Of a stretch of DNA of 35,752 bases, positions 1 through 35,752 are shown piece by piece. The stretch is from a virus. Lineage: Duplodnaviria > Caudoviricetes. The stretch is taken from the IMG/VR virus record IMGVR_UViG_3300044949_000822, positions 1-35,752 of that record. One strand, written 5' to 3'. The notes beneath the pieces were generated by a model. That model had not been told where the DNA came from. It did no database searches and saw only the letters and a list, made by a program, of their open reading frames with translations. Numbering within the stretch: the first letter of the stretch is position 1; every line of letters starts with the position of its first letter. Both the position numbers and the translations under genes were made by a program.

Positions 1-36
1 CTCAAACGCACGCGGGGCTGAAATTGGGAGTTTGGC

Positions 37-495
37 ATGGGTAAGGGCCGCAAGCCGACGCCTAAACCGTTACTTAAGCTTCGCGGGGCTCGTGTTAGAG
101 GTCCGCACAAGTCCGGCATCGACGCCGAGCCAGGCATTCCGCCCGCTCCGCACTGGCTTTCGGATCTCGCCCGCGAGGAGTGGGAGCGGATCGTGCCCAT
201 GCTCGAGGCGTCCAAAGTGATGAGCCCCAGGCACCAGCAGACGCTGGCCGCTTACTGCGATTCGCTCGCGGACATGATAGAGGCAGACCGTGAGCTCAAG
301 GCCAACGGAGCCACGTTCATGGACGACAAAGGTAGGGTAAGCAATCACCCGGCGTGGACTCGGAAGCGTGACGCTCGCACGTCGATGCTCAAGTTCGCGT
401 CTGAGTTTGGCCTAACGGCGTCTGCCCTGGCACGAGTCTCGGCGGTTGAGAATGGCCCGCAATCAGACGAAGAAGACGCCCGCATGTTCGCTTGA
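37..495 (+). CDS. terS: Terminase small subunit, P27 family
   Basis: N-terminal GRKPTP, PPAPHWLS..AREEW, C-terminal NHPA...EFGLTASA motifs; directly upstream of terL. Confidence 0.93.
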   Translation: MGKGRKPTPKPLLKLRGARVRGPHKSGIDAEPGIPPAPHWLSDLAREEWERIVPMLEASKVMSPRHQQTLAAYCDSLADMIEADRELKANGATFMDDKGRVSNHPAWTRKRDARTSMLKFASEFGLTASALARVSAVENGPQSDEEDARMFA

Positions 496-2017
496 GCACC
501 CGTGCGAAAAGTGCTCGTCGTGCCTGGCGGTGCGTTTCTTCCACAAGCACCTGACGCACGCCAAGGGCGAGCTCGGCGGCAAGCCGTTCACGCTTGAGCC
601 GTGGCAGCAGGACTACGTGCGAAAGCTGTTCGCCACAGAGGGCGACGTGCGAAAAGTCCGCACCAGCCTGCTGGCGATTCCGCGCAAAAATGGCAAGAGC
701 AGCCTATGTGCTGGAATCGCACTAAAGCTGCTCATGGAGAACGAGCCCGGCTGCGAAGTCTATTCGTGTGCAGCCTCACGCGATCAGGCCAGGCTCGTCT
801 TTGACATGGCCCGCGTCTATGTCGAGCAGTCACCCGTGCTGCGTCAGCATCTCAAGGTTTACAGAAACGCCATCGTGCGGGAGGCGACGCACGGAACGTA
901 CAAGGCGTTGAGTGCAGAGGCCGGTATTCAACATGGGCTCTCGGCACATGGTGTCATTTTCGATGAGCTCCACGTCTCGAACCGCGAGATGTGGGAAGTA
1001 ATGCTCAGCAGCCAGGGCGCTCGGCGTCAGCCGCTCACGGTGGCGCTCACGACGGCAGGCTTTGACCGAAAAAGCGTCTGCTGGGAAATCTGGAAATACG
1101 CTGAGGCTGTGGCCGCCGGCACCGTGAAAGACGAGACGTTCCTGCCAGCCATCTATGCGGCCGACATTGCGGATGACTGGAAAGCCGAAGAGACGTGGAA
1201 GAAGGCCAATCCAAACCTTGGCGTTTCCGTGCGCATGGACTTCCTGCGGAGCGAATGTGCTCGAGCGGTTGAGATGCCGACTTATGAAAATGTTTTTCGC
1301 CAACTTTTTTTGAACCAATGGACGGAACAGTCAACTAGGTGGCTGCGGATGGATCACTGGGCCCAAGGCGACAAGCCTTGCCCTGTTGATCTCGCCGGCC
1401 GCGAGTGCTGGGCCGGTTTGGACTTGGCCACCACGTTTGACACCACAGCCCTGGTGCTGCTCTTCCCGCTAGATGATGGCACGTTCTGGATTGAGCCGCA
1501 TTTCTGGATCCCGAGCGACAACGCCCACCAGCGAGAGCGACGCGACAAAGTGCCCTACCTGACTTGGCATCGGCAGGGGCATCTGAACATGACCGATGGC
1601 AACGTCACAGACTTCGATCAGGTGCGTTCAGACATCAACGCCATAGCCAGCAAGTACAAGGTCTGCGGCATCGGCCTGGACCCGTGGAACTCCGCGCAAC
1701 TCGGCCAACAACTGCAAGGCGACGGGCTTCCCATGTCAGACTTTCGACAGGGCTATGGATCTTTATCCGCGCCCTCGAAGCAACTAGAAAACTGGTGCGT
1801 GTCTGGAAAACTGATACACGGAGCGCACCCCGTCCTCAGCTGGCAGGCCGCCAACGTGGCCATCCAGCAGGATTCCGCAGCCGGAAACATTAAGCCAAGC
1901 AAGGCCAAGAGCACAGAACGCATAGACGGCATCGTGTCGCTAGTCATGGCCATCGGGCTGTGGCAGAAGGCAACCGCAGCCACGCCAGAACAGTCCTGGG
2001 ACATGATGACGCTATGA
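446..2017 (+). CDS. terL: Terminase large subunit (start uncertain)
   Basis: LEPWQ, Walker A IPRKNGKS, Walker B VIFDELH, TTAG coupling motif, nuclease GLDLA...D, C-terminal RIDGIVS. Confidence 0.97.
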   Translation: MRMARNQTKKTPACSLEHPCEKCSSCLAVRFFHKHLTHAKGELGGKPFTLEPWQQDYVRKLFATEGDVRKVRTSLLAIPRKNGKSSLCAGIALKLLMENEPGCEVYSCAASRDQARLVFDMARVYVEQSPVLRQHLKVYRNAIVREATHGTYKALSAEAGIQHGLSAHGVIFDELHVSNREMWEVMLSSQGARRQPLTVALTTAGFDRKSVCWEIWKYAEAVAAGTVKDETFLPAIYAADIADDWKAEETWKKANPNLGVSVRMDFLRSECARAVEMPTYENVFRQLFLNQWTEQSTRWLRMDHWAQGDKPCPVDLAGRECWAGLDLATTFDTTALVLLFPLDDGTFWIEPHFWIPSDNAHQRERRDKVPYLTWHRQGHLNMTDGNVTDFDQVRSDINAIASKYKVCGIGLDPWNSAQLGQQLQGDGLPMSDFRQGYGSLSAPSKQLENWCVSGKLIHGAHPVLSWQAANVAIQQDSAAGNIKPSKAKSTERIDGIVSLVMAIGLWQKATAATPEQSWDMMTL

Positions 2018-3318
2018 GCGAAAACGCAGCCGCTGACTTCAAGATGTTCGACCTGCGTGGCATCGACTGGCCCGAAGTGAGTTCCAGCCGCACGCCTTCC
2101 GGCATTCGCGTCAACGCTGACAACTCAATGGCGTGCTCGGCCTACACGGCCTGCATCCGCGTCATATCAGATGCGGTATCAGCCCTGCCGCTGCACATCT
2201 ACGAGCGCATGGCCAACGGCGGAAAACAGAAGGCCACGAGCCATCCTGTCTATCGGCTCCTGCACCAGCAGCCTAACCCGTGGCAGACGGCTCAGGAGTT
2301 TCGGGATTGGATGACCGGCATGTACCTGCATTACGGTGCGAGCTACGCCGAGATTCGCCCAGGTGCTCGAGGTGCCGTGTCTGAGTTGTGGCCGCTGCAC
2401 AGCAGCCGCATGGAGGCTGAGCGGTTGTCTGATGGCACGCTGCGGTATCGCTACCGCGAGCCAAGTGGGCAGCAGACGATCTACAGCCAGGAGCAGATTT
2501 TTGCCCTGCGATTCACGACCGAAGACGGCATCAAGGCGATCCCGACATACAAGATTTTCCAGAACGCCATTGGCCTGGCCCAGGCCCTTGAGACACACGG
2601 CAGCACGTATTTCGGCAACGGTGCTCGGCCCGGCATCGTGCTGGAGAGTGACAACCCGATTCCCATCGAAGCGGCCGAGCGACTTCGCGAGCAGTGGGAG
2701 CGGATGCACCGTGGTGCTGATCGTGCTTTCCGCACAGCCGTGCTGCCTAACGGCGTGAAGGCCCACGAGCTCAGCGGCTCAAACGAAGCAGCCCAGATGC
2801 TTGAGAGCCGGGCTTTTCAAGTGGTTGAAATCTGCCGGGCGTTTCGCGTGCCGCCCCACATGATCCAGATGTTGGACCGCAGTACGTTTAATAACATCGA
2901 AGTTCAGGGGACGGAGTTTGTGCAGCATTGCCTGCTCCCGCACTTGAAGCGGTGGGAAGCAGCTATCAGCCGTGACTTGATCGTAGATGACGAGAAGTAT
3001 TTCGCTGAGCACAGCGTGAGTGGCCTGCTTCGCGGCGACCACGCGAGCCGGTCTGCCTACTACGTTTCGGCCCTGCAGAATGGCTGGATGACGGTGAACG
3101 AGATTCGTGAGCTCGAGAACCTCAACCCGATTGGCCCGCAAGGCGATCAGCACTTCATTCAGCTGAACATGACCACGCTAGAAAAGGCGGGCGAGCCACA
3201 GCCGCAAGATCCGCAGCCGATGCCGCAGGACACGCCGGGCGAGCCAGCGGACGGCACGCCAGAAGACGATGCCGAAGACACGACTACCGCCCAGGAGGAC
3301 ACGCCCGATGGAACTTGA
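2014..3318 (+). CDS. HK97-family portal protein
   Basis: AYTACIRVISDAVSALPL, HQQPNPWQT, FGNGARPG, EICRAFRVPP, GWMTVNEIRELEN; ATGA overlap with the terL stop. Confidence 0.96.
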   Translation: MSENAAADFKMFDLRGIDWPEVSSSRTPSGIRVNADNSMACSAYTACIRVISDAVSALPLHIYERMANGGKQKATSHPVYRLLHQQPNPWQTAQEFRDWMTGMYLHYGASYAEIRPGARGAVSELWPLHSSRMEAERLSDGTLRYRYREPSGQQTIYSQEQIFALRFTTEDGIKAIPTYKIFQNAIGLAQALETHGSTYFGNGARPGIVLESDNPIPIEAAERLREQWERMHRGADRAFRTAVLPNGVKAHELSGSNEAAQMLESRAFQVVEICRAFRVPPHMIQMLDRSTFNNIEVQGTEFVQHCLLPHLKRWEAAISRDLIVDDEKYFAEHSVSGLLRGDHASRSAYYVSALQNGWMTVNEIRELENLNPIGPQGDQHFIQLNMTTLEKAGEPQPQDPQPMPQDTPGEPADGTPEDDAEDTTTAQEDTPDGT

Positions 3319-3976
3319 GCGCCGCTGCCTTGCGTTTGACGAGTGCCCAGAAGCCGAGCTCACTATTGAGACTCGGGCCAACGGCACGCAGGTGCTGACG
3401 GGGTATGCCGCTGTCTACAACCGCTTCAGCCTTCCGCTGCGTGAAGGTGGTTCGCAGTTCCGCGAGATCATCTTGCCGGGTGCGTTCGATAAAGTTCTCA
3501 ACCGCCAGCGCGGCAAGCAGGACGTTGTGGCGTTGCTAAACCACAATCCTGACCTGATTCTCGGCCGGTCAGCCAGCGGCACGCTGGAGCTCACCAGCGA
3601 TGACAAGGGGCTGCGGTATACCGTCATTCCGCCTGATACGCAGGTGGGGCGCGACACGATGGAGCTGGTCAGACGGCGTGACCTTAAGGGCAGTAGCTTC
3701 GCCTTCGGCCTTGAACCGGGCAAGGGCGACAGGTGGTCTAGCGACGAGCAAGGCGCAGTCAGAGAAGTGCGGGAAGTCAGTTCGCTCGTAGACGTTTCCG
3801 TTGTTCTGACGCCCGCCTACCCGGCAAGCAGCGTTACCGTTGCTCAGCGTTCATACGAGGCATGGATTGCATCGCAGTCCGCCGAAGAGCCGGCAGTTCG
3901 GGCGGTTAGTTCGCGTTCGGCCTTGCGGGGCGTCGCCGCCGCCTGGGCTGCCACCTTAAGGCTCAAGAATGTCTGA
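3308..3976 (+). CDS. HK97-family prohead protease
   Basis: GYAAVYN, FREIILPGAF, LLNHN, GSSFAF, DVSVVLTPAYP motifs. Confidence 0.95.
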   Translation: MELERRCLAFDECPEAELTIETRANGTQVLTGYAAVYNRFSLPLREGGSQFREIILPGAFDKVLNRQRGKQDVVALLNHNPDLILGRSASGTLELTSDDKGLRYTVIPPDTQVGRDTMELVRRRDLKGSSFAFGLEPGKGDRWSSDEQGAVREVREVSSLVDVSVVLTPAYPASSVTVAQRSYEAWIASQSAEEPAVRAVSSRSALRGVAAAWAATLRLKNV

Positions 3977-4139
3977 GGCCCGCTGCACCTGCGGCGAGAA
4001 GTTGCGGACACGCTCAAGCCGTGCATGCGGCGAAGAGACGCAGCGTTACATGCGCTGCCCAAGGTGCGGCGCTCGCGGCGTGGTGTTTGTGAAAACAACA
4101 CTTTCTGAAGTCCGCTACTGCAAGAGGCCGGCACGCTAG
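3969..4139 (+). CDS. 56-aa Cys-rich zinc-finger protein, Ogr/Delta-like (below the ORF-track cut-off)
   Basis: Hand translation MSEARCTCGEKLRTRSSRACGEETQRYMRCPRCGARGVVFVKTTLSEVRYCKRPAR; start overlaps the protease stop and the ORF fills the gap before the capsid gene. Confidence 0.65.
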   Translation: MSEARCTCGEKLRTRSSRACGEETQRYMRCPRCGARGVVFVKTTLSEVRYCKRPAR

Positions 4140-4148
4140 AGGCACAGT
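4117..4148 (+). promoter_or_regulatory. Candidate late promoter, ACTGCAAG-N18-CACAGT
   Basis: Same ACTGCAAGAG 10-mer and spacing as the copies at 31043 and 34989; upstream of the capsid gene. Confidence 0.55.
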
Positions 4149-4186
4149 GGAATCCATCGGCAATACCGCCGGCGGAGATATACCAC

Positions 4187-5509
4187 GTGGACAACCTCAA
4201 GAAATTGCAGGACGAGGCCGTTAACCTCGCCAACCGTATCGACGCCGTGCGTGCGATCGAGAGCACCGATGCCGACAAGATTGCCGAGCGCGATCTTGAA
4301 CTCGAGGCGATGAACACCGAGGCCGGCAAGCTGGCCAAGCGGATCGACTTTGAGAAGTCGGTGGCCGAGTCGGCCAAGAATCTCCGCAGCGTGGTTGACC
4401 GCTGCACGCCGGCTCCCGAAGTGACCGAAGAGCGTAGCGAGAAGGTCCGCGTTGAGGCGGTGCCGTTCTCGGGCCGGCTCCGTGCGTTTGAGAACGCCAA
4501 GGACGCCTACTCGGTGGGCATGTGGTTCAAGGCGAAGGGCGGCGACGCCGACGCCAAGCGGTGGTGCCAAGACCACGGCGTTGAGGCTCGTGCCCAGGGC
4601 TCGACCGGCAGTACCACTGGTGCGGCTTTCGTGCCTGATGTGCTCTCCTCGACCGTGATCCGACTCGTGGATCAGTACTCGGCCTTTGCTCAGAACGCCA
4701 CCAACGTGGTGATGCCGAGCGACGTGCTGCTGTTCCCACGCCGCACGGCCGGTGCGACCGCGTACTGGATCAATGAGAACTCGGCCATCACTGCCAGCGA
4801 CCCCACTTCCAATCAGGTCACTCTGACTGCGAAGAAGGTCACGGGCGCGGTGACGATTGCGAGCGAGCTCCTGCAGGACTCGATCGTATCAATCGCCGAC
4901 TGGATCGCTGCGGAGCTGGCACTGACGCTCTCCAACGCCGTCGAAGAGGCTGCGTGGAGCGGCAACCCCAGCAACGCTCCAGCGGTTGCCGGGCTCGTCA
5001 CGACCTACACGGGTGGCCTGCTGGCGGCGTCTGCTGCCACCTACGCCGCCTCGCTCGTGACGGCTGCCGGTGACACGCCCGACGAGGTGACTAAGGCGAA
5101 CCTGCTGGCCATGATGGCCAGGGTTCCGCAGCACTCGCGTGCGGGTGCCAAGTGGTTCTGCTCGCCGTTCTTCTTCGCGGCGTGCATGCAGAACCTTGAC
5201 TTGGCCCAGGGCGGGTCGGTGGGTCTGTCGCAGGGCATGGGGCCGACCTTCCTTGGTTCGGAAGTGGTTCTCACCGACCGCCTGCCGGCCGGTGCGGACT
5301 CGACGGGTGCCATCATGGCGCTGTACGGCAACATGGCCAACAGCTCCTACTACGGCATCCGCCAGGCCATCGAGATCGCGTCGAGCGACCAGGTCAACTT
5401 CCTGTCGGACCAGACCGTGATTCGGGCAGTGGCTCGCGTCGCCATCACGCACGCGAACCTGGGCACCGACACCGTGGCCGGCCCGATGATCGGCCTCGTG
5501 GGTGCGTGA
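4187..5509 (+). CDS. HK97-fold major capsid protein with N-terminal coiled-coil scaffold (delta) domain
   Basis: Position after protease; TGAAFVP, AYWINEN, VTLTAKKV...IASELLQDS motifs; GGAG upstream of the GTG start. Confidence 0.93.
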   Translation: MDNLKKLQDEAVNLANRIDAVRAIESTDADKIAERDLELEAMNTEAGKLAKRIDFEKSVAESAKNLRSVVDRCTPAPEVTEERSEKVRVEAVPFSGRLRAFENAKDAYSVGMWFKAKGGDADAKRWCQDHGVEARAQGSTGSTTGAAFVPDVLSSTVIRLVDQYSAFAQNATNVVMPSDVLLFPRRTAGATAYWINENSAITASDPTSNQVTLTAKKVTGAVTIASELLQDSIVSIADWIAAELALTLSNAVEEAAWSGNPSNAPAVAGLVTTYTGGLLAASAATYAASLVTAAGDTPDEVTKANLLAMMARVPQHSRAGAKWFCSPFFFAACMQNLDLAQGGSVGLSQGMGPTFLGSEVVLTDRLPAGADSTGAIMALYGNMANSSYYGIRQAIEIASSDQVNFLSDQTVIRAVARVAITHANLGTDTVAGPMIGLVGA

Positions 5510-5519
5510 GCCTGACGGC

Positions 5520-5538
5520 TTGACGAGTGTGCAATCTT
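5520..5538 (+). promoter_or_regulatory. Recurrent intergenic motif TTGAC-N6-GC-AATCTT
   Basis: Related copies at 15336 and 28071, each at the start of a gene block. Confidence 0.4.
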
Positions 5539-5581
5539 GAGCGGGCGGCTTCCACGACGGGGCCGCCCGCTCTCTTTCTTT
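5539..5581 (+). terminator. Rho-independent terminator-like hairpin after the capsid gene
   Basis: GAGCGGGCGGC/GCCGCCCGCTC 11-bp stem followed by TCTTTCTTT. Confidence 0.7.
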
Positions 5582-5590
5582 GAGGCACGC

Positions 5591-6322
5591 ATGCTCGTCA
5601 AGGTAGGTGGCACCGAAGTTGACATCAGGGTGGAGGCCGTGCTCTCCATGCCACGGCTTTCGTTCACGGCCAACCACTTCGCCTGGGCCCAGGCCCTGAT
5701 GCCGCTCGGCATTCGCCCCACGATGGGCACGGGTGCGTTCTGGGATCAAGTAAACACTCGCGTGATGGAGCAGTTCATCGACTCGTGCGAGTACCTGCTG
5801 GCCATTGACTACGACACGTTTTTCACCAAGCAGGACGTTGAGCAGTTATTCGCAATGGCTATGACGTTTCAGTGCGACGCGATTACCGGCATGCAGACGA
5901 AACGCGAAGACGGCCGGCCCATGCTGACGCTCCAGGGAACGCTTGACGCACCGCCAGAGGACGGCCACACGCAGGTGCCAAAAGAGTGGTTTGCTGAGCC
6001 CGTGCAGGAAGTGGACACGGCACACTTCGGCTGCACTGTCATCAGCACGGCGGCTCTCAAAAGAACAAAAAAACCGTGGTTCTGGAGCAAGCCAGACCCG
6101 CAAGGCTCGTGGAACGATGGCCGCACCGATCCAGACATCTGGTGGTGGAGAAACTGGCGAGACAGCGGCAACCGCGTCTTCGTCTCGCCGCGTGTCGTTT
6201 TGGGCCATGGCGAGTACGTCGTGACGTGGCCCGGCAAGAACCTTACCGCCCCTGTATTTCAGTGGACTACTGAGTTCACGAACACGGGCAAGCCGCCAGA
6301 ATCTGCATGGAGTGTGGGCTAA
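5591..6322 (+). CDS. GT-A-fold glycosyltransferase-like protein
   Basis: YLLAIDYD (DxD), HFGCTVI, DPDIWWW, VVLGHGE match the GT2-like pattern. Confidence 0.6.
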   Translation: MLVKVGGTEVDIRVEAVLSMPRLSFTANHFAWAQALMPLGIRPTMGTGAFWDQVNTRVMEQFIDSCEYLLAIDYDTFFTKQDVEQLFAMAMTFQCDAITGMQTKREDGRPMLTLQGTLDAPPEDGHTQVPKEWFAEPVQEVDTAHFGCTVISTAALKRTKKPWFWSKPDPQGSWNDGRTDPDIWWWRNWRDSGNRVFVSPRVVLGHGEYVVTWPGKNLTAPVFQWTTEFTNTGKPPESAWSVG

Positions 6323-6561
6323 TGCCGAAGATTATGTTTACCCGCGCATGGCGTGGCTACCGCAAGGGGCAAGTGGCTGAGCTTCCTGGCGGGATCAGCA
6401 CGCAGCTGCTCGCTCAGCGTGTCGCGGTGGAAGACAACCAGCCGTCGCTGATTGAAACGGCTGCCCTTGAGCACGACGTAGAAACCGCAGACGCCACCCC
6501 AAAGCGAAGAGGCCGCCGTGCAGTATCGAAGCCTGACTCGACAGACGCCGCCAGCCGTTGA
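6322..6561 (+). CDS. Small head-module hypothetical protein
   Basis: TAATG coupling to the upstream gene; N-terminus KIMFTRAWRGYRKGQVAEL. Confidence 0.65.
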   Translation: MPKIMFTRAWRGYRKGQVAELPGGISTQLLAQRVAVEDNQPSLIETAALEHDVETADATPKRRGRRAVSKPDSTDAASR

Positions 6562-7129
6562 GCCCGTCACGCTCGCGGAAGCTAAGGCCCACCTGCGGGT
6601 TGATACCAGCGGCGATGACGCTTACATCGGCACGCTGATTACGGCAGCCCGCGAGTGGTGCGAACAGTACCTGGATCGCACGCTGGTCAATACGCAGTGG
6701 GTGATGCGGTTTGACTCGTTTCCGCCAGACGGCACCCATGACATTGAACTGCCACGGCCGCCAATGGCGACGGCCGGCACGACCACGGCGGTGGCCCTGA
6801 CGTTCACCTATGAGAACGGCACGACAGCCACCTACTCCACGGCCAGCTACCGCGTGGACCGAAGCAGCACGCCAGGGGCGGTGAAGACTTTGTACGGCCA
6901 GACGTGGCCGCCGCACCTGATGGACGACAACGCCATCAGCGTGACGTGGTGGGCCGGCTACGGGGCCGCTGGCTCAAGCGTGCCTGCTGCCATTCGCCAC
7001 GCCTGCCTCATGCTTGTGGGCTTCTGGTACGAGAACCGCAGCACGGTGCTCGTTGGCAGCATCAGCAAGCAACTGGAGTTTGCTGTGGAATCGCTTCTCT
7101 CGTCGCAGAAATGGGGCAGCTACCAATGA
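6518..7129 (+). CDS. Head-tail connector (gp6/phiE125 gp8-like)
   Basis: EPVTLAEAKAHLRVD...DDAYIGTLITAAREWCE; VPAAIRHACLMLVGFWYENR. Confidence 0.92.
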   Translation: MQYRSLTRQTPPAVEPVTLAEAKAHLRVDTSGDDAYIGTLITAAREWCEQYLDRTLVNTQWVMRFDSFPPDGTHDIELPRPPMATAGTTTAVALTFTYENGTTATYSTASYRVDRSSTPGAVKTLYGQTWPPHLMDDNAISVTWWAGYGAAGSSVPAAIRHACLMLVGFWYENRSTVLVGSISKQLEFAVESLLSSQKWGSYQ

Positions 7130-7530
7130 GCCTTGAAGGACGAATCAACGTAGACGTGCTGTTTCACGACAAGGACGGCACAGCATCGCTCAAGGTGGTG
7201 AGTCTGCAGGACTCGAAAGCCTACACCACGGGCAAGGTTGCGGTGATCACTGGGACGCTGGGCACGGCCAGCTCGACAATCTCACACACCGGCTCGTTTC
7301 GTGGTGCTGATGGAGAGTACGTATCCATTCAGTCTGTGAACTACGCCGTCTTTCGCTTTGACGGCACGGGCGGAAGCTTCAAGCGTCTGGCAATCGGCAA
7401 CGCCACCATCCGGTCAAACGACAGCATCGTGTCTGCTTCCTGCGTCGGTGGTGACGATACCGGGCAGTTCACAATCACCGGAAACCAAGGAAGCACGGGC
7501 ACCTACACCGTCGTGCTTTACGGCACATGA
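7126..7530 (+). CDS. Hypothetical beta-rich virion-associated protein
   Basis: ATGA overlaps at both ends, inside the neck operon. Confidence 0.7.
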   Translation: MSLEGRINVDVLFHDKDGTASLKVVSLQDSKAYTTGKVAVITGTLGTASSTISHTGSFRGADGEYVSIQSVNYAVFRFDGTGGSFKRLAIGNATIRSNDSIVSASCVGGDDTGQFTITGNQGSTGTYTVVLYGT

Positions 7531-7847
7531 TTGACGCCGGCAAGCTCCGCGAGCGCGTGACGTGGCAGCAGGCCACTGAGACTAGAAACAGCCTCGGGGA
7601 AACAATCGTTTCTTGGGCTACGTTCTCAACTGTGTGGGCCAGCGTTGAAGGCGTAACGGCCCGCGAGGCTCTGGCTGCCGGCCAGATGGACGTGACCATC
7701 ACGCACAAGGTGCGAATGCGTCACTTGACTGGCCTGACGCAGCAGATGCGTGGTCTGTGGCGTGGGCGTGTGCTGGAGATTGTTAGCCTGCTCGAGCACG
7801 GCAACCGCAGTGAGCACGAGGCCATCTGCCAAGAGGTGGTGGCGTGA
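7527..7847 (+). CDS. Head closure / head-tail adaptor (SPP1 gp16-like)
   Basis: AGKLRERVTWQQ...TVWASVEGVTARE...THKVRMR. Confidence 0.9.
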   Translation: MIDAGKLRERVTWQQATETRNSLGETIVSWATFSTVWASVEGVTAREALAAGQMDVTITHKVRMRHLTGLTQQMRGLWRGRVLEIVSLLEHGNRSEHEAICQEVVA

Positions 7848-8614
7848 GCAACATATTCGCCGAAGGCCCGTCGCTGATTCAGTTGTCACTTGGAAAGAGC
7901 AAGACGGCCAAAGGGCTTTATGGCCTCAAGACGCTTGATGATATTGTCCGTGAACTCAAGAAGCTGCCGAAGGAAATAAGCCTTAAATACCAGAGCCAGG
8001 CATTGCGAAAGGCAGCCAAGCCTGGGCAGGACGCTCTGCGGAATGAGGTTTCATCGCTTGGCCAAGTTACCGGAAACCTACTAGCCAGCGTCACAAGCGT
8101 TGACCGTAAGTACACGAACAACAGGGCCAATCTCCCGGTGAGCGTGGTGGTTGTCGGGTTTCGACGCCCAACCAACACAGCGAGCCAAAAAGGCGCAGTG
8201 CCTGCGTTCACTGGCGGCTCTGTGCTCAAGGGGCCGAATCGGGCCTACCACTCGCACCTAGTGGAGTTCGGCACAAGGCCGCGATCCCCAGGCAAGAGCA
8301 GGCAGGTTGCCAAGAAGAAAGTGATTCTTGGTGGCCGCATTCGCACCATAGCCGTCAGGGTAAAGCAGCAACCCGCAGGCGGTTTGCTTTCGTCTTTTCG
8401 CTCTCGCGGGCCCTTCACTGGCCGAGGGCTGTACCCGGTTGACTTCATTGCTCGCGGATCTGTTGCGGGATCTCCTGCGCGTCATCCGCTGCAGAAGGCT
8501 TTCAATAAGTCGAAGGGCCAGATGCAGACAACTCTCGACGTGGAAATGCGGAAGGCGTTGACCCGTGCCGCCACGGAATACCAACGCAAGTTTCGCGACG
8601 CAGGAGGACTCTGA
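7844..8614 (+). CDS. HK97 gp10-like neck/tail-completion protein
   Basis: ALRKAAKP, HLVEFGT and RHPLQKAF motifs; position in the operon. Confidence 0.75.
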   Translation: MSNIFAEGPSLIQLSLGKSKTAKGLYGLKTLDDIVRELKKLPKEISLKYQSQALRKAAKPGQDALRNEVSSLGQVTGNLLASVTSVDRKYTNNRANLPVSVVVVGFRRPTNTASQKGAVPAFTGGSVLKGPNRAYHSHLVEFGTRPRSPGKSRQVAKKKVILGGRIRTIAVRVKQQPAGGLLSSFRSRGPFTGRGLYPVDFIARGSVAGSPARHPLQKAFNKSKGQMQTTLDVEMRKALTRAATEYQRKFRDAGGL

Positions 8615-9024
8615 TGCTGAAGTCGCCAGAAGCCGCCCTGAAGCGTGTGCTTGATGCCAGCCCAGAAGTCGCCCTGCTCATCGGCACCGGGACGTACCCA
8701 ACGTTGGCCCCGGTATCCGCTTCGCTGCCATTTGTGACGTGGAGGCGTACGGCGATCAGACGCACGCAGACGCTCCAAAGTCCTGCCGGGATACCGCAGG
8801 TCACGGTGGAGTACAGCATTTACGCAGCCACCTACGAACAGGCCCGCCAGGTCGCAGACGCCATGCGTTCGGTTCTGGATGGATACGGGGGCGAAGTCCT
8901 AGGCTGCACTGTGTCGCAGGTGTCGCTTGAAAACGAAACCGACGACTTGGTAACGCTGGCCGGTTCTGACTTACCGCCGGCGTATCAGATCACACAGCAG
9001 TACGACCTTTGGTGGCAGGAGTAA
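8614..9024 (+). CDS. Tail terminator (DUF3168/gp17-like)
   Basis: YPTLAP..ASLPFVTW, IYAATYEQARQVADAMRSVLDG. Confidence 0.82.
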   Translation: MLKSPEAALKRVLDASPEVALLIGTGTYPTLAPVSASLPFVTWRRTAIRRTQTLQSPAGIPQVTVEYSIYAATYEQARQVADAMRSVLDGYGGEVLGCTVSQVSLENETDDLVTLAGSDLPPAYQITQQYDLWWQE

Positions 9025-9027
9025 CCA

Positions 9028-9402
9028 ATGCCCTCGACCCCGCATGATGGTTCCGGCACAACGTTTGTTTTCGCCGGCACGACGTACACAGTCACGAACA
9101 TCACCTACACGATTGCCGACAACAACGCCACCGACTCTATTGACGTTTCGCACCTTGGCCAGACAGCTGGGCAAACCGTTGCCACGCTCGCGCGTCCACT
9201 AAAGGGCGGCGCTGGAGACACGGGCAAGGAAGTGACCATTGACTACCTGTCAAGTGGTGCCCCGATTTCGCAGGGCCTCAGCGGCACGCTTAGCATCACT
9301 GGCGGTATCTCGCTGTCTGCTAACGCCACATGCAAGTCCAGCACCATTACGCTCAGCGTCAATGACGCCTGCAAGGGCTCTGCCTCGTTTCAGGTTGCTT
9401 GA
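9028..9402 (+). CDS. Probable tail tube (major tail) protein
   Basis: Follows the terminator gene; IDVSHL motif; Thr/Gly-rich beta composition. Confidence 0.7.
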   Translation: MPSTPHDGSGTTFVFAGTTYTVTNITYTIADNNATDSIDVSHLGQTAGQTVATLARPLKGGAGDTGKEVTIDYLSSGAPISQGLSGTLSITGGISLSANATCKSSTITLSVNDACKGSASFQVA

Positions 9403-9420
9403 TCGCCAGCGGAGGAAGCC

Positions 9421-9741
9421 GTGGCGACTCACTCAACCGGCCTGTCTGTAACGTGGGGCGGCGTCGCGTTCACTGAGGTCACAGACCTGCAGGTGTCTTA
9501 CGCAGGCGGCTCCTCTAAGGGCCGCACCGTTGTCTGGACTGACGATGCCGGCAGCGTTTCCGTGGAGTGCCTCGGAACTGCAAACATCAGCACGGGCGAA
9601 TGGGGCTTGAGAAAGTCGCTCGTAGTTTCCGGCGCGGGCGTTTCCTTGACATCGTATGCAGTCTATGAGGGATGGACTGCCCAGCCGGAACTCAACGGAG
9701 TAACCCGGTATTCGGTGACGTTCAAACTACTAGACGGGTGA
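9421..9741 (+). CDS. Second tail-tube-like protein, apparent paralogue of 9028-9402
   Basis: GGAGG RBS; similar length and residue pattern to the upstream gene. Confidence 0.55.
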   Translation: MATHSTGLSVTWGGVAFTEVTDLQVSYAGGSSKGRTVVWTDDAGSVSVECLGTANISTGEWGLRKSLVVSGAGVSLTSYAVYEGWTAQPELNGVTRYSVTFKLLDG

Positions 9742-9744
9742 GCA

Positions 9745-10098
9745 ATGCCACTGACTCGAGAACAGATCGACAACGCCCCAGACGCAAAGATCATCACCGT
9801 TGAAGCACCAGAACTTGGTGGAGACGGGAAGATATGCATTCGCCTTATGTCTGTCGGCGATCGTGACTCCTATGAGATCAAGGCACTTGAGTCTTCCAAC
9901 GGTGCCATCGTTGACTTCCGATCTGAGTTGCTCTGCCGCACGCTCTGCGACGAGAAGGGTGGCCTGCTCTACCCAGGCGAGGAAGGCAAGGAAGCCATCA
10001 AGCGTCGCAGCAGCGACGTGATGCACCGCCTGTGGCATGCGGCCCTCAAGCACAACGCACTGACCGAGGAGGAAATAAAGAAGCTAGCGGGGGAATAA
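9745..10098 (+). CDS. Tail assembly chaperone (gpG-like)
   Basis: Lies before the tape measure gene; ends in the slippery sequence GGGGGAA-TAA. Confidence 0.82.
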   Translation: MPLTREQIDNAPDAKIITVEAPELGGDGKICIRLMSVGDRDSYEIKALESSNGAIVDFRSELLCRTLCDEKGGLLYPGEEGKEAIKRRSSDVMHRLWHAALKHNALTEEEIKKLAGE

Positions 10099-10400
10099 AC
10101 GCCCGCCCTACGCTGCAGTTCAAGCTGCGTCTGGCGGGTCACCTCAAGAAAACGCTGCGAGAAATCGACGCGATGGACTCGCGCGAGTTCTCGCAGTGGA
10201 TCGCTTGGGCCAGGTGGTTCCAGCCGCTGGATGATACGTGGGGGCAGACAGCCATGCTCCTGACTTCTGTGCTCGCCCCCTACTCCAAGCAGACGCCAGA
10301 CCCAGAGAAGTTCATCCCGATCGAAGACAGGGCCCCGAAACATCCAACTCAGATAGCCGAGACTTTAAAGCGGATGGCCGCCGACCTTGGCAAAAAGTGA
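10089..10400 (+). CDS. Tail assembly chaperone gpT-like extension, made by -1 frameshift at GGGGGAA (10089-10095)
   Basis: Open -1 frame (..INARPTLQFKLRLAGHLKKTLREIDAMDSREFSQWIAW..) overlapping the gpG end. Confidence 0.78.
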   Translation, partial: GGINARPTLQFKLRLAGHLKKTLREIDAMDSREFSQWIAWARWFQPLDDTWGQTAMLLTSVLAPYSKQTPDPEKFIPIEDRAPKHPTQIAETLKRMAADLGKK

Positions 10401-10403
10401 CGT

Positions 10404-12590
10404 ATGGCAACCATTTCTCTTGGATTCAACCTCTCGGCGTCTGCGGTGCAGATGGCCAGCGGCATCAATGCCGGCGTCGTCGAACTTGAGAAGTTGGGCC
10501 TGGCCGCCAAGAAGACACAGCGTGACGTTTCAACGCTGAAGACGATTGAGCTCTCGCGGGCTTTCATCTCCACGGTACGCACTGCGAGCAGCGCTTTTGC
10601 GTCGTTCATTAGTGGAACTGCTGGAGCTGTCGCCAGCATTGATGATTTATCAAAACGCACGGGCATCACGACTGACGTTCTTCAGGCTTACTCGCTGGCA
10701 GCAAACCAGTCTGGCGTGGGCCTTGAGACGTTCGGGCGTGCAGTTCAAAAGCTGACGATCAACCTTGGCGAAGCCCAGACTGGCAATAAGGCTGCAGTCA
10801 AGTCGTTCGCTGACCTCGGGCTTTCGGTTGGCGATCTTTCCAACCTTAACCCAGAGCAAGCATTCAACGCAGTTGTGGCTGCGATCAGCAAGCTGCCCAA
10901 CCCGGCACAGCAAGCAGCAGCCGCTGTGTCGCTGTTTGGGAAGTCTGGCGTCGAGCTTGTGCCCATCTTCCAAGAAGGCGCAACATACCTGCAGCAGATG
11001 ACCGCCGAAGCAAAGCGGCTCGGCATTGTGCTCAGCCCGCAGCAGACTGATGGAATCGGAAAACTTGATGACTCGCTTCAGAAGACGCAGCTGACTCTGC
11101 AATCGTTTGCGGCTCGAGTTGTGGCAGAGCTTGCCCCTGCACTTACTCGCGCCGCTGAAGAGGCGTCTACGTTCATCGCAAGCATTGACGTAAAAGACAT
11201 AGCCAGCGCACTGACCACAACTGTCTCAAACCTCGCCAAGGTGTTTCAGCTGCTTGCAGATTCTGCAGCCCCGCTTGCAGGAAACATCCTGCCACTCATT
11301 GGCGGGTACTTGGCATTCATTAACGGCAAACAACTTGCAAGCGGACTCAAAAACCTTTCAGGCGCTTTTTCTTCCGCAACCGCTGAGGCGTTTAGGTTGT
11401 CTGGCAGTGCTGGCCTTGCTGCTTTCAGCATCAGGGGGCTGGGGGCTGCAATTAAAAGCGTGATCGCTTCCACTGGCGTAGGGCTATTGATCACGCTTTT
11501 CGGCGCTGCTGCTGGTGCTGCCGTTGATCTTGCTTTGTCTTCTGGTCAAGCAAGTGCTCAGTTTACGGACGGCATTGGAGATCCAATAAAGTCAGTCCGC
11601 CAGCTGTCGGCTGAAATGAAAGCCGCCGTAAGTGACGTAAAAAGGTTTGGAGAGGAATCAAAAAACGCGCTTAAGGTGCCGACGTTCACGGCGCAGGATC
11701 TCGCCCAGGAAGCCATCGACGAAGCGAGCGCGGCCGTGAAGGCTCTGGCCAAGGAGCTTGGCGGACTCAATCGCGTGCCTGCCGCAGTCCTCGAGCGGTT
11801 CCGTGAAATCAAGGGCTTTGCCGAGGGCATCACGACAGACTCGCTCGCCTTTGGTGACGCAATCAGGTTGGCCAGCCGTGACGCCCAGGCGTTAACGGCA
11901 GACGTTCGCACCGTCACTGACGCCAGGAAGGCTGACGCCGAAGCCGCAAAGGCTGCCGCAGACGCCGCGAGAAATGCAGCAGAAGAGGCACGGCAGCGTA
12001 CTGCAGAACTGGCCAACGCCGGGCTGAGCGACGCCGAGAAGAGCCGCCTGCAACTCAATAAGGATCTGCTGGCAATCGTCACTGAGCAGCGTGCTGCTGA
12101 AGAGGCGCTGGCTGCCGCCAAGCGTGCCGGCGATTCCAAATCGCTTGCAGACGCTAGGCAACGTCTCGCGTTATCACAGGCGGCTGCGAAAGAGGCGAAG
12201 GCGCAGGACCGCGAGAGGCAACTGCAGGCCCTTGGCGTAGACAAGAACATCTTGAAGCCAGCCACTACTCTGGCCGATCAGTTCAAGTCCGTACGCCAGG
12301 CATTCGACAAGAAGCTGATTGACGGTGGCGAGGCTCAGACTGCTCTCAGGAATCTTGCCAAGGAAGGCATCGACATCCGTAAGGAAATCTCACGAGAGCT
12401 TTCGCGGCCCGCTGCCTCGGCGCTGAACGTCAATGACATCCGGACCAGCGAGGGCATCTCTTCGCTGTTTGCCCTTGGCCGCGAAGATCCAGCGATTGCC
12501 CAGCGGCGCGATCAGTTGAAGAAGCTCGAGGAGATCAAGCAGGGCCTGCTTGCAATCGGCGCATCGCCGGTAGAAATACTGGGCACGTAA
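10404..12590 (+). CDS. Tape measure protein
   Basis: 728 aa, Ala-rich and helical; IDDLSKRTGI and LFGKSG motifs; follows the chaperones. Confidence 0.92.
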   Translation: MATISLGFNLSASAVQMASGINAGVVELEKLGLAAKKTQRDVSTLKTIELSRAFISTVRTASSAFASFISGTAGAVASIDDLSKRTGITTDVLQAYSLAANQSGVGLETFGRAVQKLTINLGEAQTGNKAAVKSFADLGLSVGDLSNLNPEQAFNAVVAAISKLPNPAQQAAAAVSLFGKSGVELVPIFQEGATYLQQMTAEAKRLGIVLSPQQTDGIGKLDDSLQKTQLTLQSFAARVVAELAPALTRAAEEASTFIASIDVKDIASALTTTVSNLAKVFQLLADSAAPLAGNILPLIGGYLAFINGKQLASGLKNLSGAFSSATAEAFRLSGSAGLAAFSIRGLGAAIKSVIASTGVGLLITLFGAAAGAAVDLALSSGQASAQFTDGIGDPIKSVRQLSAEMKAAVSDVKRFGEESKNALKVPTFTAQDLAQEAIDEASAAVKALAKELGGLNRVPAAVLERFREIKGFAEGITTDSLAFGDAIRLASRDAQALTADVRTVTDARKADAEAAKAAADAARNAAEEARQRTAELANAGLSDAEKSRLQLNKDLLAIVTEQRAAEEALAAAKRAGDSKSLADARQRLALSQAAAKEAKAQDRERQLQALGVDKNILKPATTLADQFKSVRQAFDKKLIDGGEAQTALRNLAKEGIDIRKEISRELSRPAASALNVNDIRTSEGISSLFALGREDPAIAQRRDQLKKLEEIKQGLLAIGASPVEILGT

Positions 12591-13456
12591 TGGCAGTTAT
12601 TGCATACCGCGAAGTCATCCCGCGCACGTTCTCTCATCGTTTTGGAGAGAGCCCAACGGCTGACCTCAAGTTCGTGGTGACACTAGACGAGCCAACCGAC
12701 CATCAGGCAATCATCGGCGCTGTCGGCATCCTGCACGGAGACTCTCACCCAGAGTCCTCCTACCTCAGAATGCTCGATGCCCAAATCTCAGAGACTGACA
12801 GGCACCACGTTGAGATCACGTACAAGTACGAACTGCCGAAGCAGCAGGATCTTGACCCCAACCCGCTGGCACGGCCAGACGTGTGGTCGTTCTCGACAGG
12901 TGGTGCCCAGGTGCCGGCTCTCGTCTACTACGACGGCAGCGGCAACGACTCAAAGAAGCCGCTGACAAACTCTGCTGGAGATTTCTTTGAGGGGCTAACG
13001 GCTTCCGAGGCTGAGGTACGTGCCACGATCGCAGGCAATCGCTCGACATTCCCGCTTGATCTGGCTGCGTCGGTCACAAACTCAGTGAACGCATCTGGCT
13101 ATCTTGGCGGCGATGCTCACACGTGGTTTTGCTCTGGCATCGGCGGGCAGCAGGCGTCAGAGGTGGTGAACGGCCAAGAGATCCGATACTGGCAGGTCAC
13201 GGTTGAACTGCTTTTCCGTGCCAGCACGCACAACCTACTGCTGCCCAATGTTGGCTGGAACTTTATTCAAGGCGGCGAGCGCAAGCGATGCTATGTGATT
13301 GACTGGGACGCGAAAGAGTACCTGCCTTCTGCTACGCCTCGACCGCTAACCACGCTAGGCAACATGAAGGCAGGCGACGAAGGCCCGGACTTCATCACTC
13401 GCCGCGTTTATAAGGAAGTCGATTTTGCCTCGTACTTCGGGCAGCCAAACTTCTAA
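12590..13456 (+). CDS. Putative tail tip / distal tail protein
   Basis: First gene after the tape measure, TAATG coupling. Confidence 0.6.
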   Translation: MAVIAYREVIPRTFSHRFGESPTADLKFVVTLDEPTDHQAIIGAVGILHGDSHPESSYLRMLDAQISETDRHHVEITYKYELPKQQDLDPNPLARPDVWSFSTGGAQVPALVYYDGSGNDSKKPLTNSAGDFFEGLTASEAEVRATIAGNRSTFPLDLAASVTNSVNASGYLGGDAHTWFCSGIGGQQASEVVNGQEIRYWQVTVELLFRASTHNLLLPNVGWNFIQGGERKRCYVIDWDAKEYLPSATPRPLTTLGNMKAGDEGPDFITRRVYKEVDFASYFGQPNF

Positions 13457-13459
13457 GCC

Positions 13460-13960
13460 ATGGCATACCAACGAAATATCTCCATCGCGTCGGCAGGCAC
13501 TGCTGGCATTCGCGTCACCTTCTGCAGCACCTCCTACTCGGGGTCATTCTCTTGCACTTCGTACCCTGTGTTCTCATCGTCCACGACTGACGGCACGAGC
13601 TTCTACGCAGCCAACACGCCGCTCAAGCAGTTGTCACCCGCCGGAAGTTTTCGAGCAGCCAACACGCCAGCCGTATCGTTCAGCAGCTCGAGCGGCACTG
13701 CGCTGGTGACTTTCCCGTATGGCACGTCATTCAGCAGCACTTCGCAAGAGTACGAATCTGGCGGCAGCCCGCGACGCTACAAGTACATCCTGCACACATC
13801 AGGGCACACGCCCGCCACTGCCTACTCTGCGAGCGTCTCGGCCAGCACGGCAGTGGTGATGTTTGGGTCTGTTGACGTGCGTGTGGTCAGCACCGCGTCT
13901 GCGTCGTTTGTCAGCGTTTGCTCAGACGCCGTTGAAGGCAGCGCCGGCGGAGGGCTGTAG
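13460..13960 (+). CDS. Ser/Thr-rich hypothetical tail-region protein
   Basis: Tight operon spacing; beta-rich composition. Confidence 0.6.
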   Translation: MAYQRNISIASAGTAGIRVTFCSTSYSGSFSCTSYPVFSSSTTDGTSFYAANTPLKQLSPAGSFRAANTPAVSFSSSSGTALVTFPYGTSFSSTSQEYESGGSPRRYKYILHTSGHTPATAYSASVSASTAVVMFGSVDVRVVSTASASFVSVCSDAVEGSAGGGL

Positions 13961-13962
13961 GC

Positions 13963-14406
13963 ATGGCCCAGAAGCCAGACGGGAAAGCCGCCAAGACAGA
14001 CCGCGTTGTCTTTACTCGCCCAGCTGCGGAGCGGATCTCCAAGGTTGTGCGAACCGTTGAGGCCGGCGGCAGAGACTCATCGCCGCTCACGTTCGGCAAT
14101 CGCTCGGAAGGGTTAGGCGGAAAGGTTTTCCGCGTCTGCACCTTTACGGGCTCGTGGGCCATCAGCAGCAGCAAGAACGTCACGTTTAAGTACCAGACCA
14201 CAACGCCCAACACTGTTTCAGCCACGAACCTAGTTTGCGGCCTCAGTCCTGCTGGCGCGTGCGATGCGTCTATTGCGAAAGATGGAACTGCCTGGTTTCT
14301 GCTTCAGCCAAACCTCACGCAACTGCCTGGATACTCAGCAAGCGGGACGCAGGTCATGGTGCTGGTAAGCGGCAATCTGCAGTTTGTTGGAACAACGGCG
14401 TGCTGA
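13963..14406 (+). CDS. Hypothetical tail-region protein
   Basis: GGAGGG RBS; tight operon spacing. Confidence 0.65.
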   Translation: MAQKPDGKAAKTDRVVFTRPAAERISKVVRTVEAGGRDSSPLTFGNRSEGLGGKVFRVCTFTGSWAISSSKNVTFKYQTTTPNTVSATNLVCGLSPAGACDASIAKDGTAWFLLQPNLTQLPGYSASGTQVMVLVSGNLQFVGTTAC

Positions 14407-14407
14407 A

Positions 14408-15055
14408 ATGCCAATTGCGTTAAAGTCAGGAAAGCCCGTACTGAAAGCAACAAAGCTTGCCACTACGTGCTCGTGCTGCAATACAGCAGCAGCCCCTTGT
14501 TACGCGCTCGTTGATGGCTCGCTTGTTTTTTGGTATTCCGCAATGCTTCTCAATATTTCATGGGAAGGTCTATCAGTCCCTGGGGGAAGACTCATCGAAA
14601 TAAATCTAGACCAGGACCCAGGCGCGTGGGATAACCCAAATAGTGATACCTGGGTCAGTGCAAGAGTTACACGGTCGGAGTTTTCAGAACCTGGGTTTTT
14701 TATAGCAACCGACCGTTTTGAGCTTTACACACAACGGCAAACACCTTACTGGTTAGACTGCACAACAAATGAACTCGGCAGCATCATTACTGGAAAAGTT
14801 CGAACCACTCGCAACTATCACGTACCAAGATTATCGTATAACGTGCCTTATTCTGGATATCTAAACTGGTACGACGCTGTTGATTTGTGGCAATGGCAAA
14901 TACAGCTTGACAAAAGCGGTGTACCTGATGCTGTGTCTATATCAGCAATCAGCGGAACCAAGACGACGTATGACGAGTATTTAAATGGGACAACAACAAC
15001 CAACGGAGCAGGGTACATGTCCCAGCCTTCAATATCTGTGTCTTTTGTCCCATGA
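14408..15055 (+). CDS. Hypothetical, AT-richer protein, possible receptor-binding or variable tail protein
   Basis: Cys-rich N-terminus (TTCSCCN) then aromatic-rich body; visibly lower GC than its flanks. Confidence 0.6.
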   Translation: MPIALKSGKPVLKATKLATTCSCCNTAAAPCYALVDGSLVFWYSAMLLNISWEGLSVPGGRLIEINLDQDPGAWDNPNSDTWVSARVTRSEFSEPGFFIATDRFELYTQRQTPYWLDCTTNELGSIITGKVRTTRNYHVPRLSYNVPYSGYLNWYDAVDLWQWQIQLDKSGVPDAVSISAISGTKTTYDEYLNGTTTTNGAGYMSQPSISVSFVP

Positions 15056-15339
15056 AGATTTCTCGCAAGTCGCTTGAGTATCTCGCAGAAACTCGCGGCT
15101 TTGCTGGCGACTTTTTGGAATGCATCTTATTTGCGCACGATGACGACATGGTTGAGGTAGATACCAATCACCCGGCCTACCCGCGAGCGAAGCCCGGCCT
15201 TGGCGACATGGTGAAGGCTGGCCTATCCGCCATCGGCATCACCGAAGAGCGAGTCAGTGCCGCTATCGGCCGCCCGTGTGGATGCTCTCAGAGGGCTGAG
15301 GCGCTCAACGAACTGGGCCGCAAGATCGGCATCGGTTGA
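15052..15339 (+). CDS. Hypothetical protein with GLGD...GRPCGC..R...LN motif
   Basis: ATGA overlap; conserved-looking C-terminal CGC motif. Confidence 0.7.
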   Translation: MKISRKSLEYLAETRGFAGDFLECILFAHDDDMVEVDTNHPAYPRAKPGLGDMVKAGLSAIGITEERVSAAIGRPCGCSQRAEALNELGRKIGIG

Positions 15340-15354
15340 CGCCCCCGCTACGGT
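15336..15354 (+). promoter_or_regulatory. Recurrent motif TTGAC-N6-GC-TACGGT
   Basis: Same geometry as 5520 and 28071; precedes the 15375-17359 block. Confidence 0.35.
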
Positions 15355-15374
15355 AGTGTGCGAAAGGGCCAGCC

Positions 15375-15662
15375 GTGGCAGACGATCACGTTTTCACGTT
15401 GAACGGCGACGAGCGGTGGCTGCTGCGTTTTACGACGCTCAAGGGCGCTGCCTACGGGTACACGTTCAGCCAGAAGGCGAAGCACCCGCGAATCATCCTT
15501 GACGCTCGCATGCGTGGCCGCAAGAAGCTCGAGGTGCTGGTGCATGAACTTCTTCACGCCTTGAATCCAACGCAGTCTGAGGAGCACGTAGAGCAGCAGG
15601 GCAAGGATATTGCCCGCGTGCTCTGGAGTCTTGGATACCGCGAGGTGAACGATGGGCCGTAG
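15375..15662 (+). CDS. Small HEXXH zinc-metallopeptidase-like protein
   Basis: VLVHELLHAL motif. Confidence 0.65.
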   Translation: MADDHVFTLNGDERWLLRFTTLKGAAYGYTFSQKAKHPRIILDARMRGRKKLEVLVHELLHALNPTQSEEHVEQQGKDIARVLWSLGYREVNDGP

Positions 15663-16557
15663 TGCTGGCACATTCCGCCGCAAGAACGCATCGGACGCTT
15701 GGAACGTCACAAGCCTTGAAGGCAGCGTCACACGCATTGATTTCAACCAGCGTCTATGGGTGCTGCTCTCTAGCGATTGGCATTGGGACTCGGTGAAGTG
15801 CAACCGAGAGAAGCTCACGGCGGATCTCACGAAAGCCCGCGAGCTCAACGCCGCAGTGCTCAGCATTGGCGATCACTTCGACGCGATGGGTGGCAAGTAC
15901 GACCCGCGATCGAATGGCAAGTGGGACGTAAGGCCAGAGTTTCAGAGGGGCAATTACTACGACGACATCGTTACCCAGTGCGCGGAGTACCTTGAGCCGT
16001 ACCGCGAGCAGATGGCACTCATCACGCCTGGCAATCACGAGACTGCGGTGCGGAAGCGGATGGAGACGTGCTTGACCACGCGGCTCGTTGAGCAGCTGCG
16101 GGTGCGTGGCAGCAAGTGCCGGGCCGCTGGCTACTCGGGCTGGGTAATGTTCCGGGCCAAGGCCGGAAAGACGAGCACGGCCCTGTACCGACTCTGGTAC
16201 CACCATGGCTATGGTGGAGGTGGGCCGGTGACTCGCGGCGTCATTGACTACAGCCGCTATCTGACAGACGTGGACGCTGACTGCGTTCACGCAGGGCACG
16301 TCCACCAGCGAACGCTCATTGAGGCCAGCCGGCAACGGCTCTCTCCTACGGGGCTCGTGCGGGTGCGGCCGATTCACCTCGTTCGATCGGCGGCCTACAA
16401 GCAAGAGTGCCTCACCGATGGCTGGGCCGTAGAGAAGGGCATGAGCTCGCGCCCGCTTGGCGGTTGGTGGATGCTGCTGAGGTGGAACACGGACCACACA
16501 GAACTGCGTGCGTCTTTCCACGACTCGCCACGCGATGACTCATCCTTTGACGAGTGA
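15652..16557 (+). CDS. Calcineurin-like metallophosphoesterase
   Basis: SDWH, IGDHFD, PGNHE, HHG and GHVH metal-binding motifs in order. Confidence 0.88.
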   Translation: MGRSAGTFRRKNASDAWNVTSLEGSVTRIDFNQRLWVLLSSDWHWDSVKCNREKLTADLTKARELNAAVLSIGDHFDAMGGKYDPRSNGKWDVRPEFQRGNYYDDIVTQCAEYLEPYREQMALITPGNHETAVRKRMETCLTTRLVEQLRVRGSKCRAAGYSGWVMFRAKAGKTSTALYRLWYHHGYGGGGPVTRGVIDYSRYLTDVDADCVHAGHVHQRTLIEASRQRLSPTGLVRVRPIHLVRSAAYKQECLTDGWAVEKGMSSRPLGGWWMLLRWNTDHTELRASFHDSPRDDSSFDE

Positions 16558-16593
16558 AATACGCTGCACTTTTTCTTACCAAAAGGAACGCCG

Positions 16594-17178
16594 ATGAGCC
16601 CGTCAATCGCAGAAGCAAACGAAACGCTACGAAACGCAGTCGAGGCACGCCGCGAGGCGCAAGCCGAAGGAAGGCCACTTGAGGAGTGGTACGGTGTGTC
16701 GCAGGCGGCGACAGACGCTGCGTCATCTGTCGCAGAAGCAGAGGAACCGCAACACGTCGATGAGCCATACATCGAGCACCTGCTGCACGAGCACCACCTG
16801 CACCGTGCTGGCCTGACGCAGGACGAACTAGACGAAGCCCTTGAGCGTCTGGCCGGCGACGGCATCACGCACGAGCAGCGGCCCGGCTCGCTGCCGTTTC
16901 TGGAACTGCTCGAGGAGGTGCGGCATCTGCACCTGAGCAAGAGCCAGGACTACGGGAGCGAGAGCGACCCGCTGGCCAACATCCGCCAGGGCGCTGAGTT
17001 CGTTGGCATCGAGCCGTGGCGTGCCTGTCTCGTCAGAGTGGCCGACAAGGTGCAGCGGCTGAAGACGTACTGCAAGACGGGCCGGCTCGTCCACGAGGGA
17101 GTGCGCGACACGCTACTGGATCTCTCGGCGTATAGCCTTCTGGCGATTGTGCTTTTCGATGAGGGCCGCAATGGCTGA
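16594..17178 (+). CDS. DUF1599 / nucleotide-modification-associated-domain-like protein
   Basis: C-terminal KSQDYG...RVADKVQRL...DTLLDLSAYSLL pattern. Confidence 0.7.
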   Translation: MSPSIAEANETLRNAVEARREAQAEGRPLEEWYGVSQAATDAASSVAEAEEPQHVDEPYIEHLLHEHHLHRAGLTQDELDEALERLAGDGITHEQRPGSLPFLELLEEVRHLHLSKSQDYGSESDPLANIRQGAEFVGIEPWRACLVRVADKVQRLKTYCKTGRLVHEGVRDTLLDLSAYSLLAIVLFDEGRNG

Positions 17179-17359
17179 GCCGCTAACGCCCGAACACCTT
17201 GCCACGATGGAGCAGGCCGCCCGCCGCTTCTCGGGTGCGTACACGGGCACGAGCGGGACGCTGGCCGGCTACGTGATTCACTTGTTGCAAGAAGTGCAAC
17301 GGCTGAAAGCCGAGTGGCAACTGCTCGCGGTGGCAAAGGCCATGAAAGAAAACGCCTAG
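17171..17359 (+). CDS. Hypothetical protein
   Basis: GAGG RBS; overlaps the upstream stop. Confidence 0.6.
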   Translation: MAEPLTPEHLATMEQAARRFSGAYTGTSGTLAGYVIHLLQEVQRLKAEWQLLAVAKAMKENA

Positions 17360-17422
17360 GCCGGGGCTTGAGCGGCGGCAGGTTTTACTCCCTTTCCCTG
17401 CCGTCGCTCGCCCTGTGCCTGG
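17356..17422. terminator. Long hairpin between convergent genes, probable bidirectional terminator
   Basis: GAGCGGCGGCAGG (17370-17382) pairs with CCTGCCGTCGCTC (17397-17409), with an outer extension. Confidence 0.6.
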
Positions 17423-17423
17423 T

Positions 17424-18365
17424 TCATCTCGGCTTGCCCGGCCCAGCCCCCGGCCTGTCTTCGGGCCGCTGCGTGATGTCTGGCAGGTAGTCGAGGTTGC
17501 TTTCCCTGCCCGTTATCTCCTCGTCGTAATAGTGGGTTTCGGCCATTTCTTCGCTGCTATGCCCCAGCTGTTTCTTGGCTGAGATTCCGGCCCGTTTCAG
17601 ATAACTCGCTGTGCTTTTCCGAATTGAATGAAACGGGTGGTATGGCACCCCAGCTGTGCGACACAGCACACGCAGGCTGCCGTAGATGGACAGGAACTCA
17701 CGATCCTCCACCCAAGGCCACACACGCTCGCTAGGGGCCCCTCGCTGCATGGCCAGCATCTTGGCCAGTTCCGGCGTGATCGCCCGCGTAATCGTCTCTC
17801 TGTGCCCTTTGCGGGTGGCAGCCAGAAACGTGAGCGTGTGCTGCTCCAGATCCACCTCTGACCACCGGAGCTCGAGCACAGCACCGATGCGCTCGCCCGT
17901 CTGAAACATGGCGAGAATCTTGGTGACCCAGTACCAGGCCGCTGGCTTGCCCGCTACGGTGCCTTTCCTGTGCCTGGCGGTATCGACAAGCCTGGCAAGC
18001 TCCTCGGCCCTGAAGGCCTTCGGGACGGGCTTAGGGACGCGAGGCCGGGCGTAGTCTGGGAACTCGACCAGTTCGCCGTCAGACCGTTTCCAGCGTTTCT
18101 TGGCCAGCCACGTCCACAAGCTACGCAGGTGGGCGGAATCTTTGGCCAGCGAGGCTGGCGAAATCTTTTTGTAGCGGCTGTGCTGGGTGGCCTGCCGCCA
18201 CCGCAGGAACTTTGCGGCCGTTAAATCATCGAGATCGTCCACCGTGGGCTCATGCCCCAGGTAGTCGCGGAACCTGTCTAGGCTGCTCAGGTACATCACC
18301 ACCGAGCGGTCAGAGAGCCCTTTGAGCGGGGCTACTCGGTCAATCAGCAAATCCCTCAAAGTCAT
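17424..18365 (-). CDS. int: Tyrosine recombinase / phage integrase
   Basis: TGERIGAV (R), RKG (K), HSIR (HxxR), LGH and HYY (Y) catalytic set; SAM-like N-terminal domain; GGGAGG RBS. Confidence 0.92.
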   Translation of the reverse strand: MTLRDLLIDRVAPLKGLSDRSVVMYLSSLDRFRDYLGHEPTVDDLDDLTAAKFLRWRQATQHSRYKKISPASLAKDSAHLRSLWTWLAKKRWKRSDGELVEFPDYARPRVPKPVPKAFRAEELARLVDTARHRKGTVAGKPAAWYWVTKILAMFQTGERIGAVLELRWSEVDLEQHTLTFLAATRKGHRETITRAITPELAKMLAMQRGAPSERVWPWVEDREFLSIYGSLRVLCRTAGVPYHPFHSIRKSTASYLKRAGISAKKQLGHSSEEMAETHYYDEEITGRESNLDYLPDITQRPEDRPGAGPGKPR

Positions 18366-18397
18366 CGCACGCCTCCCATTTTCTTGTCAAAAAGGCG

Positions 18398-18426
18398 ATG
18401 CTACCGGATACTGTACAGATGTTCAA
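18398..18426 (-). promoter_or_regulatory. Sigma70-like integrase promoter TTGAAC-N17-TAGCAT, overlapped by palindrome TGTAC-N4-GTTCA (18412-18425)
   Basis: Read directly on the minus strand, about 30 nt upstream of the int start. Confidence 0.55.
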
Positions 18427-18538
18427 TCTACACCCCATCCGTTAGAAACATCGCCGCGAATCTACTGTACAGCGTTTCCAGTACAGCAGGCAAGGCGAGT
18501 TGATCCGTATGATTGATCGAACTGCGTGAACTGGAAAC

Positions 18539-18838
18539 ATGGCGAAGAAAAAACGGACACCCGCTGGACAGCCCGCTAAACTCCTGGCCATGGACATGAC
18601 CACGGAGACGCAGCGAGAACTCATCGGAACCACCGATGCCGCGAAGATTCTTGGGGTACGGGTTGGCTACATCCGCCAACTTGCGCGCGACGGCGACATC
18701 TGGTCAGACCACAGGTTTGGCCAGAGATGTCCTGTGTATGACGCCATCGAGCTCAGGGAACTGGCTGAGCAAAAGCAGGCAGAGCGCGATTCAGGCACCC
18801 GTGGCGGCAGGCCGCCAAGCGGCGGACCAGTTGGCTAA
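18539..18838 (+). CDS. Excisionase-like (MerR-type HTH) protein
   Basis: LIGTTDAAKILGVRVGYIRQLARDG; divergent from int. Confidence 0.75.
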   Translation: MAKKKRTPAGQPAKLLAMDMTTETQRELIGTTDAAKILGVRVGYIRQLARDGDIWSDHRFGQRCPVYDAIELRELAEQKQAERDSGTRGGRPPSGGPVG

Positions 18839-18888
18839 CCAATAGGGTTTGCCCAGTTTGCTGGGGTTTTTTTACGGCAAAGAAATCT

Positions 18889-18909
18889 TGGTCAAGTTGC
18901 TCTTGACCA
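18889..18909. promoter_or_regulatory. Perfect inverted repeat TGGTCAAG-N5-CTTGACCA, operator-like
   Basis: 8-bp arms in an AT-rich intergenic region; contains TTGACC. Confidence 0.45.
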
Positions 18910-18955
18910 TTCGCAGATATCTACACTAGCCTGCTGACCACATGGAGGTGATGCC

Positions 18956-19099
18956 GTGAAGCGAGTGACGTGGAACGACGCCGTGGTTGCCTTGACGCTG
19001 GTTCAGTTGGGCCAGCAGCTGGGAACGCAAACGCCGGTTGCTCGAGCCGTGTTTGACCTCGTCACGATCATCACGTCTTTTTTTGCACTGCAAAGGTAG
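18956..19099 (+). CDS. 47-aa hydrophobic peptide (below the ORF-track cut-off)
   Basis: GGAGG at 18944-18948 then GTG; MKRVTWNDAVVALTLVQLGQQLGTQTPVARAVFDLVTIITSFFALQR. Confidence 0.55.
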   Translation: MKRVTWNDAVVALTLVQLGQQLGTQTPVARAVFDLVTIITSFFALQR

Positions 19100-19172
19100 A
19101 TACCTGCACAACGCACAAGGCTCGGAAAGGAAAGGCCGTGCAGGTATGCCACTGGAATCTTCGTACAGACGC

Positions 19173-19200
19173 TTGCCTCGTAGGTGGACGCCTGTACACT
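19173..19200 (+). promoter_or_regulatory. Promoter-like TTGCCT-N16-TACACT overlapped by palindrome TGGAC-N4-GTACA (19185-19198)
   Basis: Upstream of the early gene at 19231; palindrome resembles the one at 18412. Confidence 0.45.
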
Positions 19201-19230
19201 ACCGCAACCCAAGAGAAGGAGAGCACCCCG

Positions 19231-19467
19231 ATGATCACGAATAAATCAAGCCCCGCAGAAAACGAGTACCTCGCCGCCGTCGCCGGCCTGCACGAGCAGA
19301 CGCTGGGCCCAGCCCCGAAGGTCACCTACGCCATTGGCGACTTCGTAAGCGGATGCTCAGCCGGCAAGCGTTGGCAGGGACGCATCTGGAACGTCGATGG
19401 CGACCGACTCAGCATCGAGATTGACGGCGGATGGCTGGCCGTTTCGGCCAAGGACGTGACGCACTGA
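19231..19467 (+). CDS. Hypothetical protein with small SH3/KOW-like beta domain
   Basis: AAGGAG RBS; YAIGDFV...WQGRIWNVDGDRLSIEIDG. Confidence 0.65.
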   Translation: MITNKSSPAENEYLAAVAGLHEQTLGPAPKVTYAIGDFVSGCSAGKRWQGRIWNVDGDRLSIEIDGGWLAVSAKDVTH

Positions 19468-19600
19468 ACGCAGAAAGGACCGGCGGCAAGCGGAGCTAGT
19501 TGCCGGAAGGAGAGCGGTGGAACCGCAGCAGCAAGGACGCACTTACCACCCGCCGAGCAGGACGCGGAGCGGGCTTTTTCAACAACGCAGAAAGGGACGC
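19468..19600 (+). ncRNA. Candidate CsrB/RsmY-like GGA-rich structured RNA
   Basis: Nine GGA motifs in about 120 nt, several in hairpin loops, with a terminator-like stem plus T-run. Confidence 0.45.
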
Positions 19601-19601
19601 G

Positions 19602-20291
19602 ATGACCACGACGATTGCAAACACGAACGACCGCAAGAGCATCTTGCTGAGCATGGCCACGAAGTTTGGCATGGAGCCAGCGGCCTTTGAGGCCACGGTG
19701 CGTGCCACCTGTGGCTGCGACAAGGCCACAAAGGAGCAGTTCGCTGCCTTCCTGCTGGTGGCCAACGAGTACGGGCTGAACCCGGTGACGAAGGAAATCT
19801 ACGCCTTCCCGACACGCGGCGGCGGCATCCAGCCCATCGTTGGCATTGACGGGTGGATGACGATGGCGAACAACCACGCTGCCTACGACGGAATCACGTT
19901 CGTGGACAGGCTGGGGGATGACGGGCAGCTGGTGGCGATCACGGCCCAGGTGCACCGGAAGGACCGCAGCCATCCGGTGGAAGTCACCGAGTACCTAGCC
20001 GAGTGCCGCCAGGGCACGGAGCCATGGAAGAAGTGGCCTGCCCGAATGCTTCGCCACAAGGCAGCCATTCAGGCCATCCGCTACGCCTTCGGGTTCAGCG
20101 GCATCGTTGACCCAGACGAGGCCGATCGGATGCGTCAGCCGCAGGTGAGCGTGACGGTGAACCACCACCCCGAGCCGCTGCAGCACCGGAGGTTTTCCGG
20201 CAAGCAGGACGTGCCAGCGTTGACCGTTGAGCCCGAGGACCGTGGCCAGGAGTTCCCGCACGAGGCTGCCGAGCACGAGGTGCACGCATGA
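19602..20291 (+). CDS. bet: Red-beta/RecT-family single-strand annealing protein
   Basis: YGLNPVTKEIYAFP, IVGIDGW, PWKKWPARMLRHKAAIQAIRYAFGF. Confidence 0.93.
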   Translation: MTTTIANTNDRKSILLSMATKFGMEPAAFEATVRATCGCDKATKEQFAAFLLVANEYGLNPVTKEIYAFPTRGGGIQPIVGIDGWMTMANNHAAYDGITFVDRLGDDGQLVAITAQVHRKDRSHPVEVTEYLAECRQGTEPWKKWPARMLRHKAAIQAIRYAFGFSGIVDPDEADRMRQPQVSVTVNHHPEPLQHRRFSGKQDVPALTVEPEDRGQEFPHEAAEHEVHA

Positions 20292-20506
20292 CGCTTGACG
20301 AGGCCATCACGGCGATCCAGACGGCCGGCAACAAGCACGACGCCATGAAGATCGCCAACGCTGTCTCTATGGAATCAATGGCCCTGGCCAGGCCATACGC
20401 AGACGAGTTGGCTGTGCGTCATGCGTGGCATGAGCGTTGGGGCATGGAGCCACAAACGCTTGGCGACGCAGGGCCACGGCCGGGCACGAACTGGACAGGA
20501 GACTAA
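20288..20506 (+). CDS. Hypothetical protein
   Basis: ATGA overlap with bet; GAGG RBS. Confidence 0.65.
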   Translation: MTLDEAITAIQTAGNKHDAMKIANAVSMESMALARPYADELAVRHAWHERWGMEPQTLGDAGPRPGTNWTGD

Positions 20507-20640
20507 CGCCACGCCATTGGCAGCAGGCTGACGAACACAGCCGCATTGGCCGCCTAGCGGTAGGTGGCGAGTAACAACCGCAGCCGACGCCGTTGATCCG
20601 GCGGTGAGTCGGTCGCGCCGGGCGTAACCCGGCAAATACA
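20507..20640 (+). ncRNA. Candidate structured intergenic RNA
   Basis: A multi-branch junction plus two further hairpins fill the intergenic space. Confidence 0.3.
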
Positions 20641-20653
20641 CACGAAAGGACTT

Positions 20654-20977
20654 GTGATGAGCGACTACTACAAGGAAGCACCGCTGCCGCTGTTCGCAAC
20701 GCGAGCGCCAAGCGTCAACGGCTCGGCCACCTCGGCCGCAGCTGCGGACTCGCTGGGGCCGGCAACGCTAAACGCGATGCAGCGGCGCGTCTACGAGTTC
20801 ATCAAGTGGCGCGGTGCAGCCGGGGCAACCGACGAGGAAATCCAGATTGAGATCCAGATGCCAGCGAGCACGCAGCGGCCACGTCGCGTTGAGCTCGCAC
20901 GTAAGGGGCTGATCGTGGAGGGCGGCACCAGGCGGACGGCGAGCGGGCGCATGGCAACGATTTGGAGGAAGGCGTGA
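20654..20977 (+). CDS. Winged-helix DNA-binding protein
   Basis: QRRVYEFI...GATDEEIQ...STQRPRRVELARKGLI; AAAGGA RBS. Confidence 0.75.
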   Translation: MMSDYYKEAPLPLFATRAPSVNGSATSAAAADSLGPATLNAMQRRVYEFIKWRGAAGATDEEIQIEIQMPASTQRPRRVELARKGLIVEGGTRRTASGRMATIWRKA

Positions 20978-22404
20978 TGGCTGTATTACCAATACCAGAC
21001 GACGCCATTCTTGATCGCCTTACGTCTCTCCCGGAAGGCGACCGAGCCACCTCAAGAGCAAACCCATTTGCGGTTCTAGTTTCATCAAACGAACTGCTGA
21101 CCGCAGATCACGCAGTTGTATCTGGCCTCTACAGCACCGGCGAATCGTTTTCGTGCCCGAAATGTCGCGGAGAAATGCGGCTCTACGTCAACGCAAGAGG
21201 GACTCCTTTTTTCGCGCACGCTTCCGCCCGCGGATCGTGCCCGTCTGGATTTGAAACGCCAGCTCATCTGTGCATAAAGCGAGGGCTCCACTCAATCGGA
21301 TTCTCTTGCGAGCACCGCGACAGCAGTACGTCATTTCAGTTTGACGCATACCACGAAGAAACAGACACGGCCGTTGAGGTGATTAGTAGCGGAACAGGCC
21401 GTTACGAAAAAAAGATACACGACATGAGAGCGAGCGGGCGGCGGTGCTGGTGGATAGCAGACAGCGGCTCAAGAAGCCTTGGATCAAAGGACGGGAGCGA
21501 GCGCATTTGCATGCGATCCTTTGAGTCAATCGGCCACGTTATTGTAAGCGGACTATTTAAGCCGAAAGCAGGGCCCCTGTTTTCGCAAATTGGAAACGAG
21601 TCCTTGTACGCGTTTTATTACGGACTGATCTGGAAGTCGTGCGGAGATGACCGCTGGCAGTTGCAAGATGAAGACCACCCTCTGTCAAAGGCGGCGACGG
21701 CAGATGATGGCATGAAACATTTGATGGTGAGGATGCATTGGGAGAACGCAAATGTTGTGACGGAACTGAAGAGAAAAGGCATCAATCGAAGGACGTGGTT
21801 CGACTCAAAGTGGAGATACCGTGGTTTGTGGACTCCTACCTGGAAGGGCGACCGCGAATACATCGTCGATCTCGTCAATCAACTGATAGACGACGCCAAG
21901 AAGGCCGAGATGTTCGTGTCTCGCAATCGCAATTCATCAGGCTCAGCATCAGTGACTCAGCCAGTTCACCGAAGTGCCGAGGATGTTCTAAGGCGTATAA
22001 CGGACGGTCACTCAGCGTCTTTTGGAGATGCTAGGAAACTTAGGGACATTGCAAACAACTCAGCCGTTACAAAGGCATTGTCTGCTGCAGAAATATTGGA
22101 CGCGAAGCCATTACCTGCTGTTATAGATCAATCTTCTTTAAGAATCAGTAAGCGAAAGAGGTTGATCGTTTCTCAAAAGTGGGACGAAATCGAACGCTGG
22201 GATTCTCCACGGAGGGGCTCGACCCTCAATGCTAACCGGCAACTTCAGCAGATTTCCGCAAGTAAAGACCCTGTTGTTTGCGTCTGCGGCTGCGACCAAT
22301 TGAGAGTCAAAAGCATGGGCAAGCTTCGGTGGCTGTGTTGCGAGAACTGCGGAAGCAGTGTCGGCAACTCGTGGGTGGAGCGGCGGCATTCGGTTAGGTC
22401 TTAG
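20977..22404 (+). CDS. CoiA-like zinc-finger plus putative PD-(D/E)XK nuclease protein
   Basis: CPKC...FFAH...C..ETPAH then FDAY....AVEV; C-terminal CVCGC/CENC; lower GC. Confidence 0.6.
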   Translation: MAVLPIPDDAILDRLTSLPEGDRATSRANPFAVLVSSNELLTADHAVVSGLYSTGESFSCPKCRGEMRLYVNARGTPFFAHASARGSCPSGFETPAHLCIKRGLHSIGFSCEHRDSSTSFQFDAYHEETDTAVEVISSGTGRYEKKIHDMRASGRRCWWIADSGSRSLGSKDGSERICMRSFESIGHVIVSGLFKPKAGPLFSQIGNESLYAFYYGLIWKSCGDDRWQLQDEDHPLSKAATADDGMKHLMVRMHWENANVVTELKRKGINRRTWFDSKWRYRGLWTPTWKGDREYIVDLVNQLIDDAKKAEMFVSRNRNSSGSASVTQPVHRSAEDVLRRITDGHSASFGDARKLRDIANNSAVTKALSAAEILDAKPLPAVIDQSSLRISKRKRLIVSQKWDEIERWDSPRRGSTLNANRQLQQISASKDPVVCVCGCDQLRVKSMGKLRWLCCENCGSSVGNSWVERRHSVRS

Positions 22405-22438
22405 TGGTCGCTATTGGATTAGCTAAAAGGAGGCCAGG

Positions 22439-22711
22439 ATGGCCAAAGAGTTTGCAATGCTTCCGCAATGGAAGCTTTTAGAAATCGTTAGGACGTGCGG
22501 GACAGGCTGGATGAGGCGTCACGAAAGAGTGAAGCCAGCGGACAATGTTTTTTGGCAGCGGTCGCGTGTTGAGAACTATGCACTTGTGATCGAGCTTGCC
22601 GCCGCACACGTCCCGCCTGGCCATCAGATGACCAAGGACCGCAAGGACGCAGTTTGGCTTCACGTATGCACTGAAGTCGATTTGATGCTCAAGAACGTGC
22701 AGGTGAACTGA
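22439..22711 (+). CDS. Hypothetical protein
   Basis: AAGGAGG RBS; TGATG coupling to the next gene. Confidence 0.7.
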   Translation: MAKEFAMLPQWKLLEIVRTCGTGWMRRHERVKPADNVFWQRSRVENYALVIELAAAHVPPGHQMTKDRKDAVWLHVCTEVDLMLKNVQVN

Positions 22712-23613
22712 TGGCAAAGTTCTGCTGGATGCCGCTGTATACGTCTGACTTGGTGAGCAGCTGCGTGGACATGACGCCACACCAGTTCGGGGCGTACGTT
22801 CGGCTGCTGTGCTACGCCTGGGACAACCACGGCCTGCCCAACGATGCGAACGCATGCGGACGCATTGCTGGCGGCATCGACCAGGCAGACTGGAAAGCCA
22901 TTCGTAGACGCCTTGAAGTTTTTGACGCTGGGACTGACAGGGAGCGACTAAGCCACCCACGCCTTGAGGCTGAGCGTGAAAAACAGGCACATTTGCACGA
23001 TTCTCGCTCTGAGGCAGGGAGAAGGGCAGCGAATAAGCGATGGCAAACGCAATGCGATGGCAATGCGGACGCATTAACAAAACCATGCCATCTAGAACCA
23101 GAACCAGAACCAAAGGTAGAAGTAATTACAGAACCAGAACCAAGAAAAGAACCCCATGCTGCGCATGGGGATGCTACGAGCGATCCGCCGAAGCGGCGGA
23201 AACGCTCGCAGCCGGCCTCTGTCGTTCTTTGGACGGCCGATGGCGGATGGGTGGGCATTCTGGACGCTGACCGCCACGAATGGGCCGTAGCGTTTCCTGG
23301 GGCCGTCGTTGAGCAAGAGCTTGCCAAGGCTACGGCCTGGCTTAAGGCAAACCCCAGCAAGGCGGGAAAGCGGAACTGGCGTGCCTTTGTCGTTCGGTGG
23401 CTGTCTCGCTGCCAGGACAAGGGCGGCACGAACCGGGATGCGTCAAAGCCGCTGCCTGTTCCGCAGGATCAGTCCAAGCGTCGGTTCTATCGCGGAGACG
23501 CCAACGAGCGTCTTACGGATGCGGAGTACGCCGCATGGAGGCGCGACCAAAGAACAGGCGGAACGGTGTCCGCGCTTGCACAGTCCATGAAACTCAAGGA
23601 GGAAGACCTATGA
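22711..23613 (+). CDS. DUF1376/YdaU-like replication initiator
   Basis: WMPLYTSD...MTPHQFGAYVRLLCYAW..GLP, HPRLEAE, EPEPEP linker, C-terminal WRAFVVRWL. Confidence 0.8.
   Translation: MAKFCWMPLYTSDLVSSCVDMTPHQFGAYVRLLCYAWDNHGLPNDANACGRIAGGIDQADWKAIRRRLEVFDAGTDRERLSHPRLEAEREKQAHLHDSRSEAGRRAANKRWQTQCDGNADALTKPCHLEPEPEPKVEVITEPEPRKEPHAAHGDATSDPPKRRKRSQPASVVLWTADGGWVGILDADRHEWAVAFPGAVVEQELAKATAWLKANPSKAGKRNWRAFVVRWLSRCQDKGGTNRDASKPLPVPQDQSKRRFYRGDANERLTDAEYAAWRRDQRTGGTVSALAQSMKLKEEDL
23094..23153 (+). repeat. AGAACC x6 short direct repeats inside the initiator gene
   Basis: Copies at 23094, 23100, 23106, 23130, 23136 and 23148 in an A-rich patch. Confidence 0.6.
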
Positions 23614-23846
23614 CACCAGAGAACACCACCACCATCGAGCGTCTGCCGCTCACGCCTAGCCAGCAGCGGGCGTACGAGTTCATTGCCAGCACCGCTGGCA
23701 TGTGGGGGCCAAGCGTCCGCGAGATCGCGGCCGGGCTTTCGTACAAGAGCCCGCACGCTGTCACCGGAATGCTCGAGCAGCTGGAGCGTAAGGGTTGGAT
23801 CGTCCGCGAGCCGGGCAAGTCACGAGGAATAAGGGTGCGAACATGA
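23610..23846 (+). CDS. Stand-alone LexA N-terminal DNA-binding-domain protein (no peptidase domain)
   Basis: LTPSQQRAYEFI...GPSVREIAAGLSYKSPHAV...LERKGWIVREPGKSRGIRV; AAGGAGG RBS. Confidence 0.85.
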   Translation: MTPENTTTIERLPLTPSQQRAYEFIASTAGMWGPSVREIAAGLSYKSPHAVTGMLEQLERKGWIVREPGKSRGIRVRT

Positions 23847-24115
23847 CTACCGAAAGACTCATCAAGCGTCTGCTGCGTCTGCAGGGTGGCTGCATCCACG
23901 CGAGTGAAGACGCTGACAACTGGAGCATGCACGACTCGCTCGTTGCCAACGCCCGCACGATCGGCATCGCCATTGCGTCCATCAAGACGCTCAAGGCCGA
24001 GAACGACGAACTGCGGGCCCGGCTTGTGCGGCAGGCGTGCTACTTCGAGCACATCGAAGCACGCGAGCAGCCGAAGACGTGGCCGCTGCTTGAAGACACG
24101 GGAGAAGACCTATGA
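23843..24115 (+). CDS. Hypothetical coiled-coil protein
   Basis: ATGA overlaps at both ends. Confidence 0.65.
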   Translation: MTTERLIKRLLRLQGGCIHASEDADNWSMHDSLVANARTIGIAIASIKTLKAENDELRARLVRQACYFEHIEAREQPKTWPLLEDTGEDL

Positions 24116-24360
24116 CGCTCTCGGATTTCGTCTGGTTGGCAATAGGCGAAACACTTCTCGCGGGCACTTTCGCTCTCGGGATCTTGGTTGGTGTGTCTCT
24201 TAATCGAAAGGGCCAAAGGAATGGCAACTGCAACACGGGAACGGAAGACGAGTGGAATCACACTGGCAACGTCAACGCTACGGGCGGCACTTGCCGACGT
24301 GCTCAGGGCTGTGCCGGCACGGCACGCGAAGCCCATCCTGGCCAACGTCCGGCTAGGTGA
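24112..24360 (+). CDS. Hypothetical membrane peptide overlapping the clamp gene start
   Basis: GGAG RBS, ATGA coupling, N-terminal hydrophobic helix; overlaps the next gene by about 140 nt. Confidence 0.45.
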   Translation: MTLSDFVWLAIGETLLAGTFALGILVGVSLNRKGQRNGNCNTGTEDEWNHTGNVNATGGTCRRAQGCAGTAREAHPGQRPAR

Positions 24361-25339
24361 CGGGCTGCTGACGGGCACGGATCTCGAGGTGCGAATCGAC
24401 CGCGAGATCGACTACCACGGCGACGCTATGCTGCTGCCGGCTCATCGGCTCAGCGCCATCATGCGGGCCGCGACCGGCGACGAGGTGTTTCTAATACCAA
24501 AGGAAAGCAGCGTCACGGTGAAGTGTGGCGCTGGCTCGTGGACGCTGCCAACTGAGGACGCTGCAGAGTTCCCGACGTGGGACGCTGGCGATCTGAAGGC
24601 AATCTGCCGCCTGCCGGCGGACCAGTTCTGCCGGGCCGCTAAGGCCACGATCTACGCCACGGACAGCGAGAGCAGCCGCTACGCACTTGGTGGCGTGATG
24701 CTGGACGTTGAGCCCACTACGGACGGCTCGCGGCAGCACTGGGTTGGGACTGACGGTCGCCGGCTCGCGTGCGTTGAGACTGAAAGTGACGATGCCCTGT
24801 CTGAGTCGCAGACGGTCCTGCCCGGACGCCTGGTGTCGCTCGTGGCCAGTCTCGCTGCTGGTGACGGCTCAGTGCAGGTTGAGGCTGACGCCAAGGAAGT
24901 GCGCTTCTCGCTGGACGGCTGCACCATCTCGGGCCGGCTTATGGAAGGACGTTTTCCGAAGTGGCGTGACGTGCTCGGTGAGCCGGAAGGCGAGCCAACG
25001 GTGATCGACGTGGTGGAGTTGCTCCAGGCGGTGCAGTCTGCGGCCATCGTCACCAGTGAGCAGTCCAAGGGCATCAGCCTGACGTGGACGGCCAACACGC
25101 TGGTGCTCGTGGGCCGCTCGAGCGAGTACGGGGAAAGCAAGGTCATCTGCCCGACGATCGCGGCTGGCTCGACGGCGAGCACCAAGCTGGACCCAAAGTT
25201 TCTGGCCCAGTTCCTAGCGAACCTGCCGCAGGACGAAGAGCCGCACGTTGACGTGTACGTGGCCGATGCCCAGAGCCGCGTGCTACTACGCTGCGGCCCG
25301 TACACGGGCGTCATCATGCCGCTTGCGGAGGATGCCTGA
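24221..25339 (+). CDS. dnaN: DNA polymerase III beta sliding clamp homologue
   Basis: KPILANV, GTDLEV, AAEFP, SRYALGGV, GTDGRRLA, RLMEGRFPKWRDV, VIMPL. Confidence 0.92.
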   Translation: MATATRERKTSGITLATSTLRAALADVLRAVPARHAKPILANVRLGDGLLTGTDLEVRIDREIDYHGDAMLLPAHRLSAIMRAATGDEVFLIPKESSVTVKCGAGSWTLPTEDAAEFPTWDAGDLKAICRLPADQFCRAAKATIYATDSESSRYALGGVMLDVEPTTDGSRQHWVGTDGRRLACVETESDDALSESQTVLPGRLVSLVASLAAGDGSVQVEADAKEVRFSLDGCTISGRLMEGRFPKWRDVLGEPEGEPTVIDVVELLQAVQSAAIVTSEQSKGISLTWTANTLVLVGRSSEYGESKVICPTIAAGSTASTKLDPKFLAQFLANLPQDEEPHVDVYVADAQSRVLLRCGPYTGVIMPLAEDA

Positions 25340-25341
25340 GC

Positions 25342-25743
25342 GTGAGGAATCGGACTTACGACTACGCGGAAGTGCGTCGCCTGTATGACTCTGCCGTAAC
25401 GGTTGACGAAATCGCTGACCGCATCGGCGCTGCTCGCTCCACTGTCTGGCGGATTCTCAATGGGCATAAGCCAGCCAGTGGGGCGCAGGCCAAGAAGGTT
25501 GATCGTGAGGTGCTGCTGAGGTTGTGGCAGCAAAATCTGACGCTTGAGGAGATTGGCCTAACCATCGGGTGCTCTGGCTCAACCGCTGGAATGCTGGCCA
25601 GGCAGCACGGGATGCCGCCGCGAGAGTCTGCCAGGAAGATGCAGCTGCCAGACCCGACGCCAGACGAGATTGCCGTAAGAGCACGCGAGTGCAGAGAGCG
25701 GCACTACGCTGAGAGACGGCGAGAACAGGGAGGGCTGGCGTGA
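25342..25743 (+). CDS. Tandem HTH protein
   Basis: Two HTH-like units, TVDEIADRIGAARSTVWRIL and TLEEIGLTIGCSGST. Confidence 0.72.
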   Translation: MRNRTYDYAEVRRLYDSAVTVDEIADRIGAARSTVWRILNGHKPASGAQAKKVDREVLLRLWQQNLTLEEIGLTIGCSGSTAGMLARQHGMPPRESARKMQLPDPTPDEIAVRARECRERHYAERRREQGGLA

Positions 25744-25746
25744 GCG

Positions 25747-25835
25747 AGAGAACACGGAAGATCAGCGGCTCCCGGCCACTGACGTAGAATCACCAAAAGG
25801 CGGCACCGGGAGTCCGCTGCATCCGTTGGTTCTCA
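25747..25835 (-). repeat. attC-like site 1 (89 bp)
   Basis: Minus strand: TGAGAAC-CAACG-GATGCAGC...GCTGATC-TTCCGT-GTTCTCT. Confidence 0.85.
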
Positions 25836-25847
25836 CAGGAGAAAAAG

Positions 25848-25970
25848 ATGAGCTCTTGGAATGCGCAGTATTTGCTCGGAGTCGTGATTGGTTCGGTTCT
25901 GGTTTCGGTCGTTTCGTGTGCCGTTAGGCTGCTGATTCACAGGGGCCGACCTAAATCATGTCGTATGTGA
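25848..25970 (+). CDS. 40-aa membrane peptide in cassette 1 (below the ORF-track cut-off)
   Basis: AGGAG RBS; MSSWNAQYLLGVVIGSVLVSVVSCAVRLLIHRGRPKSCRM. Confidence 0.55.
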   Translation: MSSWNAQYLLGVVIGSVLVSVVSCAVRLLIHRGRPKSCRM

Positions 25971-26206
25971 TACGAAAAATGCCCAACGAAATGCCTTGGT
26001 ATGCGTGGTTTTCCCTTGCCGTGCTCATCCCGGCGTCGTTCTTTGGGTCGGCTTGGTTGATGCACTGGGCAACAGGAGCTGACCCGCTGGTTGAGGAGAT
26101 ATGGCGGCTGCGTGGGCAGAACTCGGTGCTGCGGGAGCGGCTTGAGCAACTGGAGGGCGAGCGGCGGCGCGATTCCGAGACGCTTCGCAAGGTGATCGGG
26201 AAGTGA
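25958..26206 (+). CDS. Membrane-anchored coiled-coil protein in cassette 1
   Basis: Transmembrane segment then heptad-rich tail; stop lies in the core box of attC2. Confidence 0.65.
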   Translation: MSYVIRKMPNEMPWYAWFSLAVLIPASFFGSAWLMHWATGADPLVEEIWRLRGQNSVLRERLEQLEGERRRDSETLRKVIGK

Positions 26207-26292
26207 GAACGCTAAGGATCAGCGGCAGCGATGAAAGGACTCACCATGCGTAAGGACGATGCAACGCTGTCCGCTGCATCCGTTGGTTAGGC
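26204..26292 (-). repeat. attC-like site 2 (89 bp)
   Basis: Minus strand: GCCTAAC-CAACG-GATGCAGC...GCTGATC-CTTAGC-GTTCTCA. Confidence 0.85.
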
Positions 26293-26747
26293 ATCTCATG
26301 GCTGACTTTGACAACAACCGATTCCAAAGCAAAAGCGTTGAGTGGGCAACGCCGCAACAACTATTTGCCGTGCTAAATGACGAGTTTGGCTTTACGCTTG
26401 ACGTTGCCGCGAGCCGCGAAAATGCAAAATGCGGCCGATACTTCACGGCAGAGAATGATGCGCTGCGGCAGGATTGGGACGGAACGTGCTGGATGAATCC
26501 TCCATACGGAAGGGAGGTTCCGAGGTGGTTGGAGAAAGCCATCGCGGAATCAAAGCGTGGCGTCACGACTGTGTGCCTGATACCAGCGAGGACAAACACG
26601 GGTTGGTTTCACGAGTTGTGTTTTCGCCAGGGCGAAGTTCGTTTTGTGCGAGGTCGCCCAAAGTTTGGGGACGCCGACCACGGGCTGCCATTTCCGCTGG
26701 CGGTTGTGATCTATCGGCCGAGATACCAGACGGTTCAGATCGCCTAA
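26259..26747 (+). CDS. dam: Phage DNA N6-adenine methyltransferase, cassette 2 (start 26259 within attC2, or 26298)
   Basis: EWATP, FTLDVAA, DALRQDW, WMNPPY, LIPARTNT.WF, RGRPKFG. Confidence 0.9.
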   Translation: MQRCPLHPLVRHLMADFDNNRFQSKSVEWATPQQLFAVLNDEFGFTLDVAASRENAKCGRYFTAENDALRQDWDGTCWMNPPYGREVPRWLEKAIAESKRGVTTVCLIPARTNTGWFHELCFRQGEVRFVRGRPKFGDADHGLPFPLAVVIYRPRYQTVQIA

Positions 26748-26830
26748 CACGGAAGATCAACGGCGGCCGCCGCAGGACTCACCATGACACATGACGAAGC
26801 AGGGCCGTCCGTTGCATCGGCTGGTTATGC
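26742..26830 (-). repeat. attC-like site 3 (89 bp)
   Basis: Minus strand: GCATAAC-CAGCC-GATGCAAC...GTTGATC-TTCCGT-GTTAGGC, with a compensatory G-C to A-T change in the L arms. Confidence 0.87.
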
Positions 26831-27359
26831 CGCGTACCGCTGCATCTTGATTGACCCTCCGTGGCCACAAGGGATGACAGGAAGCCGGAAGCGAGCGAAA
26901 GGCGGATCGCCTCCCGAGTTGCCATATCCGACTATGACGCTAGAGCAGATGATTCGACTTCCGGTGAAAGCACTGGGGGCTGACGACTCCCACTTGTGGC
27001 TCTGGACAACGAACCAGTTTCTTGAGGATGGGTTTATCCTCATGCGGGCGTGGGGCTTCAAGTACCTTGCGGCCGTTCACGCGATCAAGCCAAGCGGAAT
27101 CGGAAACTACTTCATCAGCAGGACGCAAACGCTGCTGTTTGGCTACAAGCACAAGTGCCGGTTCCCGCTGGAGCGATACAAGCCAAACGTGATCGAAGTA
27201 CCAGACCCGCCTCGACACAGTGCGAAGTGGGACGAGACATACGACTACATCGAGGCGATCTCGCCTGGGCCAAGGCTGGAACTGTTTGCCCGGCGGAAGC
27301 GGCCGGGGTGGGACGTTTGGGGCAACGAGGTTTCTTCGGATATTGACCTAGTGGCATAA
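26784..27359 (+). CDS. MT-A70-family adenine methyltransferase, cassette 3
   Basis: ILIDPPW, YPTMT, HLWLWTTN, AWGFKY, HSAK, RLELFAR..RPGWDVWGNE. Confidence 0.92.
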   Translation: MTHDEAGPSVASAGYAAYRCILIDPPWPQGMTGSRKRAKGGSPPELPYPTMTLEQMIRLPVKALGADDSHLWLWTTNQFLEDGFILMRAWGFKYLAAVHAIKPSGIGNYFISRTQTLLFGYKHKCRFPLERYKPNVIEVPDPPRHSAKWDETYDYIEAISPGPRLELFARRKRPGWDVWGNEVSSDIDLVA

Positions 27360-27443
27360 CGCCAGAGATCAGCGGCCCGCGACCGCTGACGAAACTACAA
27401 CCAGACGGCGGCATCGCGGGCCCGCTGCATCGCGTGGTTAGCT
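27354..27443 (-). repeat. attC-like site 4 (90 bp)
   Basis: Minus strand: AGCTAAC-CACGC-GATGCAGC...GCTGATC-TCTGGC-GTTATGC. Confidence 0.87.
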
Positions 27444-27448
27444 GTCGC

Positions 27449-27853
27449 ATGAGAGACGAAGAAGAATCGAAGGAAAACTTTGCTGCAGAAGCCGAGTACG
27501 TAGCCGAACTGGAGAAACGAGCCAAAGAGGCAGTCCTCCAGGCGAAGGTGCTGATCGGCATGCGAGACGAGGCGTGCAAGAACATGGTGGAGCGGCGGAT
27601 TTACGACATCGCAGGAGACTTCCCGTCTCGCTCAAAACCGGTTGAGTGCGTGTTTCATTTTGCGGAGGGCGACGAAGAAGTTCGGATTGAAGATGTTCGG
27701 CTTCCGTGGCGGTACGGCGGTGGAGAGGCGTTGCACTTTAGGTCGCCAGTGGTGGTTTATCGCTCTAAGCTAAAGAGCGGGAAGTGGTCAAAGACGGTGG
27801 CCGAAGTGGACGCGATGTGGGCAATCACGCAGATTGAAAAGTACACCAGCTAA
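27449..27853 (+). CDS. Hypothetical protein, cassette 4 (start 27434 or 27449)
   Basis: Fills the cassette; TAA stop is part of the CAGCTAAC core. Confidence 0.7.
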   Translation: MRDEEESKENFAAEAEYVAELEKRAKEAVLQAKVLIGMRDEACKNMVERRIYDIAGDFPSRSKPVECVFHFAEGDEEVRIEDVRLPWRYGGGEALHFRSPVVVYRSKLKSGKWSKTVAEVDAMWAITQIEKYTS

Positions 27854-27984
27854 CCAGTAAGTATGCGGACCCGTATATCCGCCACCGCTGGCCATATATC
27901 TCCAAGCCGTCAGCGCCGTGCAGCCGCTAGCCGCAAGCTTGTCGCGCTAACGCGGATTATCTGCCGCATATCTCGCAGTCGTGT
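27848..27984 (-). repeat. Degenerate attC or attI-like primary site at the head of the array
   Basis: Minus strand: ACACGAC-TGCGA-GATATGCG...CGCATAC-TTACTG-GTTAGCT; spacing kept but AAC is replaced by GAC. Confidence 0.5.
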
Positions 27985-28070
27985 CACGCCCCGCGACACG
28001 ATGGCTGAACGTATGTCAAAAGCGACGAAAAGCGACCGCTTTTGCATACAAGTGGGGCGGCCCTGATTCC

Positions 28071-28089
28071 TTGACACGTTTGCAATCCT
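28071..28089 (+). promoter_or_regulatory. Recurrent motif TTGAC-N6-GC-AATCCT
   Basis: Close match to the copy at 5520; upstream of 28129. Confidence 0.4.
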
Positions 28090-28128
28090 GCTGGCTGTGG
28101 ATTTGTTCCCAGTCACAGGAGGACTGCT

Positions 28129-28425
28129 ATGCGTTTCGTTTTGCTTCTCGCCGCCCTGGCGTTCGCTTCCGTTGCCAGCGCCGATACCACCGTGGTGGCT
28201 CGTCGTGGCTCTGTCATCAGTGCCCAGGATCACGCCGTCGTGATCGCTCGCCGTGGCTCGCTTGTGCATTCCAGCTGCGGCCAGTACGAGGGCATTGGCA
28301 CCGGCTCAACGCCTGAGCAGGCCCGGCGCAACTGCTGCTTCTTCGGGAAGCGCGTCATCGTTGAGGAAGGCGTGGCCTACTCGCCCGTGGCTCGTCGCTG
28401 GTTCGCGGTCATCCGCTATCGGTGA
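28129..28425 (+). CDS. Small secreted Cys-containing protein
   Basis: AGGAGG RBS; signal peptide MRFVLLLAALAFASVASA; repeated V(V/I)ARRGS; NCCF motif. Confidence 0.75.
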   Translation: MRFVLLLAALAFASVASADTTVVARRGSVISAQDHAVVIARRGSLVHSSCGQYEGIGTGSTPEQARRNCCFFGKRVIVEEGVAYSPVARRWFAVIRYR

Positions 28426-28428
28426 GCC

Positions 28429-28827
28429 TTGGCCGTCACGTTCTCAGTCGCAGGGCAGCCCGTCCCACAGCCGAGGCCGAGAGTCTCGACTGCGGGCGGG
28501 TTTGCTCGTGCGTACGTGCCAGGAAAGCACCCAGTGCATGCGTACCGCGAGGCTATCGCAGCAGCTGCTCGAGGTGCTGGGCTCACGACAACAGGCGACG
28601 TGCTGAACGTGGTGATAGATGCGGTGTTTGAGCGGCCTAAGTCGCATATACGAAAGGCCGGCGTGAAACCCGACGCACCGAAGTTGCCCAGGCCCGACGT
28701 GGACAACATCGCCAAGGCGGTGCTCGACGCACTGCAGGACGTGATGGGCGATGACTCTCTGGTTGGCCGATTGGTGGTGGAAAAGTCATACGGCCAGGAG
28801 GCACGGACTACCGTGCGAGTGTCGTGA
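28429..28827 (+). CDS. rusA: RusA-family Holliday junction resolvase
   Basis: PVPQPRPR, RPDVDNIAKAVLDAL...DDSLV...K.YG. Confidence 0.9.
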   Translation: MAVTFSVAGQPVPQPRPRVSTAGGFARAYVPGKHPVHAYREAIAAAARGAGLTTTGDVLNVVIDAVFERPKSHIRKAGVKPDAPKLPRPDVDNIAKAVLDALQDVMGDDSLVGRLVVEKSYGQEARTTVRVS

Positions 28828-29594
28828 GCACTGTGGCCGTAGTCATCCCTACGTGGAACATGGCCAACACACTTGGTCGGGCTCTTGGCTCGGCGTGCGT
28901 TGGCGGTGCCGATGAGATTGTCGTGGTGGACGATGCCAGCACTGACGCCACTTACAGCGTCGTGCAGCAATGGCAGAAGAGCCATCCGCATGTGCAGTAC
29001 GTGCGGCATCCTGAGAAATCGAAGGATCACAACGCAGCCCAGCGTGATGTGTGGCTATCGCTAAAAAGCAATCACGTCATCGGCCTGGCTGCCGATGACT
29101 GGCTTTACCCGTCTGCCGTTGAAGCCGTACGCCGCAATGCTCATTCGCCTGTGGTGTTCACGGACGCAGACGCCTTTGACGAGCAAGGCCGATTCATTCA
29201 CTGGCACATGAGCGAGTTCTACGGCTACAAATCCGCCAGTGAAGTGAGGCAACGAGTTTGTGGGCCGTCTAATCTGATTGAGAGCGGCATAGGCTCGTCA
29301 CTACGCCGAGATATGGTGCAGTGGCTGTGGATGATGGGATGGGATTCGCTTGGACCGCTCATGGATAGCGTCGGTTATGGCACCGTCGCGTGCTTGTTCG
29401 GTGCCACCTACGTGCAATGCAAGGGCGCTGGGCTCACTGTGCGCGAACGAAGCTACGGGCGAAACCCCGATTGGACTGAGAACGACTACCGCAAGATGGG
29501 AATGCACGCTGTGGCGTGGATGGATTACGCGGGGCTAGACCGCGAGACGATTAGGGTCATGGCCCGCAAGCGTTGCTGCTTGGAGGTGGCATGA
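28824..29594 (+). CDS. Glycosyltransferase family 2
   Basis: VAVVIPTWN, EIVVVDDASTD, LAADD. Confidence 0.85.
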   Translation: MSTVAVVIPTWNMANTLGRALGSACVGGADEIVVVDDASTDATYSVVQQWQKSHPHVQYVRHPEKSKDHNAAQRDVWLSLKSNHVIGLAADDWLYPSAVEAVRRNAHSPVVFTDADAFDEQGRFIHWHMSEFYGYKSASEVRQRVCGPSNLIESGIGSSLRRDMVQWLWMMGWDSLGPLMDSVGYGTVACLFGATYVQCKGAGLTVRERSYGRNPDWTENDYRKMGMHAVAWMDYAGLDRETIRVMARKRCCLEVA

Positions 29595-30472
29595 TTATCC
29601 CCGCACGATTTTGGCAGCCTGACGAGCCGTTTACTGATAACTACCTTCAGCGTGCAGAAGAAGGCCTGGCCCGGTTGCGAAACTCAAAGGTTGCTTTCGT
29701 TGGGCTGGCCCGAAACTGTGCCGTGCGACTCGCCCAGAACCTTGGCCTGCTCGAGCAGCTGCAGGATTTGTGCGGCTCGTGGTCGCTGCACATTGAGAGC
29801 AACGACTGCACTGACGCCACGCTGGACGTGCTGCACGACTACTGCCGCGAGAAGCCGCAGGCCACGTTTCACTATCAGATTCTGGGCCGCGAGCAGCACG
29901 GCGCAGAGTTCGCCGGCCGTCGCACGATCGCCCTGGCCGAGTACCGCGACTCTTGCCAGCGGTGGGTGCGTGCGTGCTCGCCTGACGCCGACTACGTGTG
30001 CGTCATCGACTGGGATGCGTGGGGAGGCTGGAACACCAACGGCTTGCTGAACGGGCTCGGCTGGCTCGTGGAGTTGCCGGGTGCGTACGGCATGGCCAGC
30101 ACGTCGCTCTTTCAGTACGACTTCGGACATGGGCCGTCGTGGCACCACTATGACTTGTGGGCCCTGCGTGGCGTTGGGCAGGCCGATTGCTACTTCGACA
30201 CGTACCAGAGCGGCTACGGGGGCTTCGGCTACACATGGCTGCCGCCGGTTGGCTCGCCGCCTGTGCTCGTCTCGTCTGCGTTTGGGGGCATGTGCATCTA
30301 CCGCACCGACGCATATCTGAAGGGAACGTATGACGGCGTGAGAGACTGCGAGCACGTTCCGTTCCATCAGAGCATTGCGCGAGCGACGGGCCAGCACCTG
30401 TATTTAAACCCGTCGCAGCGGACGCTGATGAGTTGGATGCCTGAGCCATGCGCGGAATCACCTCAACCATAA
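29591..30472 (+). CDS. GT-A glycosyltransferase-like protein (CAP59-like pattern)
   Basis: GLARN, ESNDCTDAT, LAEYR, VIDWD, VSSAFGGMCIY, DCEHVPFH. Confidence 0.72.
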   Translation: MIIPARFWQPDEPFTDNYLQRAEEGLARLRNSKVAFVGLARNCAVRLAQNLGLLEQLQDLCGSWSLHIESNDCTDATLDVLHDYCREKPQATFHYQILGREQHGAEFAGRRTIALAEYRDSCQRWVRACSPDADYVCVIDWDAWGGWNTNGLLNGLGWLVELPGAYGMASTSLFQYDFGHGPSWHHYDLWALRGVGQADCYFDTYQSGYGGFGYTWLPPVGSPPVLVSSAFGGMCIYRTDAYLKGTYDGVRDCEHVPFHQSIARATGQHLYLNPSQRTLMSWMPEPCAESPQP

Positions 30473-30822
30473 GCCTGACGGCGTTCCGTGCCGATTGGAT
30501 GACGCACATGCCAATGAGGGCCTTGTGCGAGCGGTGGACTATTTCACGGGATCAAGTCATCCGCCTGGCCGTCGTGTGGGAGTTGCCACGCCGGCACGAC
30601 CGCAAACTGCGAGCCAAGCCTGTTCGGCAGCGAGATCCAACCACCACCGAGATTCAACAGGCCTGCATTCAGATCCAAGCGACGTGGAGTGATGACGTGC
30701 GAGAGGACCGGCGAGTAACCAAGACTCAGCTAGTGTCGCTCAAGCGTATTCCGCTCGACAGCGAGACGAGAGAACACACGGCTTACGACGGCGACGCTGA
30801 CTTGTGGGAGGCCAACCGATGA
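30448..30822 (+). CDS. Hypothetical, possibly HTH protein
   Basis: PMRALCERWTISRDQVIRLA; C-terminal DPTTTEI resembles DPTPDEI of 25342-25743. Confidence 0.6.
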   Translation: MRGITSTISLTAFRADWMTHMPMRALCERWTISRDQVIRLAVVWELPRRHDRKLRAKPVRQRDPTTTEIQQACIQIQATWSDDVREDRRVTKTQLVSLKRIPLDSETREHTAYDGDADLWEANR

Positions 30823-31091
30823 CGCTGTCACCACGGGGCAAGGAAGACGTGCTGCGGCGGATCGTCATCGAATACGGGCAGCTGTATGCCTACATCTACC
30901 TCACCGATGGCCACGGGAAGCTGCTCGACGAAGAGGTTTTCAAGCAGCCGTTTCGGCTGGATCGGAAAGACGCATTCGAGGAGGCCAAAGACGCCTATGA
31001 CGCCGCCTACGATTGGATCAACGAAATCGTCAATGTGACGCCACTGCAAGAGGACGACGACGATGAGGCAGACTCCGAAGAGGAGGACTAG
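30819..31091 (+). CDS. Acidic hypothetical protein
   Basis: GGGAGG RBS; ATGA overlap. Confidence 0.65.
   Translation: MTLSPRGKEDVLRRIVIEYGQLYAYIYLTDGHGKLLDEEVFKQPFRLDRKDAFEEAKDAYDAAYDWINEIVNVTPLQEDDDDEADSEEED
31043..31074 (+). promoter_or_regulatory. Candidate late promoter, ACTGCAAG-N18-CAGACT
   Basis: Second copy of the motif; upstream of the 31094-34985 block. Confidence 0.5.
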
Positions 31092-31093
31092 CC

Positions 31094-31396
31094 TTGCCAA
31101 ACTACGAAGCCACGCCGGCCGAGCTTGAGAAGTACGGCGGCAACCTGTCGATCTGGGACCAAATCCGCCTCCTGCAAGCGTGGGCACCGCTCGTCGGCTA
31201 CGCCCAACGGTTCGTGCAGACGGCCGACCCGTACGCCAAGGCCGTGGTGGTGAGCGATGCCGCCGAGTGGGTGGCCAGCAAGACTGACGCCCAAGTAGAT
31301 GACCAGTTGGTGCGGATGCTTGGCGACTTGCTTAAGACCAAGGAAGGTGAAGCCCTGGTTCGGTGGTGCCTGCTGCAGGTGGAGGCCGCCCGTTGA
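31094..31396 (+). CDS. Hypothetical protein
   Basis: AGGAGG RBS before a TTG start. Confidence 0.7.
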   Translation: MPNYEATPAELEKYGGNLSIWDQIRLLQAWAPLVGYAQRFVQTADPYAKAVVVSDAAEWVASKTDAQVDDQLVRMLGDLLKTKEGEALVRWCLLQVEAAR

Positions 31397-32001
31397 GCGA
31401 TGAAAGCGTCATACGCCTCGCAGCCGTGGTGGCGGCGGTTGCTCTGCTGGCCGCCCCGTACCGGGACAGGATCGCTGTCTGGCTCTCTACGGCCGCCCAA
31501 GCCTGCTACGCCGAGCGTGCCACCCTCGGCCGAATCGCCGCCGCACTCCTCCTGATCGCTGCGGCCTGGGGCAAGGTGCCGCTGCCAAGGCTTCCGGCGG
31601 CTCCTGCCGTCAGCGTGAACGTGGAGACTCCGAGCGTGGAGATGCAGCAGCTTGTGAAGCCGGTGGCCGAGGCTCTGAAGTCGCTCCCAATGGGCGACCG
31701 GATGCTATGGGCTCAGGTGTGGAGCAAGGCAGCCGTGGTTGTGGCCGGCGACGCGGTGACTACGGAAGTGGCGTTCACTGATGCTCGCTCGCTGCGAATG
31801 TTCACCACGCTGGCACTCGACATCGCTTGGCGTCGGATTGGCCAGCATCAGCCAGGCGAGATTCCTGGCCTGCGTGACGCTGTTGAGGAGGCATACAACA
31901 CCGCCACAGGGCGTGACGTTGTTCCGGTCGATGCGGCAGTTCGGCAGCGGTATTGCGACTTTGCCAAGGCAATCGCCTGGGCTGGCATGAACGGAGGCTA
32001 G
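31393..32001 (+). CDS. Membrane protein with two N-terminal hydrophobic helices
   Basis: GGAGG RBS; TTGA overlap. Confidence 0.65.
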   Translation: MSDESVIRLAAVVAAVALLAAPYRDRIAVWLSTAAQACYAERATLGRIAAALLLIAAAWGKVPLPRLPAAPAVSVNVETPSVEMQQLVKPVAEALKSLPMGDRMLWAQVWSKAAVVVAGDAVTTEVAFTDARSLRMFTTLALDIAWRRIGQHQPGEIPGLRDAVEEAYNTATGRDVVPVDAAVRQRYCDFAKAIAWAGMNGG

Positions 32002-32003
32002 TC

Positions 32004-32933
32004 ATGGCCTTCGTGCCGCTCTTTGGCTATACGCCAGACCCCGCAGGCTCAGAGGCGTTCGTGGCGTCACTGCCACGCCCTACGATGGCCGAGGCTGGCC
32101 GTGAGCTTCAGACGGCGAAGCACGACGTGAGCCTGTCGCAGCTGCTAATCAAGAGCACGCCAAAGTGGAAGCGTGGATCTCAGCCCATCGGCTCCTGCGT
32201 TGGCTGGGGCACAGCGATGACCGTGGACGTTCTGGCGTCCTGCGATATCTGGCTTCGTAAGGAGGCCGAGGTTTGGGGCGGCCGGTGCATCGAAGGCGTC
32301 GTGTACGGACTGTCTCGAGTTGAGGCGCGAGGCCAGACACGCAACGGCGGCGGCGACGGCAGCACGGGATTCCATGCCGCCAAGGCCATTCGAGACTTTG
32401 GCACCCTGCACTACGGCCAGGACTACGGCGGCAAGCGATGGGACAAGCAGCTGAGCGGCACCGAAGAGCGGACGCTAGGCCGTGACGGGTTGCCCAACAA
32501 CCTTGAGCCGTATGCCGCACAGCACAAGGTGGCCGAAGTCACGCTCGTGCGGAACTTCGACGACTGTGCCAAGGCCATATCGAATGGCTACCCGGTTTAC
32601 CTGTGCTCAATGCGTGGGTTTTCCATGACGTTTAAGAAGGACGCCAAGCACGGCGGTGGCTGGCTGACGCCGATGGGCCAATGGGCCCACTGCATGATGG
32701 CCTGCGATTTGAGGTGGGATCGTCCCGCCCTGCTGGTGCCGAATAGCTGGGGCGACTGCTACAGCGGCGAGGTAGACCAGCGGCTGCACCCGTCATTTCA
32801 ACGCACAAGCGGCTGGGTGGACGCATCCGTAATCGACTCCATGTGTGCTGGCGGCGACTCATACGCCGTCGCTGGATTCAACGGGTTTCGCCCGTCTCTG
32901 ATGCCCGAGAACTGGCTAGACGGGGTGCTGTAA
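32004..32933 (+). CDS. Papain-like (C1 family) cysteine peptidase
   Basis: Q..GSCVGWG (catalytic Cys), AHCM (His), NSWG (Asn). Confidence 0.85.
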   Translation: MAFVPLFGYTPDPAGSEAFVASLPRPTMAEAGRELQTAKHDVSLSQLLIKSTPKWKRGSQPIGSCVGWGTAMTVDVLASCDIWLRKEAEVWGGRCIEGVVYGLSRVEARGQTRNGGGDGSTGFHAAKAIRDFGTLHYGQDYGGKRWDKQLSGTEERTLGRDGLPNNLEPYAAQHKVAEVTLVRNFDDCAKAISNGYPVYLCSMRGFSMTFKKDAKHGGGWLTPMGQWAHCMMACDLRWDRPALLVPNSWGDCYSGEVDQRLHPSFQRTSGWVDASVIDSMCAGGDSYAVAGFNGFRPSLMPENWLDGVL

Positions 32934-33178
32934 TGCGTTGGGTCGTGCCATTTGTTGTCGTGCTGATTGGGTGCGTGGCCACGCTACCCGATGACCAGGG
33001 CGTATCCGCCGACATGGCATGCGAGACAGCCCGTGCCGTTGTGCAGATGCGGCAACAGATTCACCCGACGCCGACGCCGAGCAGCGAGGAATGCGACAAC
33101 TGCAATGGCACCGGCAAGATCGGAGACGGCCGCATTGTGATTGAGTGCCCAGCGTGCAAAGGAACCGGCAAGCGATGA
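32933..33178 (+). CDS. Predicted lipoprotein with DnaJ-type CxxCxGxG repeats
   Basis: Lipobox-like VVLIGC; CDNCNGTG and CPACKGTG. Confidence 0.7.
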   Translation: MRWVVPFVVVLIGCVATLPDDQGVSADMACETARAVVQMRQQIHPTPTPSSEECDNCNGTGKIGDGRIVIECPACKGTGKR

Positions 33179-33519
33179 CGCTCACCGACTTGGAAGCGCA
33201 CGTCTGGGATCGCCTTCCCACGCTTCAGCGTATTGCGGGCCGACGCATTGCCAACCGTGTTGTGCGGCGTGCCGTCTCAGGCTGGCCCATTCCAGTGCTT
33301 GAGCAGTGCGACGATGCCGAGGCCGCTGTGGTGGCGAAATACTACACCCGCACGGTTGAACGCTCAGTGCGAGCAGACATGCAAATGGGCTTCTTTACGC
33401 TGCTCATCTTCTCGGCCTTGGTGCAAGAGGTGGTGAAGATTCTTGTACGGTGGTGGATGGAGAAGAGCGAGAACCGCAGCGAAATGCGGCTTCTGTCCCG
33501 TGAGGCCCGCAATGACTGA
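33175..33519 (+). CDS. Hypothetical protein with C-terminal hydrophobic helix
   Basis: ATGA overlap; MGFFTLLIFSALVQ segment. Confidence 0.65.
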   Translation: MTLTDLEAHVWDRLPTLQRIAGRRIANRVVRRAVSGWPIPVLEQCDDAEAAVVAKYYTRTVERSVRADMQMGFFTLLIFSALVQEVVKILVRWWMEKSENRSEMRLLSREARND

Positions 33520-33754
33520 CGCTGCCAAAGACACGCTTTACGGCATCATCGAGCGGTGGGGATTTCCCACTTTGGTCGCCATCGCCTGCGGCTGGGTGCT
33601 TCGGGCCGATGTTTTGCTACCTCTGGTCGAGGAGCACAGGGCGTTCGTGAAGAGCCTGAGCGAGACGCAGCGTGAGATTAGCAAGGCCGTGAGCGAGCAG
33701 ACCCGATTGCTGTATGCCCTTCAGCCTCGAGCATCCGAAAGCCAGGAGAACTGA
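33512..33754 (+). CDS. Holin-like small membrane protein
   Basis: IERWGFPTLVAIACGWVL transmembrane segment plus coiled-coil tail. Confidence 0.5.
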   Translation: MTDAAKDTLYGIIERWGFPTLVAIACGWVLRADVLLPLVEEHRAFVKSLSETQREISKAVSEQTRLLYALQPRASESQEN

Positions 33755-33756
33755 CA

Positions 33757-34638
33757 ATGCCGATGTCACCGAGACTGCTTAGGCCGCGATCAACCGTCCA
33801 CCCAGAAGCGGCGGCATGGGCGGCTCGGGTTGTGTCAAACGGCGGCAGGGTGAGCGGAACGACCCTCTCGGCCGTGTCGAAGTTCTGTGCGGCTATCTCC
33901 TCGGCCGGCATCCGCGACCGCTTCTACCGGCTGAATCTCTTCTGCGGCACCGGACTCAACGCCTGCCTCGTCCCGCTGTATCGGGGGCCGTCGCTTGGCG
34001 GGACGCAGTATGGGAACACCACTGATACGAACAACGCCTTCGTCGGCGTCGGCACCGACTACGCAGAGACGGGGGCGAGCGGTGGGCTGACGGGGAATGG
34101 GACGAGCAAGTACCTCAACACCGCACTTGCCCCTTCCGATCTGCCGTCATATACGTCGGCGCACGCTGCGGTGTATCACTCGCAGCCAAGCGGGACGAAT
34201 CAGACTAGGGCATGGATTTCATGCCGAGACACTGTTGCTGCCTCTCTGGTCTACCTCAGCAACGGCATTTTCAGCACGCCGGCAGTGTTCGGACAATACA
34301 TGTCAAACGCGACGGCTAACTTCAACACCGGTGGCTCTCAGGCCGGAGCCGCTGGCGGATTCAGAGCGTTGTCCCGGACGGCAGTAAACAGGTTGGACAA
34401 CTACTACAACGCCGTGTCTCAGGCAAACTCAACGACCGACATTGCAGGCGGTATCGCAGGAGTCACATCAACCCGTCCGTTTTTTATCTTTGCCAACAAC
34501 AATCAAGGCACGGCCGAGCAGTTCATGAACGGCCGGATCATGGGGTACTCAATCGGGCTTGGACTTTTGCAGGCGCAGGTTGACGCATACAACGCGGCCA
34601 TGCTGGCATTCCAGACAGCACTTGGGAGGAACGTATGA
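33757..34638 (+). CDS. Hypothetical Gly/Thr/Asn-rich protein, possibly lectin/LamG-like virion protein
   Basis: AGGAG RBS; GLTGNGTSKYLNT and NGRIMGYSIG..L patterns. Confidence 0.6.
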   Translation: MPMSPRLLRPRSTVHPEAAAWAARVVSNGGRVSGTTLSAVSKFCAAISSAGIRDRFYRLNLFCGTGLNACLVPLYRGPSLGGTQYGNTTDTNNAFVGVGTDYAETGASGGLTGNGTSKYLNTALAPSDLPSYTSAHAAVYHSQPSGTNQTRAWISCRDTVAASLVYLSNGIFSTPAVFGQYMSNATANFNTGGSQAGAAGGFRALSRTAVNRLDNYYNAVSQANSTTDIAGGIAGVTSTRPFFIFANNNQGTAEQFMNGRIMGYSIGLGLLQAQVDAYNAAMLAFQTALGRNV

Positions 34639-34985
34639 CACTCGCAGAGTTTCTCTCGCAGCCGCTGCCCGACACTGCCACGCTCCAGACGCTGGGCATT
34701 GTGTTCGACGCCACTCTGGCTCAGAAGATGGTCAACTTCCACGCATGGTACGGCGACCCTCGCTGCACGGTGTACCCCGCCGCGCTCGCCGATGGTCGCT
34801 GGTGCCATGTGGCAGACATCCTGCCGCAGTGCATCGCGGAGGGCGGCATCTACAGTGCGGGATTCGCACGGCTCAACGCCGCCAACTTCGCCAGCGTGGA
34901 GATGGTGCCGCTGGCCGATCTGGAGTTTGCCAGCGGTGCGGTGCCGCAGTTGGTGCCAGAGGAGTCCCCTAGCCATGTGAGCTAG
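34635..34985 (+). CDS. Hypothetical protein
   Basis: GGGAGG RBS; ATGA overlap. Confidence 0.65.
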   Translation: MTLAEFLSQPLPDTATLQTLGIVFDATLAQKMVNFHAWYGDPRCTVYPAALADGRWCHVADILPQCIAEGGIYSAGFARLNAANFASVEMVPLADLEFASGAVPQLVPEESPSHVS

Positions 34986-34988
34986 TGG

Positions 34989-35020
34989 ACTGCAAGAGTA
35001 ACCACCCCAGCCCATACCCT
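34989..35020 (+). promoter_or_regulatory. Candidate late promoter, ACTGCAAG-N18-TACCCT
   Basis: Third copy, fully intergenic, upstream of the 35041-HNH-terS run. Confidence 0.55.
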
Positions 35021-35040
35021 AGACCGCACAGGAGAGACTC

Positions 35041-35397
35041 ATGGCCGACAACATCATCAGCCGCAAGAACCGGGATATTGACATCACATTGTTCACGGCC
35101 ACTGCATCGGCCACCACGCTAGACATGCGTGATGTGGCTGGTGCTGTTGTGTCGCTGGGCACCATGAGTACCAACGCCAGCACACTCCAAATGTGGGCAG
35201 GCACCACGCCTGCTGGTACGTTCCGACGCCTGTACAAGGCCGATGGCAGCGTGGCGGATCTCACGCTGGCCGCCTCGAGCACAGACGGGCGAGCCTATGC
35301 CCTGCCCGATGAAGTGTTTGGCACCGAGTACCTCAAGATCGTCTCGGCCACCACCAACAGCACGGGCACCGCTGGCGTGGTGATGCTGAAGAGCTAG
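35041..35397 (+). CDS. Hypothetical small beta-sandwich protein
   Basis: AGGAG RBS; Thr/Ala-rich. Confidence 0.7.
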   Translation: MADNIISRKNRDIDITLFTATASATTLDMRDVAGAVVSLGTMSTNASTLQMWAGTTPAGTFRRLYKADGSVADLTLAASSTDGRAYALPDEVFGTEYLKIVSATTNSTGTAGVVMLKS

Positions 35398-35399
35398 AC

Positions 35400-35720
35400 G
35401 TGCCTACCAAGATACCCAGCCATAGGCCGCTGCGTCTGCGATCGTCCCGCCCTCAGCGAGACGACAGCGCCAGACCCAACGCGGCAGCCCGTGGCTATTG
35501 CGACAAGGCCCACAAGAAGTGGCGTCAGGCTGTACTGAACAGATGCCACTGGCAATGCGTGGATTGTGGCCGCGTAGCCTACGGGCGAGAGATGCACGCT
35601 GATCACGTCGTGCCCATTAGCCAAGGTGGCGATAGGTACGCTGTGGCCAACGGGCAAGCCAGGTGCTCTGCGTGCCACGCACGCAAGACGCTGCGGGAAA
35701 CGAGGGCAGGGGTAGGGTAG
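35400..35720 (+). CDS. HNH endonuclease, terminase-associated (HK97 gp74-like)
   Basis: AARGY...WR..VL, CVDCG, HADHVVP...GG....NGQARCSACHARKT; adjacent to terS on the circle. Confidence 0.92.
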   Translation: MPTKIPSHRPLRLRSSRPQRDDSARPNAAARGYCDKAHKKWRQAVLNRCHWQCVDCGRVAYGREMHADHVVPISQGGDRYAVANGQARCSACHARKTLRETRAGVG

Positions 35721-35752
35721 GTCGGATCTCTAGGGCGTGCGTGGATACAAAC

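Follow-up and report, generated by a model that had tools for sequence, protein, structure and literature searches.

A putative integron platform with reversed-gene cassettes and no intI gene in a lake siphophage and its relatives

Introduction

Clusters of attC sites without a neighbouring intI gene (CALINs) have already been described in tailed phages. Among 10,705 genomes, Qi et al. (2023, PMC9892861) found 17 such clusters, with five methyltransferase cassettes among their cargo, and also report the recombination of five out of six tested phage attCs with attI1 by IntI1, and one inactive Shewanella prophage CALIN which begins with an attI; the authors linked the scattered phage CALINs possibly to off-target or illegitimate recombination. 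Phage-borne arrays as such are thus not new, which contradicts the initial annotation of the DNA considered here, to which cassette arrays were not known as a working module of tailed phages. Canonical attC sites are cut on the bottom strand between A and C of AAC, and have two extra-helical bases 6 bp apart and unpaired spacers of 5-6 nt (Nivina et al. 2016, PMC5027507, in the part available). ORF-11/17/18 in attI1 and short ORFs in attC help to translate cassette genes (PMC8876359, in the part available). Finally, freshwater Pirellulales harbor sedentary chromosomal integrons whose attCs belong to the same family as those described below (80-82 nt from AAC to GTT, extra-helical C and T) and whose attI is homologous to the phage attI; their intI is mostly co-directional with the array, which corresponds to the inverted-integrase layout of the available parts of PMC4889954 and PMC8352920.

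Here we analyze a viral DNA of 35,752 nucleotides (IMG/VR record IMGVR_UViG_3300044949_000822, hereafter the window, i.e. the whole stretch). Based on sequence comparisons, we propose with a probability of about 80% that it contains an integrase-less integron platform, made of an attI homologue and four reversed-gene cassettes, which would be loaded and shuffled in trans by a host IntI, probably from Pirellulales. What this locus has in common with the CALINs in the accessible part of PMC9892861 is the clustering of attC sites without intI and the methyltransferase cargo. In contrast to those scattered CALINs, it bears an attI and is conserved throughout a phage lineage; its cassettes form 290 families and are gained, lost and reordered exactly, their genes are systematically reversed, and the attC loops contain start codons. 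In our literature search, with thin coverage of subscription journals and bioRxiv supplements, we found no lineage-wide phage attI platform, no reversed loop-start cassettes and no planctomycete phage arrays, and the string 'Planctomycet' is absent from the supplement of PMC9892861.

Results and Discussion

A near-complete siphophage genome with four attC sites

As a near-complete siphophage genome, the window extends from the gene of the terminase small subunit (37) to an HNH gene (35400), and encodes HK97-type head proteins, a tyrosine integrase with an excisionase-like neighbor, Bet, a sliding clamp and RusA. An Rfam search of the window gave no match, and no tRNA was found in it or in 87 integrase loci. 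Among the best 15 of 52 rows from a collection of cultured phages, matches were at the methyltransferase level only, plus a clamp below 60%. The runs listed with the cassette region (n = 24) are all lake water metagenomes, with no RNA run among them. The coordinates of the locus and of the genes discussed below are given in Table 1.

Table 1. Features of the cassette platform and of related genes in the window
Feature	Coordinates	Strand	Description
Phage tyrosine integrase	17424-18365	-	Not IntI; adjoins excisionase-like gene
Bet/RecT single-strand annealing protein	19500-20291	+	TIGR01913 over cut-off; PF03837
HTH gene	25342-25743	+	Left flank of platform
attC1	25747-25835	-	Crossover AA|C at 25752|25753; extra-helical C and T 6 bp apart
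Cassette 1	25753-26209	+	Oldest position, farthest from attI; no family
Cassette 1 ORFs	25848-25970 (40 aa), 25958-26206 (82 aa)	+	No family
attC2	26204-26292	-	Loop with AAAGGA and ATG 26246
Cassette 2	26210-26747	+	Dam-type N6-adenine DNA methyltransferase 26298-26747, NPPY motif
attC3	26742-26830	-	Loop with AGGA and ATG 26784 of MT-A70 gene
Cassette 3	26748-27359	+	MT-A70-family methyltransferase 26784-27359, DPPW motif
attC4	27354-27443	-	Near-identical attC type in a bacterial array (L207)
Cassette 4	27360-27853	+	134-aa ORF 27449-27853, no known family
attI homologue	27848-27897	-	Crossover AA|C at 27853|27854
Conserved small protein	28129-28425	+	Hydrophobic N-terminus; right flank, RusA next

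Our recheck of the window agrees with the four palindromes of the initial annotation at the same coordinates, cores included, and the unit ends, said there to be complementary and specific to each unit, are exact reverse complements over 8, 7, 8 and 8 nt. The + strand of the window contains four copies of the motif AAC-N6-GATCA(G/A)CGG...CCG(C/T)TGCATC-N5-GTT, with AAC at 25751, 26208, 26746 and 27358, and the - strand none. An attC geometry test without sequence input called four sites on the + strand and none on the - strand, and none on either strand of 100 dinucleotide shuffles. The sites possess R'/R'' cores with AAC/GTT, paired L boxes and unpaired spacers of 5-6 nt; read along the + strand, AAC is followed by 6 nt, then by the short L arm and the L arm that bears the extra base, and finally by 5 nt and GTT. 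According to the anatomy in the accessible text of PMC5027507, the + strand of the window is thus the attC bottom strand (for attC1, the - strand is the top strand and the + strand the recombinogenic bottom strand). By this anatomy, the window sites are attCs.

This structure extends to the relatives. A second extra-helical base, 6 bp beyond the first, is present in 230 of 272 distinct sites and is T in 220; in the window, the pair is C and T in attC1-3 and C and C in attC4. The first of these bases is C in 260 of the 272 sites, whereas it is usually G in canonical attCs, and some sites of relatives, measuring about 48-58 bp when the cores are included, reach at most the lower end of the canonical range of 57-141 bp (both canonical features from the available part of PMC5027507). 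Compensatory stem pairs were observed, for instance GC (172) versus AT (92) at pair 8, in sites which had been selected for pairing. In 158 gene-oriented loci, including the window and 28 duplicate contigs, 159 attC-like sites are on the gene strand and none on the opposite strand, with 0, 1 and 0 sites in shuffled sequences. The arrangement had been read as the signature of circles closed by a single attC, and the unit ends agree with this: they are complementary over 7-8 nt in all four window units, and 80% of 316 units match their own core by at least four further bases, versus a mean of 14% (maximum 20%) in 1000 end-shuffled controls.

The array ends at an attI homologue

The fourth unit terminates at an attI homologue instead of a fifth attC. 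A candidate fifth attC at 27852-27984 was rejected, as it has no single-hairpin fold and aligns with host attI over its first 50 nt. When 33 host intI loci were searched with a profile made from 26 phage end-of-array sites, nine gave a match with E<=1. At eight of the 33 loci, the match is on the strand that an attI heading a co-directional array would occupy, 238-375 nt downstream of intI; five of these eight matches have E<0.01 (best E 3.6e-5), and the profile gave no match in reversed host DNA. The phage and host sequences share AAC-AGT-T-T-CGG-CC-TA columns, and other phage end types look like other host attI candidates by eye. The match is short, of moderate strength and found at only 8/33 intI loci. 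Between 60 and 135 nt past the attI core there was no significant host match (one match, E 0.77). A putative attI at the array head, as in integrons, is indicated by position and homology, and its direction runs against the early genes. With at least two attCs close together and no intI nearby, the platform fits the CALIN definition; it is integron-like in its working but, lacking an intI gene, is not a complete integron.

Cassette genes of the window

The cassettes have a GC content of 0.55-0.58, versus 0.64 for the flanking genes. The initial annotation assigned one gene to each unit. This does not apply to unit 1, as it contains two short ORFs and looks composite: there is a non-AAC breakpoint near 25942, inside the cassette and away from any core, with loose contig ends in five runs. 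The cassette 1 protein gave only matches of 0.85 or less in the Atlas, which constitute a lead. The cassette 2 protein matches PF05869 (E 3.5e-31), phrog_111 and, below the cut-off of 97.05, TIGR01712 (92.7 bits); the stop codon of its gene overlaps the following crossover. The cassette 3 protein matches PF05063 (E 1.7e-21) and phrog_359. These two methyltransferases probably shield the phage DNA from host restriction. Cassette 4, beside attI, is predicted to be the newest, and its protein has no relative in the viral contigs and no usable Atlas match.

Cassettes are gained, lost and reordered at AA|C

Relatives were collected through the two flanking proteins (at least 157 viral loci) and through a motif scan (at least 130 more). 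In a survey of 70 non-duplicate loci reaching from the clamp to the right flank, the close relatives spanning the locus have an attI-like end in 17/17 cases and attC in 14, three being empty, with zero to four different cassettes; among the distant relatives (n = 53), attC is present in 22 and the attI-like motif without attC in 7, and the other 24 lack both. Parsing of the viral loci listed resolved 323 distinct units into 290 cassette families, and each of the 27 multi-member families was seen in at least two contexts in these loci. Related phages carry arrays at further loci too, on the strand of the flanking genes in 122/124 cases.

Movement was predicted by the initial annotation and is indeed observed. 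The loci L003 and L012, whose flanks agree at 589/600 positions on the left and 495/500 on the right (98-99%), differ by a two-cassette insert of 582 nt at AA|C. Three shared cassettes are reordered, as F13, F14, F15 in L068 and F15, F13, F14 in L392, and in 15 cases an identical stretch of 20 upstream bases precedes attC in one place and attI elsewhere. Lake populations were examined in eight runs, as contigs only, of which run X1 is possibly the source of the window itself. In runs X10, X14 and X18 a contig joint links 25750 to 27358 at AAC, with a 3-letter overlap, and so places an attC4-type site immediately after the HTH gene. The end of cassette 4 is joined to an attC3-type start in X8 and X10, and in X18 cassette 4 is followed by another attC instead of attI. 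Many loose contig ends fall at 26746, 26826, 27358, 27439 and 27852. Joints that go back along the array can derive from shared attC types and, as contigs break at repeats, the cassette orders are unphased and no circle is proven. The cassettes vary as whole units with breakpoints at the core, as expected for cassettes, and from these comparisons the platform is real and evidently active.

Such activity bears on the idea that the array is an inert, passively captured piece of a host chromosomal integron. The attC and attI are of host type, the GC content of the cassettes departs from that of the flanks, and Vibrio and Shewanella prophages provide published examples of such capture (PMC9892861). 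However, the differing content at exact AA|C between near-identical phages largely refutes this scenario, bacterial cassettes are mostly canonical and without a loop start codon, and the cargo fits phage families. Among the 150 longest of 236 cassette ORFs (the 86 shorter ones were left out), 49 match PHROGs: 24 are phrog_924-type (the five tested are all DUF551), 9 methyltransferases, 2 PAPS-reductase-like, 2 HNH, 1 Mom-like and 11 others. We therefore regard inert capture as extremely unlikely.

A second scenario accepts the attC and attI as true and seeded once by IntI, and attributes the present shuffling mostly to Bet/RecT, through homologous recombination in which attC repeats and shared cassette bodies of co-infecting phages pair. 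The phage does encode Bet, the breakpoint inside cassette 1 is not at AAC, and identical gene bodies carry different attCs in 17/41 pairs, which simple IntI movement does not explain; these pairs suggest either Bet-type recombination or repeated cassette formation. Nevertheless, arrays range from 1 to 15 units and 93 of the 121 distinct arrays terminate at an attI-like motif (from a motif list derived from the same data and including some loose matches), a site which has only AAC in common with attC. Together with the 290 cassette families, these ends would require many site-specific insertions, and the cassette-specific core complementarity is retained, as are the extra-helical bases. Shuffling mainly by Bet/RecT is thus unlikely; Bet probably contributes attC swaps by homologous recombination, in addition to the proposed movement by IntI.

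Reversed genes start within the attC loop

As the + strand is the attC bottom strand, the cassette genes are reversed relative to canonical bacterial cassettes. Each cassette reads on the + strand as attC, gene and RYYYAA, and its ORF is on the bottom strand, downstream of attC, not on the top strand ahead of it. Using a stop-and-coverage rule, we assigned 187 of 286 phage families as reversed, 5 as canonical, 46 as both and 48 as neither, whereas a small control of 24 bacterial units gave 2 reversed, 12 canonical, 1 both and 9 neither. On inspection, the five 'canonical' phage units appear to be calling artefacts. In the logic of the available part of PMC5027507, recombination of the top strand inverts a whole cassette, attC included; in the phages, by contrast, the attC direction relative to attI is normal and the gene alone is reversed. 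The polarity of cassette genes is thus not dictated by the recombination mechanism.

A ribosome-site motif and an ATG are present in the loop of 162/212 long phage attCs, versus 2/84 bacterial attCs. The loop starts are in one common frame through the arm in 145 of 151 cases, and their ORFs extend for at least 40 codons in 139 of 151. In the window, the MT-A70 gene initiates inside the attC3 loop and reads through the right arm. The loop ATG of attC2 opens a 14-codon leader which ends with TAG (26288-26290) in the core, 7 nt ahead of the Dam start. Short ORFs within recombination sites are common to these phages and to the systems of PMC8876359; in the accessible part of that source they are on the top strand and assist the next cassette through re-initiation, whereas the phage start is on the bottom strand and usually in frame with the protein of the same cassette. 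A recombination hairpin can therefore hold a ribosome site and N-terminal codons and yet retain its fold. This affects annotation, since cassette proteins bear attC-encoded N-terminal leaders, e.g. PSPASAG. Unlike in complete integrons, a Pc promoter beside attI would not transcribe the cassette genes: as these aim at attI, any Pc would be antisense. A sigma-70 promoter scan found no site, although the sigma-70 model is weak evidence for this host.

Which integrase moves the cassettes?

The initial annotation described an array without IntI, and this bears out among the window proteins. The only tyrosine recombinase has no TIGR02249 match (a host IntI used as control scores 451 bits) and no significant BLASTP match to that host IntI. 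IntI over the cut-off is likewise absent from two sets of phage records (0/48 and 0/50; 98 in total, 20 of them at least 90% complete). A host IntI is the likely mover of the cassettes, since the phage encodes none. IntI reads the extra-helical bases by means of an insertion of its own, which it requires.

One may nevertheless ask whether the phage's own tyrosine recombinase acts on attC and attI. A PF00589 tyrosine recombinase is encoded by 20/20 near-complete phage records, and no integrated form which would indicate a role in lysogeny was recognised: no integration junction was seen in 87 integrase loci (those without a phage homologue in short flanks were left out), and a search with 17150-17440 and 18350-18560 against 176 genomes gave no attachment-site match, the three best matches of one such attB search being located in the coding part of the query. 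However, the recombinase is also present in 5/5 relatives without an array or a true attC arm at the locus; its gene lies 7.4 kb away, beside the excisionase-like gene, and shows no significant similarity to IntI; and attC and attI are homologous to sites beside host IntI. We consider such a role very unlikely, and a host IntI remains our preferred agent.

The host is probably a Pirellulales bacterium. The attC motif was found in at least 129 bacterial stretches, many from freshwater Pirellulales and others from Cyanobium and other phyla, and four of five genomes with this motif encode IntI over the TIGR02249 cut-off. The same holds for 28 of 61 relatives of the Pirellulales genome G002, which represent candidate hosts. 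Within the candidate host family, 6 of 176 genomes include binned contigs of related phages; the best capsid match, 88% identical to that of the window, is on a phage contig binned in genome G030, although binning is not proof of a host. The layouts differ: the Pirellulales integrons possess intI and mostly canonical genes, whereas the phages have no intI, genes antisense to the attI direction and translation starts in loops.

A possible domestication of a host integron

We propose that an ancestor phage acquired the attI of a host integron in reversed orientation. The attC bottom strands would fold in the single-stranded DNA formed when the phage infects or is induced, allowing host IntI to cut out cassettes (attC x attC) and to add them at attI. 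SOS would couple induction to intI expression. The phage early transcript would then read the array from the oldest cassette toward attI. As only reversed-gene cassettes would be read by this transcript, a phage-adapted pool would be selected, with the hairpin loop as translation start, and the methyltransferases would counter host restriction. Integrons are known to store anti-phage genes among their captured genes (bioRxiv 10.1101/2024.07.02.601686, available part), and phages in turn appear to apply integron chemistry to their own accessory genes, methyltransferases included.

A broader interpretation, toward which we lean slightly, is that planctomycete phages have domesticated the host integron: they would keep a reversed attI of their own, borrow IntI, maintain hundreds of phage-made cassettes as a pool apart and use the hairpin as translation start; the cassettes would be built from phage early genes and could leak into bacterial integrons. 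If the domestication reading is true, phages would be a site of cassette creation. The large, young pool, in which one body is found with different attCs, offers material for testing how integron cassettes first arise. An instance of phage-type cassettes in bacteria, which lends indirect support to recombination of these attCs by an IntI, is provided by the contig L207, labelled Cyanobium sp. FGCU52: there, a reversed cassette of phage type, with 93% identity to a cassette of locus L430, adjoins a canonical cassette and precedes a different attC type, in a genome which encodes two IntI.

Reversed cassettes in other phages and in a bacterial contig

Among 87 loci of methyltransferase homologues taken from other phages (L489-L575), 11 attC-like sites have their bottom strand on the same strand as the gene and 1 has the opposite orientation, so the reversed design, in which the gene lies on the attC bottom strand, extends past the phage lineage of the window. 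One of these loci, L571, belongs to an unrelated phage and has, in order, an attC, a Dam gene (72% identity to the Dam of the window) and, in the same direction, a 79-aa N-terminal IntI-like fragment matching positions 1-69 of the IntI profile TIGR02249 (E 8e-7).

A phage-type reversed cassette, 93% identical to one of the phage locus L430 and carrying an attC4-like site, is present on the bacterial contig L207, whose label is Cyanobium sp. FGCU52, where it adjoins a canonical cassette. Provided that the contig label is correct, a transfer across phyla from phage to bacterial integron is possible.

Variation in arrays and attI surroundings

The same cassette body occurs with differing attC types in 17 of 41 pairs (L117, L413, L090, L122, L371, L020, L338, L032 and others), with the change of type falling at the right arm or close to it, an observation of possible relevance to cassette formation. 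Minimal attCs, nearly loopless and only 40-43 nt from AAC to GTT, are common in these related phages, and the longest parsed phage array (L359) comprises 15 units. In three lake-water metagenome runs (X6, X9 and X18), 5 letters replace the 94-nt stretch right of attI, a region likewise shortened in the compared loci L006 and L014. A single bacterial genome, G035, holds four identical copies of an attI-like motif on 4 contigs, one of them adjoined by intI.

Coordinates of the features discussed
Locus	Position	Feature
L571	2434-3163	attC, Dam gene, IntI-like fragment
L207	893-1209	Phage-type reversed cassette
L012	7143-7184	Minimal attC
L006	3249-3289	Minimal attC
Window	27975-28070	Stretch right of attI
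Window	18400-18490	Two TACTGTACAG copies
Window	20962-22404	480-aa ORF

Other features of the window

Two copies of TACTGTACAG lie between the integrase and excisionase-like genes and are possibly operator or attachment arm sites; a sequence search of 176 genomes of the candidate host family found no host match to this region. The 480-aa ORF, situated in a low-GC stretch (about 0.50-0.53) and with zero matches in Pfam, PHROG and NCBIfam, is possibly an acquired accessory gene.

Follow-up and report, generated by a model that had tools for sequence, protein, structure and literature searches.

A probable mirror-image integron cassette array in a likely temperate lake phage

Integron cassettes are taken as oriented for expression from a promoter at attI. 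In the phage genome IMGVR_UViG_3300044949_000822 a short array of attC-like sites separates genes that all face the other way, and the locus raises the question whether such an array can be an integron in mirror image, to which gene each site belongs and which enzyme would move the cassettes. The window, as the term is used here, is the whole analysed stretch of 35,752 nucleotides. Here we present a description of the array, a comparison with related phage and bacterial loci, and a reading which we hold with a probability of roughly 0.7 on comparative grounds: a mirror-image integron array in a likely temperate phage, probably shuffled by an integron integrase (IntI) of the host acting in trans.

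The gene content of the window is that of a nearly complete tailed-phage genome, with genes for terminase, portal, capsid, tail, a tyrosine recombinase, an excisionase-like protein, a Bet/RecT-like protein, a replication protein and a beta clamp. All runs listed as containing the stretch (24 of 24) are lake water metagenomes. The phage is likely temperate, since it encodes a tyrosine recombinase. Neither an attP nor a tRNA was found for it, an Rfam search of the window gave no match, and GenBank phages gave matches to the methyltransferases only, the attC sites being matched nowhere among them. The array follows an HTH gene, and genes for RusA and a glycosyltransferase follow the array. The bases behind the HTH gene up to 25752 are likely the far half of the original insertion core; in five relatives the stop of the HTH gene is followed directly by a CAGAAC or CACAAC core and the first attC site. 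Elsewhere in the window, positions 23094-23153 within the replication gene carry six copies of AGAACC, which may represent a Glu-Pro linker or else a repeat of origin type. Positions 28008-28045, beyond the attI-like site on its right, form an inverted repeat in which a single base is unpaired, and 27976-28069 is missing from some relatives and from one contig of run X9.

A reading made from the sequence alone had claimed that the attC layout is found on the minus strand only, with all cargo on the plus strand. A scan of the whole window for AAC, 5 nt, an 8-nt L'', a 7-nt L', 6 nt and GTT gave four matches on the minus strand and none on the plus strand. Shuffled windows gave a mean of 0.47 matches on both strands, with a maximum of 4 in 100 shuffles; unlike the shuffle matches, the four real sites fall within 1.7 kb and have common sequence. 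A covariance model trained on 26 host-integron attC sites, with intI and the direction of the genes used to orient them, recovered all four on the minus strand (46.0-57.7 bits, E 3e-10 to 2e-13), its best match on the plus strand reaching 11 bits. Layout scan and host-trained model thus bear out the claim at 4 of 4 sites, and the outcome that the sequence-only reading had named as speaking against it, a better score on the plus strand, did not occur (at most 11 against 46-58 bits).

When the plus strand is folded, AAC lies on the left arm and the extrahelical bases lie on the right arm, 6 bp apart. The bottom-strand geometry given in the available text of PMC5027507 has unpaired bases opposite the AAC arm and separated by 6 bp, the usual order being G then T. 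The window sites depart from it in showing C then T (sites 1-3) or C then G (site 4), so that the first extrahelical base is C and not G and, in site 4, G replaces the conserved T. Host sites of the same attC family also have C on the bottom strand, the top-strand G being nearly invariant. The folding energies (plus minus minus: -0.3, +0.3, +0.4 and -1.3 kcal/mol for sites 1-4) do not separate the strands and were rejected as a criterion of polarity. Folding both strands, as had been suggested, was informative in placing the extrahelical bases on the plus strand and uninformative in its energies. With at least two attC sites and no intI nearby the array falls under the definition of a CALIN. 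We regard it as a real CALIN with a predicted attI-like site, which would work like an integron and is not a complete one.

Table 1. Positions of the array, its cassettes and selected neighbouring genes in the window
Feature	Position	Strand	Remarks
Tyrosine recombinase, 313 aa	17424..18365	-	ordinary phage type; divergent from excisionase-like gene
HTH-type backbone gene	25342..25743	+	PHROG HTH/repressor matches; adjoins left end of array
attC1	25747..25835	-	AAC to GTT 25751-25831; 52.7 bits; predicted crossover AA/C 25752/25753
Cassette 1, 457 nt	25753..26209	+	own attC at left end; ends GTTCTCAC/GTGAGAAC complementary over 8 nt
ORFs of cassette 1	25848-25970; 25958-26206	+	40 aa, AGGAG before ATG; 82 aa; without family match
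attC2	26204..26292	-	AAC to GTT 26208-26288; 51.8 bits
Cassette 2, 538 nt	26210..26747	+	ends complementary over 7 nt
Dam-type N6-adenine methyltransferase (cassette 2)	26298-26747	+	PF05869, E 2.7e-31
attC3	26742..26830	-	AAC to GTT 26746-26826; 46 bits
Cassette 3, 612 nt	26748..27359	+	ends complementary over 8 nt
MT-A70 family methyltransferase (cassette 3)	26784-27359	+	PF05063, E 1.7e-21
attC4	27354..27443	-	AAC to GTT 27358-27439; 57.7 bits
Cassette 4, 494 nt	27360..27853	+	134-139 aa protein, no known family; ends complementary over 8 nt
attI-like entry site	27848..27900	-	core, crossover 27853/27854; 6-nt spacer; L-like box 27861-27867
Direct repeats of attI-like site	27873-27879, 27894-27900	-	two copies

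None of the four cassettes (0/4) has its gene in the canonical place, upstream of its own attC on the top strand. Protection against host restriction is the likely role of the two methyltransferases, and cassette 4 is likely the newest because it adjoins the attI-like site. A homologous 3' part of cassette 1 abuts the attI-like site in the related contig L264. The two ends of one cassette are complementary over at least 7 nt in 80% of 201 viral cassettes, as against 15% of shuffled pairs; since such complementarity fits either polarity, polarity was tested separately. Otherwise unrelated viral cassettes were seen to have common 3' modules, the last 16 nt being common in 25 of 246, with LTDxER in 23 and THWM in 13, hinting at new cassettes through middle swaps between conserved ends. 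One cassette protein (L267:5319-5726) matches the integrase-labelled PHROG phrog_95 in its C-terminal part.

Polarity was read from what travels with what. Among 25 homologous cassette families found in differing contexts, the left site was kept while the right neighbour changed in 16, and the right site was kept with a changed left side in none; the remaining nine, in which both flanks differ, are uninformative on polarity and point to site bodies also being swapped via some other route. In a separate comparison of pairs attC travelled with the gene on its right in 11 of 12, and in P0001 site 4 and cassette 4 stand together behind another left neighbour. The right end of the array is fixed: in 11 close relatives homology of the right flank begins exactly at AAC 27852, with differing cassettes to its left, and in a twelfth it begins at 27849. 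From 58 distinct phage array ends a conserved non-attC consensus was obtained, and under a profile of the 54 other ends 27852 ranks first of the 945 AAC positions of the window (22.1 vs 5.9). Host integrons have attI and intI on the same side of the attC sites as the phage attI-like end. Six host attI candidates, scored with the phage profile, took ranks 1, 1, 3, 3, 50 and 159 in their loci, and the one at 159 is itself weak as a candidate; the likeness is good in two to four of the six, and activity of the phage site is predicted from sequence.

Metagenomes were checked in four runs, at the level of contigs. One contig of the independent run X10 passes from 25750 straight to 27358; under minus polarity the 1607 nt left out exactly equal the summed lengths of cassettes 1-3 (457+538+612). 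This is a single contig with a shorter side of 39 letters, and another cassette with a like site could explain the joint. Run X1, possibly the sample from which the window came, contains two other cassette ends before 27852. A joint in run X11 leading back 457 nt (26204 to 25748) was considered as a circle of cassette 1 and set aside, as a linear array with a like site fits equally. A fully empty allele was not found in the relatives or in scans for the attI pattern, and one match of that pattern (L040/G039), which has no array, was dropped from the evidence as a chance match. Taken together, the travel test, P0001, the fixed AAC, the end profile, the side used in host integrons and the X10 and X1 contigs assign each attC to the gene on its right and place the predicted entry point at the right end of the array. 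As the sequences show, a cassette opens with its attC at the 5' end of the gene, carries the gene on the attC bottom strand, and closes with a core of 7-8 nt that is complementary to the cassette's own start. Arrays were also seen at other places: in L021:1915-3515 an array with its attI-like site stands directly behind a phage tyrosine recombinase gene, and in L280-L295 and L322 arrays stand behind a homologue of window 28129-28425, so that the entry site is present at several genome positions.

The inverted layout is not confined to the window; dozens of related phage contigs have it. A search with the site pattern gave at least 128 viral loci and at least 132 genome loci, the latter, among the matches listed, mostly from Planctomycetota, with cyanobacteria and others. 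Orientation was called with a codon model on segments between sites of at least 55 nt; shorter sites enter the counts of sites given further below. Among the matches listed, 72 of 90 viral segments were confidently inverted, none canonical and 18 undecided, while 71 of 134 bacterial segments of the same attC family were canonical, 4 inverted and 59 undecided. Two of the four inverted bacterial segments lie on one 3.3-kb bin contig with phage-type sites, and the other two look like toxin-antitoxin genes. The viral loci partly overlap and come from related lake phages, so these counts are not independent events. On the inverted strand 15 of 109 representative frames had PHROG matches, which do not depend on the codon model, and on the other strand 0 of 109 had one; the matches comprise seven methyltransferases, one PAPS reductase, one HNH protein, one integrase-labelled protein and five without known function. 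A tblastn search of 177 viral cassette frames against a small host sample of 147 segments gave no match. The sequence-only reading had proposed a dedicated class of reverse-oriented cassettes in a pool associated with phages, and had suggested a look at gene orientation in host arrays; the proposal agrees with the viral (72:0) and host (71:4) calls, with the 15:0 PHROG ratio and with the tblastn result, and arrays with Planctomycetota-type attC are indeed canonical, 71 to 4.

Homologues of the MT-A70 gene occur in inverted cassettes of L359, L361 and L402, whose attC families are unlike the Planctomycetota type, so that the mirror layout spans other host lineages. The same MT-A70 family is found as plain phage genes in L358, L360 and L364-L366; its occurrence in both forms suggests that phage genes have been turned into cassettes more than once. 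One host array (L172) contains many 149-nt cassettes that are almost identical and lack a clear gene.

The stop codons of the cassettes fall close to the recombination core. Of 161 viral cassettes, 151 place the stop in their final 12 nt, all four of the window among them. It had been read from the window that stops are built from the core and end at the predicted crossover. This holds for cassettes 2, 3 and 4, whose TAA at 26745, 27357 and 27851 ends at AA/C, but was over-read as a general mark: TAA/C accounts for 27 of the 161 viral stops, next to TGA-GAAC with 47 and TAG six bases before AAC with 43, and in cassette 1 the TGA at 26204-26206 lies in the 7-nt core, off the crossover. Neither is it distinctive, as 16 of 61 canonical host cassettes, among the matches listed, have TAA in the R'' core; a stop in the core is common to ordinary cassettes and reflects tight packing.

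Translation starts within the sites set the phage cassettes apart from the bacterial ones. An ATG within the site with a frame open for at least 40 codons past it was found in 157 of 210 long viral sites vs 7 of 178 bacterial sites, and such an ATG with a Shine-Dalgarno-like motif in 135 of the 210 vs 2 of the 178. In the loop of attC3, AGGA precedes the ATG at 26784, in frame with the MT-A70 gene, and the site encodes the first 14-15 residues. The loop of attC2 likewise carries AGGA and ATG on the plus strand; the short ORF runs to a TAG within the R'' core, and the ATG of the methyltransferase gene follows some 10 nt later. No start of this kind is present in sites 1 and 4. Sites of at most 50 nt from AAC to GTT make up 56 of 271 viral vs 1 of 178 bacterial sites, and a start immediately downstream is seen in 34 of the 53 viral sites that form a second, short class (AAC to GTT, 41-50 nt). 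Examples of attC of 49-51 nt, including both 7-nt cores, are L003, L007, L010, L012, L029, L271, L292 and others. At 49-50 nt the short viral sites are below the attC minimum of 57 nt quoted in the part of PMC5027507 at hand. Two things add to the first reading: the translation starts within attC, and the attI-like site at 27852.

The enzyme is the part of the reading at which a rival fares best. The window recombinase has no match to TIGR02249 and, aligned with four host IntI, lacks the IntI insertion; no IntI above the cut-off was found in 31 related phage records. As neither the phage nor these records encode one, a host IntI would act in trans. IntI is present in 6 of 10 Planctomycetota genomes, and the host is probably a member of this phylum. 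A phage marker searched against 251 genomes gave one weak protein match and no prophage relative, and the phage attI pattern was found in none of 301 genomes. The same anatomy could be served by the phage's own tyrosine recombinase in place of a host IntI, which we consider unlikely. One ordinary enzyme of this kind is encoded in each of 25 of 30 phage records, mostly distant from the array with the exception of L021, where the array follows it directly, and no attP was found for it. Against it stand the absent IntI insertion, the distance of its gene from the array (7.4 kb), the divergent arrangement of that gene with an excisionase-like one, and the sites themselves, which retain the host attC sequence and the unpaired bases. 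Moreover, the phage G033 (100% complete) has inverted cassettes with another attC family and no tyrosine recombinase match. The window recombinase is likely a lysogeny integrase outside the array system.

Quite improbable, too, is that the sites are relics of an old integron which now serve homologous recombination by RecT/Bet, with little or no present action of an integrase. The phage encodes a Bet/RecT-like protein, both sides differ in the nine uninformative families, the common 3' modules would fit such exchange, and half sites and fused genes occur in some relatives. Homologous recombination does not account as well for the two ends of each cassette remaining complementary, for junctions exactly at AAC where the non-repeated attI-like site offers only 3 nt of homology, or for the 16 to 0 asymmetry of the travelling site.

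That the genes are canonical after all, the plus strand being the top strand with the unpaired bases merely on the other arm, might be read from the TAAC stops, which resemble an ordinary R'' stop, and from the like folding energies, but is hardly credible, being already contradicted by the left site travelling with the gene, besides which the host-trained model favours the minus strand, cassette 4 would be left without an attC, and the X10 joint switches the site body at the left AAC. Equally hard to credit is a chance capture of rare inverted host cassettes at a secondary site of the attG type: integrases insert cassettes at many GWT sites, according to the available text of 10.1101/2022.09.11.507474, and the four inverted bacterial segments are precedents, but the entry site is conserved over 58 phage array ends, the cargo is of phage type without a match to host segments, and the translation starts within phage sites are lacking in host sites.

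Under the mirror-image reading with a host enzyme, host IntI would excise cassettes as circles and insert them at 27852-27854. The entry site would be the far end of a rightward operon of replication genes, probably early, and an entry there would append new genes last. The array would be read by upstream phage transcription, with no Pc promoter. Read-through from phage genes is a plausible interpretation consistent with the co-orientation of the flanking genes (75 of 77 to the left and 69 of 72 to the right). The cassette genes face attI, so that a Pc promoter at the attI side could not express them; a promoter consensus scan found none there, though the scan is a weak one, with 1 match in 12 kb vs 2.5 expected. 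The newest cassettes would come at the end of the message, opposite to the order under the Pc model, and, according to the accessible portion of PMC11511950, cassette position may matter less than translation. Many cassettes would bring their own translation start within the attC loop, and the stop of the previous gene at the foot of the next hairpin would allow coupled translation along the array. Cassettes at the left end may lose their attC and become fixed genes. A gene with the core end of a cassette, without attC and fused behind an HTH gene, is found in L262 (5217-5725), L266 and L271, and is likely a domesticated cassette; in L262 it lies directly against the attI-like site.

As to the benefit of the inversion, the available texts of PMC5371416 and PMC8946536 state that a bottom strand recombines more when it lies on the lagging-strand template. 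We speculate that the inversion leaves the genes co-directional with transcription while the recombining strand would be the coding strand and the lagging template of a rightward fork; for genes co-directional with such a fork only the inverted layout puts the bottom strand on that template.

In its widest form the reading states that temperate lake phages run a mirror integron of their own, with a phage attI where an operon ends, a phage-only pool, attC sites that serve as ribosome binding site or N-terminus or are shortened to about 49 nt, a host IntI acting in trans, and cassettes born in phages from ordinary phage genes; we incline to this form by a little. A large phage population would then reverse gene direction, start signal and order of expression, and phages seem to use an enzyme of host stress adaptation to renew their accessory genes, methyltransferases included. 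How integron cassettes arise is, to our knowledge, an open question. With MT-A70 genes both as plain genes and in cassettes, and with attC-less remnants at left ends, both ends of the cassette life cycle become testable, and, if the reading is true, the birth of cassettes and their later domestication could be watched directly in phage genomes.

The literature searched, in which subscription journals were thinly covered, contained no paper on systematically inverted phage cassettes, and the available parts of PMC8618304, PMC13323075 and 10.1101/2022.09.11.507474 do not describe a mirror layout of cassettes; the 'inverted integrase integron' of PMC13323075 refers there to the direction of intI. 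Closest are the phage-borne CALINs of Qi et al. 2023 (PMC9892861), which in the accessible main text resemble the window in having attC clusters without intI and methyltransferase cargo. There phage attC sites were recombined on the bottom strand by IntI1 in an assay, and the main examples are described as having the structure typical of bacterial arrays. Systematic gene inversion, starts within attC and a conserved phage attI-like end do not appear in that main text, whose figures and supplements could contain inverted cases.

The supply of a ribosome start by the recombination site recalls ORF-11 and ORF-17 of attI1 and the short ORFs in attC, as far as covered by the available text of PMC8876359. 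The short ORF of site 2 is like ORF-11 of attI1 in that its stop, a TAG in the core, closely precedes the true gene. The phage start differs from ORF-11 and ORF-17 in its place within the loop of attC and on the opposite strand, in being owned by the cassette and in usually forming the N-terminus of the protein. With insertion at attG, as treated in the part of 10.1101/2022.09.11.507474 at hand, the phage array would have in common an integrase acting in trans outside an integron and the possible loss of attC and domestication; attG is a short GWT motif, whereas the phage entry site is conserved, has an L-like box and repeats, and would be used repeatedly. The sedentary chromosomal integrons of Planctomycetota (L186, L485-L490) have the same attC family and the same entry side as the window, and a partly similar attI. 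In these integrons the gene lies upstream of attC on the top strand with intI adjacent, whereas in the phage it lies on the bottom strand behind attC, without intI.

Follow-up and report, generated by a model that had tools for sequence, protein, structure and literature searches.

In models of integrons, the attC site follows its gene and mostly hinders translation downstream. The viral DNA analysed here (Caudoviricetes; IMG/VR record IMGVR_UViG_3300044949_000822, 35,752 nucleotides, referred to as the window) carries four attC sites with genes in the reverse arrangement, and a preliminary description proposed that such a site encodes the ribosome-binding site (RBS) and the N-terminus of the protein of its own cassette. 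The locus raises the question of whether an attC site can supply the start of a gene. We consider it probable that the array consists of four integron-type cassettes with reversed genes, each attC standing before its own gene, and that the loop of attC3 serves as RBS and start codon of an MT-A70 methyltransferase.

The phage and its cassette array

The window has the appearance of a complete temperate siphophage of the HK97 type, with genes for terminase, portal, protease, capsid, a tyrosine integrase, RecT, DnaN, RusA, and HNH. The integrase does not match the integron integrase model TIGR02249 at E<=0.01, and the 56 window ORFs scanned include no further tyrosine recombinase. The window does not hold the intI of a complete integron, and its array is a CALIN (at least two attC sites, no nearby intI). 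We infer a planctomycete host because the site-arm pattern mostly matches contigs of Planctomycetota, with at least 132 genome stretches among the matches listed. In lake-water metagenome runs, 9 of 24 rows hold at least half of the region's words, and 5 of these 9 are possible sources. Annotated GenBank phages gave no match to attC3, and the array region matched nothing in G001, the closest virus record. A known RNA family for the region was considered and rejected, as Rfam gave a single chance-level match (E 0.85).

The four attC sites, of 89-90 nt each, span 25747-27443 and are flanked by an HTH gene on one side and a conserved end site on the other. The gene for the DNA polymerase III beta clamp (24188-25339) immediately precedes the HTH gene and the array and is kept in relatives. 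Past RusA, 28824-30472 holds a glycosyltransferase family 2 gene and unknown ORFs. The features are as follows.

17424..18365, minus strand: tyrosine integrase of phage type (PF00589), not an integron integrase
25747..25835, minus strand (the classical top strand being minus): attC1, ATG-less loop type
25848-25970 and 25958-26206, plus strand: cassette 1 ORFs of 40 aa (own AGGAG) and 82 aa
26204..26292, minus strand: attC2, loop with AGGA (26236-26239) and ATG 26246 on the plus strand
26246..26290, plus strand: loop-initiated ORF of 14 aa, MRKDDATLSAASVG, ending at a TAG in the right R box
26298..26747 (most likely start 26298), plus strand: Dam-family N6-adenine methyltransferase (PF05869)
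26742..26830, minus strand: attC3, loop with AGGA (26774-26777) and ATG 26784 on the plus strand
26784..27359, plus strand: MT-A70 methyltransferase of 191 aa (PF05063 over residues 18-182)
27354..27443, minus strand: attC4, ATG-less loop type, kept in a variant without cassettes 1-3
27449..27853, plus strand: cassette 4 gene of 134 aa, no family, stop TAA in the terminal R box
27848..27872, minus strand: conserved terminal site, candidate attI-like anchor of the array (putative function)

All four attC sites have paired R boxes with AAC/GTT and complementary flanks. Their L boxes show a 6+5 spacer, 3 bp, an extra base, 6 bp, and another extra base, and the central spacer is unpaired. Each cassette runs from attC through the gene to its stop. 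The cassette bodies begin with GTTNNNN and end with its complement, and the gene stops in the next AAC box: the TGA of the 82-aa ORF lies within the R box of attC2, the TAA of Dam in that of attC3, and the TAA of MT-A70 in that of attC4. Complementary 7-bp ends are present in all three bounded cassettes and, by sequence, likewise in cassette 4, whose start is complementary to the R box of the terminal site. The MT-A70 cassette is predicted at 26748-27359. In classical cassettes the gene is on the top strand of attC, with attC 3' of it; here the genes are on the bottom strand. The array is a real, non-chance feature and, judged from sequence, a variant of integron cassette architecture that comparisons with relatives support well.

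The two ORFs of cassette 1 (25836-26209) overlap. The 82-aa ORF has no Pfam family, and neither ORF has an NCBIfam family above cut-off; close copies of the longer one adjoin other attC sites in L006, L012, L027, L060, and L066. The Dam protein matches TIGR01712 just under the cut-off.

Polarity and cassette ownership

The anatomy of the sites is that of chromosomal attC sites of Planctomycetota, with the recombining strand predicted to be the coding strand. When the sites are read on the plus strand, their extra bases lie on the right arm. The same anatomy is found in L370 and L373, two planctomycete arrays beside intI, in which the cassette ORFs are mostly on the opposite strand. The first extra-helical base of the bottom strand is a C, like that of the IntI-linked planctomycete sites and unlike G16 of VCR, oxa2, and aadA7. 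Passages of Nivina 2016 (PMC5027507) place cleavage in the AAC of the bottom strand. It follows that the plus strand of the window is the bottom strand and that each gene goes with the attC on its left.

A natural variant points the same way. Contigs in three of four runs examined (X10, X12, and X14) join 25750 to 27358 with an ambiguity within AAC, a junction at the assembly level whose short side comprises just 39 letters in a common loop type. The variant is without cassettes 1-3, and gene 4 is still accompanied by attC4. In X12 and X14 the HTH gene and cassette 4 have a coverage of 13-15, which falls to 0-3 across most of Dam and MT-A70. A crossover in the bottom-strand AAC, as minus-strand polarity predicts, is thus found as a natural assembly junction. 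The minus-strand polarity assumed in the preliminary description is supported by the anatomy of IntI-linked arrays and by three independent lines of observation: this junction, the position of the end site on the right, and a small comparison of cassette pairs given below.

Among single cassettes, 50 of 56 viral ones have their longer ORF on the bottom strand of attC, and 29 of 39 from bacterial genomes have it on the top strand; this test covers ATG-to-stop ORFs in complementary-ended cassettes only (56 of 82 viral, 39 of 79 genomic) and counts the loop ATG itself. It replaced a first test based on the longest stop-free run (30 bottom, 23 top, and 29 unclear, n=82), because the latter was uninformative at the GC content of the window. 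A reversed attC with RBS and ATG in its loop is common among related viral cassettes and rare in bacterial sites of the same family.

The terminal site

The motif of the end site recurs in 34 viral stretches (L375-L408). Among 31 distinct loci, attC sites are found to its left in 26 and to its right in none, and its R box complements the nearest detected attC in 12 of 18 cases. The end site is conserved, has attC sites on one side only, and varies in its R box; its layout was set beside the L-box, 5-bp, R-box layout of attI. The end site is a candidate attI-like anchor of the array on these sequence features. The content of the locus varies: relatives carry four other cassettes (L348) or one or two (L388, L393, and L405-L407) at the same place, and in some no cassette was detected there. 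Some relatives (L024/L379 and L381-L383) have an 11-bp inverted copy of the end-site motif approximately 100 nt downstream. The last cassettes before the end site in L388, L393, and L405 have attC-like sites of approximately 57 nt that are almost loopless, and the genes after them have their own RBS.

The start of the MT-A70 gene

The preliminary description noticed that the loops of attC2 and attC3 share AGGACTCACCATG. This was confirmed: it occurs in the window only at 26236-26248 and 26774-26786, and shuffled sequences contained a mean of 0.07 copies at no more than one mismatch, reaching two in 1 of 100 shuffles. In attC3 the motif places AGGA, then 6 nt, then ATG 26784, which opens 191 aa starting MTHDEAGPSVASAGYAAYRCILIDPPW; this distance is in the range of 4-10 nt taken for a Shine-Dalgarno (SD) sequence, and the frame of the ATG is open into the gene. 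The right arm of attC3 codes for residues 1-15 of the protein. As had been stated, the gene has no other in-frame ATG before its DPPW motif, and 26784 is alone after the in-frame TAA at 26745. The other in-frame candidates (ATC 26844, TTG 26847, and ATT 26850) all fall within the first strand, which is conserved. Alignments to the Pfam model and to solved chains of the MT-A70 family begin at residue 18, so the strand before DPPW is needed, and ATG 26784 is the sole ATG able to supply it. A start past 26830 had been named as evidence against the loop start; no SD-preceded start was found between 26830 and DPPW.

Homologues carrying the same N-terminus outside cassettes had likewise been named as contrary evidence. 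The best 120 of 1358 homologues were compared, of which 115 contain DPPW. An SVASAG-type peptide, the arm peptide of the window, is present in 2 of these 115, and the tag heads unrelated proteins. Of the same 115, 74 start within 15 residues of DPPW, where the window gene has no ATG, and 14 carry other peptides, which were classed as attC arms read in different frames by means of patterns drawn up by hand. The DNA upstream of MT-A70 relatives contains attC-like sites in L278 and L307 and, by eye, in L267 and L269. The MT-A70 N-termini of P0025, P0028, P0043, L269, L278, and L307 resemble arms of non-planctomycete attC types. The inverted design may span several host groups, as these sequences suggest.

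Starts in the loops of related sites

Relatives were gathered as 128 viral stretches, collected with an arms-only pattern, of about 200 existing. Of 183 unique viral sites, 122 have an SD and ATG in the loop when the coding strand is read, and none has them on the other strand; the corresponding numbers in bacterial genomes are 9 and 5 of 171, and in all these comparisons the sites share the ancestry of a few loop families and are not independent, so that Fisher p values overstate certainty. Several of the nine bacterial loops resemble phage loops by eye. A single-linkage cluster takes in 177 of 187 sites, and the loop types are few and related. They were typed by regular expressions, as single linkage failed to separate them, with 57 of 174 rows falling under 'other'. 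The site counts are lower bounds, because the strict finder missed visible attC-like sites (L267, L269) and short sites (L388, L393, L405).

The downstream sequences of at least 290 nt comprise 174 distinct ones, the window counted in, and 113 of them follow a loop with an SD-ATG. One frame is common to 109 of the 113, despite offsets of -37, -40, -45/-46, -52, -55, or similar, and a stop before GTT is found in none. The frame stays open for at least 60 codons in 96 of 113 cases, compared with 49 of 226 for the other frames; counted once per gene cluster, the numbers are 82 of 96 and 37 of 192. Eight of the 113 frames close within 40 codons, attC2 of the window included. Early-closing exceptions are also seen in L003 945, L017, and L114; L017 and L114 have the same gene behind two loop types, with its own ATG in another frame, and one L003 body looks tRNA-like by eye.

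The remaining loops behave differently. An SD and start of the body's own are found behind 15 of 113 SD-ATG loops and 24 of 45 ATG-less loops, and an ATG lies within 45 nt in 39 of these 45. Genes behind ATG-less loops bring their own start, as far as their sequences tell. The loops of attC1 and attC4 are of one ATG-less type. The two loop subfamilies described earlier are thus present in the window, and more than two types exist among relatives.

The peptides encoded by the loops head unrelated proteins. When 39 tagged proteins were scanned, 7 had a Pfam family (two N4/N6 methylases, a C5 methylase, a HAD hydrolase, a recombinase, and two DUF551) and 32 had none. In the C5 methylase the match to the Pfam model starts at residue 19, and no other Met occurs between the loop start and that residue. 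The proposal that the attC loop provides RBS, start, and N-terminus of its own gene is supported for attC3 and for most of the SD-bearing relatives.

The Dam gene behind attC2

The situation of Dam is different. As described earlier, ATG 26246 in the loop of attC2 opens a 14-aa ORF; it ends at TAG 26288-26290, 7 nt before ATG 26298. An additional ATG at 26231, without SD, shares this frame. Initiation signals are present in attC2, and the frame stops at 26290. An ATG of the 26246 type is found in all 18 loops of the attC2 type and opens at least 60 aa in 14 of them. The Dam cassette is an exception, as its R box puts a TAG into the main frame. Among 13 bodies that start with GTTAG, and thereby have a stop in this frame, attC2 of the window alone has a main-frame start in its loop.

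The preliminary description also pointed to ATG 26259, preceded by AAGGA. This ATG is indeed in frame with Dam and would give 162 aa; as a start it is poorly supported, and AAGGA is only 2 nt away from it. The idea that attC2 provides the N-terminus of Dam is not supported by the relatives. The conserved MADFD, which begins at 26298, is the start in six of seven Dam relatives; several of them are free-standing, and three have a purine-rich RBS directly upstream. Most likely, Dam starts at 26298, behind the 14-aa loop ORF. On our analysis it is likelier that attC2 gives Dam a short leader ORF with re-initiation, similar to ORF-11, than an N-terminus.

RNA fold and the N-terminal tag

The predicted attC RNA stem has approximately -38 kcal/mol. 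In the predicted folds of 113 sites, the L-box stem is 8% unpaired, and the SD and AUG are approximately 55% unpaired. The weakly paired zone extends from approximately -16 to +19 around the AUG, which is close to the footprint of the 30S subunit. The AUG of attC3 itself is predicted to be mostly paired (0.15 unpaired), and the SD sequences of the window loops are AGGA only.

Selection on the amino acids of the tag was considered and rejected, as substitutions are near neutral (41 synonymous, 107 non-synonymous). Over 97 distinct tag segments, stops are absent from the ATG frame and number 79 and 86 in the other two. Given this near-neutral drift in a frame kept free of stops, the tag is a by-product of the site. 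A stop-like triplet is present in the left R box of 108 of 174 sites.

Alternative explanations

A classical plus-strand polarity would assign each gene to the attC on its right, and the loop start would be lent by the upstream cassette. The genes do stop in the following AAC box as in classical cassettes, the complementarity of the 7-bp ends is compatible with both polarities, and some genes are found behind different loop types (8 of 21 multi-member gene clusters). This polarity is nevertheless highly improbable, as IntI-linked arrays have matching extra-helical bases and spacers when read in the opposite direction, the natural junction falls in AAC and leaves attC4 with gene 4, and the end site is on the right. 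Co-segregation agrees: of six cassette pairs, three share an identical left site and differ at the right one, one points in the opposite direction, and two are uninformative, although this test is small and underpowered (p 0.6). It is almost as improbable that a few attC families merely happen to have inherited an SD and ATG in their loops, the genes starting elsewhere (MT-A70 at TTG 26847) or remaining unexpressed. The small number of loop families, the near-neutral peptide changes, and the weakness of AGGA as an SD speak for such an accident. However, several loop types place the ATG at differing offsets in one frame, this frame remains open in 82 of 96 gene clusters, and the strands differ by 122 to 0. 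Furthermore, TTG 26847 has no SD and would delete the first strand of the MT-A70 fold, whose model begins at residue 18.

Two further readings concern how the loops are used. Translation of Dam from ATG 26259 as a 162-aa fusion would be in frame and open; in the Dam cassette a TAG closes the main frame opened by the loop ATG, and 26298 is preceded by a mere weak AGG. With AAGGA so close to the ATG and MADFD as the conserved start of the relatives, we regard the fusion as distinctly unlikely; moreover, an ATG of this type is found in 8 of the 18 loops of the attC2 type and is mostly followed by short out-of-frame ORFs. A regulatory role of the mRNA hairpin, as a switch tying translation to an upstream ribosome or a signal, is somewhat less doubtful, though still unlikely. 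The strong stem around SD and AUG and the stop-like triplets in the left R box are consistent with it, and class 1 integron attC hairpins affect downstream translation, as stated in passages of PMC8876359. On the other hand, the role in DNA recombination already explains the stem, the SD and AUG are in its weakly paired part, and no ligand or alternative fold was found. A switch and a start in the loop are not mutually exclusive.

Proposed explanation and its meaning

In the preferred explanation, starts in the loops of inverted cassettes, a host IntI, probably of a planctomycete, would recombine the folded coding strand. Cassettes would be added at the attI-like end site or excised by attC x attC recombination. 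The transcript of the phage operon would run through the array. The upstream gene would stop in the left R box, after which a 30S subunit could load on the SD and AUG in the weakly paired loop of approximately 35 nt; the terminating ribosome would melt the left arm, probably aiding this loading. Translation would then pass the right arm and yield a near-neutral tag of 13-19 residues. In the case of Dam, the loop ORF ends in the R box and likely hands its ribosomes to ATG 26298. Downstream of ATG-less loops, genes would use their own start.

If the attC site supplies the start, each cassette would be expressed from the phage operon at any position in the array. A broader view is conceivable, and we hold it only tentatively: a phage cassette economy running on the host integrase, with an attI-like site and inverted cassettes in which attC is RBS, start, and tag, locked in frame. 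The array suggests that phages use the IntI of their hosts to exchange accessory genes, among them methyltransferases that likely protect against restriction. If the broader view is true, an attC loop could make an expressed, mobile cassette out of any coding sequence truncated at its 5' end, which would be a testable route to cassette genesis and bears on how cassettes acquire attC sites. Phage cassettes landing in a host integron would stay silent from Pc. The arrangement would also explain the odd N-terminal extensions of many phage proteins and imply errors in annotated start sites.

Comparison with known systems

The closest counterparts of the sites are the sedentary chromosomal integrons of Planctomycetota (L370, L373), which share length, R boxes, spacers, the two extra-helical bases, and arm sequences. 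In contrast to these integrons, the phage genes are on the opposite strand and the phage has no intI. A loop SD and ATG also separate phage sites (122/183) from those of bacterial genomes (9/171).

The main text of Qi et al. 2023 (PMC9892861) describes phage attC clusters that lack an integron integrase; some of them contain DNA methyltransferase cassettes, and their sites recombine with IntI1. The window resembles these phage CALINs in lacking an integron integrase and in its methyltransferase cassettes. Unlike the window, the arrays presented there have the typical structure, with one case of divergent attC sites, and the words 'ribosom', 'start codon', and 'upstream' are absent from that main text. 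No description of inverted phage cassettes with starts in attC was found in the literature searched, which covered few subscription papers.

Recombination sites with translation signals are known from class 1 integrons. Passages of PMC8876359 on Hanau-Bercot 2002 and Jacquier 2009 describe short ORFs located in attC, as well as ORF-11 and ORF-17 of attI1. The 14-aa ORF that precedes Dam would act like ORF-11. The sites described in these passages, however, belong to the platform or to the upstream cassette and are read on the top strand, whereas in the cassettes considered here the gene's own attC is read on the bottom strand and is usually fused in frame. Cassettes outside integrons are also seen in SALINs, in which, according to portions of a preprint (bioRxiv 10.1101/2022.09.11.507474), IntI places cassettes at attG and a resident promoter expresses them if they carry an RBS. 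The array of the window differs from SALINs in that it ends at a conserved, dedicated site and has the RBS inside attC.
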